Assembly (NCBI GenBank): GCA_963725665.1
Contig: CAVRZA010000011.1
Coordinates: 480,001-544,000 of the forward strand
Direction of reading: 5' to 3'
Source: an uncultured Actinomycetes bacterium
GTDB lineage: Bacteria; Actinomycetota; Thermoleophilia; UBA2241
DNA length: 64,000 nucleotides
A model generated the notes under the pieces. The model saw only the letters and a list, made by a program, of their open reading frames with translations. It was not told where the DNA came from and did no database searches. The translations under genes were made by a program, and so were the position numbers. Numbering within the stretch: the stretch's first letter is position 1; every line of letters begins with the position of its first letter. Shown here piece by piece: positions 1 to 64,000 of this stretch.

Positions 1-898
1 TGTGCCTGGGTGGGTCGTGCAACCAGGAGTAGTGCCACTGCGGCCAGGCCAAGCGGAACGAGTTCATGGCGAAGTACACCGGCTGGGCCAGCATGAAGGC
101 GCTGCTGTAGAGACCCACCTGGACGATGTCGGTGAAGACACGCACGAAGTAGCGGTCCGAGTAGTTGAGCACATAGAACGCGACTGAGCCGAAGAGGCTC
201 GCCGACGCGAAGGCGAGCATCTCCTTGAACAGCCGCCCATCCCAGAAGAGGTGGATGCGGCGCCAGTAGGTCGGTATGGCGACCACGTTGAGCGTGAACG
301 ACGTGACGCAGACCGCGATGAGCACGCCGAGCACGCCCAGGTGGACCACCGTCACGAGCGCGACGGTGAGAGGGATCTGGATGAAGACGCGCACCAGCGT
401 GAACCCCAGGAAGCGCCAGGGCCGATGGTCGAGACGGAAGAGCGTGAACGGCAGGTCGCTCCAGTTCACGAAGAACTCGTTGAGCAGCATCAGCTCGAAG
501 TACACCGTGTAGCCGGGGCCGCCCATGATGACGCCCGAGAGCCAGGGCATGACGAGAGCCAGCGAGCCGAGGAAGAGGAACGGCCAGATGGTACTGACGT
601 AGAACGTCAAGGTGATGATCCGGCTCCGGTGCTTCTCGGCGTGGTCGTCGAAGTAGAAGCGCGCGAAGGTCACGTCCCAGCCCAGCGTGACGAAGACGTC
701 GATGAGCAGGCCGGTGGCCAGCACCATGGCGAGGATGCCGTAGTCGCGCGGCGTGAGGTACTGCGTGTAGATAGGCAGCAGGAAGAGCGCGAGGAACTTC
801 TGGAGGATGCGCCCGCCGCCGTAGATGATGGAGTCGCCGAACAGGCTGGCGACGCCGAACTGCTTGCCGGAGGCGCGGCGCGCGGCGGTGTCCGTCAC
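1..898 (-). CDS. Wzx-like oligosaccharide flippase (polysaccharide exporter), runs off the window edge
   Basis: Not in ORF track. Manual translation from GTG 898: MTDTAARRASGKQFGVASLFGDSIIYGGGRILQKFLALFLLPIYTQYLTPRDYGILAMV, a typical Wzx N-terminus with many hydrophobic segments; AGGAG RBS upstream. Confidence 0.85.
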   Translation of the reverse strand, partial: MTDTAARRASGKQFGVASLFGDSIIYGGGRILQKFLALFLLPIYTQYLTPRDYGILAMVLATGLLIDVFVTLGWDVTFARFYFDDHAEKHRSRIITLTFYVSTIWPFLFLGSLALVMPWLSGVIMGGPGYTVYFELMLLNEFFVNWSDLPFTLFRLDHRPWRFLGFTLVRVFIQIPLTVALVTVVHLGVLGVLIAVCVTSFTLNVVAIPTYWRRIHLFWDGRLFKEMLAFASASLFGSVAFYVLNYSDRYFVRVFTDIVQVGLYSSAFMLAQPVYFAMNSFRLAWPQWHYSWLHDPPRH

Positions 899-1076
899 GT
901 GCTCCTGCTGCCGTGGGACTCGACGGTACTCACAAGCCCTGGATTGTAGCATCGGGGCCCAAGCGGGCCGGTCGGCCGTCTTGTAGTGTCAGCCCCACTG
1001 CGGCCTGGTCGGCCGTCGCGACACGTACGGTGCGGATCTTGCGGCGGCGACGTCCGCCCCGGCCTGTCTGGCGACC

Positions 1077-2225
1077 TCAGCCCGGACGGCGGTACGACTG
1101 CGGCAGCTCTTTGGGGAAGAGGTCGCCGTGGGCGATCTCGGCGGCGAGCTCTTCGGCCGCCAGTGGAGATGAGCCGCGGCGGCGTGCCCGCGCCATGACC
1201 TCACCTACACGCAGACCGGCCGTGTGCTGCTCGATCACGGGCGCGGGGACCAGCTCTCCGATGGTGCGCGCGGTGTGGCCGCCTCCCGGGTCTGACTCGG
1301 GGAAGACTCGCAACCCAGCATCCTCGAGGCCGCGTCGGTCGACCCTTCCGTTGTACACGACGACGGCGAGATGCGGGGCGAGCGCCGCCAGCTCGGCGGC
1401 CGAGATGACGGCGCTCGCCCCGACGAGCTCCGTCTCCGGCTGGGCCGTGAAGGTCAGCAGCGCGTCGAGCTCCGGCAGAAGGCGCCGCACCTCCGTGTCG
1501 CCCAGGCCGTCACCGACCTTCTCGGCGCCGCAGAGCGACACCCGGCCGGGTCCGTCGGGGCCGGCGACGAGCACGCGAGCGCCCATCTGGGCCAACACGC
1601 GCGCGACCTTGGGATAGACGATGCCGTCGGCGGCGAAGAGCAGGGTCGATCCGATGATCTCGACGCCCAAGCTGAGCAGGAACCAGGCGACGCGCAGCGC
1701 CGTGTAGCGGAAGAGGTCGATGCCGTCCTCGTCGACGCCGGCGATGGCGATACCGGTGCGCCGGCAGCCGACCGCGTCGACCTCCGTGGGCCGCCAGTCG
1801 GCCACGGCGAACATCAGGCTGACGACGGCCGTCTCGGGCAGCGAGCGGATCACGCTCTCGTCGATCGGCCGCACGCCGGCCAGGTTGGTGACGACGTCGA
1901 CCGTGGCCAGCGGCGCCTGAAGCTTGCTGCCGACGAAGCTCACCCGGTCCTGCACGCCGGCGAGGCGCGCCAGGTAGGCCGTCTGCTCTTGCGCCTCCTC
2001 GCGCGTGCCGAAATCGCTATCGCGCGCGACGGCGACCACGGCGGCGCCTGCCAGCGCCGCCACCGTCGCCGTCGCGCGGTAGTAGCCGGTGGCCGCCTCG
2101 GTGAGTACCGTCATGCCCTGCAGGTCGAGCTCATGGCGGGCGATGGCGCGCTCGGCCAGACGCACGACGTAAAGGCCGGGAAAGCGCCCGTCGCAGGCGA
2201 AGCGGCTGTCGCTGACGATGACCAT
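1077..2225 (-). CDS. Hypothetical protein, possibly Rossmann-like, upstream of the flippase
   Basis: 382 aa ORF with normal amino-acid composition; LTEAATG and VVTNLAGVRPID segments; TATACT -10 near 2270. Confidence 0.6.
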   Translation of the reverse strand: MVIVSDSRFACDGRFPGLYVVRLAERAIARHELDLQGMTVLTEAATGYYRATATVAALAGAAVVAVARDSDFGTREEAQEQTAYLARLAGVQDRVSFVGSKLQAPLATVDVVTNLAGVRPIDESVIRSLPETAVVSLMFAVADWRPTEVDAVGCRRTGIAIAGVDEDGIDLFRYTALRVAWFLLSLGVEIIGSTLLFAADGIVYPKVARVLAQMGARVLVAGPDGPGRVSLCGAEKVGDGLGDTEVRRLLPELDALLTFTAQPETELVGASAVISAAELAALAPHLAVVVYNGRVDRRGLEDAGLRVFPESDPGGGHTARTIGELVPAPVIEQHTAGLRVGEVMARARRRGSSPLAAEELAAEIAHGDLFPKELPQSYRRPG

Positions 2226-2530
2226 GGTCGCCGGACCGGCGGCGAGAGACGTCGCCCGTCAGAGCGCAGTATACCTGCATTCCACGGGCCCCCAGCTGCG
2301 GCGCCTACCGCTCAGAGCCGTTGGCGGACGGCGCTCGCCGCAGCCAAGCGGCGCGACTTGGAGCCGTGGCCCACCCGCATCGGAGCCGCCGCCCACCCGC
2401 CTCCCACTATGTTCTTCGTTCCCTATTCGTGCGGTATCATGGCTCTTCGCGACGAAGCAGGCTAATCCGCCGGGGCCCGTCCGTGAACGGGCGAGCGAGT
2501 GGCGCACCCGGCGTGGAGGGAGCGATCTCT

Positions 2531-3301
2531 GTGACCATCCGCCTCCTAGGATTGAACTTCAGCCCACGTTCGGGGAGCAACAGCGGTCTGCTGTTGCGGC
2601 GTTCATTGGAACGCCTCGGTGAAGCGTACCCGGGTGAGGTCGAGCACGAGGTCATCGATCTGCGCGACCTGCAGATCCTGCCGTGCAAGGCGTGCGACGT
2701 GTGCGGCAAGACGAAGGACGGGCGCTACATCGACTGCGTGCGTGTGCACGAGGACGACGCGCAGGGCGTCCTCGACGCCATGGTGGCGGCCGACGGCCTC
2801 CTCATCGGTACCCCCGTCTACTTCGGTCTGCCCTCGGACCTGTTCTCGAGGTTCATCATGCGCACGCGTCCGCTGCGGCATCAGGACTTTAGGCTCGCCA
2901 ATCGCCCGGTCGGAGTCATGGCCATCGCCGGACGCCGCTCGGGCGGCGCCGAGACGACCATCATGTCGGCTTGGCTGCCGTTCATCCGCAACGGCTGTCT
3001 CATCGTCGGCAACGGCGACGCCACGTGCCAGTTCGGCGCCATGGGCTGGGCCGGCAAGAGAGGCGACATCCTGACCGACGAGTGGGGCATGGAGCAGGGC
3101 TTCCAGGTGGCCGAGAGGGTGTTCACCGTGGCCAAGCTGATCCGGGCCGGCACGGACACGCTGGACTACGTTAACCTCATGCGCTTCTCCTACGAATCGG
3201 GCATGCGGCAGGTCCCGCCGGCAGCTGCGCCGGCGCCGCCCGCGGCCGAGGGTCGACGAGCCGACGTGCAGACATCCGACCTGATGGAGGACGCGCCATG
3301 A
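2531..3301 (+). CDS. Iron-sulfur flavoprotein / NADPH-dependent FMN reductase family
   Basis: GTG 2531 after GGAGG; FSPRSGSNS, CKACDVC...C, GTPVYFG and GRRSGGAE motifs. Confidence 0.85.
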   Translation: MTIRLLGLNFSPRSGSNSGLLLRRSLERLGEAYPGEVEHEVIDLRDLQILPCKACDVCGKTKDGRYIDCVRVHEDDAQGVLDAMVAADGLLIGTPVYFGLPSDLFSRFIMRTRPLRHQDFRLANRPVGVMAIAGRRSGGAETTIMSAWLPFIRNGCLIVGNGDATCQFGAMGWAGKRGDILTDEWGMEQGFQVAERVFTVAKLIRAGTDTLDYVNLMRFSYESGMRQVPPAAAPAPPAAEGRRADVQTSDLMEDAP

Positions 3302-3549
3302 GCGATGCCGACGTGATCCTGGAGTTCATCCGTGACGAGCTGCTCGAAGACGACGTCGACATCGACGATGACACGTCCCTCTTTCGTGACCAGCTCCTCG
3401 ACTCGATGAACCTGACGTCGCTGATCGTCTTTCTCGAGCAGACCTTCGCTATCAAGATCAAGGCCATGGACATCGTGTACGAGAACCTCGACACGGTCGG
3501 GCACATGCTGGCCTTCATCGACCGTAAGCGGGCTGCGCAGCCCGCCTGA
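3298..3549 (+). CDS. Acyl/aminoacyl carrier protein (DltC-like)
   Basis: 83 aa, acidic, LLDSM phosphopantetheine site, ENLDTV tail; ATGA overlap with the upstream gene. Confidence 0.9.
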   Translation: MSDADVILEFIRDELLEDDVDIDDDTSLFRDQLLDSMNLTSLIVFLEQTFAIKIKAMDIVYENLDTVGHMLAFIDRKRAAQPA

Positions 3550-3589
3550 CGAAGGCCGGCGCGTGGGCGGGCGACGAAGAAGGTAGAAG

Positions 3590-3826
3590 ATGACCGAGAC
3601 GCTTGATCGGACGACCGCCGCGGCGCCCTCTGTTGCTATGCCCGCCGACGGGCAGGCGGCGCGCGCCGTCGACGACGTCGTCGAGCACGCGCGCCGCCTG
3701 CCGTCGGGCTGGTATGTGCTCGGGCTTGCCGTCCAGGTGTTCCTCTGGTTCCTGGTGTTCCTCGGTATCGCCGTGGCGATCGGCGTCGGCGGCCACCTGA
3801 CGGAGTTCCGCTACGTTGGTTTCTGA
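3590..3826 (+). CDS. DltX-like single-pass membrane peptide
   Basis: One TM helix followed by C-terminal FRYVGF (F-x-Y-x-x-F); lies between carrier protein and ligase. Confidence 0.75.
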   Translation: MTETLDRTTAAAPSVAMPADGQAARAVDDVVEHARRLPSGWYVLGLAVQVFLWFLVFLGIAVAIGVGGHLTEFRYVGF

Positions 3827-5345
3827 GACGGGGGTGGAGACGACCGGAGCCCTCCGGCGCCTCCTGGTCGTGGCGCGTGAGGAACCCGGGCGCACGCTGC
3901 TCGTCAGTGACGAGTCGCGCTACACCTTCTCCTCCTTTGTTGGCCAGGCGGCCGCCGTCGTGACGCGCCTGCGCTGCAACGGCTTCGCCCGCGGCGACCG
4001 TGTGGCCCTGTACTTCGACGACTACGACGCCTTCTTCATCTCGATGGTCGGGGTATGGCTCGCCGGCGGGGTCGTCGTGCCTCTCAACACCACGCTCCCG
4101 TCTGACAGTGTCGAGGAGCTGGTCGCCAAGGCCAGTCCGGCCTTCCTGCTCACGACTCCGGCGGCGGACCCCCTGCCTTCGCTTGCTGCCGCTCGTCCGC
4201 GGCGGCTCGTCGTCGATCCGGCCATAGTGGCGCGGGACGGGTTGCCGACCGTCGCGGCGGCGTCGTTCACTCCCGTCGCTCCGTCGGAGCTCGCCGTCAT
4301 CATGTTCACGTCGGGCTCGACGGGAGTCCCGAAGGGCGTCATGCAGACCCTCGAGGGCGTGCTGGGCAACGCCGAGAGGGTCGCGCGTGAGCTCGAGCTC
4401 ACGGCGGACGATCGCATCTTCATCAACACGCCGCCGTATTTCACCAGCGGAATCTGCCACTTCCTCACTCTGTTGAGCGCCGGCGGCTCGCTCGTCGGAC
4501 GGCAGGGGTTCCGCTTCGGCGGCGGTCTGCTCACCGAGATGGAAGAGGCGGGCTGCACCGGGTTCGGGGGCGCTCCGGCGCACCTGGTGCGCGTCGTGGA
4601 TCCCCTGGAGGAGCCGGTCGAACCCGAGCTGCTGCGCTTCTGGGTGAGCTCGGGCGACCATCTGCCGGTGGCCACCATCGACAGGATGCGTGAGATGCTG
4701 CCCGGCGTTGCGCTGTACAACATGTACGGGCTGACCGAGGTGTCGGGGCGGCTGTGCATCCTGCCTCCGGCCGAGGTCGACCGCAGGCGCGACTCCGTGG
4801 GCCGGCCGATCGAGGGCATGCGCGCGAGCGCGCGGCGCGACGACGGCTCGCCGGCCTCGCCGGGCGAGGCCGGCGAGCTCTACGTCGAGGGCGACCTTCT
4901 GATGCAGGGCTACCTCGACGAGCCGCTGCTCACCGAAGAGGCTCTCACCGGTTGCGGCTTCCGCACCGGCGACGTCGGCCACGTCGATGACGACGGCTAC
5001 GTTTGGGTCACCGGGCGCAAGGACGACATCTTCAAGCGCGGCGGCGAGAAGGTCTCGGCCGTACACATCCAGCAGGCGATCGCGGCGACCGGCACCGTCG
5101 TCGACGCCGTCGTGCTGGCCCTCGACGACGAGCTTCTCGGCAAGGTGCCCGTCGCCTTCGTGGTGCCGGTCGCCCCGGAGTCGTTCACCGTGCGCGGGCT
5201 GATGAAGGAGCTCAAGAGACGGGTCCAACCGGCCTGGCTTCCGGCCCGCGTGGTCGTGCTCGCTGAGATCCCGCGGACGGGATCGGGTAAGGCCGTGCGC
5301 GCCAGGCTCCTGGAGCACGCAGAAGCGGCGGGGCCGCAGCGGTGA
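3816..5345 (+). CDS. Class I adenylate-forming enzyme (acyl--carrier protein/CoA ligase)
   Basis: FTSGSTGVPKG, YGLTE, FRTGD and PRTGSGK motifs. Confidence 0.9.
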   Translation: MVSETGVETTGALRRLLVVAREEPGRTLLVSDESRYTFSSFVGQAAAVVTRLRCNGFARGDRVALYFDDYDAFFISMVGVWLAGGVVVPLNTTLPSDSVEELVAKASPAFLLTTPAADPLPSLAAARPRRLVVDPAIVARDGLPTVAAASFTPVAPSELAVIMFTSGSTGVPKGVMQTLEGVLGNAERVARELELTADDRIFINTPPYFTSGICHFLTLLSAGGSLVGRQGFRFGGGLLTEMEEAGCTGFGGAPAHLVRVVDPLEEPVEPELLRFWVSSGDHLPVATIDRMREMLPGVALYNMYGLTEVSGRLCILPPAEVDRRRDSVGRPIEGMRASARRDDGSPASPGEAGELYVEGDLLMQGYLDEPLLTEEALTGCGFRTGDVGHVDDDGYVWVTGRKDDIFKRGGEKVSAVHIQQAIAATGTVVDAVVLALDDELLGKVPVAFVVPVAPESFTVRGLMKELKRRVQPAWLPARVVVLAEIPRTGSGKAVRARLLEHAEAAGPQR

Positions 5346-6625
5346 GGATCTACTTCACGCTCTACATCATCCCCGTGGTCGCCGTTGCGCTGCTGCTCTA
5401 CTGGGGCCCGTTGCGGGGCGAGAGGAGACGTCTGGCGCTCATCATCGTCACCTCGTTCGCCGTACTGGCGCTGCTGCACCCCGTCTTCGTGGTCGTCGTG
5501 CTCGGCCTGGCCTTCTTCACGCACCGCCTCGTGGAGTGGCGCAAGAACGGACGGCTGTCCGTGGGCCAGGTGCTCGTCATGGCGATCTCGCTGGCCGTCG
5601 TGGTGCTCGGCGTAGGCAAGTACGGACACGCGGGGGCACAGGCGCTCTGGGGCCAGAACGACTGGGTGGCACAGCACCTGCTGATGCCCCTGGGGATCAG
5701 CTACTTCGTCTTTCGTCTCCTGCAGTACGTCTTCGACCAGGTCCGCGGGGTCATCACCGAGAACTCCTTCTTCAAGCTGCTGGCCTTCCTGCTCTGGCTT
5801 CCGACCTTCCCCGCCGGTCCGCTCGAGACCTACCAGGGGTTCTACGGCAAGCGCAGCCTCTCGCCCGACCGAGAGCTGGTCTACGCGAGCATCAGGCGCA
5901 TCGTCTTGGGGTACTTCAAGAAGGCCTTCGTGATCGATCTCCTCTTCCCGATCATGTTCGGGAACCTCACGACGACCGTGCTGGCGCGCAACTACGCGCC
6001 GTCGTCCGAGCCGCCCCTGACGTCACTGGCCTTCGTGATCGTGATGTTCCTGCGCGCGTACCTCGACCTCTCTGCCTACACCGACCTCGCCATCGGTTTC
6101 TCGGGACTCTTCGGCTTCCGCATCATGGAGAACTTCCATCGGCCGCTGGTGCAGAAGAACCTCTCGGAGTTCTGGCAGAGCTACCACATCAGCCTGTCGA
6201 CCTGGTGCCGCAACAACGTGTACTTTCCCGTCTTCGGCCTCACCCGCAAGGCGTGGGTCGGGCTCTACGCCTCGATGCTGACCATGGGTCTCTGGCACTA
6301 CGTGAACCTGAACTGGACGTTCTGGGCGCTCTGGCACGCCTCGGGGCTCGTCGTGGTGTCGCGCTGGAAGCAGTACCAGAGGAGCCGGCGCAAGGCGAAG
6401 AAGCGGGCGCTGGCGGTCCCCGAGACGGCGCCGGTGAGCGTCGGCTCCTACCTGTTTGCACTCCCGGCGAGCAAGAAGATGGTGTTCTGGTGGCCCTACG
6501 TGGTCACCTTCCTCTACGTCTCGGTCGGGTACTCGTTCGCGGCGACCCATACGTTTGGCAAGGCCGTCACCGTCTTTGCGTGGTGCTTCTACGGACCGGC
6601 GCTGTGGCTCTTCCACCTCATCTAG
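5342..6625 (+). CDS. MBOAT family O-acyltransferase (DltB/AlgI-like)
   Basis: PLGISY, AGP, DLSAYTDLAIG, ENF, FWQSYHISLSTW and GLWH (catalytic His). Confidence 0.93.
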   Translation: MRIYFTLYIIPVVAVALLLYWGPLRGERRRLALIIVTSFAVLALLHPVFVVVVLGLAFFTHRLVEWRKNGRLSVGQVLVMAISLAVVVLGVGKYGHAGAQALWGQNDWVAQHLLMPLGISYFVFRLLQYVFDQVRGVITENSFFKLLAFLLWLPTFPAGPLETYQGFYGKRSLSPDRELVYASIRRIVLGYFKKAFVIDLLFPIMFGNLTTTVLARNYAPSSEPPLTSLAFVIVMFLRAYLDLSAYTDLAIGFSGLFGFRIMENFHRPLVQKNLSEFWQSYHISLSTWCRNNVYFPVFGLTRKAWVGLYASMLTMGLWHYVNLNWTFWALWHASGLVVVSRWKQYQRSRRKAKKRALAVPETAPVSVGSYLFALPASKKMVFWWPYVVTFLYVSVGYSFAATHTFGKAVTVFAWCFYGPALWLFHLI

Positions 6626-6659
6626 GGCCTTGTCGGCGCACCGGCGCAGGGGTCAGCCC

Positions 6660-7754
6660 GTGAGCCGTCCCCGCCGAGCCGCCTTCAGGCGCGGACTGGT
6701 CTCCCTGCACCCACTGGTGCTGGTCGCGGCGCTGGCCATGCTCGTCCCTGCTCTCGGCGGGCTGCAATACGTCGTGACGGGCGGTCTCTACACCTCTCTG
6801 CCACTCGGTGTGCTCCTGCGCATGCCGCGCGATGACTACGTGAAGGCGTCCTACGATGCCACCATGCTCAAGCTGCACCCGCCCCGGGTCCCCGCGATCT
6901 ACGTCTTCGGCGGCTCCGCCGCACGAGAGGCGTTCACAAGCGATCGGGACCTCGAGGGGGAGATCGCCGCCGCCGGTGGTGGCCAGACGAACTTCAACGT
7001 GCTCGCGTCGAGCAACCAGACCTTCGCTGAGAGCCTCGCCGTGATCGACAATCTGCCGCCGTCGAGACGGGCGATCTGCGTCATCACCCTGAACCAGGTG
7101 CGCTTCGCCTACGATCCCGGCGTGGTCGAGGAGCAGCTGGCGGGCAAGCCCCTGCTGCTCGACAGTCCGAGTCTGCGCCGCTACGTGTTCGCGCGCTACC
7201 ACCGTGGGTTGACGACGCCTACGATCCTGCCGGGGATCCTGGACTTCATCAGCGGCTGGTTCGAGAAGCATCACGGCCAGTTGCTGCGCGGTCACCTGCC
7301 ACGGCTGCAGTACGTCCTTCACCGCTACCATCAGGGACACCAGGTGTCCGATCAGAGAAAGCGCGCCATGGTCGCCAAGTGGCTGCGGGACAAGGGTGGA
7401 CCCGGAGGGACCTTCGATCGGGACTTCCGCTACAACCTCGATCTGCTCGACGAGGCGGTCAAGGCGGCGCAGGCGAAGGGATTCACGGTGGTGTTGCTGG
7501 AGGTGCCGCTGAACCGGGACATCGTGGGCCACGCGTTCGACCGGGTGCAGGGGGTCTACCGTCCGGCCGTCGAGCAGCTCGCTCGTCGGCGCGGCGCCGG
7601 GTACTTGCGGGCGTTCTCAGAGAAGGGTCTGGTGAACCAGGACTTCCGCGACCTGTCCCACCTCGTCGAGTCCGGTCGCGCCAAGTACGATGCGGCCTTC
7701 GTGCGCGCCGTCGTGCCGTTGCTGCAACGCTTGCAGACGCAGCCCGCCGGCTGA
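6660..7754 (+). CDS. DltD/SGNH-like extracytoplasmic acyltransferase
   Basis: N-terminal TM anchor, VFGGS and DLSH (Ser...Asp-x-x-His) motifs; follows the MBOAT. Confidence 0.7.
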   Translation: MSRPRRAAFRRGLVSLHPLVLVAALAMLVPALGGLQYVVTGGLYTSLPLGVLLRMPRDDYVKASYDATMLKLHPPRVPAIYVFGGSAAREAFTSDRDLEGEIAAAGGGQTNFNVLASSNQTFAESLAVIDNLPPSRRAICVITLNQVRFAYDPGVVEEQLAGKPLLLDSPSLRRYVFARYHRGLTTPTILPGILDFISGWFEKHHGQLLRGHLPRLQYVLHRYHQGHQVSDQRKRAMVAKWLRDKGGPGGTFDRDFRYNLDLLDEAVKAAQAKGFTVVLLEVPLNRDIVGHAFDRVQGVYRPAVEQLARRRGAGYLRAFSEKGLVNQDFRDLSHLVESGRAKYDAAFVRAVVPLLQRLQTQPAG

Positions 7755-7880
7755 CGCGGCGGCTCGCCTCGCGCGCAGTCGCGCAGGGGGCGCCTGCGAG
7801 CCCCCGGGCCGCCGCGGGCCACTCACTCAGCGAGCCGGGCGGTGCTTCCTCCACAGACCGAGGAGGGCGTCGCAGATGCC

Positions 7881-8624
7881 TCAGCCGGTCCCGGGGGTGT
7901 ACGCCGGCGGAGCCAGGAAGGCATCGATGCGGCGCGCCAGCGAGCGTTCGTCGACCTCCAGCGCCTCGCCGTTGGGCACCCTCATCTCATGGAGGGCCTC
8001 GATGCCTCGTCCCTCGAGGAAAGCGCGCACGAGGCGTATCGATCCGCCGTGGGTGACGAGGAGGGCGACGCGGCGCGTCAGCGCCGCGTCGCGCAGCGCC
8101 TCGAGCACGCGGCGCTGTTGCGCGGCGAAGCTCTCACCGCCGGGGAAGGTGAAGGTCTCGGGGTGCTCCTTGTAGGCCCGCCAGCCCTCGGCGTCCTCGC
8201 GCATGATGTCGGCGAAGGCGCGCGACTCCCACGCCCCGCGGTCCGTCTCCGCCAGACGCTCATCGATGCGTAGCTCGATGCGGGGTGCCGGGGACCGCGC
8301 AGGCTTGCCACCGACCCTGGCGGAGTCGGCTGACGGCTGGGCCGCCTCGTCCTGTCGGTCCGCCGCGCGCTCGAGCTCGTCGCGCATGAGCTCGGCCGTC
8401 TCGCGGGCGCGTGAGAGGTGGCTCGTCACGATCAGCTCGATGCCGCGTCCGGCGAGCCGCCGGCCGAGCTCGTGCGCCTGCTCTCGCCCGCGCTCGTTGA
8501 GCGGCACGTCGGTCCAGCCCTGGCAGCGCACCGGCTCCAGGTTCCAGTCGGTCTCACCGTGACGCACAAGGTACACGACCGGCCTATCGGTCCGTGGTGT
8601 CTGTGCTCGAGTCTCCGCGCTCAC
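7881..8624 (-). CDS. Histidine phosphatase (phosphoglycerate mutase family)
   Basis: RHGETDWN, PGGES and VTHGG motifs. Confidence 0.9.
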   Translation of the reverse strand: MSAETRAQTPRTDRPVVYLVRHGETDWNLEPVRCQGWTDVPLNERGREQAHELGRRLAGRGIELIVTSHLSRARETAELMRDELERAADRQDEAAQPSADSARVGGKPARSPAPRIELRIDERLAETDRGAWESRAFADIMREDAEGWRAYKEHPETFTFPGGESFAAQQRRVLEALRDAALTRRVALLVTHGGSIRLVRAFLEGRGIEALHEMRVPNGEALEVDERSLARRIDAFLAPPAYTPGTG

Positions 8625-8636
8625 GTCGCCCTGTTG

Positions 8637-9590
8637 TCAGGCATCCGGCGCGGGTAGCAGCGCGTGCAGGTTGCGGGCGATGATCGGGGGCGCGTAGTCG
8701 AGGCCACAAGCGGCGAGCTTCGCCCGCGTCTCGGGCGCCAGCGACGACGGCTCCGAAGCGGCCAGGATCGCCCCGCTCTCCGTCTCGTCGAAGAGCTGCG
8801 GCGGCTCGACGCGCAGGGTCACGGGCGCGTTCTCGGGGCAGACCTGCTGGCAACGCAGGCAGCCGACGGCGCAGGTGTGCCAGGCGGCGTCGACCCACTC
8901 GGGAAACGGCTCTTCGCTCTCGTTGACCGCGGTGAGGCAGCGATCGGCGTGAAGGACGAAGCGGTCGCTGGGGACGGCGCCGGTCGGACAGGCGTGCAGG
9001 CACGCCGTGCACCCGCCGCAGCGGCTCAGGCGCTGCGCCTCGAGGAAGACGGCGTCACAGGGGGGCGGCGCGTCGGTCACGCAGGCGGCGAGCTGCACGT
9101 AGCTGCCTAGGCCTTCCACGTAGGCGATGTTGTTGATGCCGTAGCGGGCCAGGCCCGCGGCCACGGCCACCGTCTTGAGCGGGACGCGGGCCTCCGCGGC
9201 GCGGCGGTCGTGATCGGCGAGAGCACCGGCGACGATGGCCGCGAAGCGCCGCGGCATCTCGTAGTAGCCGGCGTAGTGTGGTGGCACTACGAAGGTGTGC
9301 GCCGTCCCGTCCACGATCAGAGTGGCCTGGGTCACCGGGCGGGCGAGCGCTCCGACGACCACCGAGCGGGGCAGCGGCACGTCGCCGGGCAACTCGACGC
9401 GCACCGCCCTGGTGAGGTCGGCGGCGAACGTGGCCGGCAGGTCGGTCGCCTCGATGGCATGGGCGACGCGCGTGCCCGCGGGAATGAGGCGCTCGACGGC
9501 CACGGCTCGCCAGCGCCAGCCGTGGCCGTCGAGCGCCTCAGCGACCGCGTGCCACAGGTCGTCCGTGGGCTGCTGCCCCGCAGACACCAC
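8637..9590 (-). CDS. QueG-like 4Fe-4S double-cluster protein
   Basis: AGLARYGINN, CGGCTACLHACP and CxxCxxCxxxCP (CAVGCLRCQQVCP); start approximate. Confidence 0.8.
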   Translation of the reverse strand: MVSAGQQPTDDLWHAVAEALDGHGWRWRAVAVERLIPAGTRVAHAIEATDLPATFAADLTRAVRVELPGDVPLPRSVVVGALARPVTQATLIVDGTAHTFVVPPHYAGYYEMPRRFAAIVAGALADHDRRAAEARVPLKTVAVAAGLARYGINNIAYVEGLGSYVQLAACVTDAPPPCDAVFLEAQRLSRCGGCTACLHACPTGAVPSDRFVLHADRCLTAVNESEEPFPEWVDAAWHTCAVGCLRCQQVCPENAPVTLRVEPPQLFDETESGAILAASEPSSLAPETRAKLAACGLDYAPPIIARNLHALLPAPDA

Positions 9591-9601
9591 GCGGGACCCC
9601 C

Positions 9602-10354
9602 TCAGTGGAAGTCGAGGACGGTGTCGCCGCGGAGGCCGAGGCGCAGCGTCTCGACCGAGATGACCTCTTCGGGCGGGATGTTCCCCAGGTTCACGTTGCT
9701 GCCGAACTTCTTTATGAACCACGTCTGCTGCGGCCTGTTCGGCGCCTCGAAGAGAAGCTGCTCGGGTGGGATCTGGTGCACGATCTCGTCGACCAGGCCG
9801 CTCTTGACCTCACCGTCCGGGGTGTAGACCCCGACGGTGCCCGACTCGCGCCCCTCGGTGATGACCTTCCAGGCGCCGGCGTCGAGCTCGCGCTTGATCA
9901 AGTCGACCCATCTGTAGGGTGCGAGCACGACCTTGGCGTCCTTGCTGCCCACCTCGGAGAGGACCTTGAAGTCGCGCGCGAGCCGGCGGATCATGCCGAG
10001 CTTCTGCTCCTCTTCCATGGCGATGGTGCCGTCCGAGATCTCCACGTGCCCGACGCCGAGCTCGCTCACTGCGCGCACGTAGTCGTCGACGCGGTTCTGC
10101 CGTAGCGCGACCTCGAAGAGGGTGCCGCCGAAGCACACGGGGATGTCGTGCCTTTGATAGAGGAGGATCTTGTCGCGCAGGTTGTGGGTGATGTAGGAGG
10201 TCCCCCAGCCCAGCTTGACGATATCGACGTATGGCGCCGCGACGGCGACCAGGTCCTCGATCTGCGACGGGCCGAGGCCCTTGTCGAGGATGTGGGTGAG
10301 GCCACTCTCGCGCGGCTTTGCCGTGCGGTCCGGCAGCAAGAGAAAATCGAGCAT
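9602..10354 (-). CDS. comA: Phosphosulfolactate synthase
   Basis: KPR-SGLT, DKG, KLGWGTS, GGTLFE, EVGSK, EGRESG, FEAP, VNLGNI and LRLGLRGDT motifs. Confidence 0.95.
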   Translation of the reverse strand: MLDFLLLPDRTAKPRESGLTHILDKGLGPSQIEDLVAVAAPYVDIVKLGWGTSYITHNLRDKILLYQRHDIPVCFGGTLFEVALRQNRVDDYVRAVSELGVGHVEISDGTIAMEEEQKLGMIRRLARDFKVLSEVGSKDAKVVLAPYRWVDLIKRELDAGAWKVITEGRESGTVGVYTPDGEVKSGLVDEIVHQIPPEQLLFEAPNRPQQTWFIKKFGSNVNLGNIPPEEVISVETLRLGLRGDTVLDFH

Positions 10355-10565
10355 GGACGTCTCCGAGGCGCGGCTTACCGTCTGTAGGCGCCGGCTATCC
10401 TAGCAGATGAGCCCGCGTGGTCGTCCGGGCGAGCGTCGCGTGAACCCAGGGGTCCCTTCATGCGTCTCCCGCGATGAGTGGGGCGGCGGAGCGCGGGCGC
10501 GGGGATTGGCGAGGCGGCGGGCCGCGGTGCCCGTACGGAACGCCAGAACACGATGGAGGCAGACG

Positions 10566-11012
10566 ATGTCAGGCGGCGAGGAGTCAGAGGATCGCAAGCA
10601 CGCCCGCCGGGGCCGGCGGTGGCTCATCGTCGCAGCGCTCGCGGTGCTGGCGGCGAGCGCCCTCGTGGCGCTCGCCGCCTGGCCGCGAAGCGCTGTCCCC
10701 GGCGACTCCGGCGTGAGCGGGCTCGTCCAGTTGGGCCCGCTCACGCCGGTCGAGCAGGTCGCCGGCCCTCCGAATGAGCGACCCTACGAAGCCGCCGTGC
10801 GCGTCGTGCGGGCCGGCTCGGACGACATCGTGGCCTCGGCCCGCTCCGGCGCGAACGGCCGCTTCAGGGTGAACCTCGCGCCCGGCCGATACACGCTGAT
10901 CGCCACGTCGCGCGGGAACGGCAGGCTGCCTTACGCGGCCCCGGTCGACGTCACGGTCCTTGCGCATAACTTCGCCGACGTGACGATCCACTTCGACACC
11001 GGCATCCGCTGA
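10566..11012 (+). CDS. Membrane-anchored protein with carboxypeptidase-regulatory-like domain
   Basis: TM segment, GRFRVNLAPGRYTL, ends DTGIR; GGAGG RBS. Confidence 0.65.
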   Translation: MSGGEESEDRKHARRGRRWLIVAALAVLAASALVALAAWPRSAVPGDSGVSGLVQLGPLTPVEQVAGPPNERPYEAAVRVVRAGSDDIVASARSGANGRFRVNLAPGRYTLIATSRGNGRLPYAAPVDVTVLAHNFADVTIHFDTGIR

Positions 11013-11091
11013 TTCTCCGGTCGTCTAGAATGCTGATGCCGCATCGCGGGGCGGCGCAGAGCATGCGAAAGACGACGCGAAGGAGGCTTCC

Positions 11092-12186
11092 ATGTGCGCG
11101 CGCATCGACAGCACACCGAGCGCCGACGGCTATCGCATGCCGGGCGAGTTCGAACCGCATGTGGGCACCTGGATGCTCTGGCCGCAACGCCCCGACAACT
11201 GGCGCCTCGGCGGCAAGCCCGCACAGCGCGCTTTCGTCGTCGTGGCCAGGGCGATCTCACAGTTCGATCGAGTGACCATGGGCGTCAACCACGAGCAGTT
11301 CGAGAACGCGCGCAACCTCCTGCCGCCGCAGGTGCGCGTGGTCGAGATCTCCAACAACGACGCCTGGATGCGCGACATCGGGCCCAGCTTCGTCGTCGAC
11401 GACAGGGGCGGCGTGCGCGCCGTCGACTGGGTCTTCAACGCCTGGGGCGGTCTCTACGACGGCCTCTACTTCCCCTGGGACAAGGACGACCTGGTGCCGC
11501 GCAAGGTCTGCGAGATCGAAAGGATCGACCGCTACCGCGCCCCCTTCGTGCTCGAGGGCGGATCGATCCACGTCGACGGGGAAGGCACCGTCATCACGAC
11601 CGAGGAGTGCTTGCTCTCGCCGGGGCGCAACCCGAGCATGAGCAAGGACGAGATCGAGACGGGTCTGCGCGACTACCTCAGCGTCGAGAAGGTCGTGTGG
11701 CTCGGCCGGGGCTTCGACCCCGAGGAGACGACGGGGCACGTCGACGACGTCGCCTGCTACGTGCGCCCCGGTGTCGTCGCCATCGCCTGGACGGATGACC
11801 CCGAGGACTGGCGCTACGAGATCATGCGCGACAATCTCGAGCGCCTCGAGCTGGCGACCGACGCCCGCGGGCGGCGCCTGGAGATCGCGAAGCTGCCCTG
11901 CCCGACCGACGTCGTCATCACCGAGGACGAGGCGGCGGGGGTCGACGCAGTGGAAGGGACCATTCCGCGCCGGCCGGGCGACCGCATGCCGGCCACCTAC
12001 ATCAACTTCTACATCTGCAACGGCGGCGTCGTGATGCCGGTGTTCGACGATCCTCAGGATGAGACCGCGCAGGCGGCTTTGCAGCGGCTCTTCCCGGAGC
12101 GCACGGTCGTCACGGTGCCCGGGCGCGAGATCGTGCTCGCTGGCGGCAACGTGCACTGCATCACGCAGCAGCAGCCGCGCGCGTAG
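11092..12186 (+). CDS. aguA: Agmatine deiminase (paralog 1, canonical)
   Basis: [51 protein letters not shown]. Confidence 0.93.
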
Positions 12187-12226
12187 TGGACCTGAGGGAC
12201 TGCGGCGACGATCGCTTTCGTGCGCC

Positions 12227-13027
12227 ATGAGTGAGCCCTCACGGGGTCTTCCCGTCGCCTCGCCGTGGTTCTCGGCCCGGCGTCTGCCCGGAGGCGTCAC
12301 GCCGCTGACCGAGCCCCACGTCCACGAGCTCCTGCGCGCCAACATCTGGCTCGTCGAGGGGCGCGAGCGCGATCTGGTCGTCGACGCCGGCAACGGCGTC
12401 GGCGACCTCCCGGCCGCGCTCGCGCCCCTCCGCTCGCACCCCGACAAGCCTCTGGTCGCGGTGCTCACGCACGCGCATCCCGATCATCAAGGAGACTTCT
12501 GGCGGTTCGAGGAGCGCCTGGCCCATCCTCTCGAGGCCAGCGAGCTCCAGCACCCCTCGATCGTGCGCACGCTGCTCGGCGCGGGCTATCCCCGGGAGGT
12601 GCACGACACCATGGCCGACGAGGGCCTCGCCCTGCCGGAGACCCTTGTCGACGCCGTGCCGTGGGCGGGGTTCGATCCCGCTTCGTTCACCCTCAAGACC
12701 TGCTCACCGACGAGTCTCATCGAGGAAGGCGACATCGTCGACCTGGGCGACAGGCGCTTGCGCGTCCTTCACCTGCCGGGCCACTCACCGGGTGGCGTCG
12801 GCCTCTTCGAGGAGGCGAGCGGTGTGCTGTTCTCGGGAGATGTCCTCTACGATGGGACGCTTCTCGACGATCTGCCCGGGGCGAACGTGCCGGACTACGT
12901 GCGCACGATGCGGCGGCTGCGCGAGCTTGCGGTCGTGACCGTGCATGCCGGCCACGAGGACAGCATCGGCCGGGTGCGGCTGATCGAGATCGCCGACGAC
13001 TACGTCACGAGGCGGGCGGCCGACTGA
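12227..13027 (+). CDS. MBL-fold metallo-hydrolase
   Basis: THAHPDH, PGHSPG, FSGD and AGH motifs. Confidence 0.88.
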   Translation: MSEPSRGLPVASPWFSARRLPGGVTPLTEPHVHELLRANIWLVEGRERDLVVDAGNGVGDLPAALAPLRSHPDKPLVAVLTHAHPDHQGDFWRFEERLAHPLEASELQHPSIVRTLLGAGYPREVHDTMADEGLALPETLVDAVPWAGFDPASFTLKTCSPTSLIEEGDIVDLGDRRLRVLHLPGHSPGGVGLFEEASGVLFSGDVLYDGTLLDDLPGANVPDYVRTMRRLRELAVVTVHAGHEDSIGRVRLIEIADDYVTRRAAD

Positions 13028-14081
13028 CTCGACCCACCGCCGGCACCTGCTGGGTGATGCAGTGGATGCCGCCGCCGCCGTAGCCGAGGACGGGGGTCGG
13101 CACACCGACGACCTCGCGATCGGGCGCGTTGCGGCGGAGCTCCTCGAGCGCTTCCAGGTCGGCTCCCGTCCCTCCCGTCGGGACGACCAGCGCCCCGTTG
13201 GCCTGGTAGAAGTTCATGTAGTCGGCGCCGATGCTCCTGCCCGCGACCGCGACCGCTCGCCCGGGCCGATCGAACTCGACGACCGCGAGCGGTCGGCCCC
13301 GCGCGTCGGTCGTCTCCAGCCGACGTCTGTTCTCCTGAAAGTTGTCGTAGTCGGGGTGCTCTCGGTCGTGGACCATCTGCAGTACGACGCGCGCGGGGCC
13401 GACGAAGGCGGCCACGCCGTCGACGTGGCCGTCCGTGTCGGGGTCGTACTCGGGTCCGTATCCCGACTTGAGCCAGACGACCTTCTCCACGCCGAGGAAG
13501 TCCTTGAGGCCCTGCTCGATCTGGTCCTTCGAGAGCTGTGGGTTGCGATTCGGGTTGAGCAGGCAGCTTTCGGTGGTGATGAGAGTCCCCTCCCCGTCGA
13601 CGGTGATCGCGCCGCCCTCGAGCACGAGCGGCGCGGCGTACCGCCGCACCCCGAGATGCTCGCAGAGACGGGAGCCGATCTCGGCGTCCTTCCCGTAGGG
13701 GAGGTACCTCTCGCCCCAGGAGTTGAAGAGGAAGTCGGCCGCGGCGAGCGCGCCCTCGGGGCCGAGGAGGAAGATGGGGCCGCTGTCGCGGGCCCAGGAG
13801 TCGTCGATGGGCAGCTCGACGACCTCGATGTTGTCGGAACCGCAGTAGGCGCGCGCGTCGCCGCCTTCGCCGCTGTCGGCGATCACCAGCACCGGCTCGA
13901 AGGCGGCGATGGCGCGCGCCACAGCGGCGTACGTCGCCTGAGCGAGCATGTAGTAGTCACCCCAGTACGCCCGCGAGCGCGTCGGCCAGCAGATCAGGCA
14001 ACGCTCGTGTGGCTCGAACTCCGCGGGCATCCGGAACCCGTCGCGAGCGGGTGAGCCCATCGTGGCCGCCTTCTCGCGCAT
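13005..14081 (-). CDS. Agmatine deiminase family (paralog 2)
   Basis: RMPAEF, DSWARD, DTDGHVD, GGGGIHCITQQ. Confidence 0.9.
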   Translation of the reverse strand: MREKAATMGSPARDGFRMPAEFEPHERCLICWPTRSRAYWGDYYMLAQATYAAVARAIAAFEPVLVIADSGEGGDARAYCGSDNIEVVELPIDDSWARDSGPIFLLGPEGALAAADFLFNSWGERYLPYGKDAEIGSRLCEHLGVRRYAAPLVLEGGAITVDGEGTLITTESCLLNPNRNPQLSKDQIEQGLKDFLGVEKVVWLKSGYGPEYDPDTDGHVDGVAAFVGPARVVLQMVHDREHPDYDNFQENRRRLETTDARGRPLAVVEFDRPGRAVAVAGRSIGADYMNFYQANGALVVPTGGTGADLEALEELRRNAPDREVVGVPTPVLGYGGGGIHCITQQVPAVGRVSRPPAS

Positions 14082-14276
14082 CGCGTCTCCCCCGTTCATC
14101 GCAACTCCCGCGATCATGTCTACCCACTTGCTTGCGCCGACGCGAGACCTGCGGCACCCGTCGTGCCGTCTCCCGGCGGCACAAGAGCGGGATCGGCAAC
14201 CAGTCTGCGCGTTGCGCCATGCCCTGTACGGCACGGCGCACACCACCTGGGGCGGAGCGCCTGTGCGGCGCCGTCC

Positions 14277-14330
14277 TTGACACCTCCCACCGGCGCGATA
14301 CTATGCGTCTTCAATTAATCAAGCAATTAA
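14277..14330 (+). promoter_or_regulatory. Sigma70-type promoter plus AT-rich operator-like site for the ABC operon
   Basis: TTGACA 14277, TACTAT 14299 (16 bp spacer); TTAAT-caagca-ATTAA at 14315-14330. Confidence 0.6.
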
Positions 14331-14484
14331 GCCGCACGCTGCCGGCGGAGACGGGGGGAGTCTCGAGGGTGGGTCGCGCACAGGGGTTTGGAGCGCATCC
14401 CGCTGGAGCCGCCGGGCGTGTTGCACGCGTAGCGCTACCGTGCTGGACACCGACGCATGAGGCAAGGCGAAGAAGGGGGTCACG

Positions 14485-16134
14485 ATGGGGTCACCGTCAC
14501 GCGGAACACACGGAAGAGACGCGCGCCTGAGCCGGCCGCGACGGGTCGGGGCGGCCGTGGCGGTCGCGCTCGTCGCCGTCGTGCTCGGTTCGATCCTGGC
14601 GTCGTGCGGCGGCGGCGGCACGAGCAGCTCCCCGGGCGCCGGCACCGGCAGCGCCATCTTGCGCCTCGCCTCGTGGATGACCCTCACGACGTGGGACCCG
14701 CGCGCCAGCGCGGCCGATGAGCCACTCTATCTCGCGAACGTGTACGAGCCGCTGGTCTACGCCAACCCACCGGGCAGCGCCGAGCCCTTCACGCCCTGCC
14801 TGGCCACCTCCTGGAAGGTCTCGAAGGATGGGCTCACGTGGACGTTCCACCTGCGTCAGGGGGTCACGTTCCACGATGGCACACCTTTTACCTCGGCGGC
14901 CGTGAAGTACTCGCTCGAGGCTACGAAGAAGCTGGGCCTGGGGGCCGCGTACATGTGGTTCCCGATCACGAAGATCGCCACCCCCGACGACTACACGGTG
15001 AAGATCACCACCGAGTACGCGGCTCCGATCGATCGCTGTGCCAGCGCCATGTACGGCGCCTGGATCTTCAGCCCCAAGACGAAGGGCAAGAGTCAGAAGT
15101 GGTGGGATGCGCCCCACGAGGCCGGGACCGGCCCCTACACCCTCGTCTCCTACAAGCCCAACGAGGAGCTTGTCTTCCAGCGCTACACCGACTACTGGGG
15201 CGGCTGGAAACCGGGGCAGTTCCAGCAGGTGGTCGTGAAGCAGGTCGCCGAGTCGGCGACGCAGCGGCAGATGCTCGAGGCGGGCGAGGTCGACTTCGCC
15301 GACGGCCTCTCGCGCGACAGCGTGCCGGCGCTCGAGAACAACCCCGCCGTGAAGATCGTCAAGGAGCACAGCATCCAGAACGAGGTGCTGATGTTCAACA
15401 CGCAGCGCAAGCCCCTCGGCGACGTGAGGGTGCGCCAAGCTCTCTCCTACGCCCTTCCCTATGAGGACATCCTGCAGGCGGCGACCAACGGCTACGGTGA
15501 GGTCTCGCAAGGGCCCATCCCGCGCGACCTCTACCCGCACGACGCGAGCGTGGGCCAGTACACCTACGACCTGGCCAAGGCGAAGCAACTCCTTGCCGAC
15601 GCGGGCTATGCGGACGGCGGCTTCAAGCTCCAGATGACGTACGCCTCAGACGACGCCTACGGCTCGAAGTTCGCGCCCCTCGTGAAGGAGGCGCTGGCCA
15701 AGGTGGGGGTGTCCGTCGATCTGCAGCCGCTGCTCTTCGAGCAGCAGTGGGCCAAGGCGAAGGGGCCGGCCAAAGACCGCCAGGACCTCTTCGAGCTCGT
15801 TTGGTGGACCGGCTTCCCCGACGGCTACGACACGCTCTACTCGCTCTTCCACACCGAGGCCGACCCTTCGCAGCCCGTGTGGAACATGTCCTATTGGTCG
15901 AACAAGGACTACGACACGACGATCGACACCGCGTTCAGCGACGAGCCGACCGACGCCGCCAAGGCGCAGGATCTCTACAACCAGGCGCAGCAGATGCTCT
16001 ACGAGCAGGCGCCGGCGGCCTACCTGTTCGATCCCGACATGGTGTACGGCCTGAACCCGAGCCTGACGTTGCAGGCCAATGCCTTGAACGTCAACTACAC
16101 CTCGGTGTTCTTCTGGTATCAGGTCTCACTGTGA
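14485..16134 (+). CDS. ABC transporter substrate-binding lipoprotein (DppA/OppA family 5)
   Basis: Lipobox LASC; SKDGLTWTFHLRQGVTFHDG, GTGPY and DVRVRQALSYA motifs. Confidence 0.92.
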   Translation: MGSPSRGTHGRDARLSRPRRVGAAVAVALVAVVLGSILASCGGGGTSSSPGAGTGSAILRLASWMTLTTWDPRASAADEPLYLANVYEPLVYANPPGSAEPFTPCLATSWKVSKDGLTWTFHLRQGVTFHDGTPFTSAAVKYSLEATKKLGLGAAYMWFPITKIATPDDYTVKITTEYAAPIDRCASAMYGAWIFSPKTKGKSQKWWDAPHEAGTGPYTLVSYKPNEELVFQRYTDYWGGWKPGQFQQVVVKQVAESATQRQMLEAGEVDFADGLSRDSVPALENNPAVKIVKEHSIQNEVLMFNTQRKPLGDVRVRQALSYALPYEDILQAATNGYGEVSQGPIPRDLYPHDASVGQYTYDLAKAKQLLADAGYADGGFKLQMTYASDDAYGSKFAPLVKEALAKVGVSVDLQPLLFEQQWAKAKGPAKDRQDLFELVWWTGFPDGYDTLYSLFHTEADPSQPVWNMSYWSNKDYDTTIDTAFSDEPTDAAKAQDLYNQAQQMLYEQAPAAYLFDPDMVYGLNPSLTLQANALNVNYTSVFFWYQVSL

Positions 16135-16178
16135 GGCAGTGAGACCGAGCCGCACAGCGAGGCAGGAGTCGGCGATGA

Positions 16179-16237
16179 CGGGCGGAGGGCGGCGGGTCGC
16201 GGGCCGGAGAGGCCCGCGACCCGCCGCCCTCCGCCCG
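16179..16237 (+). repeat. Perfect 27-bp inverted repeat after the binding-protein gene
   Basis: CGGGCGGAGGGCGGCGGGTCGCGGGCC-ggaga-GGCCCGCGACCCGCCGCCCTCCGCCCG. Confidence 0.85.
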
Positions 16238-16293
16238 CTCCCCCGCGGGACGCCGAGCGTCCGGGCCTGGGGGATGCGTGAGGTGACGCAGGG

Positions 16294-17318
16294 GTGAGCA
16301 TCCGCACCTATCTCGTTCGGCGCCTCGCGCTGCTCGTGCTGGTGCTGGTGGGCATCTCGCTCATCACCTTCTTGCTCGTGCGCGTGGTGCCCTCAGACCC
16401 GGCGGCCATCTACGCCGGCCCGCGCGCCCGCGCCGAGCAGATCGCGCAGGCGCGCCACATCCTCGGCCTCGACCGTCCGCTCTACGCAGCAGTACGGCAT
16501 CTACGTGCGCGACCTCACGCAGGGCGACTGGGGCACGTCGCTGCGCACCCGGCGACCGGTGCTCGGCGACATCCTGCACTTCCTGCCCTACTCGCTGCAG
16601 CTGATCTTCTTCTCTCTCCTCATCTCGGTGACCCTGGGCATCACCCTGGGAGCGCTCACGGCGCACATGAAGGGGAGATGGGTCGACCACGTGACGCGCG
16701 TCTTCGCCATCGGCGGCGTCTCGCTGCCCACCTTCTTCCTCGCCATCGTGCTGCAGATCATCTTCTTCCGCATGCTGGGGCTGCTGCCGGTCTCGGGCGA
16801 GCTCGACATCGCCGTCGCCCAGGCGCACCCGGTGACGCAGATAACCGGCATGACGGCGGTCGATGCCCTGATCACCGGCAACTTCGTGGCCTTCTTCAAC
16901 GCCATGCAGCATCTCATCCTGCCGGCGACTCACCCTGGCCGCCTTCTCGACCGGCGTCATCACCAGGATGACGCGCTCGGCGATGCTCGAGTCGATGGGC
17001 GCCGACTACATCCGCATGGCCAAGGCGATGGGCGTCTCGACGCGCTTCATCGTGCTGCGCTACGCGCTCAAGAACGCCATGGCGCCGGTGCTGACCGTCA
17101 TCGGCCTCGAGTTCGCCTACCTGCTCGTGGGCACGTTCTTCGTCGAGCGCATCTTCGCCCTGCCCGGTCTGGGGACGTACGCCACGACCTCGATGCTGAG
17201 CCTGGACTACCCGGCCATCATGGGCATCACCATCCTGCTCGCCCTGATCTACGTCGGTGTCAACCTCGTCGTCGACCTCGTGATCGCCAGGCTCGATCCC
17301 CGGGTCGTCCTGAGCTAG
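16294..17318 (+). CDS. ABC permease, DppB-like (two +1 frameshifts near 16487 and 16928, probably sequencing errors)
   Basis: Three consecutive frames join into LGLDRPLY / QGDWGTS / TRSAMLE...DYIRMAKAMG...DPRV. Confidence 0.8.
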
Positions 17319-17327
17319 GAGGAGGGA

Positions 17328-18252
17328 GTGGCTACACCGGCACCGGTCAGCGCCGGCTCCACGGGCGTCTTCGCCGACTGGCGCGCCCGGCACGCGTCGT
17401 CACTCGCCGAGACGCGCCACAACGGGCGCGTGTTCTTGCGCGACAAGCTGGCCGTTATCGGCGTGGCTTGGATCGTCTTCATGATCGTCGTCGCGGTAGG
17501 GGCGCCCTGGATCGCGCCCTACCCCGACGAGGGCCGCGGCGCCTCGCACCTCGCCAGTCGCTTTCGAAGCGCCCAGCGCACAACACTGGTTCGGCACCGA
17601 CAACCTCGGCCGTGATGTGCTTTCCCGGGTCATCTTCGGCGCCCGCATACCGCTCATGATCTCGGCGGCGGTGGCCGCCGCCGTGCTGCTCATCGGCCCC
17701 CTGCTCGGGGCGCTGGCCGGCTACTTCGGCGGCTGGCCCGACGAGATCATCATGCGCGTCACCGACATCTTCTTGGCCTTCCCCGCCATCGTCCTCGCCA
17801 TGGCTTTCGTGGCCATCCTGGGCCCCAACTTGCGCAACCTGGCGATCGCCATCACCGTCACCTGGTGGCCGTGGTACACGCGCCTGGTGCGCGGCATGGC
17901 GGTCTCGCTGCGCGAGCGCCCCTACGTGGAAGCCGCCAAGACGATGGGCGTCAGGGATCCGGTCATCGTGCTGCGCCACATCCTGCCCAACGCCTTCGGT
18001 CCCGTCGTGGTGCAGATCACCCTCGACATCGGCACGGTGATCCTCGAGGTGGCCGGCCTCTCCTTCCTCGGCCTGGGCGCCAAACCGCCGACGCCCGAGT
18101 GGGGCCTCATGGTGAGCGAGGGCGTCGAGTACATCCTCGAGCAGTGGTGGATCAGCGTCTTTCCCGGGCTGGCCATCTTCCTGCTCGTGCTGGCCTTCAA
18201 TCTGGTCGGCGACGGCCTGCGCGACGTCCTCGACCCGCGCTCCAAGCGGTGA
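17328..18252 (+). CDS. ABC permease, DppC-like (one +1 frameshift near 17563)
   Basis: HWFGTDNLGRD, YVEAAKTMG, HILPN, PEWG, GDGLRDVLDPR. Confidence 0.82.
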
Positions 18253-18258
18253 GCGCGA

Positions 18259-19259
18259 GTGAGCGACCTGCTCGAGATCAGGGACCTGCATCTGCAGTTC
18301 AACAGCCTGCGCGGCACCGTGAAGGCGCTCGACGGCGTCAACCTCACAGTGCGCGAGGGCGAGATCATCGGTCTCGTCGGCGAGTCGGGCTGCGGCAAGA
18401 CCGTCACGGGGCTCTCTGTGCTGCGCCTGGTCGAGGGCTCGCAGGCGCAGGTCACGGGCGGTGCCATCCTGCTGCGCGGCGACGATCTCCTGGCAAAGAG
18501 CGAGCGCGAGATGGTGCAAGCTGCGCGGCCGCCTGGTGGCGATGGTCTTCCAGGACCCGCTGGCCTCCTTGAACCCGGTGTTCACCGTCGGCGCGCAGAT
18601 CGCGCGCGTCGTGCTGCAGCACAAGGGCGTCTCGGGCAAGGAGGCGCGCGAGGCGGCGCGCCGGGCACTGGCCACGGCCGGCCTGCCGCCCGACGATGAG
18701 ATCCTCGATAGCTACCCGCACCAGCTCTCCGGCGGCATGCGCCAGCGCGCCTGCATGGCCATGGCGCTCTCCTGCGATGCGCCGCTGCTCATCGCCGACG
18801 AGCCGACGACCGCCCTCGACGTGACGATCCAGGCGCAGATCCTGCGCCTGCTCCTCGACCTGCGCGAGCGGCTCGGCGTCGCCCAGGTGCTGATCACGCA
18901 CAACGTCGGGGTGGCGGCGCAGACCTGTGACCGCATCGCCGTCATGTACGCCGGCTCGATCGTCGAGCAGGGTACGGCGGCAGAGGTGCTCAAGCGGGCC
19001 CGGCATCCGTACACCATGGCCCTGTACGAGTGCCTGCCGCACGGCAAGTCGGCGGCCGAGCTGCACACCATCCCGGGCTCGGTCCCCGACCTGATCGACC
19101 CACCGAGCGGCTGTCGCTTTCACCCCCGCTGCGCTCGTGCGCTGGAGATCTGCGTCGACCGTGAAGCCTGAACCCACGCCGATAACGGGCGAGCACTGGG
19201 TGGCCTGTCACTGGGCCGCGGAGCAGCTGGCCGCGGGGAGGGAGACGTGGCCGTCGTGA
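18259..19259 (+). CDS. ABC ATPase, DppD-like (+1 frameshifts near 18517 and 19160)
   Basis: [38 protein letters not shown]. Confidence 0.82.
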
Positions 19260-20257
19260 CGCCGCTCCTGCAGGTTGACGATCTCACGGTCCACTTCCGC
19301 GTGAAGAAGGGTCTGTCGAAGAGGTCGGCCGATGTCGTGCACGCCGCCGACGGCGTGTCGTTCGCTATCGAGGAGGGCGAGACCCTGGCGCTGGTGGGCG
19401 AGTCGGGCTCGGGCAAGACAACCGTCGCGCGGGCCATCCTGCGGCTGAACAAGCCGACCGGGGGCGGCATCGTCTTCGGCGGCCGCGACCTGGCGTCGCT
19501 GAAGCGCGGCGAGCGCCGCGGCGTGATGCGCGAGGCGCAGGTCGTCTTTCAGGATCCGTACTCCTCGCTGTCCCCGAGGATGACGGTGCACGACATCGTC
19601 GCCGAGCCGCTGCGCGCCCACGGCCACATGCGCGCGCAGGAGCTGGAGCAGCGTGTCCTGGCGTTGCTCGAGATGGTCGGCCTCGGCACGCAGCACCTCT
19701 GGCGCCGTCCGCACGAGTTCTCCGGCGGCCAGTGCCAGCGCATCGCCATCGCGCGTGCCCTGGCGCTGGAGCCCAAGCTGCTCATCCTCGACGAACCGAC
19801 CTCGGCGCTCGACGTCTCGGTCCAGGCGCGCATCCTCGTGCTGCTCGAGGAGATCCAGCAGCGTCTGGGACTCGCGTACCTGTTCATCGCCCACGACCTG
19901 GCCGTTGTGGAGGCGGTGGCCGACCGCGTGGCCGTCATGTACCTGGGTCGCCTCGTCGAGACGGGCCCCGCCAAGGCGGTGCTGCGCAGGCCGCGGCACC
20001 CCTATACCGTCGCGCTGCTGGGCAGCGTGCCCTCGCCCGACCCTGAGGAGCGCAGTGAGATGAAGGTGATCGGGGGAGAGGTGCCCAGCGCGGTGCGCGT
20101 GCCGTCCGGCTGCCGTTTTCACCCACGCTGCCCGTTCCGGATGGAGGTCTGCGACCGCGCGCAGCCGGAGCTGCACGCGTCTGCAGACGACCATCTGGTC
20201 GCCTGTCACCTGCCCGATGACTTCGACGTGACCGGAGAAGGAGGCGTGACGCCATGA
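19247..20257 (+). CDS. ABC ATPase, DppF/OppF-like
   Basis: [32 protein letters not shown]. Confidence 0.92.
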   Translation: MAVVTPLLQVDDLTVHFRVKKGLSKRSADVVHAADGVSFAIEEGETLALVGESGSGKTTVARAILRLNKPTGGGIVFGGRDLASLKRGERRGVMREAQVVFQDPYSSLSPRMTVHDIVAEPLRAHGHMRAQELEQRVLALLEMVGLGTQHLWRRPHEFSGGQCQRIAIARALALEPKLLILDEPTSALDVSVQARILVLLEEIQQRLGLAYLFIAHDLAVVEAVADRVAVMYLGRLVETGPAKAVLRRPRHPYTVALLGSVPSPDPEERSEMKVIGGEVPSAVRVPSGCRFHPRCPFRMEVCDRAQPELHASADDHLVACHLPDDFDVTGEGGVTP

Positions 20258-20841
20258 GTGCTCGTGACCGGCTGGTGAAGGCCGAGGAGAGCGTGCTGGC
20301 CGTCATCGACACGCAGCGTGAGTTCCTCGCGAAGCTGCCGCAGGGCGACGCCGAGCGTGTGGTCGAGCGCATCCGCTGGCTCGTCGGGGTCGCGCGGCTC
20401 CTCTCCATCCCCGTGGTCGTGAGCGAGGAGGAGCCGCACGCCAACGGTCCCACGGCGGAACGCATCGTCGAACGTCTCCCGGCCGGCACGCCACGGCTGG
20501 TGAAGCCGGTGTTTGACCTGACGGCGTGCCCCGAGATCGTGCGCGAGATCGAGGCGTCGGGCCGGCGCACTGTGGTCCTCGTGGGCCTCGAGACCGACGT
20601 CTGCGTCGCGCACTCGGCTCTCGGCCTGCTCGAGCTGGGCTACGCCGTGGCGGTCGTCGCCGACGCCACCGGCTCGCCCGGCGCGGCCCATCAGTTCGGC
20701 CTCGAGCGCATGCGCGACGCCGGCGTCGCCGTGCTCGGCGCGAAGAACCTCTACTACGAGTGGGTGCCCACGGTGGAGCGGGCGAACGACCTCGAGGAAG
20801 AGGTCCGGGCGCTCGGAGTGCCCGAGGGTGTGATCCTGTAG
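20254..20841 (+). CDS. Isochorismatase-family cysteine hydrolase
   Basis: VIDTQ, K and GLETDVCV give the Asp-Lys-Cys triad. Confidence 0.85.
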   Translation: MSARDRLVKAEESVLAVIDTQREFLAKLPQGDAERVVERIRWLVGVARLLSIPVVVSEEEPHANGPTAERIVERLPAGTPRLVKPVFDLTACPEIVREIEASGRRTVVLVGLETDVCVAHSALGLLELGYAVAVVADATGSPGAAHQFGLERMRDAGVAVLGAKNLYYEWVPTVERANDLEEEVRALGVPEGVIL

Positions 20842-20936
20842 ATGCGCGCCTTCTCTCGCGACGTGGGCGCGCGGGCTGCGGCAGGCAGTGCCGGGGCCGG
20901 CGGTGGCGACGGCGCGCAGGGTAAGGAGGACGACTG

Positions 20937-21992
20937 ATGACGACATCTCCGGAGGCCGCGCCGACGCCGCGCGGCGAGGGCTTCAGCATGCCGGCCGAGT
21001 GGGCGCCCCACGACCGCTGCCTGATCTCGTGGCCGGCCGCGGCGCGGGAGTACTGGGGCGAGTTCTACCTGCTCGCCCAGGCGACGCACGCCGCCGTGGC
21101 GCGCGCGGTGGCGCGGTTCGAGCCGGTGCTCGTCATCGCCAATCCCGGCGAGAGCGGCAACGCGCGCAGCTATTGCGGCTCCGACGTCGAGGTGATCGAG
21201 CTGCCCATCGACGACTCCTGGATCCGCGACAACGGGCCCTACTTCCTGCTCGGCCCGGGCGGCGCGCGCGCCGTCGCCGACTTCCCCTTCAACTCGTGGG
21301 GCGAGAAGTACCTGCCCTACGACAAGGACGCACGCGTCACCGAGCTCCTTTGCGAGCACTTCGGCGTGCGCCGGTTCGCGGCACCCATGGTGCTCGAGGG
21401 CGGCGCCTTCACGGTCGACGGCGAGGGGACGCTGATAACGACCGAGAGCTGCCTGCTGCACCCGACGCGCAACCCCCACCTGAGCCGCGAGCGCCAGGAG
21501 GAGATCCTGCGCGACTACCTCGGCGCCGAGAAGGTCATCTGGCTCAAGGCCGGGCGAACCGAAGCGACAGACACCGACGGCCACGTCGACGGTGTCTGTC
21601 ACTTCGTCGCGCCCGGCCGAGTCATCCTGCACATGGTGCGCGAGCCCGATCACGTCGACTACGACAACTTCCAGGAGAACCGCAGGCGGCTTGGCGAGGC
21701 GACCGACGCCCGCGGGCGATCCATTGAGGTCCTCGAGATGGATCGCCGCACGATGACGGACATCGGCGGCAAGCACCTGACGGTGACCTATGTGAACTCT
21801 TACCAGGCCAACGGTGGGCTGGTCGTGCCGACGGCGGGCACGGCCTACGACGAGCACGCCCTCGAGCGGTTGCGTGAGATCTTCCCCGCGCGGGAGGTGG
21901 TCGGCGTGCCGACGCCGGTGCTCGCGTACGGCGGCGGCGGCATCCACTGCATCACCCAGCAGGTGCCGGCCGCGGAGGCGGCGAGCGCGTAG
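20937..21992 (+). CDS. Agmatine deiminase family (paralog 3)
   Basis: MPAEW, DSWIRD, DTDGHVD, GGGGIHCITQQ. Confidence 0.9.
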   Translation: MTTSPEAAPTPRGEGFSMPAEWAPHDRCLISWPAAAREYWGEFYLLAQATHAAVARAVARFEPVLVIANPGESGNARSYCGSDVEVIELPIDDSWIRDNGPYFLLGPGGARAVADFPFNSWGEKYLPYDKDARVTELLCEHFGVRRFAAPMVLEGGAFTVDGEGTLITTESCLLHPTRNPHLSRERQEEILRDYLGAEKVIWLKAGRTEATDTDGHVDGVCHFVAPGRVILHMVREPDHVDYDNFQENRRRLGEATDARGRSIEVLEMDRRTMTDIGGKHLTVTYVNSYQANGGLVVPTAGTAYDEHALERLREIFPAREVVGVPTPVLAYGGGGIHCITQQVPAAEAASA

Positions 21993-22034
21993 TGGTGCGG
22001 CCCGCTGGAGACCGACGATCCGCAAGGGGAGAGG

Positions 22035-22793
22035 TTGGCTGACGCCGGCAGACAGTGGGCGGCGGAGGTGGGCGTCGAGCCCGCGCGGCGCGAGCTCGCG
22101 CCGACGGCCGAGCGCATCCTCAAGGCGGCGCGGAGAGTGCTTGTGAAGAAGGGCTACGCCGCCCTCACGATGCAGGAGATCGAGAAGGAGTCGGGCACGA
22201 ACCGTGCTCTCGTGCACTACTACTTCGGCAGCAAGGCCGGCCTGGTCGATGCGCTCGTCGAGACCCTGTTCGAGGATCCGGCCTTCGGGTACAGCGACGA
22301 GGTCATGCGGGCTCCCGAGGGTGAGCCGCGCCGCAGGGCGCTGCTCGCCTGGCTGCTGCGCATCGTCCGCGACCGTCGCTCCGCGCGTCTTCTCTACGAG
22401 CTGCTGCCGCACTTTCTGCGCTCGGCGAAGCTGCGCGCCCACGTCGCCGAGCTCTACGAGGCCTACCGCGAGTTCGACGGCCGCTGTCTCGCCTCGGGAG
22501 TCTCTAGCGTCGACCGGAGTGCCACGGAACGCCTGGGTGCGCTCAGCGTCGCCGTGGTCGAAGGGCTCGGGGTGCAGCTTGCCGTGGATCCACATGGCTT
22601 CGACGAAAGAGGCGCCTACGCCCTGTGGGAGGAGATGGTGGCCGCCTATCTCGAGCAGAAGGAGCGCGCGGCTCAGACGACCGGCGAGACCCACGGCAGT
22701 GGGATGCCGCTGGCTTGTGAGTCCGAGCGGCGCGCACGCCGCGCGCTGGCAGAGAAGCACGATGCAGAGCAGCGCGAAGGAGAGAAGGGATGA
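22035..22793 (+). CDS. TetR/AcrR family regulator
   Basis: RILKAA...GYAALTMQEI...ALVHYYFGSK HTH; start uncertain. Confidence 0.88.
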   Translation: MADAGRQWAAEVGVEPARRELAPTAERILKAARRVLVKKGYAALTMQEIEKESGTNRALVHYYFGSKAGLVDALVETLFEDPAFGYSDEVMRAPEGEPRRRALLAWLLRIVRDRRSARLLYELLPHFLRSAKLRAHVAELYEAYREFDGRCLASGVSSVDRSATERLGALSVAVVEGLGVQLAVDPHGFDERGAYALWEEMVAAYLEQKERAAQTTGETHGSGMPLACESERRARRALAEKHDAEQREGEKG

Positions 22794-23827
22794 TGCAGCG
22801 AGACGTGGGCCGTTCAGGTCGACTCCCCGGCTACGCGAAGTTTCGCGGGCGCCACTACCTCACCGATCAGGACTACACTCGGGAGGAGCTCCTCGAGCTG
22901 CTCGACCTCGCCGCCGCGCTCAAGTCACTCTGGCGCCGTCGCGTGCTCACGCCGTTTCTTCCCGGCAGGTCGCTGGCCATGATCTTCGAGCACCCGTCAA
23001 CGCGCACGCGCGTCAGTTTCGAGGCGGGTATGACGGAGCTCGGCGGCCACGCCCAGTACCTGCGTCCCGGTGAGATCCACCTGCCCGGGCGCGAGAGCAT
23101 CAAGGACACGGCCATCGTGCTCTCGCGCCTCTGCCACGCGATCATGGCGCGCACCGCGTATCACAGCTCCCTCATGGAGCTGGCCCGCTGGGCGACCGTG
23201 CCGGTCGTCAACGGCCTCACCGACGACTACGACCATCCGATCCAGTCGCTCACCGACGCCCTGACGATCCGGGAGACGGCCGGGCGCATCGAGGGCCTCA
23301 AGCTCGCCTTTCTGGGCAAGGTGAGCGATGCCATGGCGAGCTCCGTAGCGTTGACGTGCACGAAGCTCGGCATCGACGTCGTGCTCGCCGGCCCGGCGGA
23401 ACACCAGATGGCCCCCGAGATGCAGGCGCTGGCGCGCGCCAATTGCCTGCACAGCGGCGCCTCGCTCACGTTGACCGACGACCCCGTCGAGGCGGTCGCG
23501 GAGGCCGACTTCGTCTACACCGTCCTGTGGTGGTGGCTCGAAGAGGGGGAGGCGCGCGAGCAGCTGCGCCGTACCTACCGGCCGTTCCAGGTCAACGAGG
23601 AGCTGTGGGCGCAAGCGAAGCCGGGGGCGCGGTTCATGGACTGCCTGCCGGCGGTCCGCGGCGAGGAGGCCACGGACGCGATCATGGACGGCGAGATGTC
23701 GCTCTGCTTCGACCAGTCGGAGAACCGCAAGCACCTGCAGAAGGCGGTGCTGCTCGCCCTGATCGGCATCGACGGGCTGCCTGCCGACCCCGAGCTGCAC
23801 GACATCGGCCGGGCGCTGCTGACATGA
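22790..23827 (+). CDS. Putrescine/ornithine carbamoyltransferase-like enzyme (atypical)
   Basis: STRTRVSF, HPIQ, CLP, RGEE and QSENR; overall layout resembles putrescine transcarbamylase. Confidence 0.85.
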   Translation: MMQRDVGRSGRLPGYAKFRGRHYLTDQDYTREELLELLDLAAALKSLWRRRVLTPFLPGRSLAMIFEHPSTRTRVSFEAGMTELGGHAQYLRPGEIHLPGRESIKDTAIVLSRLCHAIMARTAYHSSLMELARWATVPVVNGLTDDYDHPIQSLTDALTIRETAGRIEGLKLAFLGKVSDAMASSVALTCTKLGIDVVLAGPAEHQMAPEMQALARANCLHSGASLTLTDDPVEAVAEADFVYTVLWWWLEEGEAREQLRRTYRPFQVNEELWAQAKPGARFMDCLPAVRGEEATDAIMDGEMSLCFDQSENRKHLQKAVLLALIGIDGLPADPELHDIGRALLT

Positions 23828-23862
23828 GGGCCCAGGGGTGAGTCACGACGCAAGGAGTCGGC

Positions 23863-24963
23863 ATGGCATCTGAGATCGCAGCTGGCGGGGGCGCCGCCCC
23901 CAGGACTCCGCGTGCCGACGGCCTGCGGCTGCCGGCACGCTTCGTCGCACATCAGCAGACCCTGCTCTCCTGGCCCTGCCGGGAGGATGTCTTCGGACCG
24001 CTCATGGAACGGGCGCGCGAGGAGTGGGCTGAGGTGGCGCGCGCCATCGCCCGCTTCGAGCCGGTCACGGTGATCGCGCGCCCAGAGGCGGTCGCTGAGG
24101 TCGCGGCCCTCTGCGGCTCCCAGGTCGAAGTCCTGCCCCTGCCCCTTGACGACTCGTGGATCCGCGACAACGGCCCCATCTTCGTGGCCGACGAGAAGGG
24201 TGCCGCAGCCGTCGTCGGCTTCGGCTTCGACGGGTGGAACGAACAGTTCACGCCCTACGACCAAGACGCGCTCGTGCCGGAGCGTGTCGCGGAGGCGCTC
24301 GGGGCGCGGTTCTATCGTGCGCCGTTCGTCCTTGAGGGCGGCGCCTTCAACACCGACGGCGAAGGCACCTTGCTCACCACCGAGCAGTGCCTGCTGCACA
24401 ACCGCAACCTGGGCATGTCGCGCCGCGACTACGAGGCGGCGCTGCGCGAGTGGCTCGGCGTCGAGACGATCGTGTGGTTGCCCTTCGGTCTCGCCGAGGA
24501 CTCGGGTCCTCTTTCGACGGCGGGGCACGTCGACGACGTGGCGCAGTTCATCGGACCGGGCGTCGTGCTCGCCCAGACCGCGCCGCCGGGCAACCCGAAT
24601 CACACTCGCCTGCTCGAGAACCTCGAGGTGCTGCGCGAGGCCCGCGATGCCGCCGGCCGGCGGCTGCAGGTCGTCGAGATGGAGCTGCTGCCGTATGTGG
24701 CCGGAGTCGGGTCGGGCCTCGCGGTGAGGGCGCCGGGAGCCGACAAGCTCATGCCGGCGCCCTACGTGAACCTGGTGTTCGTGAACGGCGGCGTGCTGCT
24801 GCCCCGCGTCGACGCCCTCGGTGAGGGCGAGGCCTACCGGATCATCGGCGACCTGCTGCCGGGCCGCGAGGTGGTCGGTCTGCCCGTCGAGATGTCGGCC
24901 TTCGGCGGCGGCGGGCTCGGCTGCATCACGCAGCAGGTGCCCGCCGGCCGGATCCTGGGCTGA
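23863..24963 (+). CDS. Agmatine deiminase family (paralog 4)
   Basis: DSWIRD, LEGG, TAGHVDD, GGGGLGCITQQ. Confidence 0.88.
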   Translation: MASEIAAGGGAAPRTPRADGLRLPARFVAHQQTLLSWPCREDVFGPLMERAREEWAEVARAIARFEPVTVIARPEAVAEVAALCGSQVEVLPLPLDDSWIRDNGPIFVADEKGAAAVVGFGFDGWNEQFTPYDQDALVPERVAEALGARFYRAPFVLEGGAFNTDGEGTLLTTEQCLLHNRNLGMSRRDYEAALREWLGVETIVWLPFGLAEDSGPLSTAGHVDDVAQFIGPGVVLAQTAPPGNPNHTRLLENLEVLREARDAAGRRLQVVEMELLPYVAGVGSGLAVRAPGADKLMPAPYVNLVFVNGGVLLPRVDALGEGEAYRIIGDLLPGREVVGLPVEMSAFGGGGLGCITQQVPAGRILG

Positions 24964-24967
24964 TACG

Positions 24968-26062
24968 GTGGCCCGCACGCTGACGTCCACGCCGCGCGCC
25001 GACGGCTTCCGCATGCCGGCGGAGTGGGAGCCGCACGCGGCCACGTGGCTGCTCTGGCCGCAGCGACCCGACGTCTGGCGGCAGGGCGGCAAGCCGGCGC
25101 AACGCGCCTTCGCTGAGCTGGCCGCGGCCGTCAGCCGCTTCGAGCCCGTGGCCGTGGGCGTCAACCACGACCAGTTCGAGAACGCCCGTCGCATGCTCCC
25201 CGCGCGGGTCCGCGTGCTCGAGGTGTCGAGCAACGACGCCTGGATGCGTGACTCAGGCCCGACCTTCGTGGTCGACGACCGCGGTGAGGTGCGCCTCGTC
25301 GACTGGCGCTTCAACGCCCACGGCTTCAGCCTGCCTGCCTGGGACAAGGACGACGCGGTCGCCGGCAAGATCGCCGAGATCGAGGGCGTCGACCGCTACC
25401 GTGCGCCGCTCGTCCTCGAGGGCGGATCGATCCACGTCGACGGCGAAGGGACGGTGCTCACCACGAGGGAGTGCCTGCTCAATCCCAACCGCAACCCCGA
25501 TCTTGCGCAGGAGCAGATCGAGGCGTTTCTCAAGGAGTACCTCGGGGCGAAAGTGGTGATCTGGCTGGATCGAGGCCTCGATCCGGACGTCACCTCTGGC
25601 CATGTGGACGACGTCGCCATGTTCGTTCGGCCGGGTGTCGTCGCCCTGGCGTGGGCCGACGATCGGCGCGACTGGCGTCACGAGATCATGGCCGAGAACC
25701 TGGAGATCCTGCGCGCGACGCGCGACGCGTGTGGCCGTGCGCTGGAGATCATCACGGTGCCGCTCCCGGCGGAGGTCGCGATCTCGGAGGAGGAGGCGTC
25801 CACCATCGACAGTGTAGAGGGCAGCCTGGCCCTTCCGGCCGGGTTCAAGCAGGCCGCCAGTTACATCAACTGCGTCCTCTGTAACGGAGGTCTGATCGTT
25901 CCGACCTTTGACGACCCGGCCGACGATGCGGCTGTCGCCGTTCTTCAGGGGCTCTTCTCCGATCGCCGGCTAGTGGCGCTGCCCGGCCGCGAGGTCGTGA
26001 TCGCCGGGGGCTGCTTCCACTGCGTGACGCAGCAGCAACCCGCCGGGCTGGAGCGACGGTGA
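24968..26062 (+). CDS. Agmatine deiminase family (paralog 5)
   Basis: RMPAEWEPH, DAWMRD, TSGHVDD, GGCFHCVTQQ. Confidence 0.9.
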   Translation: MARTLTSTPRADGFRMPAEWEPHAATWLLWPQRPDVWRQGGKPAQRAFAELAAAVSRFEPVAVGVNHDQFENARRMLPARVRVLEVSSNDAWMRDSGPTFVVDDRGEVRLVDWRFNAHGFSLPAWDKDDAVAGKIAEIEGVDRYRAPLVLEGGSIHVDGEGTVLTTRECLLNPNRNPDLAQEQIEAFLKEYLGAKVVIWLDRGLDPDVTSGHVDDVAMFVRPGVVALAWADDRRDWRHEIMAENLEILRATRDACGRALEIITVPLPAEVAISEEEASTIDSVEGSLALPAGFKQAASYINCVLCNGGLIVPTFDDPADDAAVAVLQGLFSDRRLVALPGREVVIAGGCFHCVTQQQPAGLERR

Positions 26063-26155
26063 GCGCCGTCGTCGCGCGACGACGGATCGCAGCTCAACGA
26101 ATAGTCGACGATCCTTCCGACAGGACCCGTCGCATCGACACGGGAAGGAGATGAG

Positions 26156-27037
26156 GTGGCCGGCACAGTGACGCTCGCGGCGACTCAGATGGCGTGTGGC
26201 TGGGAGCTTCCCGAGAACCTGGATCGTGCGGAGGGTCTGGTACGCCGGGCTGCGTCGCTCGGCGCACAGGTGGTGCTCCTCCAGGAGCTGTTTGAGACGC
26301 CCTACTTCCCGATCGGCCAGGACGCGCGGCACTTCGACCTTGCCCGTCCCTTCGCGGGCCACCCGACGGTCGAGCGCTTCAGGGCGCTGGCCGCCGAGCT
26401 CGGCGTGGTGCTGCCGGTGAGCTTCTTCGAGCGCGCGAACAACGCCTTCTTCAACGCTGTGGCTCTGGTCGACGCCGACGGCTCCGTGCTGGGCGTCTAC
26501 CGCAAGACGCACATCCCGCAGGCGCCCGGCTATCACGAGAAGTACTACTTCAGCCCCGGAGACACGGGGCCCACGGTCTGGAAGACGCGCTTCGGCCCGT
26601 TGGGCGTCGGCATCTGCTGGGACCAGTGGTTTCCCGAGAGCGCGCGCTGCATGGCGCTCATGGGGGCCGAGGTCCTGCTCTACCCGACGGCGATCGGCTC
26701 CGATCCTCCGGCCACCGACGGCCGATCTCGCGACGCCTGGCAGCGGGTGCAGCAGGGCCACGCCGCGGCCGACTTCATGCCCCTGGTGGCGTCGAACAGG
26801 ATCGGCATTGAGAGCGGCGGAGGCGCGAGCATCCGTTTCTACGGGTCCTCGTTCATCGCCGACCATACGGGCGCCGTGGTCGCTCAGGCGTCGGAGGACA
26901 CCGAGGAGGTCGTGACGGCCACCTTCGATCTCGACGCAGTGCGGTCCTACCGCGAACGCTGGTCCGTCTTCAGGGACCGCCGCCCCGAGCTCTACCACAC
27001 CCTTCTGACGCTGGGGGGAGAGACGGCCTCGACCTAG
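26156..27037 (+). CDS. aguB: N-carbamoylputrescine amidase
   Basis: QELFETPYF, YRKTHIP, EKYYFSPGD, ICWDQWFPE, YPTAIGS, RDRRP. Confidence 0.93.
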   Translation: MAGTVTLAATQMACGWELPENLDRAEGLVRRAASLGAQVVLLQELFETPYFPIGQDARHFDLARPFAGHPTVERFRALAAELGVVLPVSFFERANNAFFNAVALVDADGSVLGVYRKTHIPQAPGYHEKYYFSPGDTGPTVWKTRFGPLGVGICWDQWFPESARCMALMGAEVLLYPTAIGSDPPATDGRSRDAWQRVQQGHAAADFMPLVASNRIGIESGGGASIRFYGSSFIADHTGAVVAQASEDTEEVVTATFDLDAVRSYRERWSVFRDRRPELYHTLLTLGGETAST

Positions 27038-27110
27038 GTGCCCATGCGGGCGGCTGAAGGCGTGCCCGGGCAACGCGCCCGTCGTGTGCGGATGGCCGGC
27101 GAGAGTGGTT

Positions 27111-28013
27111 TCAGCTCAGCGTCTCGTACTGCTCGCCGAGGTACTCGAGGAAGGCCTGGACGGCCTTCGAGACGACCCTGGTGCGCGAATGCACGAAGTA
27201 GAAGTCGCGCTCGACGCGGAAGTCGTCGATGCGCACGACCGTCAGCGTCCCCTGCTCGACCTCGGTGCGCACGGCGAACTTGCTCAGGTAGCTCACGCCG
27301 GCTCCGGCCATCACAGCGTGCTTGGCCGACTCGTTGAGGCCCATCTCGAGGACGATGTTGAGGTCGCGCTCGGTGATGGAGCGCCGTTTGAGGTGCTCCT
27401 CCATCACCGAGCGTATGCCGGCTCCGCGCTGCTGCACGATGAGCGGCTCCTTGCGGAACTCCGCGAAGCTCACGTGCTCGCGCTTCGCCCAAGGGTGGTC
27501 GGGCGCGCAGATGATGACGATCTCGTCGCGGGCGAACGGGCGCACGGCGAGCTCTTTGCGATGCGAAAGAGCGCCGACGACCCCGACCTCGAGCTCTCGC
27601 GCTATGACCTCCTCGATGACGTCGTGCGTGTCCGTCACGCGCAGCGACACGCCGACCGCCGGGTGGCGCTCCTTGAAGCGCGTGATGAGCGCCGGCAGGA
27701 TGTGCTCGCCGGGTCCCGTCGAGGCGCCCACGCTGACGTGCCCGGCCATGAGGTCACCGAGGTTGGCGATCTCGACGCGCGCTTGGCCGACGAGGTCGAG
27801 GATGACCTTGGCGTGGTCGTAGAGCACCTTGCCCGCGTCGGTCGGCACGACGTCGCGACGGGAGCGATCGAGGAGCGTCGTCTGCAGGTCGCGCTCGAGC
27901 CCGCGGACCTGGAAGCTCGCCGCCGGCTGGGTGATGTCCATCTCCTCGGCGGCGAGGGAGAAGCTGCGCCGGTCCACGATACGGCAGAAAAGCTTGAGCT
28001 GACGCAGGTCCAT
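27111..28013 (-). CDS. LysR family regulator (CysL / selenium-metabolism-associated type)
   Basis: SFSLAA...TQPAAS...LE HTH; GASTGPGEHILP. Confidence 0.9.
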   Translation of the reverse strand: MDLRQLKLFCRIVDRRSFSLAAEEMDITQPAASFQVRGLERDLQTTLLDRSRRDVVPTDAGKVLYDHAKVILDLVGQARVEIANLGDLMAGHVSVGASTGPGEHILPALITRFKERHPAVGVSLRVTDTHDVIEEVIARELEVGVVGALSHRKELAVRPFARDEIVIICAPDHPWAKREHVSFAEFRKEPLIVQQRGAGIRSVMEEHLKRRSITERDLNIVLEMGLNESAKHAVMAGAGVSYLSKFAVRTEVEQGTLTVVRIDDFRVERDFYFVHSRTRVVSKAVQAFLEYLGEQYETLS

Positions 28014-28026
28014 AAGCGGAGCTTAT
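28012..28026. promoter_or_regulatory. Palindromic LysR-type box overlapping the LysR start and its -10
   Basis: ATAAGC-gga-GCTTAT (contains T-N11-A); minus strand TGaTAAGCT 6 nt before ATG. Confidence 0.55.
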
Positions 28027-28056
28027 CAGAGAGATGAAGGCGTGAGCGCGGCGCCG

Positions 28057-28647
28057 CTACAGGTCGGCGGCCAGCTTGTCGAGCCGCGCCTGCGCCTCTT
28101 CTTTGACGTCGCGGTAGATGCTGGCGCCGTGGCAGTCCATGGCGACGACGAGAGGGCCGAAGTCCTTGACGCGGAACTTCCACAGGCACTCCGGCATGAG
28201 GTCCTCCCAGTAGACCTCTTCGATCTCCTCGATCTGCGTCGTCTCGAGGGCGGCGGCGCCGCCGGTGACGGCGAGGTAGCAGCCGCCGAACTCGCGCAGC
28301 ACGGGGATCGAGTCGGGCAGCAGCCCCGCTTTGCCGATGATGGCGCGCACCCCGTAGTCACGCATGAGGCCCCGGGTGAAGCGGTCCATGCGCGTGCTCG
28401 TCGTAGTACCGATGCTGACCTTCTCGTAGCGGCCATCGGCGAGCTGGCGCACGCCGGGCGCCGTGTGGAGGAGCGCCGCCCCGGTCAGGTCCAGGGGCGG
28501 CTCGACTCCCTCGTCGAAGATGCGGATCTGGGTGGCGTCGCGAATGCCGATGATGTGCCCGTCGAGGCGCAGCTTCTGGCCGACACGCAGCTCACGCAGC
28601 GCGTCGAGATCGTCGAGCGGGAAGCGGACTCTCGTCTCCTCGGCCAC
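28057..28647 (-). CDS. Class I fumarate hydratase / tartrate dehydratase beta subunit
   Basis: RDA, GTTTSTRMD, IIGKAG, GGAAAL, MPECLW, DFGPL..AMD.HG. Confidence 0.88.
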   Translation of the reverse strand: MAEETRVRFPLDDLDALRELRVGQKLRLDGHIIGIRDATQIRIFDEGVEPPLDLTGAALLHTAPGVRQLADGRYEKVSIGTTTSTRMDRFTRGLMRDYGVRAIIGKAGLLPDSIPVLREFGGCYLAVTGGAAALETTQIEEIEEVYWEDLMPECLWKFRVKDFGPLVVAMDCHGASIYRDVKEEAQARLDKLAADL

Positions 28648-28656
28648 GGCGAGCTC

Positions 28657-29544
28657 CTAGAAACCCACGTCGAGCGCGCCGTCGGCGCGCACCCAGGCGC
28701 TCATGCGCCGAGCGGCCCAGCACTGAAAATTGACGGCCACCGGGTTCTGCGTGATGTGCGTGTGGGCGTTCTCGATGTTCACGGCAAGCACGGTGTTGTC
28801 GCCGCCCAGGCCCATCGGCCCGATGCCGAGTTGGTTGGCTGCCTCGAAGAGCTCGACCTCGAGCTCGTGGATGGCCGGGTCGGGGTTGGGCACGTCGATG
28901 GGGCGGAAGATGGCCTTCTTGGCGAGGGTGGTGACGAGGTCGCTAGTGCCGCCCAGGCCGACCCCCATGATGGTCGGCGGGCACGGGTTGGCGCCGGCGT
29001 CGACGACGCACTGCAGCACGAACTCTTTGACCGCCTTCACGCCCTGCGCCGGGGTCAGCATCCTCATGAAGCTCTGGTTCTCGGAGCCCGAGCCTTTGGG
29101 GACGATCGTGATCTTGAGCCCGTCGCCGGGCACGAAGTCGTAGTGCATCACAGGCAGGTGTGCTCCGGTGTTGGTCCCCGTGTGCTCGCGCGTGATCGTG
29201 TGCACGGAGTTGCTGCGCAGCGGGTGCTCTTTGGTCGCTCGCTCGGTGCCGGTGCGGATCGCGCGCGTGACCAGCGCCAGGTTCAGCGGGCAGTCCTCTC
29301 CGACCTCGAGCCAGTACACGACGGTGCCGGTATCCTGGCAGACGAGCATGTCGTGCTCGCCGGCGACGCCGATGTTCTTGAGGATGATGTCGAGGACCTC
29401 TTGCCCGTTGGGGTGGGTCTCGCGTCGGCGCGCGCGCTCGAGGGCGGCGGTCACGTCGGGCGGGATCGTCTTGAGCGAGTCGATGTAGAGGCGCTTGGCG
29501 GCCTCCTCGATGGCGCTGTAGACGTCGCTCTGAAGCTCTCGCAC
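28657..29544 (-). CDS. Class I fumarate hydratase / tartrate dehydratase alpha subunit
   Basis: CQDTG, PKGSGSEN, ANPCPP, LGIGPMGLGG, QCWAAR. Confidence 0.9.
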   Translation of the reverse strand: MRELQSDVYSAIEEAAKRLYIDSLKTIPPDVTAALERARRRETHPNGQEVLDIILKNIGVAGEHDMLVCQDTGTVVYWLEVGEDCPLNLALVTRAIRTGTERATKEHPLRSNSVHTITREHTGTNTGAHLPVMHYDFVPGDGLKITIVPKGSGSENQSFMRMLTPAQGVKAVKEFVLQCVVDAGANPCPPTIMGVGLGGTSDLVTTLAKKAIFRPIDVPNPDPAIHELEVELFEAANQLGIGPMGLGGDNTVLAVNIENAHTHITQNPVAVNFQCWAARRMSAWVRADGALDVGF

Positions 29545-29599
29545 CGGGGTCCTTCCTGCGGGCGTCAACGCGATACCTTACCCCGGCCGCGGGGCGGAG

Positions 29600-31210
29600 T
29601 CACGCCGGTGTGCGTGCCGCCGTTTCCTCGCTCGGCGAAGGGGTCGAAGAGGGCGCGACGGCTGCCGGCTGTTCCTCCGGCTCCTCGTCGGAGCGCCGCC
29701 CCACCACGTAGGTGAGGGCCATCGACATGGCCATGATCGTCCAGAGGTACGGGTCCTCGAAGAAGGCGGCGTAGAAGAGGCTGTGCACGGTGATCGCCAG
29801 GACGACGGCCATGAACCCCGCTTGCAGGAGGCGCAGGCGACGGTCTTCGTTGAGCGCCGCGGACCGCATGGCCGTGGCGAAGTAGACGGCGAGGAGGGCG
29901 ATGTAGGCGGCGATGCCGACTAGGCCCTCCTCGGCAAGCACCGTCACCGGGGTCGTGTGGTTCTCGCTGAGGGCGGTGCCGGCCCGGCGCAGGCGGTAGT
30001 CGGGGTAGGCGAGCGGGAAGCCGCCGAGGCCCACACCGCCGAGGGGGTAGTCTCTGAACATGCGCCAGCCGGCGTCGATGAGGTAGACGCGCCCCCCGGT
30101 GAGCTTGTTCCAGCCGTACGTGGTGCCGATCAGGGCCTCGAGCCTGCGGTAGTGGCGCGCGCGTTCGAGGGCGTAGAGGCCGCCGGCGACCAGCAGCACC
30201 GTGGCCAGCACGGCAATCGTCCCCCTCTTTCTGCCCAGCCACAGCCACTCGAACAAGATCGCGGCGGCGCCGAGGGCGACCCAGCTCGAGCGCGAGAAAG
30301 TGACGAAGAGGGCGGCGGCGGCGAGGGTGGCCACCGCCAGTAGCGCCGCTCGCCGCCGCCGCTCGAGCGGCAACAGGGCCGAGACCAGCGCGAGCACGAT
30401 CACGGCGACGAGGAACCGTCCGAACATGTTCGGATCCCAAAACAGAGCGTTGACGCGGAAGGAGTGCTCGAGCTGGTACTCGTGCAGGATCGTGGCCCGG
30501 TCGAAGAACACGGTACGCGTGGCGTACTGGATCAGGCCCAGCAGCGCGAGCACGCCGCCCCAGCCGATGATCACGACGACGACCCTCTTCAAGTCGGCCA
30601 GCGAGCGCACGTAGCGGTAGACGAGGTAGTAGACGACGGCGAACGGCAGGAAGAAGGCCAGCATCTCGACCAGCGCGGCGGCGTAGGCGGTCGCGTGGGG
30701 CGCGTACGAGAGGCCGGTCCACATTGCGGTGACGCCCGCCACCGCGGTGACGACGGCGAGAGCGATACGCGCCGGGTCGCGCGCGAACCAGGCGTAGAGG
30801 TGCAGCCGGTCGCGGACGACGACCTCGGCGATGGCCACGCTCAGCGTGAGGATGTAGAGCGGCACGAGCAGGTACGAAGGCGAGCCTCCCGTCGGTACGG
30901 GGATCCGCAGCGGCATGACGATGACCATCGCCGGGATGGAGAGGAGCGGGTAGCGCCAGACGAGCCACGTCACGGCGGCGAGTAGCGCCAGGCCGACGAG
31001 GCCGCCACCGGCGAGAAGCGTGACGTGGCTCGCGAAACCGCCGTGGCTCTTGCTGACGACCGGCAGGGCGGAGGCGACGAGGAGGGCGAACAAGCCCAGC
31101 ATGGCGGCGAACAGCCACGCCCTCCAACGGCGTACGCCGCAGAAGAGCGGCAGGAACGTGGCAAGGAGACCGAGCAGACTGATCTTGGCGAGAAGCAGCG
31201 AGCCCGGCAT
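29600..31210 (-). CDS. O-antigen ligase / Wzy_C family membrane protein
   Basis: Multi-TM; DPN, TFSRSSW, GR..I...GW, PLGGVGLGGF, H..P...LAEEG. Confidence 0.85.
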   Translation of the reverse strand: MPGSLLLAKISLLGLLATFLPLFCGVRRWRAWLFAAMLGLFALLVASALPVVSKSHGGFASHVTLLAGGGLVGLALLAAVTWLVWRYPLLSIPAMVIVMPLRIPVPTGGSPSYLLVPLYILTLSVAIAEVVVRDRLHLYAWFARDPARIALAVVTAVAGVTAMWTGLSYAPHATAYAAALVEMLAFFLPFAVVYYLVYRYVRSLADLKRVVVVIIGWGGVLALLGLIQYATRTVFFDRATILHEYQLEHSFRVNALFWDPNMFGRFLVAVIVLALVSALLPLERRRRAALLAVATLAAAALFVTFSRSSWVALGAAAILFEWLWLGRKRGTIAVLATVLLVAGGLYALERARHYRRLEALIGTTYGWNKLTGGRVYLIDAGWRMFRDYPLGGVGLGGFPLAYPDYRLRRAGTALSENHTTPVTVLAEEGLVGIAAYIALLAVYFATAMRSAALNEDRRLRLLQAGFMAVVLAITVHSLFYAAFFEDPYLWTIMAMSMALTYVVGRRSDEEPEEQPAAVAPSSTPSPSEETAARTPA

Positions 31211-31216
31211 CGACGC

Positions 31217-33205
31217 CTAGCGCGAGGCGGCGGGACTGTCCGGCGAGGCCGATCCGGCGGCGTCTCCGGGTGTGCTGGCTCCGGCAACTTGTGCGACCCC
31301 GGGCATGACCGCGGTGGTGCGCGACAGAGGCGGCGCCGGCGCGACGAGGCCCTGGGCGATCCGGCGGGCCTGGTCGATGGCGCCGCCGCGCAGCGCGCCA
31401 CGCAGGCGGTCCAGCTCGCGCTCGAGCTGGTCGAGGGCCAACGGTGTCCGCATGGCGCGCGTGATCTTGGGGTGGACGGTGACGCCCACCTCCTCGCCGT
31501 CGTTGAACAGCTTCTCGTGCAGCTTCTCGCCGGAGCGCAGACCGACGATCTGGATCTCGATGTCGCGGTCCGGCTCGAAGCCCGAGAGGCGGATCATCTC
31601 GCGCGCGAGATCGACGATGCGCATGGGTTCGCCCATGTCGAGGACGAAGATCTCGCCTCCGCGGCCCAGGGCGCCGGCCTGGAGCACGAGCCGCGCGGCC
31701 TCAGGGATGGTCATGAAGAAGCGCGTCATGCGCTCGTCGGTCACCGTCACCGGTCCCCCGGCGGCGATCTGTCGCTTGAAGATCGGCACGACGCTGCCGC
31801 TGGAGCCGAGCACGTTGCCGAAGCGCACGCTCATGAACTTCGTCTGCCGGTTGCAGCTGGCCACGCTCTCGATGATGCGTTCGCCGAGAGCTTTGGAGAG
31901 TCCCATGACGGTGCTGGCCTCGACGGCCTTGTCCGTGGAGATGTTCACGAAGCGCTGCACCCCGTGCGCCGCCGCGGCACGGGCGAGCGTGTAAGTGGCG
32001 AAGGCGTTGTTCTCGAACGCCTCGACCTGGTTGGCCTCCATCATGGGCACATGCTTGTAGGCAGCCGCGTGAAAGACGATCTGCGGCTCGTGGCGGGCGA
32101 GGATCTCGTCGACCTTGGCGGCGTTCTTGACGTCGGCGATCAACGGAACGCAGTCGGTGATGCGGCGCTCCGTCACGAGCTCGTGGTGGATGGAGAACAG
32201 GCTCTGTTCGGCGTGGTCGAGGAGGAGCAAGAGGCTGGGACTCATGGCCGCGATCTGGCGGCAGAGCTCGCTGCCGATCGATCCGCCGGCGCCGGTGACA
32301 AGAACGCGCTTGCCGTCGAGGTAGGCAGCGAGGCTCTTCAGGTCGACCTCGACCTCGCCGCGCCCGAGGATGTCCTCGACCTGAACGTCGCGCAGCTGCT
32401 CGATGGTGACGGTGCCCTTGATGAGCTCGTAGACGCCGGGCAGCGTCTTGACGGGCACGTTCACCTTCTTGCACTGCAGGACGATGTTCTCGATGGCGGG
32501 GCCCGAGGCGGACGGGATGGCGATGATGACCTCCTCGGCCGCGTACTCGTCGACCAGCTGCGTGAGGTGCTTGGTCGTACCTACCACGCGCACGCCGTGG
32601 ATGCGCAGGTTCTTCTTGCGCACGTCGTCGTCGACGAAGCCCACCGGCCGGAGGCGGAGCTCGCGGCTCTTGAGCATCTCGCGCACGACGACCTCGCCCG
32701 CGTCGCCGGCGCCCACGACGAGGACCTTCTTGCGGTCGCGCGAGAGCTCGCGCCGCCAGGGCCGTTCCCACAGCGCGCGGCTGATGAGCCGCGCTCCGCC
32801 CATGAGCAGGAAGGTGAGCATCCAGTCGAGGAAGATGACACCGCGCGGCACGGAGACGTAGAGGGCGGTCTCGTGCGCAACGGCGGGGGTCTGCGTGTAG
32901 CGTGCCACGATCTCGGCCGCGACGACCGCCAGCGCCGAGGCGATCACCGTCGCCTGCAGCAGGCTCGCCAGGTCGCGAATGCCCGCGTAGCGCCACCACT
33001 TGTTGTAGAGACCGGAGAAGACGAAGGTCGCCATCTTGACCGCGACCACGTACCAGAAGACCGTGGCCAGCAGGTCGGCGTAGCGCGCCGGGATCTCGAA
33101 GTCGAAACGAAGGAGGAAGGCGAGCCAGAACGCCAGCGAGACGAGCGCGGCATCGATGACGATCTGCCAGAGGCGGTGGCGGCTTACGAAGAGGCGTTCT
33201 CTCAC
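31217..33205 (-). CDS. Nucleoside-diphosphate-sugar 4,6-dehydratase (CapD/PglF family)
   Basis: N-terminal TMs; VTGAGGSIGSELCRQ, HAAAYKHVP, STDKAV, RFGNVLGSSGSV, GEKLHE. Confidence 0.93.
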   Translation of the reverse strand: MRERLFVSRHRLWQIVIDAALVSLAFWLAFLLRFDFEIPARYADLLATVFWYVVAVKMATFVFSGLYNKWWRYAGIRDLASLLQATVIASALAVVAAEIVARYTQTPAVAHETALYVSVPRGVIFLDWMLTFLLMGGARLISRALWERPWRRELSRDRKKVLVVGAGDAGEVVVREMLKSRELRLRPVGFVDDDVRKKNLRIHGVRVVGTTKHLTQLVDEYAAEEVIIAIPSASGPAIENIVLQCKKVNVPVKTLPGVYELIKGTVTIEQLRDVQVEDILGRGEVEVDLKSLAAYLDGKRVLVTGAGGSIGSELCRQIAAMSPSLLLLLDHAEQSLFSIHHELVTERRITDCVPLIADVKNAAKVDEILARHEPQIVFHAAAYKHVPMMEANQVEAFENNAFATYTLARAAAAHGVQRFVNISTDKAVEASTVMGLSKALGERIIESVASCNRQTKFMSVRFGNVLGSSGSVVPIFKRQIAAGGPVTVTDERMTRFFMTIPEAARLVLQAGALGRGGEIFVLDMGEPMRIVDLAREMIRLSGFEPDRDIEIQIVGLRSGEKLHEKLFNDGEEVGVTVHPKITRAMRTPLALDQLERELDRLRGALRGGAIDQARRIAQGLVAPAPPLSRTTAVMPGVAQVAGASTPGDAAGSASPDSPAASR

Positions 33206-33275
33206 GCGTGTTCTCCGTGTCGACTGCAGAAGACGGCGGACGGCAACGTCGCCCGCCGGCGACACGCTCGCGCCA

Positions 33276-34325
33276 TCATAGCACCCGTCCGAGGCGCACG
33301 TGACGCGCGCGCAGACGCGCGACCCGCAGGATCTCATCGACGAAGAGCTGCGGGTCGCGCGTCTGCGCGGCCGCCGTGCGCCTGTCCTTCTTCGTCAGCA
33401 GCACGTCGCCGGCCGACGACGCCCGTCGCAGCCGCCCCTCGGCGATCAGGCGCTCGTCGACGGCGCCCAGGCGGCCGGCGAACATCGTGTAGGCGGGCGT
33501 GCCGAGGGCGACCGCTTCGCGGTTCATCGTCCCGCCCGCCCCGATCACGAAGTCGGCCGCCGCGATGAGGCTGAGGCCGTCGACCGCCGTCGCCGGCACA
33601 ATCACGGTCTTGTGCCCCAGAGACGAGTAGTGGGTCCGCTGCTCGTCGGTCCTGGGGATGACCACGAGCGTCACGTTGCGCCGCGCCGCGAGCTCGCCGA
33701 CGAGCCGGTCGAAGAGTGGGTTGTCGTGGCGGTGGTAGAGCGTCACCTCGGGAGCGGTGCGCAAGACGCCGACGATGCGTCGTTTGTCGGTGATTCCGAG
33801 CTGCTCGAGGATCGTCGGGTCGGGGGCGAAGTCGTGGAGGTAGTACTCCTCCTTGAGCCCCGGGTAGCGGAACACCTTGTCGGGCCGGGCGCCGTACGGG
33901 GTCAGGCGGGCGAAGGGGATCGCCTCCGGCACGACGATCTCGTCCACGAGACGCACGTTCAGGTGGTGCGACACTGCCGCGTACTCGTAGTCGAACATCG
34001 TGAGCTGGGGGATGCCCAGCGCCCATGCGGCGAGGGCCAGGTCGTTGGAGTTGTGGCCCACGGCGACGTCGTAGCTGGCGCCACGGGCCTGCGCGATCAG
34101 GTGGGCGGTGCGGCTGGCGAGGCCCGCCGCCTTGGCGGGGATGCTCCTGCCTGCGTGCTGCCCCGTGATCACAGCTAGGATCCCGTAGCGTCTGAGGAGC
34201 TGCTCGGTCTGGGCGTAGCGCCGCGCCGTGACGGTCACGGTGTGACCCTGGTCCTCGAGACGCCTGATGATGGGCGCGAAGAAGAGGACGTGGGGCGAGT
34301 TCGTGATGTCGACCCAGACCTTCAC
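33276..34325 (-). CDS. DUF354 family protein (GT-B-like fold)
   Basis: VWVDITNSPHVLFF, YPGLKE, GAGGTMNREA. Confidence 0.85.
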   Translation of the reverse strand: MKVWVDITNSPHVLFFAPIIRRLEDQGHTVTVTARRYAQTEQLLRRYGILAVITGQHAGRSIPAKAAGLASRTAHLIAQARGASYDVAVGHNSNDLALAAWALGIPQLTMFDYEYAAVSHHLNVRLVDEIVVPEAIPFARLTPYGARPDKVFRYPGLKEEYYLHDFAPDPTILEQLGITDKRRIVGVLRTAPEVTLYHRHDNPLFDRLVGELAARRNVTLVVIPRTDEQRTHYSSLGHKTVIVPATAVDGLSLIAAADFVIGAGGTMNREAVALGTPAYTMFAGRLGAVDERLIAEGRLRRASSAGDVLLTKKDRRTAAAQTRDPQLFVDEILRVARLRARHVRLGRVL

Positions 34326-34497
34326 GGTCCCTTCTTCTCGTGCCTCCTGCCGGCTCCTGCGCATCCGCGTCGCCCGTCTCGCCGACGCTCCGTCGCCTGC
34401 CGAGTGTCTGAGAAGGCGATCGGTCGTGTCCCTCGTCGGGTGAGCGCCCGTGCCAGTGAGCGCCTCTCCGTTGGAACCTCCGGCTCGACCGGAGCTT

Positions 34498-35595
34498 CTA
34501 CGAGAGCCCTTCCGCTACGGCGGCGCAGACCTCCCGCACCTGTCCCTCGGTCAGGTTGGGATGCATCGGGAGGGCCAGGTTCTCCGCCGCCGCCAGCTCG
34601 GTGGCGAGGAAGTCGCCGGCCGAGTAGCCGAGATATGCAAGCGCCGGCTGCAGGTGCAGCGGTGTGGTGTAGTAGGCGGCGCAGCCGATCTCGCGCGCCT
34701 TGAGCGCGGCGGCCACTTCGTCGCGCCGCGGCGAGCGGACCACGTACAGGTGGTAGACGTGGGTGAGGCCGTCGGGTACCGGCGGACGCTCCACTTCGGG
34801 GGGCAGGTACAGGTCGTACCACTCGGCCGCCTGCGTGCGGCGCCCGTTCCAGTCGTCGACCCGCGCCAGCTCGACGCGCAGCACGGCCGCCTGGATCTCG
34901 TCGAGGCGCGAGTTGTAGCCGATGTGCTCGAAGTCCTTCTTGTCGCGGCTGCCGTGGAAGCGCAGCACGCGCGCCTTCTCGAGGACCGCCACGTCGTGCC
35001 CCGTCACGAGGCCGCCGTCGCCGTAACCGCCGAGGTTCTTCGTGGGGAAGAAGCTGAACACGGCCAGGTCGCCGAGGCTGCCTGAGCGGCGTCCCTTGTA
35101 GGTCGCGCCCCAAGCCTGGCAGGCGTCCTCGACGACGAAGAGGCCGTGGGAGGCGGCGATCCCGGCGATGGCGTCCGCGTCGGCTGGCAGACCGAAGAGG
35201 TCGACCGGCACGATGGCCTTCGTCTTCGCCGAGATCGCCGCCTCGACCTTGGCCGGATCGATGTTCAGCGTGTCGCGGTCGATGTCGACGAACACGGGGC
35301 GGGCTCCCGCCTGGACGATAGCCTCGGCCGTGGCATAGAAGGTGAACGAGGTGGTGATGACCTCGTCGCCCTCGCCGATGCCGGCCGCGCGTAGGGCGAT
35401 GGTCAGGCCGTCGGTGCCGTTGGCGACGCCGACGGCACCGGCGGTGCCGAGGTACGCGGCCGCCTCCTCCTCGAAGGCCGTGACGTTGGGGCCCAGGATG
35501 TAGCGCCCTCCGCGCAGCACATCGAGCACGGCCCGCTCGACCCGCTCGCCGACCTCGGCGTACTGCCCCTTGATGTCCATCAAACCGATCGCCAC
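34498..35595 (-). CDS. DegT/DnrJ/EryC1/StrS sugar aminotransferase
   Basis: ANGTDGL, EDACQA, FSFFPTKNLG, GYNSRLDEIQAA. Confidence 0.93.
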   Translation of the reverse strand: MAIGLMDIKGQYAEVGERVERAVLDVLRGGRYILGPNVTAFEEEAAAYLGTAGAVGVANGTDGLTIALRAAGIGEGDEVITTSFTFYATAEAIVQAGARPVFVDIDRDTLNIDPAKVEAAISAKTKAIVPVDLFGLPADADAIAGIAASHGLFVVEDACQAWGATYKGRRSGSLGDLAVFSFFPTKNLGGYGDGGLVTGHDVAVLEKARVLRFHGSRDKKDFEHIGYNSRLDEIQAAVLRVELARVDDWNGRRTQAAEWYDLYLPPEVERPPVPDGLTHVYHLYVVRSPRRDEVAAALKAREIGCAAYYTTPLHLQPALAYLGYSAGDFLATELAAAENLALPMHPNLTEGQVREVCAAVAEGLS

Positions 35596-35816
35596 GTCCT
35601 CACCCTTCCTGCACGACAGCGCGCCGGCGCCGGCGCAGATCGCCGGCCTCGGCGCGCGACTCGGGGCCAAACCGGGAGAACCTACCACAGCCGCGCCGGC
35701 GAGGCTACAGCCCTCGGGGAGCGATGCTGGCGGTTTGCGAGCAGCGCCGGAGTCCGCCGGCCGACGTCACGAGCCAGCACGCTTTCGACTGCGAGCTCTT
35801 GGGGTAGGCTACACGC

Positions 35817-36455
35817 GTGAGCTCCCTCGTCGACACGCTGGTGCAGTTCTGCACGCACGTCATCAGTACGTTCGGTCTGCCCGGCGTCTTCGCGCTCATG
35901 GTGCTTGAAAGTGCCTGCATACCCGTGCCCAGCGAGGCCATCATGCTCTTCGCCGGCTTCTCCGTGAGCGAGCAGCAGATGGCCTTCTGGGGGGCAGTGA
36001 CCGCGGGCGTCGCCGGCAACGTGGTCGGCTCCTGGATCGCCTACGCTGTCGGCTACTACGGAGGCCGGCCGTTCGTCGACCATTGGGGGCGGTACGTCCT
36101 TCTCGATCCCCGCAAGGTCGACCTGGCGCATCGCTGGTTCGAGCGCTACGGCGCCATCGCCGTCTTCTTCAGCCGCATGCTGCCCATCGTGCGCACCTTC
36201 ATCTCGCTCCCTGCGGGGTTCGCGCGCATGCCGTTCTGGCGCTTCACGCTTTACACCGTTCTCGGCTGCGTGCCCTGGGTGATCATGCTCACATTCGTCG
36301 GCACCAAGGTGGGCGCGAACTGGGAGAAGATCCAGAGACAGCTCCACTACCTCGACTACGCGGTCGTGGCTGCCCTTGTAGCACTCGTCGTGTGGGCTGT
36401 CTTGCGGCGGCGTCGCGCGGCCTCCGCGCGGCTCGCCGGAAGCGACCCCGAGTAG
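35817..36455 (+). CDS. DedA family membrane protein
   Basis: LESACIPVPSE, FERYG, RMLPIVRTFISLPAG. Confidence 0.92.
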   Translation: MSSLVDTLVQFCTHVISTFGLPGVFALMVLESACIPVPSEAIMLFAGFSVSEQQMAFWGAVTAGVAGNVVGSWIAYAVGYYGGRPFVDHWGRYVLLDPRKVDLAHRWFERYGAIAVFFSRMLPIVRTFISLPAGFARMPFWRFTLYTVLGCVPWVIMLTFVGTKVGANWEKIQRQLHYLDYAVVAALVALVVWAVLRRRRAASARLAGSDPE

Positions 36456-36473
36456 CCTGAGAGGATCCTGCCG

Positions 36474-36896
36474 ATGACGACCGGCTTCGCGCTCATCGAG
36501 CACACCGCCGATGTCGGCGTGCGCGCCTGGGGAAGCAGTGAAGGGGCCGTCTTCGAAGAAGCGGCCAAGGGGATGTTCTCGCTCGTCTGCGATCCTCAGA
36601 CGGTCGCCTCCGAGGAGACGCTCTCGGTGAAGGTTGAGGCTCCGTCGGCCGACCACGAGCTGCTGCTGGTCGCCTGGCTGAACGAGCTGCTCTATCTCTT
36701 CGAGGTGCGGCGGATCCTCTTCTCCGAGTTCAGGGTGCTCGAGCTGGGGGAGAGCACGCTGAAGGCGGAGGTCGCCGGCGAGGCGTTGGGGTCGCAGCAC
36801 GCCGTGTGCGGCGGGGTGAAGGCCGCGACCTACCACGGCCTCAAGCTGGCGCGCACGGACGACGGCTGGGAGGCCGAGGTCATCCTCGACGTGTGA
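36474..36896 (+). CDS. Archease
   Basis: EHTADV, WLNELLY, VKAATYHGL, terminal LDV. Confidence 0.95.
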   Translation: MTTGFALIEHTADVGVRAWGSSEGAVFEEAAKGMFSLVCDPQTVASEETLSVKVEAPSADHELLLVAWLNELLYLFEVRRILFSEFRVLELGESTLKAEVAGEALGSQHAVCGGVKAATYHGLKLARTDDGWEAEVILDV

Positions 36897-36980
36897 GGCC
36901 CGGGACCCGGCCCATTCCGCGAACTGTCGCCCCCTGCCCCCTTTGTGCGCTTGCTCGCTGCGCCCCGCAGGCGACGGCTC

Positions 36981-37040
36981 TTGCATCCGCACTCAACGCG
37001 GTGTAGCATTCCCGTACTTTGTACGGCTTACTTTGTACGG
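36981..37040 (+). promoter_or_regulatory. Promoter and tandem TetR-type operator
   Basis: TTGCAT-17-TAGCAT; CCGTAC-ttt-GTACGG at 37012-37026 and a second TACTTTGTACGG copy ending at 37040. Confidence 0.65.
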
Positions 37041-37056
37041 GAGAGGGTGCACGCCG

Positions 37057-37719
37057 GTGAATCACACTGGGGAAGCCCAGCGCCGACCGCTGTCCCGAGA
37101 TCGCATCGTCCGGGCCGCGCTCGACATCGTGGATCGGGAGGGGCTCGTCGCGCTCAACATGCGGCGGCTCGCCGACGACGCCGGCGTGCGACCCATGACG
37201 CTCTACCACCACTTCCCCAACAAGGGAGCGATCCTCGATGCCGTCGGTGAGTCGATCGCCGCCGGCGCCCTGTCGCGAGGCCGAGCCGAGGCGGGTGCGT
37301 GGCGGGACCGCGTGCGCGCCCTGTTCGCCGGGCTGCACGAGCTCATCCGGTCCCACCCGCGCGCCCTGCCGTTGATCTCGACGGCCGTCCTGCGCACCCC
37401 CAGCGGGAGGCGATGGATGGAGGAGCTGATGCGCGTGCTTCTCGAGGCGGGGTTCACTGCCGACGAGGCCTCACGCGCCTATCACCTGCTCGGCGGCTAC
37501 ACGTTGGGCCTGGGCTATGCCCGTATGCTCAGTCTCGAGGTGTCGCCCCAGGCCATTGCCGGCGAGCTGGTCGGTCACTGGCCGGACTACCCGAGCATGA
37601 TGCGGGTGGGGATGCGTTTGGCGATCTGGGACCGCCCGGGGGAGTACGAGCACGGGTTCGAGGCGCTGCTGGCGGCGCTGGCGCCGGAGGCGCCCACGCC
37701 GCCAGCAGCGCCCGTCTGA
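37057..37719 (+). CDS. TetR family regulator with TetR_C-type C-terminal domain
   Basis: LSRDRIVRAAL...MRRLA...TLYHHFPNK. Confidence 0.9.
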   Translation: MNHTGEAQRRPLSRDRIVRAALDIVDREGLVALNMRRLADDAGVRPMTLYHHFPNKGAILDAVGESIAAGALSRGRAEAGAWRDRVRALFAGLHELIRSHPRALPLISTAVLRTPSGRRWMEELMRVLLEAGFTADEASRAYHLLGGYTLGLGYARMLSLEVSPQAIAGELVGHWPDYPSMMRVGMRLAIWDRPGEYEHGFEALLAALAPEAPTPPAAPV

Positions 37720-37757
37720 GTCGTCGGCGGAAGGCGAGCGAGAGCGGGGGTGCGCTG

Positions 37758-39206
37758 ATGAAGGTCAAGATGATCTCCCCCGCGAAGACGGCGCCCGACA
37801 GCGCCTTCTGGCGCTCGATCAAGTACTCGCTGTTCCCTCCTCTCGGACTGGTGACCCTCGCCGGCTATCTGCGCGACGACGATGAGGTCACCGTTCAGGA
37901 CGAGCACGTCGAACGCCTCGATCTCGACGACGAGCCCGAGCTCGTCGTCATCGAGGCTTACATCACCTCGGCCCGGCGAGCCTACCGGTACGCCGACCAC
38001 TATCGCCGACGGGGGGCCTACGTCTGCCTCGGGGGTCTGCACGCAACGAGCCTGCCGGCTGAGGCCGCTCAGCACGCCGACACCATCTTCCTGGGACCTG
38101 GGGAGGACACGTGGCCGGCCTTCCTGGCCGACTACCGGGCGAGACGACCGGAGCGCATCTACAAGTCCTGGCACCGTACCCTCGAGGGGGCTCCCCGGCC
38201 GCGCCGCGATCTAGTGAAGCGGCGCCTCTACCTGGTCCCGAACTCGCTCGTGGTCTCGCGCGGCTGCCCCCACATCTGCGACTTCTGCTACAAGGAAGCC
38301 TTCTTCAGGGGCGGCCGCTCGTTCTACACCCAACCGGTCGAGGACGCTCTGGCCGAGATCGACCGTCTCGTCGGCCGCCATCTCTACTTCCTCGACGACA
38401 ACCTCTTCGGCGACCCGCGCTTCGCGGAGTCTCTCTTCGAGGGCATGCGCGGCATGGGGCGGGTCTGGCAAGCGGCCGGCACGGTGCAGGCTGTATTGCG
38501 GCCGGGGTTGCTCGAGAAGGCCGTCGCGTGCGGCTTGCGCAGCCTCTTCATCGGCTTCGAGACACTCAGCCCAGAGAACCTGCGCGCGCAGCGCAAGCTC
38601 CAGAATCTGCGCGGCGGTCGCGAGGGCGCAGGCGGCGGATCGCCGCCCTACGAGGCGGCGATCCGCCGCCTGCACGACCTCGGAGTGATGGTGAACGGGG
38701 CGTTCGTCTTCGGCATGGACGAGGACGACGAGACGGTGTTCGAGCGCACCGTGGAGTGGGCCGTGCAGCAGGGCATCGAGACGGCCACCTTCCACATCCT
38801 GACGCCTTACCCCGGCACCGCGTTGCACGAGCGTCTGTCGGCGGAGGGGCGCATCGTCAGCGGCGACTGGGATCGGTACGACACCCGCCACGTCGTCTTT
38901 CGCCCCCGTCGCATGTCGGCCGAGGCCCTCGAGGCCGGCTACCATCGTGCCTACCGCGACTTCTACAGCTGGCGGTCGATCGCCAGGGGGGCCTGGAAGC
39001 GTGACCGCGCCGGCGAGAAGCTACGCCACTTCGCCTACACGACGGGCTGGAAGAAGCTCGAACCGCTGTGGGACTTCGCCGTCCGCAGCGGTCAGGTCTC
39101 GCGCTTCTTGCCCCTGCTGGAGATGGTGCTCAACGGGCCCGCCGAGCCGGACGCGCAGCGGCCGCAGCCCTCGACCTCGTCGCTGTCCGCCAGAGGGGTG
39201 GGCTGA
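37758..39206 (+). CDS. B12-binding-domain radical SAM protein
   Basis: PPLGL, GGLHAT, SRGCPHICDFC, DDN, GFE, TPYPGT. Confidence 0.9.
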   Translation: MKVKMISPAKTAPDSAFWRSIKYSLFPPLGLVTLAGYLRDDDEVTVQDEHVERLDLDDEPELVVIEAYITSARRAYRYADHYRRRGAYVCLGGLHATSLPAEAAQHADTIFLGPGEDTWPAFLADYRARRPERIYKSWHRTLEGAPRPRRDLVKRRLYLVPNSLVVSRGCPHICDFCYKEAFFRGGRSFYTQPVEDALAEIDRLVGRHLYFLDDNLFGDPRFAESLFEGMRGMGRVWQAAGTVQAVLRPGLLEKAVACGLRSLFIGFETLSPENLRAQRKLQNLRGGREGAGGGSPPYEAAIRRLHDLGVMVNGAFVFGMDEDDETVFERTVEWAVQQGIETATFHILTPYPGTALHERLSAEGRIVSGDWDRYDTRHVVFRPRRMSAEALEAGYHRAYRDFYSWRSIARGAWKRDRAGEKLRHFAYTTGWKKLEPLWDFAVRSGQVSRFLPLLEMVLNGPAEPDAQRPQPSTSSLSARGVG

Positions 39207-39380
39207 GCGGCTTTGCTTCCGCCCCTCTTTCGTCGCTGCGTCCCAGAACGCGAGCGACGTGTAAAGTCATCGCCAGCGGGTATGCCCTTCAAGAAAGCGC
39301 CGCTTGCCCGGGTGCATGCCCTAGGCGAGGGCGGAGCAGGGCGGTGGCAGGATCGTCCGCCGCATCAAGGGGAGGGCACG

Positions 39381-40817
39381 ATGGTCGAGTACGAGCAGGT
39401 AGCTCCGTTCACCTACCTGCTGCCGGCCGAGGGCGACATGCGAGTGCCCGGCATCGTCTATGCGAGCGATGAGCTCTTCGCCCAAGCCGGCTCCGACCAG
39501 GCGCTGCAGCAGGTCAGGAATGTGGCCACCCTGCCCGGCATCCTCAAGGCGAGCATCGCCATGCCCGACATCCACTGGGGCTACGGCTTTCCCATCGGCG
39601 GCGTAGCTGCGATGGACGACCGCGATGGCGTGGTCTCGCCGGGAGGGGTCGGCTTCGACATCAACTGCGGCGTGCGACTCGTCAAGACGAACCTGACACG
39701 CGACGAGGTGCAGCCCCGCCTGCAGGAGCTCATGCACGAGATCATGCGCCGCGTTCCCCAGGGGACCGGCGAACGCGGCGTCCTGCGCCTCGACGAGCGC
39801 GAGTTCAGGCGCCTGGTCGAACAGGGCGTGCGCTTCCTCGCCGAGCGCGGTCTGGCCACGGAGGACGACCTCGAGCACACCGAGGAACGAGGAGCGCTGA
39901 GCGGCGCCCACGCCGACGCGGTCACGCAGAAGGCGGTCTCGCGCGGCCATACGCAGGTCGGCAGCCTGGGCTCCGGCAACCACTTCCTCGAGGTCCAGGT
40001 CGTCGCGGAGGTACATGACCACGAGATCGCCGACGTGTTCGGCATCCACGAAGGCCAGGTGGTGGTGATGATCCACACCGGCTCGCGTGGTTTCGGCCAC
40101 CAGGTCTGCACGGACCATCTGGCGCGCATGGCGGCGGCAGCGAGTCGTTACGGCTACGAGCTCCCCGATCGACAGCTCGCCTGCGCACCCGTGCGCTCGC
40201 CGGAGGGACAGGACTACCTGGCGGCCATGGCCTGCGCGGTCGATTTCGCCTTCTGCAACCGCCAGGTGATCATGAACGAGGTGCGCGGCGCCTTCGAGCT
40301 GATCTTCCGACGCGCCTGGCCCAGGCTCGGGATGGAGCTCCTCTACGACGTGGCGCACAACATCGCCAAGCGCGAGGAGCATGTGGTCGACGGAGAGAGG
40401 CGACCGGTCTGGGTGCACCGCAAGGGAGCGACGCGGGCCTACGGCCCCGGCAGCGAGCAGGTCCCCAAAGCCTTCGCTGCGGTCGGCCAGCCGGTCATCA
40501 TCCCCGGCGACATGGGTCGCGAGAGCTGGCTCCTTGCGGGGACCGAGGCGGCCATGCGCGAGACGTGGGGCTCGACCTGTCACGGCGCCGGGCGCCTCAT
40601 GTCGCGAGGGGCGGCGAAGAAGGTCAAGAGCGGCTCCGAGGTGCGGCGCGAGCTCGAGGAGCAGGGGATAGTGGTGAAGGCGGGCTCCACCGCGCTCCTT
40701 GCCGAAGAGGCGCCGTACGCCTACAAGGACGTCTCGGGCGTCGTCGCTGTGGTCGCCGCCGTGGGGCTCTCGCGCAAGGTGGCGCGGCTCAAGCCGCTCG
40801 GAGTGCTCAAGGGCTGA
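39381..40817 (+). CDS. rtcB: RNA-splicing/repair ligase RtcB
   Basis: MPDIHWGYGFPIG, GFDINCG, GSGNHFLE, HTGSRG, HNIAK, HRKGAT, HGAGR, AYKD. Confidence 0.96.
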   Translation: MVEYEQVAPFTYLLPAEGDMRVPGIVYASDELFAQAGSDQALQQVRNVATLPGILKASIAMPDIHWGYGFPIGGVAAMDDRDGVVSPGGVGFDINCGVRLVKTNLTRDEVQPRLQELMHEIMRRVPQGTGERGVLRLDEREFRRLVEQGVRFLAERGLATEDDLEHTEERGALSGAHADAVTQKAVSRGHTQVGSLGSGNHFLEVQVVAEVHDHEIADVFGIHEGQVVVMIHTGSRGFGHQVCTDHLARMAAAASRYGYELPDRQLACAPVRSPEGQDYLAAMACAVDFAFCNRQVIMNEVRGAFELIFRRAWPRLGMELLYDVAHNIAKREEHVVDGERRPVWVHRKGATRAYGPGSEQVPKAFAAVGQPVIIPGDMGRESWLLAGTEAAMRETWGSTCHGAGRLMSRGAAKKVKSGSEVRRELEEQGIVVKAGSTALLAEEAPYAYKDVSGVVAVVAAVGLSRKVARLKPLGVLKG

Positions 40818-40903
40818 CGACGGCGGCCGATCGTGGAGCTCCAAGGTCGGGGCGCATCTACTCTGCCGACAGCGACCTAAAGCGCCCGTCGGCGTCCGTC
40901 GCG

Positions 40904-41212
40904 CTACTGCTGGGTCGCTCCGGTCTTCGTCGCCAGCTCGGCCTTGGTCAGCGTGAGGATGTGCTCGTAGATCTCGCGCAGCCCCTCGCTCGAGAGCGGA
41001 CCGCGGTTGGCGCGCGTCACGAAGGTGAACATCCACTCCTCGCGCTCGGGGTCGTAGAAGTCGACGCCGCGCTCATCCTTGTACTTCTTGAGCTGGGCGA
41101 CGAGCTTGAGGCGCTTGTTGAGGGCGTCAACGATCTTGAGGTCGTTGTCTGAGATCTGCTCGCGGAACTGCTTCATGACGGGGTCGACCTCGCCTGTGGC
41201 CATCTGCGTCAC
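40904..41212 (-). CDS. Chorismate mutase (AroQ)
   Basis: REQISDND...LNKR...K...YDPEREE; 102 aa, helical. Confidence 0.8.
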   Translation of the reverse strand: MTQMATGEVDPVMKQFREQISDNDLKIVDALNKRLKLVAQLKKYKDERGVDFYDPEREEWMFTFVTRANRGPLSSEGLREIYEHILTLTKAELATKTGATQQ

Positions 41213-41216
41213 CCCC

Positions 41217-41756
41217 CTAGTCTTCGTCTTCTTCGGCTTCGTCGTCTTCTTCTTCGCCGCCGACCTCGGCCCCGCGGAAGTCGTCGGGCGTCACCTGGTC
41301 GAGGAACTCGCGGAAATGCTCGACGATCTCCTCGGTGTCGTCGACTTCGTGCTCGAACTCGATGGCGTTCTCGTCGATCAGCTCCTGCGAGGCGAAGATG
41401 GGGGCGTTCGTGCGCACCGCGAGCGCGAGCGCATCGCTGGGGCGCGAGTCGACCTCGATCTCGAGGCCGTCGCGGATGAAGGTGATGAGGGCGTAGAACG
41501 TGTTGTCGCGCAGCTCCGTCACCGTGATGCGCTGCAACTCGGCGTCGAGCTGGTCGACGATGTTGGTGATCAGGTCGTGGGTCATCGGCCGCGGCAGGTT
41601 GGTGCCTTGCATCCTTATGAGGATGGCGGCCGCTTCGGGGTGGCCGATCCAGATGGGCAGGAACTTGTTGCCCTCGACGGTCTTCAGCAAGACGATCGGC
41701 TGCTTGCCGATGACGTCGAAGCTGACCCCGTAGATGACCATTTGCTGCACGCTCAT
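41217..41756 (-). CDS. Bifunctional nuclease family (DUF151)
   Basis: LPIWIG..EA, RPMTHDL, DSRPSDALALA. Confidence 0.92.
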   Translation of the reverse strand: MSVQQMVIYGVSFDVIGKQPIVLLKTVEGNKFLPIWIGHPEAAAILIRMQGTNLPRPMTHDLITNIVDQLDAELQRITVTELRDNTFYALITFIRDGLEIEVDSRPSDALALAVRTNAPIFASQELIDENAIEFEHEVDDTEEIVEHFREFLDQVTPDDFRGAEVGGEEEDDEAEEDED

Positions 41757-41896
41757 GGAACCCAGTATACGACGAACACCTTGCCTCAACACTACTTGTG
41801 CCCCCTGCCCCGAGGTGGGTAATCAGGCCCGCCGCGACCGAGCCCGCGAGGCCTTCGAGGAGGCGCGCGGGCGCCGTCCGGCTAGGACTTCGAGGG

Positions 41897-41943
41897 GGCG
41901 CGGCGGGCGCCCTCGAGCGGGTCTCGAGGGCGCCCGCCGCGCC
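41897..41943. repeat. Perfect 21-bp inverted repeat
   Basis: GGCGCGGCGGGCGCCCTCGAG-cgggt-CTCGAGGGCGCCCGCCGCGCC. Confidence 0.85.
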
Positions 41944-41945
41944 TG

Positions 41946-41974
41946 TTGACAGGCTGCTCACCCGTGCCTAGACT
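41946..41974 (+). promoter_or_regulatory. Sigma70 promoter of the tRNA
   Basis: TTGACA-17-TAGACT, 12 nt before the tRNA. Confidence 0.75.
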
Positions 41975-41986
41975 CCTCTGTCTGCC

Positions 41987-42063
41987 GGGCGCATAGCTCA
42001 GTCGGTTAGAGCGCGTCTCTGATAAGGACGAGGCCCCTGGTTCGAATCCAGGTGCGCCCACCA
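41987..42063 (+). tRNA. tRNA-Ile (GAT)
   Basis: GGGCGCA acceptor stem pairs with TGCGCCC; TAGCTCAG D-arm; CTGATAA anticodon loop; GGTTCGAATCC T-arm; encoded CCA. Confidence 0.97.
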
Positions 42064-42200
42064 TTCGTTTGCGAGGGTTCTTCTCCCAGCGCCGCCCTCG
42101 CCACCTTCTTGCTGCGAGCATCCCGCGTCCCGATCCGGGGAGCACGCGACAACGGCGACAGCCCGGCAGCGTCGAACGTATCGAGCGAAGGGGGTCTTTC

Positions 42201-43370
42201 GTGAGCGACGACATGAAGGACATCGTGGGAGAGGTGAGGCGCGGGCGCATGACGCGGCGCCAGTTCATGGTGCGTGCGGCGGCCGCCGGCCTCTCGGTCG
42301 GCGCGGCCGCCGCCCTCCTCGAGGCGTGCGGCGGGAGCTCGACGAGCCCCTCGGCTTCCCCCTCGGCGCTGGACACGACAAAGCCGGAGAACCTCCACCT
42401 TTACAACTGGCAGAACGAGATCGCCCCCAAGAACAAGACCAACTTCGAGCAGGAGACGGGCGTCAAGATCGTCGAGACCTACTACGACGACAACGAGATG
42501 CTGATCGCCAAGCTCAAGGGGGGCGCCAAGGGCTACGATCTCATCGTACCCTCCGGCTACGCCGTAAGCATCCTCGCCAAGTCGGGCCTGCTCGAGCCGC
42601 TCGACATGTCACTCATCCCGGGCTTCACCAACCTGAACGCCAAGTTCCAGAAGCCGGCGTACGATCCCGGCACGGACGGCACCAAGTACAGCGTGCCCTG
42701 GCTGTGGGGGACGGCAGGCATCGCCATGCGCACCGACAAGCTGACGGGCGATGGCGGCATCGTCGACATGAAGGAGCCGTCCTGGGGGGTCTTGTGGGAA
42801 GAGCGCTACAAGGGCCAGATCGACATGCTGAACGACGAGCGCGAGACGATCGGCGCGGCGCTTAAGCTCTTGGGCTACTCGCTCAATTCGACCGATCAGG
42901 CCCAGCTCGATCAGGCGACGCAGAAGCTGATCGATCAGAAGCCCCTGGTGCGCGCCTACGACTCGCTGAACATGAAACGCAACATCGTCGCCGGCGTGCC
43001 GCTCGTGCACACCTGGAACGGCGACGCCAGTCTGGCGGCCGATGCTCTGGGCGCGGACAAGGTCTTCTACGGGCTTCCCACGGAGGGCTACACCATCTGG
43101 GTCGACAACCTGGCCATACCGGTCGGCGCCCCAAGCCCGTATTGGGCGCACAAGTTCATCGACTTCATGTGCCAGCCGCAGAACGCGGCCGACCTCGTGA
43201 ACTACGTACAGTATCTCTCGCCCAACGACGCCGCGACGCCCTACGTCGACAAGGCGATCATCGCCGACACGCCGAAGGGGGAGGTACTCGCGCGCGGTGA
43301 GTTTCAGGACGACCTGGGCGCCTTCGAGACGCAGTGGGGGCAGGCGTGGCAGCAGGTGAAGAGCGCCTGA
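42201..43370 (+). CDS. PotD/PotF-like polyamine-binding lipoprotein with twin-arginine signal (copy 1)
   Basis: MTRRQF, LEAC lipobox, LYNW, YDLIVPS, YSVPW.WG, WVDNLAIP. Confidence 0.9.
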   Translation: MSDDMKDIVGEVRRGRMTRRQFMVRAAAAGLSVGAAAALLEACGGSSTSPSASPSALDTTKPENLHLYNWQNEIAPKNKTNFEQETGVKIVETYYDDNEMLIAKLKGGAKGYDLIVPSGYAVSILAKSGLLEPLDMSLIPGFTNLNAKFQKPAYDPGTDGTKYSVPWLWGTAGIAMRTDKLTGDGGIVDMKEPSWGVLWEERYKGQIDMLNDERETIGAALKLLGYSLNSTDQAQLDQATQKLIDQKPLVRAYDSLNMKRNIVAGVPLVHTWNGDASLAADALGADKVFYGLPTEGYTIWVDNLAIPVGAPSPYWAHKFIDFMCQPQNAADLVNYVQYLSPNDAATPYVDKAIIADTPKGEVLARGEFQDDLGAFETQWGQAWQQVKSA

Positions 43371-43405
43371 CGACTCTCGGGGGCGAAGTGCGACCGACGC
43401 ATCTG

Positions 43406-43438
43406 TGACTCCGCTTCGTCTGAAACGAAGGGGAGTCA
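43406..43438 (+). terminator. Hairpin after potD copy 1 (possible terminator)
   Basis: TGACTCCgCTTCGT-ctgaa-ACGAAGgGGAGTCA; no U-tract. Confidence 0.5.
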
Positions 43439-43564
43439 GCAGCGACCGGCGCCTCGGCGCTACGATGCGGAGCAGCGGAGATTGCTGCATAATACTCTTA
43501 GGAGGCGTGGGGTGCGTCTGGGACGTCGTCTCCAAGATCGGTACCTTGTAAAGGGGGTCACCGC

Positions 43565-44758
43565 ATGAACGACAGAGACCTCGAAGGCCTCATTCAAGAA
43601 GTCAGATACGGGCGCATCAGCCGCCGGCAGTTCATGGAGCGGGCGCTGGTGATGGGGCTGACGGTGAGCGGGGTCGCGACCGTGCTTGCCGCTTGCGGCT
43701 CGGGCACGACCTCCTCGTCGACCACCGCGGCCAGCCCGACGCTGCCGCCGATGGGAGAGGGCGGCGACACGTTGCACCTCTACAACTGGTCCGACTACAT
43801 GGACCCGGCGACGAAGACGAAGTTCACCAAGGCCACCGGCATCAAGGTCACCGAGACGTTCTTCGACGACAACGAGGCTCTGCGCTCCAAGCTCCAGGCT
43901 GGAGCCAGGGGCTACGACGTCATCGTGCCCTCGGACTACATGGTGCACATCCTGCTGAAGTCGCAGCTCCTTGAGCCGCTCGACATGACGGCCATCCCCA
44001 ACTTCGCCAACGTGGGCGAGAAGTTCCTGAAGCCGGTCTTCGACAACCCCGACGAGAACGGCGGCGCCAAGTACAGCGTCCCCTATCAGTGGGGCCAGAC
44101 GGGCGTGTCGCAGCGCCTCGACAAGATCCCGACGGAGATCACCAAGTGGGCCGACCTCTGGAATCCGGTGTACAAGAACCAGATCTACATGCTCAACGAC
44201 GAACGCGAGACGATGGGTGTCGGCCTGATGAAGATCACCCAGGACCCGAAGAGCATCAACTCGACCGACCAGGCGACCATCGACAAGGCGGTGCAGGAGC
44301 TCATCACGCAGAAGGCGCTCATCCGCGGCTACGACTCCGTGAACATGAAGCGCAACATCGTCGCCGGCACGCCGCTCATCCACTGCTGGAACGGCGACAT
44401 CATCCTGGCCTTGAACAGCGGCCTCGACCCGAAGAAGGTCACCCTGATAGCCTGCGAAGAGGGCATCCCGCTGTTCGTAGACAACCTTGCCATACCGGTC
44501 GGGGCGCCCAACCGCAAGGCCGCGCACATGTTCCTGAACTTCATCCTCGACCTGAAGGTGGGCGCCGCGAACACGGCCTGGGTCGGCTACTACTCGCCGC
44601 TGCCGGAGGCGGTACCGCTTGTCGACAAGATCGACCCCAACGTGATGCGCTACGTCCCCGATCAGCAGCTGGTCAACGACAAGGGCGCGTTCTACGAGGA
44701 CCTGGGTGCGTTCGCCGAGATCTACACCAGCGCCTGGACCAAGGTGAAGAGCGCGTAG
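43565..44758 (+). CDS. PotD/PotF-like polyamine-binding lipoprotein with twin-arginine signal (copy 2)
   Basis: ISRRQF, LAAC lipobox, LYNWSDY, YDVIVPSDY, YSVPYQWG. Confidence 0.92.
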   Translation: MNDRDLEGLIQEVRYGRISRRQFMERALVMGLTVSGVATVLAACGSGTTSSSTTAASPTLPPMGEGGDTLHLYNWSDYMDPATKTKFTKATGIKVTETFFDDNEALRSKLQAGARGYDVIVPSDYMVHILLKSQLLEPLDMTAIPNFANVGEKFLKPVFDNPDENGGAKYSVPYQWGQTGVSQRLDKIPTEITKWADLWNPVYKNQIYMLNDERETMGVGLMKITQDPKSINSTDQATIDKAVQELITQKALIRGYDSVNMKRNIVAGTPLIHCWNGDIILALNSGLDPKKVTLIACEEGIPLFVDNLAIPVGAPNRKAAHMFLNFILDLKVGAANTAWVGYYSPLPEAVPLVDKIDPNVMRYVPDQQLVNDKGAFYEDLGAFAEIYTSAWTKVKSA

Positions 44759-44783
44759 GGCCGTTCCTCCAGATCTGGCGTTG

Positions 44784-44817
44784 TGCGACGGGCGAGCCGT
44801 GAGGCTCGCCCGTCGCA
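44784..44817 (+). terminator. 15-bp hairpin with GTGA loop after potD copy 2
   Basis: TGCGACGGGCGAGCC-gtga-GGCTCGCCCGTCGCA. Confidence 0.6.
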
Positions 44818-44952
44818 TTCCCGGTCGTGCGGTCGGCGGCGCCGCGCGGCGCGCCGTGGTGCCGGCAGCGCTCGGCCCGTCGCGCGTCGCGTTGCCGCCA
44901 CGTGAGCGACCGTGGTAAAGTTCCGCCGGCCGAGGAAGAGATGAGGCACGCT

Positions 44953-45050
44953 CGGACGAAGGCCGCGCGAGAGCCGGGTAGACGAGACCGGCGCCGAAGG
45001 GGCAAGGCGCTATGGGCGCTGAAACTCTCAGGCCAACGGATCGCGGCCGG
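44953..45050 (+). ncRNA. Glycine riboswitch (single aptamer)
   Basis: GGAC leader, P1 GGCCGCG/CGCGGCC, GAGA, CGCCGAAGG.GCAA, AAACTCTCAGG; upstream of gcvH. Confidence 0.88.
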
Positions 45051-45100
45051 ACGAGACCCTGGACCGGGGCTCCGGCTCGAAGATGGCCGGGACCAGAGGC

Positions 45101-45144
45101 GAGACAGGGACGGCGCCAGCGGGCGACGCCCTGTCTCTTTCTTT
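45101..45144 (+). terminator. Riboswitch expression-platform terminator
   Basis: GAGACAGGG...CCCTGTCTC followed by TTTCTTT. Confidence 0.75.
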
Positions 45145-45201
45145 GCTCCGGCAGCGCATGTGGTTGCAGGCACCGGCCCGCGAGGACGACTGGAGGAGCC
45201 C

Positions 45202-45594
45202 ATGACCGACGAGAGCTATCCGGGTGAGCTGAAGTACTACAAGGAGCACGACTGGGTTCGTGTCGAAGACGACGAAGCCGTCTTCGGCATCAGCTGGTTC
45301 GCACAGGACGCCCTCGGCGAGATCGTCTACGTGTCGCTGCCCGAGGCGGGTGATGCGGTGCACGAGGGCGCGAAGTACGGGGAGCTCGAGTCTGTGAAGG
45401 CCGTCTCGGACATCTTCGCCCCCCTCGGCGGCGAGGTGGTCGCCGTCAACGACCGGCTCAACGACGAGCCCGGTATCATCAACGAGGATCCCTACGGCGA
45501 GGGCTGGATCGCGAGGGTGCGCATGAGCGACCGCTCCCAGCTCGACGGCCTCATGGACGCCGACGCCTACAGGCGGTTCCTGACGGAAGCCTGA
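45202..45594 (+). CDS. gcvH: Glycine cleavage system H protein
   Basis: EHDWV, AQDALGEIVYV, ESVKAVSD (lipoyl Lys), INEDPYGEGW. Confidence 0.96.
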   Translation: MTDESYPGELKYYKEHDWVRVEDDEAVFGISWFAQDALGEIVYVSLPEAGDAVHEGAKYGELESVKAVSDIFAPLGGEVVAVNDRLNDEPGIINEDPYGEGWIARVRMSDRSQLDGLMDADAYRRFLTEA

Positions 45595-45647
45595 CCGGCG
45601 CAAGGCGCTCTGCCGGCGCGACGGTCACGACGAGGAGGAGGCCAGCG

Positions 45648-47045
45648 ACGGACTACGTTCCGCACTCCGATGAGGACCTGCAGGCGATGCTCGCCGCGGT
45701 CGGCGTCTCGTCGATCGACGAGCTCTTCGCCGACATCCCCGAGGAGGTCCGCCTGCGTAACGGCCTCGACCTGCCTCCCGCTCTCGCCGAGGCGGAGCTC
45801 GAGGCCGCGCTCGAGGAGCTCGCGAGCAAGAACACGCCGGCGACGAGGTCGATCTCGTTCCTCGGCGCCGGCGCGTACGACCATTACGTGCCGGCCGTCG
45901 TCGACGCGATCACCGGCCGCTCCGAGTTCTACACCGCCTACACGCCCTATCAGCCGGAACGCAGCCAGGGCGTGCTGCAGGCGATCTTCGAGTACCAGAC
46001 GGCCGTCTGCGAGCTCACCGCGCTCGAGGTGAGCAACGCATCGCTCTACGACGGGGCGACGGCGCTGGCCGAGGCGGCCTTCATGGCGCACGCGGAGACG
46101 CGGCGCGCGAAGGTCGTCGTCTCGGGGACTCTGCATCCCGAGTACCGGCAGGTGCTCGTCACCGAGACGCGCGGGCTCGGTCTCGAGATCGTCGAGGTCG
46201 GGCGCGACGGCGGCGGGCTGACCGACACGGCCGCGCTGCGCGCGGCCGTCGACGAGCAGACCGCCGCCGTCGCGCTCCAGCAGCCCAACTTCTTCGGCGG
46301 CCTCGAGGACATGGCGGCCGCCGCCCAGCTCGCTCACGACGCCGGCGCCCTCTTCGTCGCCGTCGTCGATCCCCTCTCGCTCGGTGTGCTCGCGCCGCCG
46401 GGCGAGTACGGCGCCGACGTCGCCGTGGGTGAGGGTCAGGCGATGGGCAACTACCTCAACTTCGGGGGCCCTTACCTGGGCTTCATGGGCGCGCGCGAGA
46501 AGCTGCTGCGGCGCATGCCGGGGCGCATCGTGGGCGAGACCGTCGACATAGAAGGCAGGCGCGGCTTCGTGCTCACGCTGCAGACGCGCGAGCAGCACAT
46601 CCGCCGCGAACGCGCGACCTCGAACATCTGCTCCAACCAGGCGCTCAACGCGCTCGGGGCCCTCGTCTACCTCTCCTGGCTCGGCAAGGCCGGGCTGCCG
46701 GAGCTGGGCGAGCTCTGCGCGCGCAAGGCCGACTACCTGCGCGGCCGGCTGCTCGAGCTGCCCGGCGTCGAGGCGTTCACCACGGGTCCCGTCTTGCGTG
46801 AGTTCGCAGTGACCCTGCCGAGGCCGGCCTCCGAGGTCATCAGCGCGCTCGCTCCCGCGGGCTTTCTCGCCGGGGTCTCGGTCGGACGTTGGTGGCCGGA
46901 GCTCGAGCGGGTGTTGCTGGTGGCCGTCACCGAGCGACGCACGCGCCAGCAGATGGATGCGTTCGCCGACGCGCTCGGTCGGCTGCTCGCGCCGCCCGCC
47001 GCGGCGGGTGCGTCCGCCGACACGGAGGAGGTGTCCCGTGGCTGA
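45648..47045 (+). CDS. gcvPA: Glycine dehydrogenase subunit 1 (apparent ACG start)
   Basis: DYVPHS, FLGAGAY, YTAYTPYQPE.SQG, NASLYDG, TREQHIRRERATSNICSNQ. Confidence 0.94.
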   Translation, partial: TDYVPHSDEDLQAMLAAVGVSSIDELFADIPEEVRLRNGLDLPPALAEAELEAALEELASKNTPATRSISFLGAGAYDHYVPAVVDAITGRSEFYTAYTPYQPERSQGVLQAIFEYQTAVCELTALEVSNASLYDGATALAEAAFMAHAETRRAKVVVSGTLHPEYRQVLVTETRGLGLEIVEVGRDGGGLTDTAALRAAVDEQTAAVALQQPNFFGGLEDMAAAAQLAHDAGALFVAVVDPLSLGVLAPPGEYGADVAVGEGQAMGNYLNFGGPYLGFMGAREKLLRRMPGRIVGETVDIEGRRGFVLTLQTREQHIRRERATSNICSNQALNALGALVYLSWLGKAGLPELGELCARKADYLRGRLLELPGVEAFTTGPVLREFAVTLPRPASEVISALAPAGFLAGVSVGRWWPELERVLLVAVTERRTRQQMDAFADALGRLLAPPAAAGASADTEEVSRG

Positions 47046-48542
47046 CACGATCTACGAGATGTCGTGCTGCGGCAGGCGGGCCTCGGCGCTGCCGGCGCTC
47101 GACGTGCCGGCGCGGCCGCTCGACGAGCTCGTCCCTGTGTCCCTGCGCCGGAAGGCCCCGGCCCGCCTGCCCGAAGTGTCGGAGATCGATCTCGTGCGCC
47201 ACTTCACCGAGCTCTCGCGGCGCGACTACGGGGTCGATGAGGGCACCTATCCCCTGGGCTCCTGCACGATGAAGTACAACCCCAAGGTCAACGAACGCGT
47301 GGCGGCGTTCGAGGGCCTGCGCGGGCTGCACCCCTACGAACCGGATGAGCTCGTGCAGGGTGCGCTGCAGCTCCTCTATGAGCTGGGCGGGTTCCTCGCC
47401 GAGATCGCCGGTCTGCACGAGACGACCCTGCAGCCGGCGGCTGGAGCCCACGGCGAGCTCACCGGTCTGCTCCTCGCGAAGGCCTACCACGACGCGCGCG
47501 GCGACGATCCCAAGAAGGTCATCATCCCCGACACCGCGCACGGGACGAACCCGGCCTCGGTGACGATGGTCGGCTACGAGGTCGTGGCGGTGAGAAGCGA
47601 CGACCGCGGCGGCATCGACCTCGACGATCTGCGCGCCAAGGCCGCGCCCGGAGAGCTCGCCTGCCTGATGGTGACCAACCCGAACACGCTGGGGCTCTTC
47701 GACGAGCACATCGTCGACATCGCGCGCATCGTCCACGAGGCCGGGGGGCTGCTCTACTACGACGGCGCCAACGCCAATGCCGTCCTCGGGCGCTCGCGCC
47801 CCGGCGACATGGGTTTCGACATCGTCCACTTCAACACGCACAAGACGTTCTCCACGCCGCACGGCGGCGGGGGTCCCGGCGCGGGGCCGATCGTGGTGCG
47901 CGACACGCTCGCTCCGTTCCTGCCTGTTCCCGTCGTCGTGCGCGAGGGCGAAGGCGACGCGGCGCGCTACCGACTGGACTACGAACGGCCGCGGTCGATC
48001 GGCAAGGTGCGGTCGTTCTACGGCAGCTTCGGCGTGCTCGTGCGCGCCTACGCCTACATACGCGGTCTGGGACCGGAGGGACTCAAGCGTGTGAGCGACG
48101 CGGCGGTGCTCAACGCCAACTACGTGCTCGAGGGCATCCGCGACCTGTTCGAGGTGCCCTACGACCGCCGCTGCATGCACGAGTTCGTCGTCTCCGGCGT
48201 GCCCCTCAAGGAGCACGACGTAAAGACGCTCGACTTCGCCAAGCGGCTCCTCGACTACGGGGTGCACCCCCCGACCGTGTACTTCCCGCTCATCGTGCGC
48301 GAAGCGCTCATGGTCGAGCCCACCGACACCGAGTCGAGGCCGGCCCTCGACGCGTTGATCGAGAAGATGCGCCTGGTCGTCGAGGAGGCGAGCACCGACG
48401 CGTCGCTGCTCACCGAAGCGCCGGTGACGATGCCCGTGCGCCGACTCGACGAGGTGCGGGCGGCGCGCCAGCCTGTGGTGCGGCAGCGGTTTGCGGACGA
48501 CGGGACCGCGGCGGCCGGCGCGGGCGACGAGGCGGTCCGGCC

Positions 48543-48546
<4 letters not shown>
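47038..48546 (+). CDS. gcvPB: Glycine dehydrogenase subunit 2
   Basis: PLGSCTMKYNPK, AHGTNPAS, HKTFSTPHGGGGPG, HPPTVYFP. Confidence 0.96.
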
Positions 48547-50707
<2,161 letters not shown>

Positions 50708-50711
<4 letters not shown>

Positions 50712-51637
50712 GCGATCACTCGGCGGCGTTGCCTTCGCCCGCGATGTCCCCGTCGGAGGCGCCCTCGCCACGCAAGCCCACGTGGCTGAAGCGCTCGCTG
50801 CCGCAGGCGCCCGCCTACCGAGCCACGGCGGCTCTTCTCGAGGACCTGGAGCTGCGCACGGTCTGTCAGGAGGCGCGCTGCCCCAACAAGGGCGAGTGCT
50901 TCTCGTCGGGCACGGCCACCTTCCTCATCCTTGGCGACCGCTGCACGCGCGACTGTCGCTTCTGTTCGGTCGCGCACGGCGACGCGGCGCCGGTCGACGA
51001 AGAGGAGCCGCGCCGCGTCGCCGAAGCTGCACGACGGCTCGGTCTGCGCCACGTGGTCGTCACCAGCGTGACCCGCGACGACCTGCCCGACGGCGGGGCG
51101 GGACAGTTCGCGGCCACCATTGAGGCGCTGCGCGCGGAGGTACCTGAGGCCACGATCGAGGTGCTGGTGCCCGACTTCGGCGGCGAGGACGCGGCCCTCG
51201 GCCGCGTCCTCGCCGCCCATCCGGATGTGCTTAACCACAACCTCGAGACGGTGCCGCGCCTCTATCCTGTCGTGCGGCCGGGAGCCGACTACGAGCGGTC
51301 GCTGGCTCTGCTGCGCACGGCTGCCGAATCGCGCACGGGGTTCCCCACGCCCGCATGCAACGGCACCGACCGGCCCGTCATCAAGACCGGTCTCATGGTC
51401 GGCCTCGGCGAACGCATCGAGGAGGTCCACGCGGTGCTGCGCGACTGCGCCGCCGCCGGGGTCGACGTGGTGACCGTGGGACAGTACCTACGGCCGGCCC
51501 GCGACCGTCTACCGGTCGAGCGCTACTGGACGCCGGAGGAGTTCGCCGAGCTCGAGCAGGTGGGCGCGGCGATGAGGCTGCGCCTCATCGCCGCGCCCTT
51601 CGTGCGCTCCTCATACCGCGCCGGCGAGCTGCTCTGA
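50708..51637 (+). CDS. lipA: Lipoyl synthase
   Basis: [41 protein letters not shown]. Confidence 0.95.
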
Positions 51638-51658
51638 CCGGGGCGGGGCTAGCCGCAT

Positions 51659-52789
51659 CTACTTGACTGCGTAGAGGTAACCGTCATCACTGCCGACGTA
51701 GACCACTCCGTGCGAGACGGCCGGGGAGGAGCCAACCGAACCCCCTGTCTTCAACTCCCATCTCTCCTGGCCCGTGTTGATGTCCAGCGCGTAGAGATGG
51801 CCGTCATCACTGCCGACGTAGACGACTCCGCCCGAGACCGCTGGGGAGGATGACGCGCCGGCAACGCCCGGGCTAGACGTCCATAGCTCCTTTCCGCTCT
51901 GAGCGTCCACCGCGTGAAGGCAGCCGTCATCACCGCCGCAGTAGACCACCCCGCCCGAGACCGCAGGGGAGGAGACAACGACATAGCCCGTTCCGAAATG
52001 CCATTTCAGGTGCCCGCTCTGCGTGTCCACCGCGTGCACACCGTTCATGAAGCCGGTCACGCGGGTGTAGACCACCCCGTGCGAGACGGCCGGTGTGGCA
52101 CGCGCTATAGCGCCCAAGCCGAACCGCCAGTTCTTCTGCCCGGTCTTGCCGTCGAGCGCGAACAGGTAGCCCCGGCCGAAGTAGACCACACCGCCGGAGA
52201 CGGCCGGGGAGGGGGAGTAGATCCCACTCTCTGTATAGAACTTCCACCTCACCTGGCCGCTCCGGCTGTCCAGCGCGTAGAGGTAGCCGCCGTTGCCGGC
52301 GACGTAGACCATCCCATTTGCGACGGCCGGGGAGGAGTGAGCCGGACCGCCCGTCTTGGACTCCCATCTCTGCTGGCCGCTCTGGATGTTCAGCGCGTAG
52401 AGACGGCCGTCGCTACTGCGGCAATAGACCCCTCCGCCGACGACGGCCGGGGAGGAGACGATCTTCCCGCCGGTCTTGAATCTCCATCTCTGCTGGCCGC
52501 TCTGGATGTCCACCGCGTAGAGACTGCCGTCGTCACTGCCGACGTAGATCACCCCGCCCGCGACCGCCGGGGAGGAGCGAACCGGACCGCCGGTCTTGAA
52601 CTTCCAGACAAGCCGGTTTGGCTGGCTGGGTCCACCACTCGCGCTACTGCTGGGCGTCACCGACGGCGAGCTCGTCGCCGTGCTGCCCTTGCCGCCGCAG
52701 GCGGCAAGGGCGAGCGCCGCGAGCACGACGAATGACGCGAGCACGACGGTGATGGATGCGCGTAGTCTCGATGCCCCTAGCCCCTTCAT
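51659..52789 (-). CDS. PQQ-like beta-propeller repeat lipoprotein
   Basis: LAAC lipobox; about 8 repeats of SSPAVxxGVVYVGSDDGxLYA..W. Confidence 0.88.
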   Translation of the reverse strand: MKGLGASRLRASITVVLASFVVLAALALAACGGKGSTATSSPSVTPSSSASGGPSQPNRLVWKFKTGGPVRSSPAVAGGVIYVGSDDGSLYAVDIQSGQQRWRFKTGGKIVSSPAVVGGGVYCRSSDGRLYALNIQSGQQRWESKTGGPAHSSPAVANGMVYVAGNGGYLYALDSRSGQVRWKFYTESGIYSPSPAVSGGVVYFGRGYLFALDGKTGQKNWRFGLGAIARATPAVSHGVVYTRVTGFMNGVHAVDTQSGHLKWHFGTGYVVVSSPAVSGGVVYCGGDDGCLHAVDAQSGKELWTSSPGVAGASSSPAVSGGVVYVGSDDGHLYALDINTGQERWELKTGGSVGSSPAVSHGVVYVGSDDGYLYAVK

Positions 52790-52838
52790 GACCTGCCCCC
52801 TTCTCCTGCCCTCGGCCCGCCCGCTGCGCCGTAGCGCC

Positions 52839-53840
52839 TCAGTACTTTGTCCTGACGTGATCGCTGTAGATGGTCTCGCGGGCGATCTTGCCCTCGCGGA
52901 TCTCGAGGATCGTGACGCCGCGGATGGTCGGGCGCCTGCCCCACTTGGTGTACTTGTCGGGGAGGCCCACCGGCGGCTTGCCGCCCTCTCGGTCGGTGCG
53001 CTTCCACATCACGGCAGCCCAGCCGGGGCCGGCCGCCATGCCCATCGTCCGGAAGCGCAGGCCCTTAAGCCTGAACATCTCGGCGTGCGCGGCGACTGCC
53101 GCCTGCGGTCCCACGTAGCGCCGGTCGCGCGCCGTGTCCTGGTAGACCACGTCGCCGGCGTAGAGAGGGGCGAGCCGCGCCGGGGCGAGCACTCGCAAAG
53201 CGGACATGTAGGCGACGGCCAGCGCCCGACTCGCCGCCTGCGTGTCGGCTGGCGCTGGTGGCGTCTTCAGCGGCTCCGGCGGAAACTTGGGATACTCAGG
53301 GGCCGCATCGTTGTAGTAGATGTAGTCCGAGACGATCTTGCCGTCGTGCACCCCAAGGACGTCCGCGCCATAGGCAGCGCCGTTGACCTCCTCCTCGACG
53401 ACGACGGCGTCGCTGCCGATGAGCACCGAGCGCGGCGTGCTCGTGAGCGGCCCGAGGACGAACCAATAGTTGAAGTACTCGGAGATGGCCTTGGTGCCGA
53501 CCCTGAGGTCGCCGATGGCGCGGTCCTCGAAGTGGGCGCGCTTGGCGAACAGCCCGACCAGACTCCGGAACCCACTGCTGGTCCCGGCCGTGGGGAGCGC
53601 GTCGGCGTAGGCGGCGGCCACCTGCGCCGTGGTCGTCGGGACGGCGACCGGAGAGGCGACTCCCCCTGTCGTTCCTGCCGACGGCACCACTGGAGAGGGT
53701 GTGGACTTCGGCGTGGCAACGGTCGTTACGCTCGCGGCGCCGCCGCAGGCGGCCAGCACTCTCATCATCAGTAACGTCAGCGCGGCGATCGCCAAGCCCG
53801 ACGACAGCCCCGTCCCGCATCTGTGTTCGCGGATCCTCAC
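52839..53840 (-). CDS. Lipoprotein with two SnoaL/NTF2-like domains (copy A)
   Basis: GTG 53840 after GGAGG; LAAC; GKIVSDYIYY and LEIREGKIARETIY. Confidence 0.72.
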   Translation of the reverse strand: MRIREHRCGTGLSSGLAIAALTLLMMRVLAACGGAASVTTVATPKSTPSPVVPSAGTTGGVASPVAVPTTTAQVAAAYADALPTAGTSSGFRSLVGLFAKRAHFEDRAIGDLRVGTKAISEYFNYWFVLGPLTSTPRSVLIGSDAVVVEEEVNGAAYGADVLGVHDGKIVSDYIYYNDAAPEYPKFPPEPLKTPPAPADTQAASRALAVAYMSALRVLAPARLAPLYAGDVVYQDTARDRRYVGPQAAVAAHAEMFRLKGLRFRTMGMAAGPGWAAVMWKRTDREGGKPPVGLPDKYTKWGRRPTIRGVTILEIREGKIARETIYSDHVRTKY

Positions 53841-53890
53841 GACGTCCTCCAGTCTCAATCGGGTCGGTAGGGCCGCAGCGACTCGGCGAT
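53785..53890. repeat. 106-bp exact direct repeat, copy 1
   Basis: Identical to 54972-55077; weaker similarity continues about 80 bp further. Confidence 0.92.
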
Positions 53891-54004
53891 AGCGATCAGC
53901 TCCTTGGTGGTCGCGCCCCTGGCCACCGTCAACAAGACGTCGTTCTTGACCGCGTAGAGGTGAGGGGTGGTGATGTTGCCCCTGAATCCCCTCTGCCTCT
54001 TCAT
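53855..54004 (-). pseudogene. 49-aa remnant ORF matching the C-terminus of the anti-sigma-like protein
   Basis: MKRQRGFRGNITTPHLYAVKNDVLLTVARGATTKELIAIAESLRPYRPD versus ...ITIPHLYAVKDDVLLTIAGGASAKELVAIAESLRPYRPD of 55042..56556. Confidence 0.7.
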
Positions 54005-55027
54005 GACCTCTCCCTTCCCAGTGCCCCCCGGCCCTCAAAGCCGGATGGCTCCCAACCGCCTCTACGGTCGAGGCCTAGAACGGCATGCTTGGTGCTGGTG
54101 TAGTAGAGCGTCTCGCGGGCGATCCTGCCGTCGCGGATCTCCAGCACGGTCACGCCGTCGCCGCCGGCCCCCAACGAGCTGGCGGTCCAGATGACGGCCG
54201 CCCAACCGCGGCCGAAGGCATAGCGCAGGTGCGTGAAGATCAGGTCGGGCAGCCCCCCTTCGAAGATCTTGGCATAGCGCTCCTGCACCTGGTCGGGGCT
54301 GTCACCGACGGTGCTGGAGGCGGTGTCCATGAAGGCGATCGTGGGCGCGCTCAAGGCGGCCACTGCGGCCGCGTCCTTGGCCTGCAGCGCAGCCGCGTAC
54401 TTGAGCGCCACGCCCTCCGCCGCCGCCGGCGTGTCCGCGGGTCCCGGCGCCGACGTGAGCGGCTTGCGGCTCAAGCGGCTTGCCGTTGGGAAGGTTGTCC
54501 CAGTTCTGGTAGTAGTCGCCCTCATAGACGACCTTGCCGCCGCGGGTCTCCTGGACAGCGACCAACTCGATCATTGCTTTGTAGGTCTTGGTGAAGTCCC
54601 AGCGTTCCTCGATCACTGCCCAGCCGCGGCCGGCGTAGCCCGCCACCCAGCGGGCGCCCGAGTACTCGCGCAGGTTCCCGCGGAACGCCCCGACAACTGC
54701 GGCCCGGCCCTTGGAGTGCATGTCGTAGGTGAAGTCGTCGACGACCACGTCGCGGGCGTAGGGACGGACGAGCTTGGCGACGGTCGTCGCGTGGAGCGCG
54801 GCTCGTGCGAGGTCGACCACCCTCTGGGTGACGGCGACCGAGTCGCTGCCCACCAGGCGCTCGGGGGTGGCGGCGAGGGACGGGGACGCCTGCGGTGTCA
54901 ATCCTCCGCTCTTCGCGTTGGTCGCCGAGCTGCCGCATGCCGTCGCGCTCGCCATCAGCAACGCCAGCGCAGCGATCGCCAAGCCCGACGACAGCCCCGT
55001 CCCGCATCTGTGTTCGCGGATCCTCAC
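54001..55027 (-). CDS. Lipoprotein with two SnoaL/NTF2-like domains (copy B; frameshift near 54466, may end at 54075)
   Basis: Same N-terminus VRIREHRCGTGLSSGLAIAAL; ATAC; GKVVYEGDYY and LEIRDGRIARETLYY in two frames. Confidence 0.65.
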
Positions 55028-55077
55028 GACGTCCTCCAGTCTCAATCGGGTCGGTAGGGCCGCAGCGACTCGGCGAT
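54972..55077. repeat. 106-bp exact direct repeat, copy 2
   Basis: Identical to 53785-53890. Confidence 0.92.
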
Positions 55078-56556
55078 GGCGACGAGCTCCTTGGCGCTCG
55101 CGCCCCCGGCGATGGTCAGCAGTACGTCGTCCTTGACGGCGTAGAGGTGGGGGATGGTGATGCGCGGCGCCACGACGACTCTGGCGGTGACGCCGGCGAA
55201 AGCGCCGGCGGTCAGCTTGATGTCTTGGCTCACGATCTCCCCCCAATTGGGCTCGACTTCAAACGGATCGTTCGTCGCGGCGCTCCGCGGGTCGCGTACC
55301 CTGCGGGTGGTGACGGTCAGGGCGTCAAACCCCCGCGTGTACTTGATGGCGACGACGTGGCGTCCTTTGGTCGCACCGTTCGCGGTGCTCGATCTGGCTG
55401 CGGCTGCGCACCAACGCTGCGCGTAGCCGGAAGGCAGCCATCCCGGCACGAGTGTGACGTAGCCCTTGGCCGAGGTGATGCCGGCGAGCGGAAGCCGGCG
55501 AAAGCCGCCGTCGGAGTGGTAGACCCTGACGTCCTTGGGGGGGGCGAAGGTGAAGGCGCTGTCGGGCAGGGGCTCGTCGATGCGCATGTTCTTCCAGTTC
55601 ATCTCGAGCTTGACTACGCCGTCTTGCACGGCCTGAAAGCGCGTCGGCAGGCACGTACGCTGGTCGATCGTGATGAGGGCGGTCTCATGCGGGTCCAGGC
55701 TCAGCGGACCTGCCAGCCCTCCGGACATGGATATCACCCACACCGGCCTGCCCTCGTACGAGGTCGTGTTGACCGTGGCCTTGCCACCAGCCTGCAGCGC
55801 CAGCGCCGTGGCACTGAGATCGACCCCAAAATCTGCCCAGCGGTCGGGCGGGCCGAGTGGAGCGTCCTTCGTCACGTCCGTGCGCAGACCGGGGGCCTCC
55901 GAGCTGAGGTAGTAGTCCCGGACCACTCCGGACGTCGCGTCGTAGGCCGTATCGATGCCGTTGGGGTCGGCGGGAAGAATGGACATGCCCCAGATCGTTT
56001 CCCCTGACGTACGCGAGTTCTGCGTCCGCGTACGACGGAAGCTGCCGTCGTCCCGCATGAGCAGGCGATAGCGGACGACGTCGTACTCAGGGACCTTGCC
56101 CGGCAAGAGCGCGACGGTGTACTTCATCGTGGCGTCCGTCTGGAGGGTCTTACCCGAGGAGAGGGCATGCAGCGCTTTCTGGATCACCTGGGCCGCAGAG
56201 ACGGGCTGCGGTCCTGAGAGGCGGGAGACGCCGGGCAGGCCGATCAGGACGGCCGCCGCGACGGCGGCCGCGATGCCGAAGGCGGCCGCCGTCGCCAGGA
56301 CGGGGTGACGGCTCCAGAGGGAGCGCGACCGGCGGGGCAGGCGGAGCCAGCCGCCGCCGGTCGCGCTCTCCGTCGCTTCGGGCACGGCGTGCTCGGGCGC
56401 TGGGCGTCTAGCCGCGCCCTCCTCCGCATCGACGCGCGCCCAGACGCTGGCGAGGAAGTCGGGCGGGTAGTCCGGGGAGTCCAGCTCGTCGAGAGCCCTG
56501 CCCAGCTCCACGTCGCGCTCCTCGCGGGGTCGCTCGTCGTCGTGTCGGCGCCTCAT
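55042..56556 (-). CDS. Putative membrane anti-sigma factor with LolA/RseB-like extracytoplasmic region
   Basis: ATGA overlap with sigma gene; cytoplasmic N-terminus, one TM, FTFAPPKDVRV and PGWLPSGY motifs. Confidence 0.6.
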   Translation of the reverse strand: MRRRHDDERPREERDVELGRALDELDSPDYPPDFLASVWARVDAEEGAARRPAPEHAVPEATESATGGGWLRLPRRSRSLWSRHPVLATAAAFGIAAAVAAAVLIGLPGVSRLSGPQPVSAAQVIQKALHALSSGKTLQTDATMKYTVALLPGKVPEYDVVRYRLLMRDDGSFRRTRTQNSRTSGETIWGMSILPADPNGIDTAYDATSGVVRDYYLSSEAPGLRTDVTKDAPLGPPDRWADFGVDLSATALALQAGGKATVNTTSYEGRPVWVISMSGGLAGPLSLDPHETALITIDQRTCLPTRFQAVQDGVVKLEMNWKNMRIDEPLPDSAFTFAPPKDVRVYHSDGGFRRLPLAGITSAKGYVTLVPGWLPSGYAQRWCAAAARSSTANGATKGRHVVAIKYTRGFDALTVTTRRVRDPRSAATNDPFEVEPNWGEIVSQDIKLTAGAFAGVTARVVVAPRITIPHLYAVKDDVLLTIAGGASAKELVAIAESLRPYRPD

Positions 56557-57125
56557 GACAACGCCTCCCCGCCTTCGAGCGCGCGCCGCAAAGCGGCGCG
56601 CGCCGCCGACAGACGCGAAGCCAGCGTGCCCATCGGGATACCGAGTGCGGTGGCCGTCGTGCGGTAGTCGTAGCCGTCGCGATCGACCATCAGCACGGCG
56701 GCGCGGGCGTCGCTCGAAAGGGAGCGCAGCGCCGCGGCCAGGTCGGCATGCAGCGCCGCCTCGTCGGCGGGATCACGCACGAGGTGCAGCGAAGGCGGAT
56801 CGGCGTCGGCGTAGACCGCCGTGCGCTGCTTTCTTCGCTCAAGGTGGTCGAGACAGGTGGTGTAGGTGATGCGGTAGAGCCAGGTCCCGACCGAGGAACG
56901 CCCTTCGAACCCCGGCAGGCCGCCGAACGCCTTCACGTAGACATCCTGCATGGCCTCGATGGCGGACTCGCGGTCGTCGAGCAGCCGGTAGGCGAGCGAG
57001 CGCAGGCGGCGGTCGTAATGGTCCATCAGCTGAACGAAAGCATCCCGGTCGCCGCGCTTCGCCCTGCGCAGGACGCTCGCGTCCAGCTCGTCCCGACCCC
57101 TATCGGCATCGTCTGCTGACGCCAC
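56553..57125 (-). CDS. ECF RNA polymerase sigma factor
   Basis: GDRDAF, QDVYVKAF, TWLYRI, GYDYRTTA..LGIPMGTLASRL. Confidence 0.92.
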   Translation of the reverse strand: MASADDADRGRDELDASVLRRAKRGDRDAFVQLMDHYDRRLRSLAYRLLDDRESAIEAMQDVYVKAFGGLPGFEGRSSVGTWLYRITYTTCLDHLERRKQRTAVYADADPPSLHLVRDPADEAALHADLAAALRSLSSDARAAVLMVDRDGYDYRTTATALGIPMGTLASRLSAARAALRRALEGGEALS

Positions 57126-57326
57126 GGCGGCGCTCCCCCACGCTTCGCCACCGAACAGAGGACGGACGGGGGAAGACCAGGCACACGCGAAGGGACCCCA
57201 AGCCCGGTCTCCGACCGTCAGAACCAAGGGAACCATACACCCCCCAAGCGGCAGTGGATGTGACGGAGAGACTTAGACGGCACGGGCGGCGGTTTCTTCG
57301 ACGAAGGTGAAGAAGTCCACCCCAAG

Positions 57327-58598
57327 CTACTCAGCGACCGCCTCCGTCGAGGTGGGCGACGGCGGCCTTGCCGACGGTCTCGCGGTGCCGCGCACCCGCC
57401 AGACGTCGCGCAGCGCAAGCACCCAGATGCCGAAGACGATGCCGAGTACCGCCGACAGCCACAGCGCGGCGTCGAGGCCAATCGCCTCGGCGAGCGGTCC
57501 GGCGAGGACGAGCCCGACCGGCCAGAGGCCACCGCTGACCATCCAGTCCCAACTGCTCACCCGCCCCAGTGACTCGCCGGGGATCTCGCGCTGCAGGGTG
57601 GTCTGCCAGATGGCGATGAGCACCCCGATGACGATGCCGCGCAGGAACCAGACCGTGCACAGCGCGGCGGGAGGAAGCCGCAGTGCGAGCGCGATCATCG
57701 GCGCCGAGACGCTCAAGCCCAGGAGCGTCACGGCGACCAAGGGGCGCGTGGGCTTGTAGTAGAGGGCAACCAGGCCGCCGATGAGCATGCCGAGGCTGAA
57801 CAGCCCGACGAGGAAACCCCAGAGCGCCGCGCTCTCGTGTTGTTCGGTGATGGCGAGCGGGCCGAGCACCTGCAGCGGAGAGATCGTCACGAAGAGCACG
57901 AGCATGGTGCTCAGCATCATCGCCCACAGCCACGTCCGCGACCGGACCTCGTGCCACCCGGCGCGCAGGTCGCTGAGAAAGCCGTGGTTCGCCGCGTCGC
58001 GAGCCAGCGCCGGCACGCGCAGCGTGAGCAAGAAGGCAGCGCTCACGAGGAAGGTGACGGCGTCTATGGCGAGCGCGCCCCCCGATCCGATGAGCGCGAC
58101 CAGCACGCCGGAGACCGACGGCCCCACGAACCAGCCCAGGCCGTCGGCCACGCCCCTCAGGGCGTTGGCCTCCTGGAGCCGGTCCGGCGGCACGATCTGC
58201 GGGATGAGGGCGATAGCCGCCGGGAAGAAGAAGGCCTCACCGCAGCCGAACACGAAACCGAGCAGGGCAAGGCTCCAGATCTGGGCACGGTCCGTGAGAA
58301 GAAGCGCCGCGATGACGGCCATGACCACGCAGCGGAACAGGTCGGAGGCGATCATCACACGCTCCCGCCGCAGGCGGTCGGCCCACACGCCGCCGACGAG
58401 GGTGAAGAGCACCTCCGGCACCGCGAACGCGGCCAGCACCAGGCCGACGTCGGTGCCCGAGCCGGTGAGGTCCAGCACGGCGAAGGTGAGCGCGACCGGC
58501 ACTAGCCCGTCGCCGAAGAGCGACACCGTCTGGCCGATGAACAGGTTGCGGAAGTTGCGCAGACGCAGGACGGCGAGGCGGTCCTTGAGGCCTTCCAT
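57327..58598 (-). CDS. MFS transporter (MFS_3/DHA3-like)
   Basis: NFRNLFIGQTVS, GGVWADRLRR, QEANAL, LGRVSS; multi-TM. Confidence 0.9.
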   Translation of the reverse strand: MEGLKDRLAVLRLRNFRNLFIGQTVSLFGDGLVPVALTFAVLDLTGSGTDVGLVLAAFAVPEVLFTLVGGVWADRLRRERVMIASDLFRCVVMAVIAALLLTDRAQIWSLALLGFVFGCGEAFFFPAAIALIPQIVPPDRLQEANALRGVADGLGWFVGPSVSGVLVALIGSGGALAIDAVTFLVSAAFLLTLRVPALARDAANHGFLSDLRAGWHEVRSRTWLWAMMLSTMLVLFVTISPLQVLGPLAITEQHESAALWGFLVGLFSLGMLIGGLVALYYKPTRPLVAVTLLGLSVSAPMIALALRLPPAALCTVWFLRGIVIGVLIAIWQTTLQREIPGESLGRVSSWDWMVSGGLWPVGLVLAGPLAEAIGLDAALWLSAVLGIVFGIWVLALRDVWRVRGTARPSARPPSPTSTEAVAE

Positions 58599-58708
58599 CC
58601 CTCGACTCCCCTCCTCGAGTGGGGAGGATGATACGCCCCCTGAGGCGGTCGAGAGTGCCCTGCGGCCCCCGACGCTGGAGCCCGCCATGCGGTAGGCTGT
58701 AGCGCGGC

Positions 58709-59494
58709 ATGAGGAACGAGAGCCAGGCCACCTCACAGAGAGGATCCCCGCGCACGTCGTCACCCGAGGCGGTGCAGACGCTGCCGCTGCCCACGCCCCG
58801 CTGCGTGATCCTCGACGTCGATCGGACGCTCATGGAGCCGGGCGACGTCTTCAGCGCGGAAGGCTACGCGGCGATGGGCGAGCGCTGCGGCCTGGCCCTC
58901 GACCCGGCGCGCTGGCTCGAAGGCCAGGCCGCAGCGCTCGCCGCCTACCGCGCGGACTACCGCGCCAAAGAGCTCTTGCACGACGACGACGTCTTCGCCC
59001 GCTTCGCCGAGATCGTGGTCAGGACGATGGCCGGCCCCGAGGCCGATGCGTGGGCCGTCAAGGAGTGCACGGACGGTGTCCTCGAGGCCTGGAACAGCTA
59101 CGAGAACTTCGCTCTCTACACCGACGTCGAGCCCTGTCTCGAACGGCTGCACGAAGCCGGCCTGCGCGTCGCGCTGCTCTCGAACACCAACCGCGACCTC
59201 GAGGCCATCGTGGACCATTTCGGCCTGCGCCAGTTCATCGCCGTCACGCTCTCGAGCGCCCAGGTCGGGCACGTGAAACCCTCGCCGCGCATCTTCGCCG
59301 CCATGCTCGACGCCCTCGGTGCGCGGGCGCACGACACGGTCATGGTCGGCGACAGCTACGAGGAGGACGTGCGCGGCGCCCTGGCCGCCGGTCTCGGAGC
59401 GATCCTCCTCGACCGCGGCGGCGGTGCGCCGCACCACGACGACTGCCCCACCATCACATCACTGCTGGAGCTGCCGCCGTCGCTGGGGATCTAG
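58709..59494 (+). CDS. HAD family hydrolase
   Basis: LDVDRTL, LSN, KPSPRIF, MVGDS..EDV.GA. Confidence 0.9.
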   Translation: MRNESQATSQRGSPRTSSPEAVQTLPLPTPRCVILDVDRTLMEPGDVFSAEGYAAMGERCGLALDPARWLEGQAAALAAYRADYRAKELLHDDDVFARFAEIVVRTMAGPEADAWAVKECTDGVLEAWNSYENFALYTDVEPCLERLHEAGLRVALLSNTNRDLEAIVDHFGLRQFIAVTLSSAQVGHVKPSPRIFAAMLDALGARAHDTVMVGDSYEEDVRGALAAGLGAILLDRGGGAPHHDDCPTITSLLELPPSLGI

Positions 59495-59569
59495 CCGGCA
59501 AGAGAGGCGCTGCGGTCGGCGGCGGGGATCTGGGTCGAAGCAGCCAGTCGGCCGCCGGCCGAGCGTCGG

Positions 59570-60898
59570 CTACTTCGTCTTCGGCACCAGCGCGTAGAGG
59601 GTGCGCACCCCGCAGAGGTAGACCGTGCTGTCGCTGGCGGTGACGGGCGTGTACTTGCCGTCGGGGAAGGTCCACAGGCGCTTGCCCGTGCGAGCGCTCA
59701 GCCCGTAGGTCTTGCTCCCCAGGGTCGAGAAGTAGACGACGCCGTCGAGCACCGTCGGCGAGCCCGAGATGGGGTCCCCGGCCGGAAAGCTCCAGCGCAA
59801 CTTGCCTGTTCGCGCGTCGAGGGCGTAGAAGCTCTGGTCGTAGGAGCCCTCGAGGACGAGGCCGTTCCAGACGGCCGGCGAGGAGTAGACGTAGCCGTTC
59901 GTTGAGAAGGACCAGCGTCTGCCACCGTTGGTGAGGTCGAAGGCGAAGATGTTGCCCCCGACACTACCGACGTAGGCGGTGTTGTAGGCGAGGGCGGCGG
60001 TCGCGTAGAAAGCGTCCGAGCCGAACACGTAGCGCTTGATGTGGCTCCTCCAGAGGAGCCTGCCGCTGAAGTTCAGGCAGTAGACGGTGCCGTCGTAGGA
60101 GCCGATCACGATGCGGTCGTCGAGCTGCGACGGGCTGGCGTCGAACCGTTGCCGCGCCGAGAAGGTCCAGGCCAGCTTCGGTCGGCCGACCAGACGCCCA
60201 TCCTTGAGGGTCGGCACGTCGAGGGCGTACACCTTGTTGTCGCGGGCGCCGAAGAAGACGCGCTTGCGCCACACGAGCGGCGACGACTCGTTCGGCCCTA
60301 TCCCGGTCCACTTCCAGAGCAGCTTCCCGTCTTGCGCGTCGAGCGCATAGAGTGCGCCGCCCTTGCGCGAGTCCTTCGTGGGGTGGGGACCCATCGAGGA
60401 GACGTAGACGACACCGTCTGAGACCGTCGGCGTCGCGGCCATCAGACCGTTGGCGCGATACGTCCAGATGACCCTGCCCGTCTCGGCGTCGGAGCAGCGG
60501 ACGAGCCCATGCATGGTGTTGAAGTACAGGCGCCCGTCGACGATGCTGGGAGGAAACTCGAGCAGGTCCCCGGCGGCGTACTTCCACTTGACGCGAAACG
60601 GCGGGCGGAGCTGCACGTCGGGGTTGTAGCGCGTGCGCGCCCGATCGTAGCCGTACGTCGGCCAGCCGCTTGCCGACGCCGAGGGCTGCACCGAGGGCGT
60701 CGCGGTGACGATCGCCGAGGGGAACGACGTGGGGGCGGGACCGCTCGAGCGGCTGCGCAGGGCGAGGGCGACGCCGCCGAGGGCGATCGCGGCGATGACC
60801 GCCACGGCGACGATGTCGAGGACCCTGAAGAGCGTGCGGTGAGGCCGGCCGCCTGATGGCGTCTGGGGGGAGTCGGATGTCGGTGTGGCGGGATCCAC
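59570..60898 (-). CDS. Membrane-anchored PQQ-like beta-propeller protein
   Basis: TM anchor, WPTYGYD..RT, repeated SSP/W blades. Confidence 0.85.
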   Translation of the reverse strand: MDPATPTSDSPQTPSGGRPHRTLFRVLDIVAVAVIAAIALGGVALALRSRSSGPAPTSFPSAIVTATPSVQPSASASGWPTYGYDRARTRYNPDVQLRPPFRVKWKYAAGDLLEFPPSIVDGRLYFNTMHGLVRCSDAETGRVIWTYRANGLMAATPTVSDGVVYVSSMGPHPTKDSRKGGALYALDAQDGKLLWKWTGIGPNESSPLVWRKRVFFGARDNKVYALDVPTLKDGRLVGRPKLAWTFSARQRFDASPSQLDDRIVIGSYDGTVYCLNFSGRLLWRSHIKRYVFGSDAFYATAALAYNTAYVGSVGGNIFAFDLTNGGRRWSFSTNGYVYSSPAVWNGLVLEGSYDQSFYALDARTGKLRWSFPAGDPISGSPTVLDGVVYFSTLGSKTYGLSARTGKRLWTFPDGKYTPVTASDSTVYLCGVRTLYALVPKTK

Positions 60899-61067
60899 GG
60901 CGTCGCGGCGGGCAGTCTACCCACTCTGGTGCGGGGTGTCCACGGCCGCCGCTGCGTCGGAGACGCTTCGCCCGACGCCGCGGCATCGGTACATCGGCCC
61001 TTCCATGGCCGAGCGATAGGGTATAACGTGCGGCAGCCCGCGTGTGCGTAGGAGGACAAGCGTCAGA

Positions 61068-62195
61068 GTGACCGAGAAGATCAGGCTCACGCAGTACGCC
61101 GCCAAGAGCGGTTGAGCGTCGAAGGTGGGTCCGTGCGACCTGGACGCGATACTGCACGCGCTGCCGCACGTCTCGGGTGAGATGTCGCGGCTGCTCGAGA
61201 CCAAGGACGACGCCGCCGTCGTCCCGCTGACGGACGACCTCTGCCTGGTGCAGACGGTCGACTTCTTCACGCCCATCGTCGACGACGGCTACTGGTTCGG
61301 CCAGATCGCGGCCGCCAACGCCCTCTCCGATATCTACGCGATGGGCGCCGAACCGCGCACCGCCCTGAACCTCGTGGCCTATCCCATGGAGCTCGACCAC
61401 GAGCCGTTGCGCGAGATCCTGCGCGGCGGGGCAGACAAGGTGGCCGAGGCGGGCGCCGAGCTCGCCGGAGGCCACTCCATCGACGACAAAGAGCCCAAGT
61501 ACGGCCTCGCCGTGACGGGCCTAGCGCGCGCCGACGAGATCGTCTACAACCGCGGCGCCTGGCCGGGAGACAAGCTCGTGCTCACCAAACGCCTCGGGAT
61601 CGGCGTGCTGGCGAGCGCGCTCAAGCAGGGGCTGATCGAGGAGCGCGACATGATGCCGGCGATCCGCGAGGCGGCGGCGTTGAACGCCGCCGCCTCGCGC
61701 GCCATGCGCCGGGTCGGGGTGCACGCGGCCACCGACGTGAGCGGCTTCGGCCTGCTCGGCCACCTCGCTGAGCTTCTCGATGCGAGCGGGGTGGGCGCGG
61801 TCGTGGACCTCGACGAGGTGCCGGTCCACGACCGCGTGCACGACTTCATCGCGCAGGGTGTCTACGCCGGCGGCCTGCGCGCCAACCGCGACTACTTCGG
61901 CGAGCGCGTCACCGTGTCGAGCATGCGCGCCGGGGTCGAGAGTGGCGTCGAGTCCGACGTCGAGCCGGGCGCGCGGCAGCCGAGCGAAGAGCGCGAACAA
62001 GGGGTGGGGGAGCGTCCCGACCTCGACGATCCGCGCATCCTCGCCCTCTTCGACCCCCAGACGTCGGGCGGCCTGCTCATCGCCGTCTCCCCCGAGCGTC
62101 TCCTCGCGCTGTTCGAGGCGCTGACGGCGGGTGACGTCGAGGCCTGGACCATCGGCGAGGTGAGCGCCGAGGCGGGCCGCATCGTCGTCCGCTGA
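61068..62195 (+). CDS. selD: Selenide, water dikinase (selenoprotein, Sec16)
   Basis: GTG 61068 after GGAGG: MTEKIRLTQYAAKSG-TGA(61113)-ASKVG; DDAA, TVDFF, NALSDIYAMG, GGHS, ATDVSGFGL, DPQTSGGLL. Confidence 0.95.
61116..61147 (+). promoter_or_regulatory. Candidate bacterial SECIS element
   Basis: GCGTC...GGTC-cgtgc-GACC...GACGC stem-loop immediately 3' of the in-frame TGA. Confidence 0.6.
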
Positions 62196-62219
62196 GAGGC
62201 GTCCGGGCCGCCGCGATCG

Positions 62220-62273
62220 TTGTCAACCTTATCCGACTTAATCAGCCCTTGATGAGTCGGATAAGGTTGACAA
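62220..62273. repeat. AT-rich 19-bp perfect inverted repeat between selD and selA
   Basis: TTGTCAACCTTATCCGACT-16 nt-AGTCGGATAAGGTTGACAA. Confidence 0.9.
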
Positions 62274-62341
62274 GAGCGGCGCACCTTGAGTGTTCCCTCC
62301 GCGCGTCCGCCGCCGTCGCGCGTGCGGTACAGTAGCGGGCG

Positions 62342-63879
62342 ATGAGTCCCGACGACGTGACAGACGAGCAGGATCGGGGAGGCGAAACGGCCCCTAGGCC
62401 GCGGGGGGCCACGGGGCCGCGAGCGGACGCAGCGGCCTCGCTGCGCGAGCTCGCGGCCGTCGACGAGGTGCTGCGCCTGCCGGCCGTCGCACGCCTCGCC
62501 GACACCTACCCGCGCGCCCTCGTCGCCGACGCCGTACGGGCCGTGATCGCCCGGCTGCGGCGTGAGATCCTCGATGGTGGGCGCGAGGTCGCCTCCGGCG
62601 ACCTCGCGCCCGAGCAGCTCGTCCCCTGGGTCGAGGCCATGCTCGAGCTGGCCGTGACGCCCTCGCTCAGGCGCGTCATCAACGCCACCGGCGTCGTGGC
62701 GCATACCAACCTTGGGCGTTCCGTCCTGCCCGACGACGCGCTCGCCGCGCTCCAGGTCGTCGGCGCTGGCTACAGCGATCTCGAGTTCGACCTGGCCGCC
62801 GGCGAGCGTGCCTCGCGCCAAGACCACGTGAGCGACGTGCTCCGCCAGCTCACCGGCGCCGAAGCAGGGCTGGTGGTGAACAACAACGCCGCCGCCGTGC
62901 TGCTCGCGCTGGCGGCGACGGCGCGCGGCGGCGACGTCCTCGTCGCCCGCGGGCAACTCGTCGAGATCGGCGACAGCTTCCGCATCCCCGAGATCCTCGC
63001 CGAGAGTGGCGCGCGGCTCGTCGAAGTGGGCACGACGAACAGGACGTACCTGTCGGACTTCGAAGCCGCCTGGAGCGAGCGGGCGCGCGCCATCCTGCGC
63101 GTGCACACGAGCAACTACCGCATCGTCGGCTTCACGGCCGAGCCCTTGCTCGAGGAGCTCGCCAAGCTTGCGCATCACCACGGCGGCGTGCTCGTCGATG
63201 ACCTGGGAAGCGGCGCCTTGGCGCCGCTGGAGCTGTTCGCGGAGGAACCCTCCATCGTTGACAGCCTCGCCGCCGGCGCCGACGCGGTCACCTTCAGCGG
63301 CGACAAGCTGCTCGGTGGCCCCCAGGCCGGCATCGCCGTGGGGAGCGCCGCGACGATCGGCGCCATGCGGCGCCACCCGCTGGCCCGCGCCGTGCGCATC
63401 GACAAGCTCAGCTTGGCGGCTCTCGACGCCGTCCTGCGCCTCTACCTCGACCCGCAGAAGGCGATCGCGCGCGTACCGACGCTGGCCCTGCTGGCGGCGC
63501 CGCTCGAGGAGGTGCGCCGGCGCGCCGAGCGGCTGCGGGACGAGCTCGCCGCCGCCGGTCTCGAGACCGGGGCGGCGGCGCTCGAGCTCGTCGACTCCGT
63601 GGCGCGCGCCGGCGCCGGTGCGCTGCCCGTCACCGACGTGGCCAGTGCGGCTCTGGCGATGACGCCGGCCGACGGCGACGTCGAGGGGCTCGCGCGTCGT
63701 CTGCGTCTGGGCACGCCGGCTGTCGTCGCCCGCGTGCACGAGGACCGCCTGCTGCTTGACCTGCGCACCGTGAGCGACGATGAGCTGGCGCCGCTCGCGG
63801 TGGCCGTTCGCGCTGCGGCGGCGGTTCGGGCCGGGTCGGCTGTGGCGGACGGTGGGCCGGCCGCCGGGCACGTCGGGCA

Positions 63880-63890
<11 letters not shown>
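62342..63890 (+). CDS. selA: L-seryl-tRNA(Sec) selenium transferase (probable +1 error in the tail)
   Basis: Absent from ORF track because no in-frame stop occurs before the window end. VINATGVVAHTNLGR, NNNAAA, RGQLVEIG.SFRIP, EVGTTN, HTSNY, DLGSG, FSGDKLLGGPQAG. Confidence 0.93.

Positions 63891-64000
<110 letters not shown>

Follow-up and report, generated by a model that had tools for sequence, protein, structure and literature searches.

Six close-packed genes (positions 2531-7754, + strand) of an uncultured soil-type actinobacterium appear to encode a carrier-protein-fed acyl relay of the Dlt type, built around an MBOAT and an SGNH-fold protein and handling a cargo other than D-alanine; we consider this reading reasonably probable. 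The adenylating ligase of the operon is not DltA. As this loader is not of the D-alanine type, a different acid is probably put on the cell surface. All six genes were confirmed in the window (the whole 64,000-nucleotide stretch of DNA analysed), as was the FRYVGF end of the small membrane protein, in agreement with the original prediction of a Dlt-like architecture with a DltX-type microprotein. The system had also been called uncharacterised, and our literature search found no paper describing such a system. The features are as follows:

2531-3301, + strand: flavoprotein, 256 aa, GTG start (FMN_red, PF03358, E 1.8e-20)
3298-3549, + strand: carrier protein, 83 aa (PF00550, E 2.5e-8)
3590-3826, + strand: DltX-like membrane microprotein, 78 aa, C-terminus LTEFRYVGF
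3816-5345, + strand: ANL-superfamily adenylating ligase, 509 aa (AMP-binding, E 2.9e-64, and AMP-binding_C)
5342-6625, + strand: DltB-like MBOAT, 427 aa (PF03062, E 5e-14)
6660-7754, + strand: membrane-anchored SGNH-fold protein, 364 aa, GTG start
2226..2530, no strand: divergent intergenic region, 305 bp, presumed promoter region
1077-2225, - strand: 382-aa ORF without family assignment, directly divergent from the operon (context only)
2-952, - strand: Wzx-type flippase, 5' part, running off the window start (Polysacc_synt, E 4e-14)

Overlaps of 4 nt join the carrier gene to the flavoprotein stop and the MBOAT gene to the ligase stop, and the GTG of the SGNH gene lies 34 nt 3' of the MBOAT stop. 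The ligase starts at TTG 3816, with an alternative GTG at 3837. A GGAGGG ribosome-binding site is located 9-14 nt upstream of the flavoprotein GTG (2531). Neither a sigma-70 consensus nor a terminator nor an Rfam match was found in the 305-bp intergenic region. The operon had been described as divergent from a Wzx flippase. The flippase is indeed nearby, but the directly divergent gene is the 382-aa ORF and the flippase, beyond it, is the second gene from the operon. These two genes close a Wzx/Wzy glycan cluster that extends upstream of the window, where genes for a GT4, a Wzy_C protein, a GT4+Bac_transf priming transferase and a FemAB/GNAT-like protein are found. Although this cluster adjoins the operon here, searches gave no match to it at the 14 related loci, nor at any of the 80 found with the flavoprotein, which leaves the suggested surface-glycan acceptor weak. 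The 382-aa ORF and the Wzx cluster are treated as genomic context of the operon.

The arrangement is not due to chance, since the gene set recurs in 14/14 related loci and in 68/69 Thermoleophilia-type loci, bearing out the expected co-occurrence in relatives. The former set, from 13 related Thermoleophilia genomes, includes ligase, carrier and microprotein throughout, the flavoprotein in 13 loci and at least one DltD-like gene in 12; locus L023 has no flavoprotein within 4.7 kb upstream. In these 68 loci of the latter set, obtained by searching with the flavoprotein, the flavoprotein gene is followed by those of the carrier and microprotein. MBOAT (E<=1e-60) and DltD-like genes are present or absent together across the 24 family genomes: they occur jointly in 20, where 19 of the MBOAT matches are full-length (55-60% identity) and one is in pieces, and neither is found in the other four (G001, G006, G010 and G018). 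A search of 300 further genomes from the phylum gave no ligase match at E<=1e-60.

The carrier protein exhibits a phosphopantetheine-site serine in the context LLDSM, with D35 and S36 invariant among 14 orthologs. In NCBIfam it scores best, both times below cut-off, with an ornithine-lipid ACP (39.3 bits), followed by DltC (31.5 bits, E 1.3e-7). It is regarded as the dedicated acyl/peptidyl carrier protein of the operon. The microprotein is composed of a variable N-terminus, a single transmembrane helix or hydrophobic stretch and a C-terminal E-F-R-Y-V-(G)-F. Residues E72, F73, R74, Y75, V76 and F78 are invariant among 12 sequences, including one from a metagenome contig of 33% GC, and, of the 14 related loci scanned, 11 carry the motif, like the window, at the very C-terminus. 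The FRYVGF end fits the FXYXXF definition of the acyl-shuttle motif given in PMC12148441, and by analogy Tyr75 is predicted to be the acyl-shuttle residue. A Pfam search with the 12 members yielded only chance-level matches (E<=10). None of the carrier, microprotein and SGNH proteins reaches any Dlt sequence model.

The sole NCBIfam match of the MBOAT is DltB (TIGR04091), with 132.5 bits where the cut-off is 375. It also matches the DltB structures 6bug and 8jem (E 1e-26), and in an alignment with Bacillus DltB (27% identity) the catalytic His residues coincide (GLWH to GIWH). Its end, LWLFHLI, carries no fused C-terminal FxYxxF. A second MBOAT encoded elsewhere in the genome ends in FLYFQF and adjoins a 404-aa partner, representing the PatA/PatB-AlgI/AlgJ type in this organism; the fused motif is also observed on a Bacillus AlgI-like MBOAT. 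The operon MBOAT belongs to the DltB-like kind and not to the acyl-CoA-fed kind.

No Pfam or NCBIfam profile matches the SGNH protein. Among 23 paralogs and orthologs GGS86, D331 and H334 do not vary and N285 hardly does; Ser86, Asp331 and His334 are the predicted catalytic residues. Its AF2 model (pLDDT 92.3) includes an N-terminal helix (18-41). The top 7 Foldseek matches in the PDB are DltD chains (best E 2.9e-5), and VIA Z scores are 16.1 for TesA (167 aligned residues) and 13.8 and 13.5 for DltD (247-251 aligned residues). The DltD/SGNH-like label given to this protein thus stands by fold and catalytic residues, but not by sequence family, and the model points to a DltD analogue. Three further DltD-like paralogs are found elsewhere in this genome, and relatives carry 1-5 such genes per locus as well as dispersed copies.

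The ligase scores below cut-off with the NCBIfam models PRK06187 (247.8), ligase_PEP_1 (242.7) and AA-adenyl-dom (205), and reaches 118.3 bits with the DltA model against a cut-off of 559.85. In a Bacillus record used as control for this last model, the score is 709.5 for the true DltA, 294.7-314.3 for four NRPS A-domain matches and 76.7-135.8 for the eleven weaker near-full-length matches; those sampled from this last group are named acyl-CoA ligases. Identity with Bacillus DltA is 25%. In a quick maximum-likelihood tree the ligase family (14 rows) forms its own clade (SH-aLRT 100), separate from a DltA+NRPS clade (also 100), in a topology with long branches and SH-aLRT support only that does not settle how the four ANL groups branch relative to one another. 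The ligase had been predicted not to group with DltA, and both the profile scores and this tree agree. The absence of the A4 Asp is likewise upheld: because PPYFTSG aligns with the FDIS of a gramicidin synthetase A domain and, as FTSG, with the FDLS of DltA, the Asp position is occupied by Thr. The motif PPYFTS[GS] is found in 118/120 members of the family. The A4 column contains Asp in 6/6 DltA/NRPS rows, His in 8/8 acyl-CoA-ligase rows, Trp in 4/4 Acs/MbcS rows and Thr in 6/6 rows of the ligase family. The A5 (YGLTE), A8 (GGEKV) and A10 motifs have the form found in acyl-CoA ligases. The missing A4 Asp argues against alpha-amino-acid recognition of the NRPS/DltA kind, although an amino acid may be bound otherwise.

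From these parts we infer a relay by analogy with the Dlt pathway. In the cytoplasm, the ligase, presumed to be the loader of the operon carrier protein, would adenylate a carboxylic acid and transfer it as a thioester to the carrier phosphopantetheine arm. The DltB-like MBOAT would then pass the acyl group across the membrane to Tyr75 in the FRYVGF of the microprotein. Ser86 of the SGNH protein, as part of a Ser86, Asp331, His334 triad, would take it up and form an ester on an extracytoplasmic envelope acceptor; the extra DltD-like paralogs would probably serve other acceptors or positions. The cargo is probably a non-amino carboxylic acid, given that the ligase lacks the alpha-amino-binding Asp and that its A5, A8 and A10 motifs are like those of acyl-CoA ligases.

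The flavoprotein is a flavodoxin-fold FMN_red protein whose core measures about 228 aa in the orthologs; its four-Cys motif, C-x2-C-x2-C-x10-C, is Isf-like. The Isf motif binds a 4Fe-4S cluster. Neither residues C52, C55, C58 and C69 nor the SPRxxSNS loop vary among 13 sequences. The flavoprotein part of the original Fe-S flavoprotein label is confirmed, while its Fe-S character is deduced from the four Cys only. It could be a working part of the pathway that reduces or tailors the carrier-bound acyl, so that a redox-processed acid is transferred. Its position as first gene of the operon, the overlap of its stop with the carrier start, its presence in nearly all related loci with carrier and microprotein genes next to it, and its conservation, the best of the operon set (65-76% identity), are consistent with this, as is a nearest solved relative in the FMN ene-reductase family (the flavone ene-reductase homolog 7d38). 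However, the match to 7d38 is weak (34.8 bits, over the N-terminal 110 residues) and the C-terminal tail essential for ene-reductase activity (PMC7862272) is absent. A suspected flavoprotein-carrier fusion was rejected, as it consists of two ORFs with a stop codon between them. Moreover, orthologs of 60-64% identity occur at 11 Lentisphaeria/Verrucomicrobia-labelled loci where carrier, ligase, MBOAT, microprotein and DltD-like protein are all without match and the neighbours (a sigma-54 regulator, a GDPD, Lon and a radical SAM protein) are unrelated. The flavoprotein is therefore separable from the rest of the system, which is a new result here.

A second new result is a low-GC relative of the system in which a TctABC carboxylate importer is found instead of the flavoprotein. 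The 33%-GC metagenome contig (10.7 kb) encodes a related system with ligase (46-48% identical, with PPYFTSG), carrier, microprotein (ending in EFRYVGF), MBOAT (36%) and DltD-like protein. No flavoprotein is found on these 10.7 kb; TctC-TctB-TctA immediately precedes the carrier and ligase genes, in the same orientation. This one contig gives a hint of a carboxylate cargo; some binding proteins of the TctABC family bind acidic amino acids. The flavoprotein-less relative and locus L023, together with the 11 stand-alone loci, weaken the original proposal of redox processing and make tailoring of the bound acyl an unlikely role. We take the flavoprotein to be a lineage-specific accessory rather than an obligatory part of the relay; its most likely role is to supply or condition the free acid, or to provide reducing power.

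True aminoacylation, in which a very divergent DltA-type ligase would load D-alanine or another amino acid and confer positive charge on a polymer of the wall or membrane, as Firmicutes do, is less probable still. It would account for the five-part architecture, which is that of DltXABCD, for the LLDSM context and second-best DltC match of the carrier, and for the similarity of the ligase to NRPS A domains: these are its best whole-sequence PDB matches (LgrA, 209.7 bits, summed over two domains; single-domain scores are 177.5 for 8xjz, 161.7 for 3wvn and 154.6 for FadD13), and its 205 bits with AA-adenyl-dom are not small. Yet that score is below the cut-off of 317.4 which the true Bacillus DltA (353.6) passes, and the DltA-model score falls within the acyl-CoA-ligase range of the control, far under that of the NRPS domains. 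The conserved Thr in place of the amino-binding Asp, the A5, A8 and A10 motifs and the position outside the DltA+NRPS clade also speak against it, and a search of this genome (97.5% complete) revealed no teichoic acid polymerase of the TagF type. Direct use by the MBOAT of an acyl-CoA made by the ligase, in the style of PatA/PatB or AlgI/AlgJ O-acetylation with the carrier serving another process, is very improbable: the ligase motifs and best NCBIfam matches are of the acyl-CoA-ligase type and the second, acyl-CoA-type MBOAT implies that acyl-CoA-fed chemistry exists in the organism, but the carrier is kept between flavoprotein and microprotein in all related loci and all but one of the Thermoleophilia-type loci, the only NCBIfam match of the operon MBOAT is DltB, and in place of a fused FxYxxF there is a separate DltX-like microprotein, known, according to PMC12148441, only from the carrier-fed Dlt pathway.

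PMC12148441 separates carrier-fed systems with a separate microprotein from acyl-CoA-fed systems with the motif fused to the MBOAT. PatA/PatB (peptidoglycan) and AlgI/AlgJ-type systems resemble the operon in their MBOAT, SGNH partner and FxYxxF acyl-Tyr shuttle, but are described there as using acetyl-CoA, with no carrier or ligase and with the motif at the MBOAT C-terminus. The four-Cys motif of the flavoprotein, after strand 2, aligns with the CxxCxxC...C of 7d38. The scores are low, at 34.8 bits to 7d38 and about 20-23 bits to WrbA-type chains. To our knowledge, no fixed linkage of the Isf/WrbA-like family to a carrier/ligase/MBOAT operon has been described. The FMN_red domain and SPRxxSNS phosphate loop are shared with Isf/WrbA-like enzymes including FLR (PMC7862272), whose catalytic C-terminal tail the flavoprotein lacks.

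The closest known system is DltXABCD, the teichoic-acid D-alanylation pathway of Bacillota, whose mechanism is summarised in PMC12148441; the genuine operon of Bacillus sp. N5-665 (locus L122) served as comparator. Both comprise a ligase, a small carrier, an MBOAT free of fused motif, a microprotein ending in FxYxxF (FRYVGF here, FIYNEF in Bacillus DltX) and a membrane-anchored SGNH protein for which DltD chains are the top structural matches here. In contrast to DltXABCD, where the order is X-A-B-C-D, the genes are arranged flavoprotein-carrier-X-ligase-B-D, an extra flavoprotein, putatively of the Fe-S type, is present and the DltD-like genes are multiplied. The host is an actinobacterium without a detected TagF-type polymerase, the ligase belongs to a clade of its own, and an amino acid is an improbable cargo.

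The operon occupies the plus strand of the window at 2531-7754, in a host genome of 3.73 Mb (12 contigs, 97.5% complete) whose close protein relatives come from MAGs labelled Thermoleophilia. Open reading frames and Pfam and NCBIfam families confirm it as a six-gene unit, as the original prediction had it. Its members are:

2531-3301, plus strand, flavoprotein with a GTG start 3' of a GGAGGG site (PF03358, FMN_red, E 1.8e-20)
3298-3549, plus strand, carrier protein (PF00550)
3590-3826, plus strand, microprotein of 78 aa, C-terminus FRYVGF*
3816-5345, plus strand, ANL ligase (AMP-binding, E 2.9e-64, and AMP-binding_C)
5342-6625, plus strand, MBOAT (PF03062), whose sole NCBIfam match is DltB TIGR04091 at 132.5 bits against a cut-off of 375
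6660-7754, plus strand, SGNH protein of 364 aa, with no Pfam or NCBIfam match

The six ORFs run head to tail, with overlaps of 4 nt between flavoprotein and carrier and between ligase and MBOAT, an overlap of 11 nt between microprotein and ligase, and gaps of 34-40 nt elsewhere. No promoter, terminator or Rfam match emerged when the operon region was scanned. The operon had also been described as divergent from a Wzx flippase. A Wzx-type flippase gene does lie on the minus strand (2-952), but the directly divergent gene is a 382-aa ORF (1077-2225, minus strand), with Wzx beyond it. This ORF belongs to no Pfam family and gives faint SDR-type Rossmann matches (E about 1e-3). Both genes were considered as conserved partners and rejected, having no matches beside the operon in relatives (14 related loci; 80 loci fetched via the flavoprotein). 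On the 3' side, three minus-strand genes converge on the operon: a histidine phosphatase (7881-8624), which is the next gene, a QueG/reductive-dehalogenase-like 4Fe-4S protein (8637-9722) and the phosphosulfolactate synthase ComA (9602-10354; PF02679, E 1e-93, slightly below the NCBIfam cut-off). Together they could lead to sulfolactate, a non-amino acid. They are not found beside the operon in relatives, except for a 33%-identical phosphatase in three loci.

The ligase falls outside DltA by both profile scores and phylogeny. On the DltA model TIGR01734 it scores 118.3 bits against a cut-off of 559.85. The comparator was the dlt operon of Bacillus sp. N5-665, located with the DltA model in a 5.5-Mb record of the plasmid collection (an MBOAT match in this record, H22, was a candidate for the dlt operon and is actually an AlgI-type locus). 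NCBIfam scores in this operon are 794.2 (NF003417) and 709.9 bits (TIGR01734) for DltA, 514.6 for DltB, 132.7 for DltC and 435.9 for DltD. Applied to the Bacillus record, the DltA model scored DltA itself at 709.5 bits and four matches in NRPS A domains at 294.7-314.3; eleven weaker near-full-length matches, those sampled being named acyl-CoA ligases, came in at 76.7-135.8. By this calibration the window ligase, 25% identical to Bacillus DltA, is as distant from DltA as a generic acyl-CoA ligase. It also remains below the cut-off of AA-adenyl-dom TIGR01733 (205 bits against 317.4), a model passed by Bacillus DltA (353.6) and by two Bacillus NRPS domains (433.8 and 446.8).

The absence of the A4 Asp, which had been read from the window sequence, holds in alignment: F-T-S-G of the ligase motif PPYFTSG aligns with F-D-L-S of Bacillus DltA and F-D-I-S of LgrA, so that Thr occupies the Asp column. 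This column contains Asp in 6/6 DltA/NRPS rows, His in 8/8 acyl-CoA-ligase/MenE-type rows, Trp in 4/4 Acs/MbcS rows and Thr in 6/6 rows of the family. Of the 120 family members listed (53-100% identity), 118 carry PPYFTS[GS], and the remaining two were missed by the A3 anchor pattern. The A5 (YGLTE), A8 (GRKDDIFKRGGEKV) and A10 (PRTGSGK) motifs follow the acyl-CoA-ligase pattern and not that of NRPS (YGPTE, GRxDxQVKIRGxRIE, PxTxNGK). A quick IQ-TREE analysis with SH-aLRT support, in which long branches were flagged, included 32 rows. The ligase family (12 Thermoleophilia rows plus P0215 and P0240, two matches from a representative library) forms a clade on a long stem with SH-aLRT 100, separate from a clade of DltA and NRPS A domains, also at 100. 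Acs and acyl-CoA-ligase/MenE sequences form two more groups, the order among the four groups being unresolved.

Counting against a non-amino reading, the best whole-sequence PDB matches are NRPS modules (LgrA, 209.7 bits summed over two domains); single-domain scores are close to one another (8xjz 177.5, 3wvn 161.7, FadD13 154.6). The best NCBIfam scores belong to the long-chain-fatty-acid-CoA ligase PRK06187 (247.8 bits, cut-off 476) and the exosortase-associated ligase_PEP_1 (242.7, cut-off 592). All are below cut-off, and membership among long- and medium-chain acyl-CoA ligases (PRK06187 etc.) is further opposed by the replacement of His by Thr and by a position outside that group in the tree. 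A search of the host genome with the ligase detected just two further ANL enzymes, both of Acs type. The isolated ANL clade, the acyl-CoA-ligase-type core motifs and the lack of an amino-binding Asp together make a non-amino acid the likeliest cargo, as predicted from sequence.

The microprotein has the features expected of DltX, a small single-pass membrane protein ending FxYxxF: it is 78 aa long, has a single hydrophobic helix and terminates in ...LTEFRYVGF*. Its gene is present in 14/14 related loci (tblastn), 11 of which, like the window, show a small ORF with the same C-terminus in an exact pattern scan. Across 12 aligned peptides E72, F73, R74, Y75, V76 and F78 are invariant, as are G45, Q49, W53, L55 and F57 of the helix. 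The original assignment of a DltX-like peptide is sustained. Pfam matches of the 12 members at E<=10 stay at chance level. According to PMC12148441, a paper on MBOAT-SGNH systems, DltB transfers D-Ala from DltC onto the Tyr of FXYXXF and DltD then takes the D-Ala. The FRYVGF of the microprotein matches the acyl-shuttle motif of DltX as defined there. Other bacterial MBOAT-SGNH systems are described in that paper as having neither carrier protein nor DltX-like microprotein, the motif being fused to the MBOAT instead.

The operon MBOAT is 27% identical to Bacillus DltB over 259 residues, with GLWH aligned to GIWH. Like DltB it has the catalytic His, a separate microprotein gene and no fused FxYxxF: it ends ...LWLFHLI*, and true Bacillus DltB is likewise without a fused motif. 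Its 132.5 bits on TIGR04091 against an equivalog cut-off of 375 make it DltB-like and not a DltB equivalog. In the Bacillus dlt operon a 63-aa ORF ending FIYNEF* precedes the dlt genes. The carrier has a PP-binding domain but is not of DltC type (31.5 against 68 bits and 19.8 against 52.35 bits on the DltC models), and it has no meaningful BLASTP match to Bacillus DltC. An O-acetyltransferase of the PatA/PatB or AlgI/AlgJ kind, with FxYxxF fused to the MBOAT and no carrier, does not match an MBOAT without the motif and a conserved carrier gene. The fused motif does occur in a second MBOAT of the host genome (30% identical to the operon MBOAT), which ends FLYFQF*, and in a Bacillus AlgI-like MBOAT, which ends FIYFRF*. 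This second MBOAT (465 aa; contig 8, L036:8296-10918, minus strand) adjoins an unassigned 404-aa membrane-anchored protein, and the two look like an acyl-CoA-fed PatA/PatB- or AlgI/AlgJ-type O-acylation pair.

The last gene had been called DltD/SGNH-like, a description that is upheld for the fold and the catalytic residues but not for DltD sequence membership. In an alignment of 23 orthologs and paralogs G84-G85-S86, D331 and H334 are invariant and N285 nearly so, corresponding to SGNH blocks I, V and III. The AlphaFold model (pLDDT 92.3, pTM 0.90) has an N-terminal helix at 18-41. Foldseek against the PDB places seven DltD chains of Enterococcus and Streptococcus at the top (E 2.9e-5 to 7.5e-4, TM just 0.37-0.42), ahead of ordinary SGNH esterases. 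By VIA-align the SGNH core is best matched by TesA (Z 16.1 over 167 residues), while DltD gives the longest aligned stretches (Z 13.8 and 13.5 over 247-251 residues). At the sequence level there is no match to the DltD model TIGR04092, none of the family profile to PDB sequences (best E 0.26), and an hhalign probability of 0.07% against Bacillus DltD. Fold, membrane anchor, catalytic residues and position lead us to call this protein a putative DltD analogue, outside the DltD sequence family and linked to DltD by its modelled fold alone, with no sequence link. Three further DltD-like genes are located outside the operon in the host genome, one 40% identical and adjoining an MMPL transporter, one 34% identical between rpsI and glmM-glmS, and one 29% identical. 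The 34% copy (contig 6, L035:9208-10278, minus strand) is wedged between rplM-rpsI and glmM, with glmS beyond. Six related genomes have orthologs of this glmM-linked copy at 55-58% identity, and the one in G022, at least, is beside the Dlt-like operon.

Conservation of the neighbourhood, which the original prediction had proposed as a check, is high. Among 14 related loci from 13 genomes (tblastn), ligase, carrier and microprotein are present in 14/14 and the flavoprotein in 13/14 (missing in L023). DltD-like genes number at least one in 12 of the 14, L015 having up to five and L014 four. Of the 24 other genomes in the host's family, 20 give an MBOAT match at E<=1e-60 (full-length at 55-60% identity in 19, fragmented in one), against 0/16 genomes from other families of the class. 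Exactly the same four genomes of the family (G001, G006, G010 and G018, the last a single contig that is 98% complete) lack both this match and any DltD-like match (E<=1e-20), a pattern among kin rather than a statistic. A search of 300 further genomes spread over the phylum, scoring up to 5 candidates in each, gave no ligase match at E<=1e-60. One relative, G024, carries two near-identical copies of the whole operon (L020 and L021, on contigs 1 and 3), the DltD-like gene of one copy being broken into two ORFs; recent duplication and redundant assembly would each account for the pair. On a 6.9-kb Thermoleophilia MAG contig (L073), two partial copies occur in tandem, carrier-X-ligase-DltD-MBOAT followed by flavoprotein-carrier-X-DltD.

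The flavoprotein has an FMN_red domain (E 1.8e-20), and 13 aligned orthologs share an invariant SPRxxSNS loop and invariant C52, C55, C58 and C69, together with C156. The four-Cys motif, of Isf type, is a candidate Fe-S cluster site. The nearest solved chain, 7d38 (34.8 bits over residues 4-114), belongs to the flavone ene-reductase family (PMC7862272). A C-terminal tail is essential for the activity of flavone ene-reductase (PMC7862272), and the window flavoprotein differs in having no such tail. Its AF2 model (mean pLDDT 59.6) was too poor for a fold search. A complex prediction for flavoprotein and carrier from alignments scored 0.00 against a mark of 0.32, without controls, and carries no weight either way. 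A flavoprotein-carrier fusion suspected from coordinates in three loci was discarded, a stop codon separating the two ORFs on translation.

A scan with the flavoprotein alignment, one genome per species, returned 80 loci, 69 of Thermoleophilia type and 11 others. The 69 are labelled Thermoleophilia, Actinomycetes or Actinomycetota, plus one Krumholzibacteriia and one Gemmatimonadaceae on short contigs. These last two (L074 and L093) are operon fragments at 68-69% identity whose presence in MAGs with these labels is best explained by binning errors. In 68/69 loci the flavoprotein is followed by the carrier and microprotein genes, and the ligase is visible in 65/69; of the four misses, the contigs of L042, L057 and L074 end there and L101 is a lone second copy. 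The 11 other loci, labelled Lentisphaeria, Lentisphaerales, Oligosphaeraceae or Verrucomicrobia, have flavoprotein orthologs at 60-64% identity and no match to carrier, microprotein, ligase, MBOAT or DltD-like protein. Genes next to the flavoprotein there encode a sigma-54 response regulator, a glycerophosphodiester phosphodiesterase, Lon, an EamA transporter or a radical SAM protein. In two Lentisphaeria-labelled loci (L116:6572-12864 and L107; orthologs at 61-62%) the run is sigma-54 response regulator, flavoprotein, glycerophosphodiester phosphodiesterase, Lon and EamA, with Pfam support for Lon and EamA in both and for the regulator and the phosphodiesterase in L116 only. The occurrence of the flavoprotein without the relay genes in these 11 loci indicates that it would work on its own outside operon hosts. 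That the flavoprotein is so similar in Actinomycetota and the PVC group suggests that its gene was transferred horizontally.

A search of the representative library with the ligase was swamped by giant NRPSs with scores summed over domains. The useful matches were P0215 and P0240 (48-49% identity), for which a cluster look-up returned generic names only. P0215, the nearest ligase cluster outside the family (48% identical, PPYFTSG kept), is encoded on a 10.7-kb metagenome contig of 33% GC with a carrier protein (46%), a microprotein ending NEFRYVGF*, an MBOAT (36%), a DltD-like ORF with GGS and DxxH, a 604-aa GDSL protein and a DegT aminotransferase. No flavoprotein is found on this contig. Directly upstream of the carrier and ligase genes, and co-directional with them, are TctC, TctB and TctA of a tripartite tricarboxylate transporter. 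This one locus fits a reading of the gene ahead of the carrier-ligase pair as a carboxylic-acid supply module, an importer there and a reductase here.

A reasonable guess for the acceptor is an extracytoplasmic glycoconjugate. Divergent from the operon in the host genome is a Wzx/Wzy-type glycan cluster (Wzx, GT4, Wzy_C, an ATP-grasp-like protein, a GT4+Bac_transf priming transferase and a FemAB/GNAT-like protein), none of whose genes is beside the operon in the 14 related or the 80 flavoprotein loci. In the Thermoleophilia-type set (L038-L106), 25-29 of 69 loci have a GT-C (PMT_2) glycosyltransferase, an LPG_synthase_TM protein and an unassigned 254-aa protein about 2-6 kb before the flavoprotein; absent from the window, this set may be a linked envelope glycosylation module. 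The host genome has two LCP ligases and gave no match to the TagF-type polymerase family PF04464, which was matched in control genomes. The multiplied DltD-like transferases make several acceptors for the relay likely. One specific proposal, which we consider improbable as a whole, is that the exported cargo is an anionic di- or tricarboxylic acid (e.g. a succinyl-type half-ester), supplied by the flavoprotein in Thermoleophilia or by TctABC in the low-GC relative, and that multiple DltD-like transferases esterify several wall glycopolymers or peptidoglycan. If true, a Dlt-type machine would add negative rather than positive wall charge in actinobacteria that gave no match to a teichoic acid polymerase.

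In the open-access and bioRxiv full texts searched, no Dlt-type system is described that uses a ligase other than DltA, includes a flavoprotein or comes from Thermoleophilia. Added here are the finding that the flavoprotein is separable, the relative with low GC and TctABC, the presence/absence pattern in the family, the dispersed DltD-like paralogs and the calibration against a real dlt operon. The findings would point to a so far undescribed modification of the cell envelope in a widespread uncultured soil and sediment lineage, and the PPYFTSG-marked ligase clade offers a clean biochemical handle on the cargo. According to PMC12148441 (2025), carrier-protein feeding and a DltX microprotein are, among bacterial MBOAT-SGNH systems, unique to teichoic-acid D-alanylation. 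The present operon would place this relay in another phylum, where it has a loader from a separate clade, an extra flavoprotein and a multiplied set of final transferases, and the Dlt logic would become a general route for exporting activated acids.
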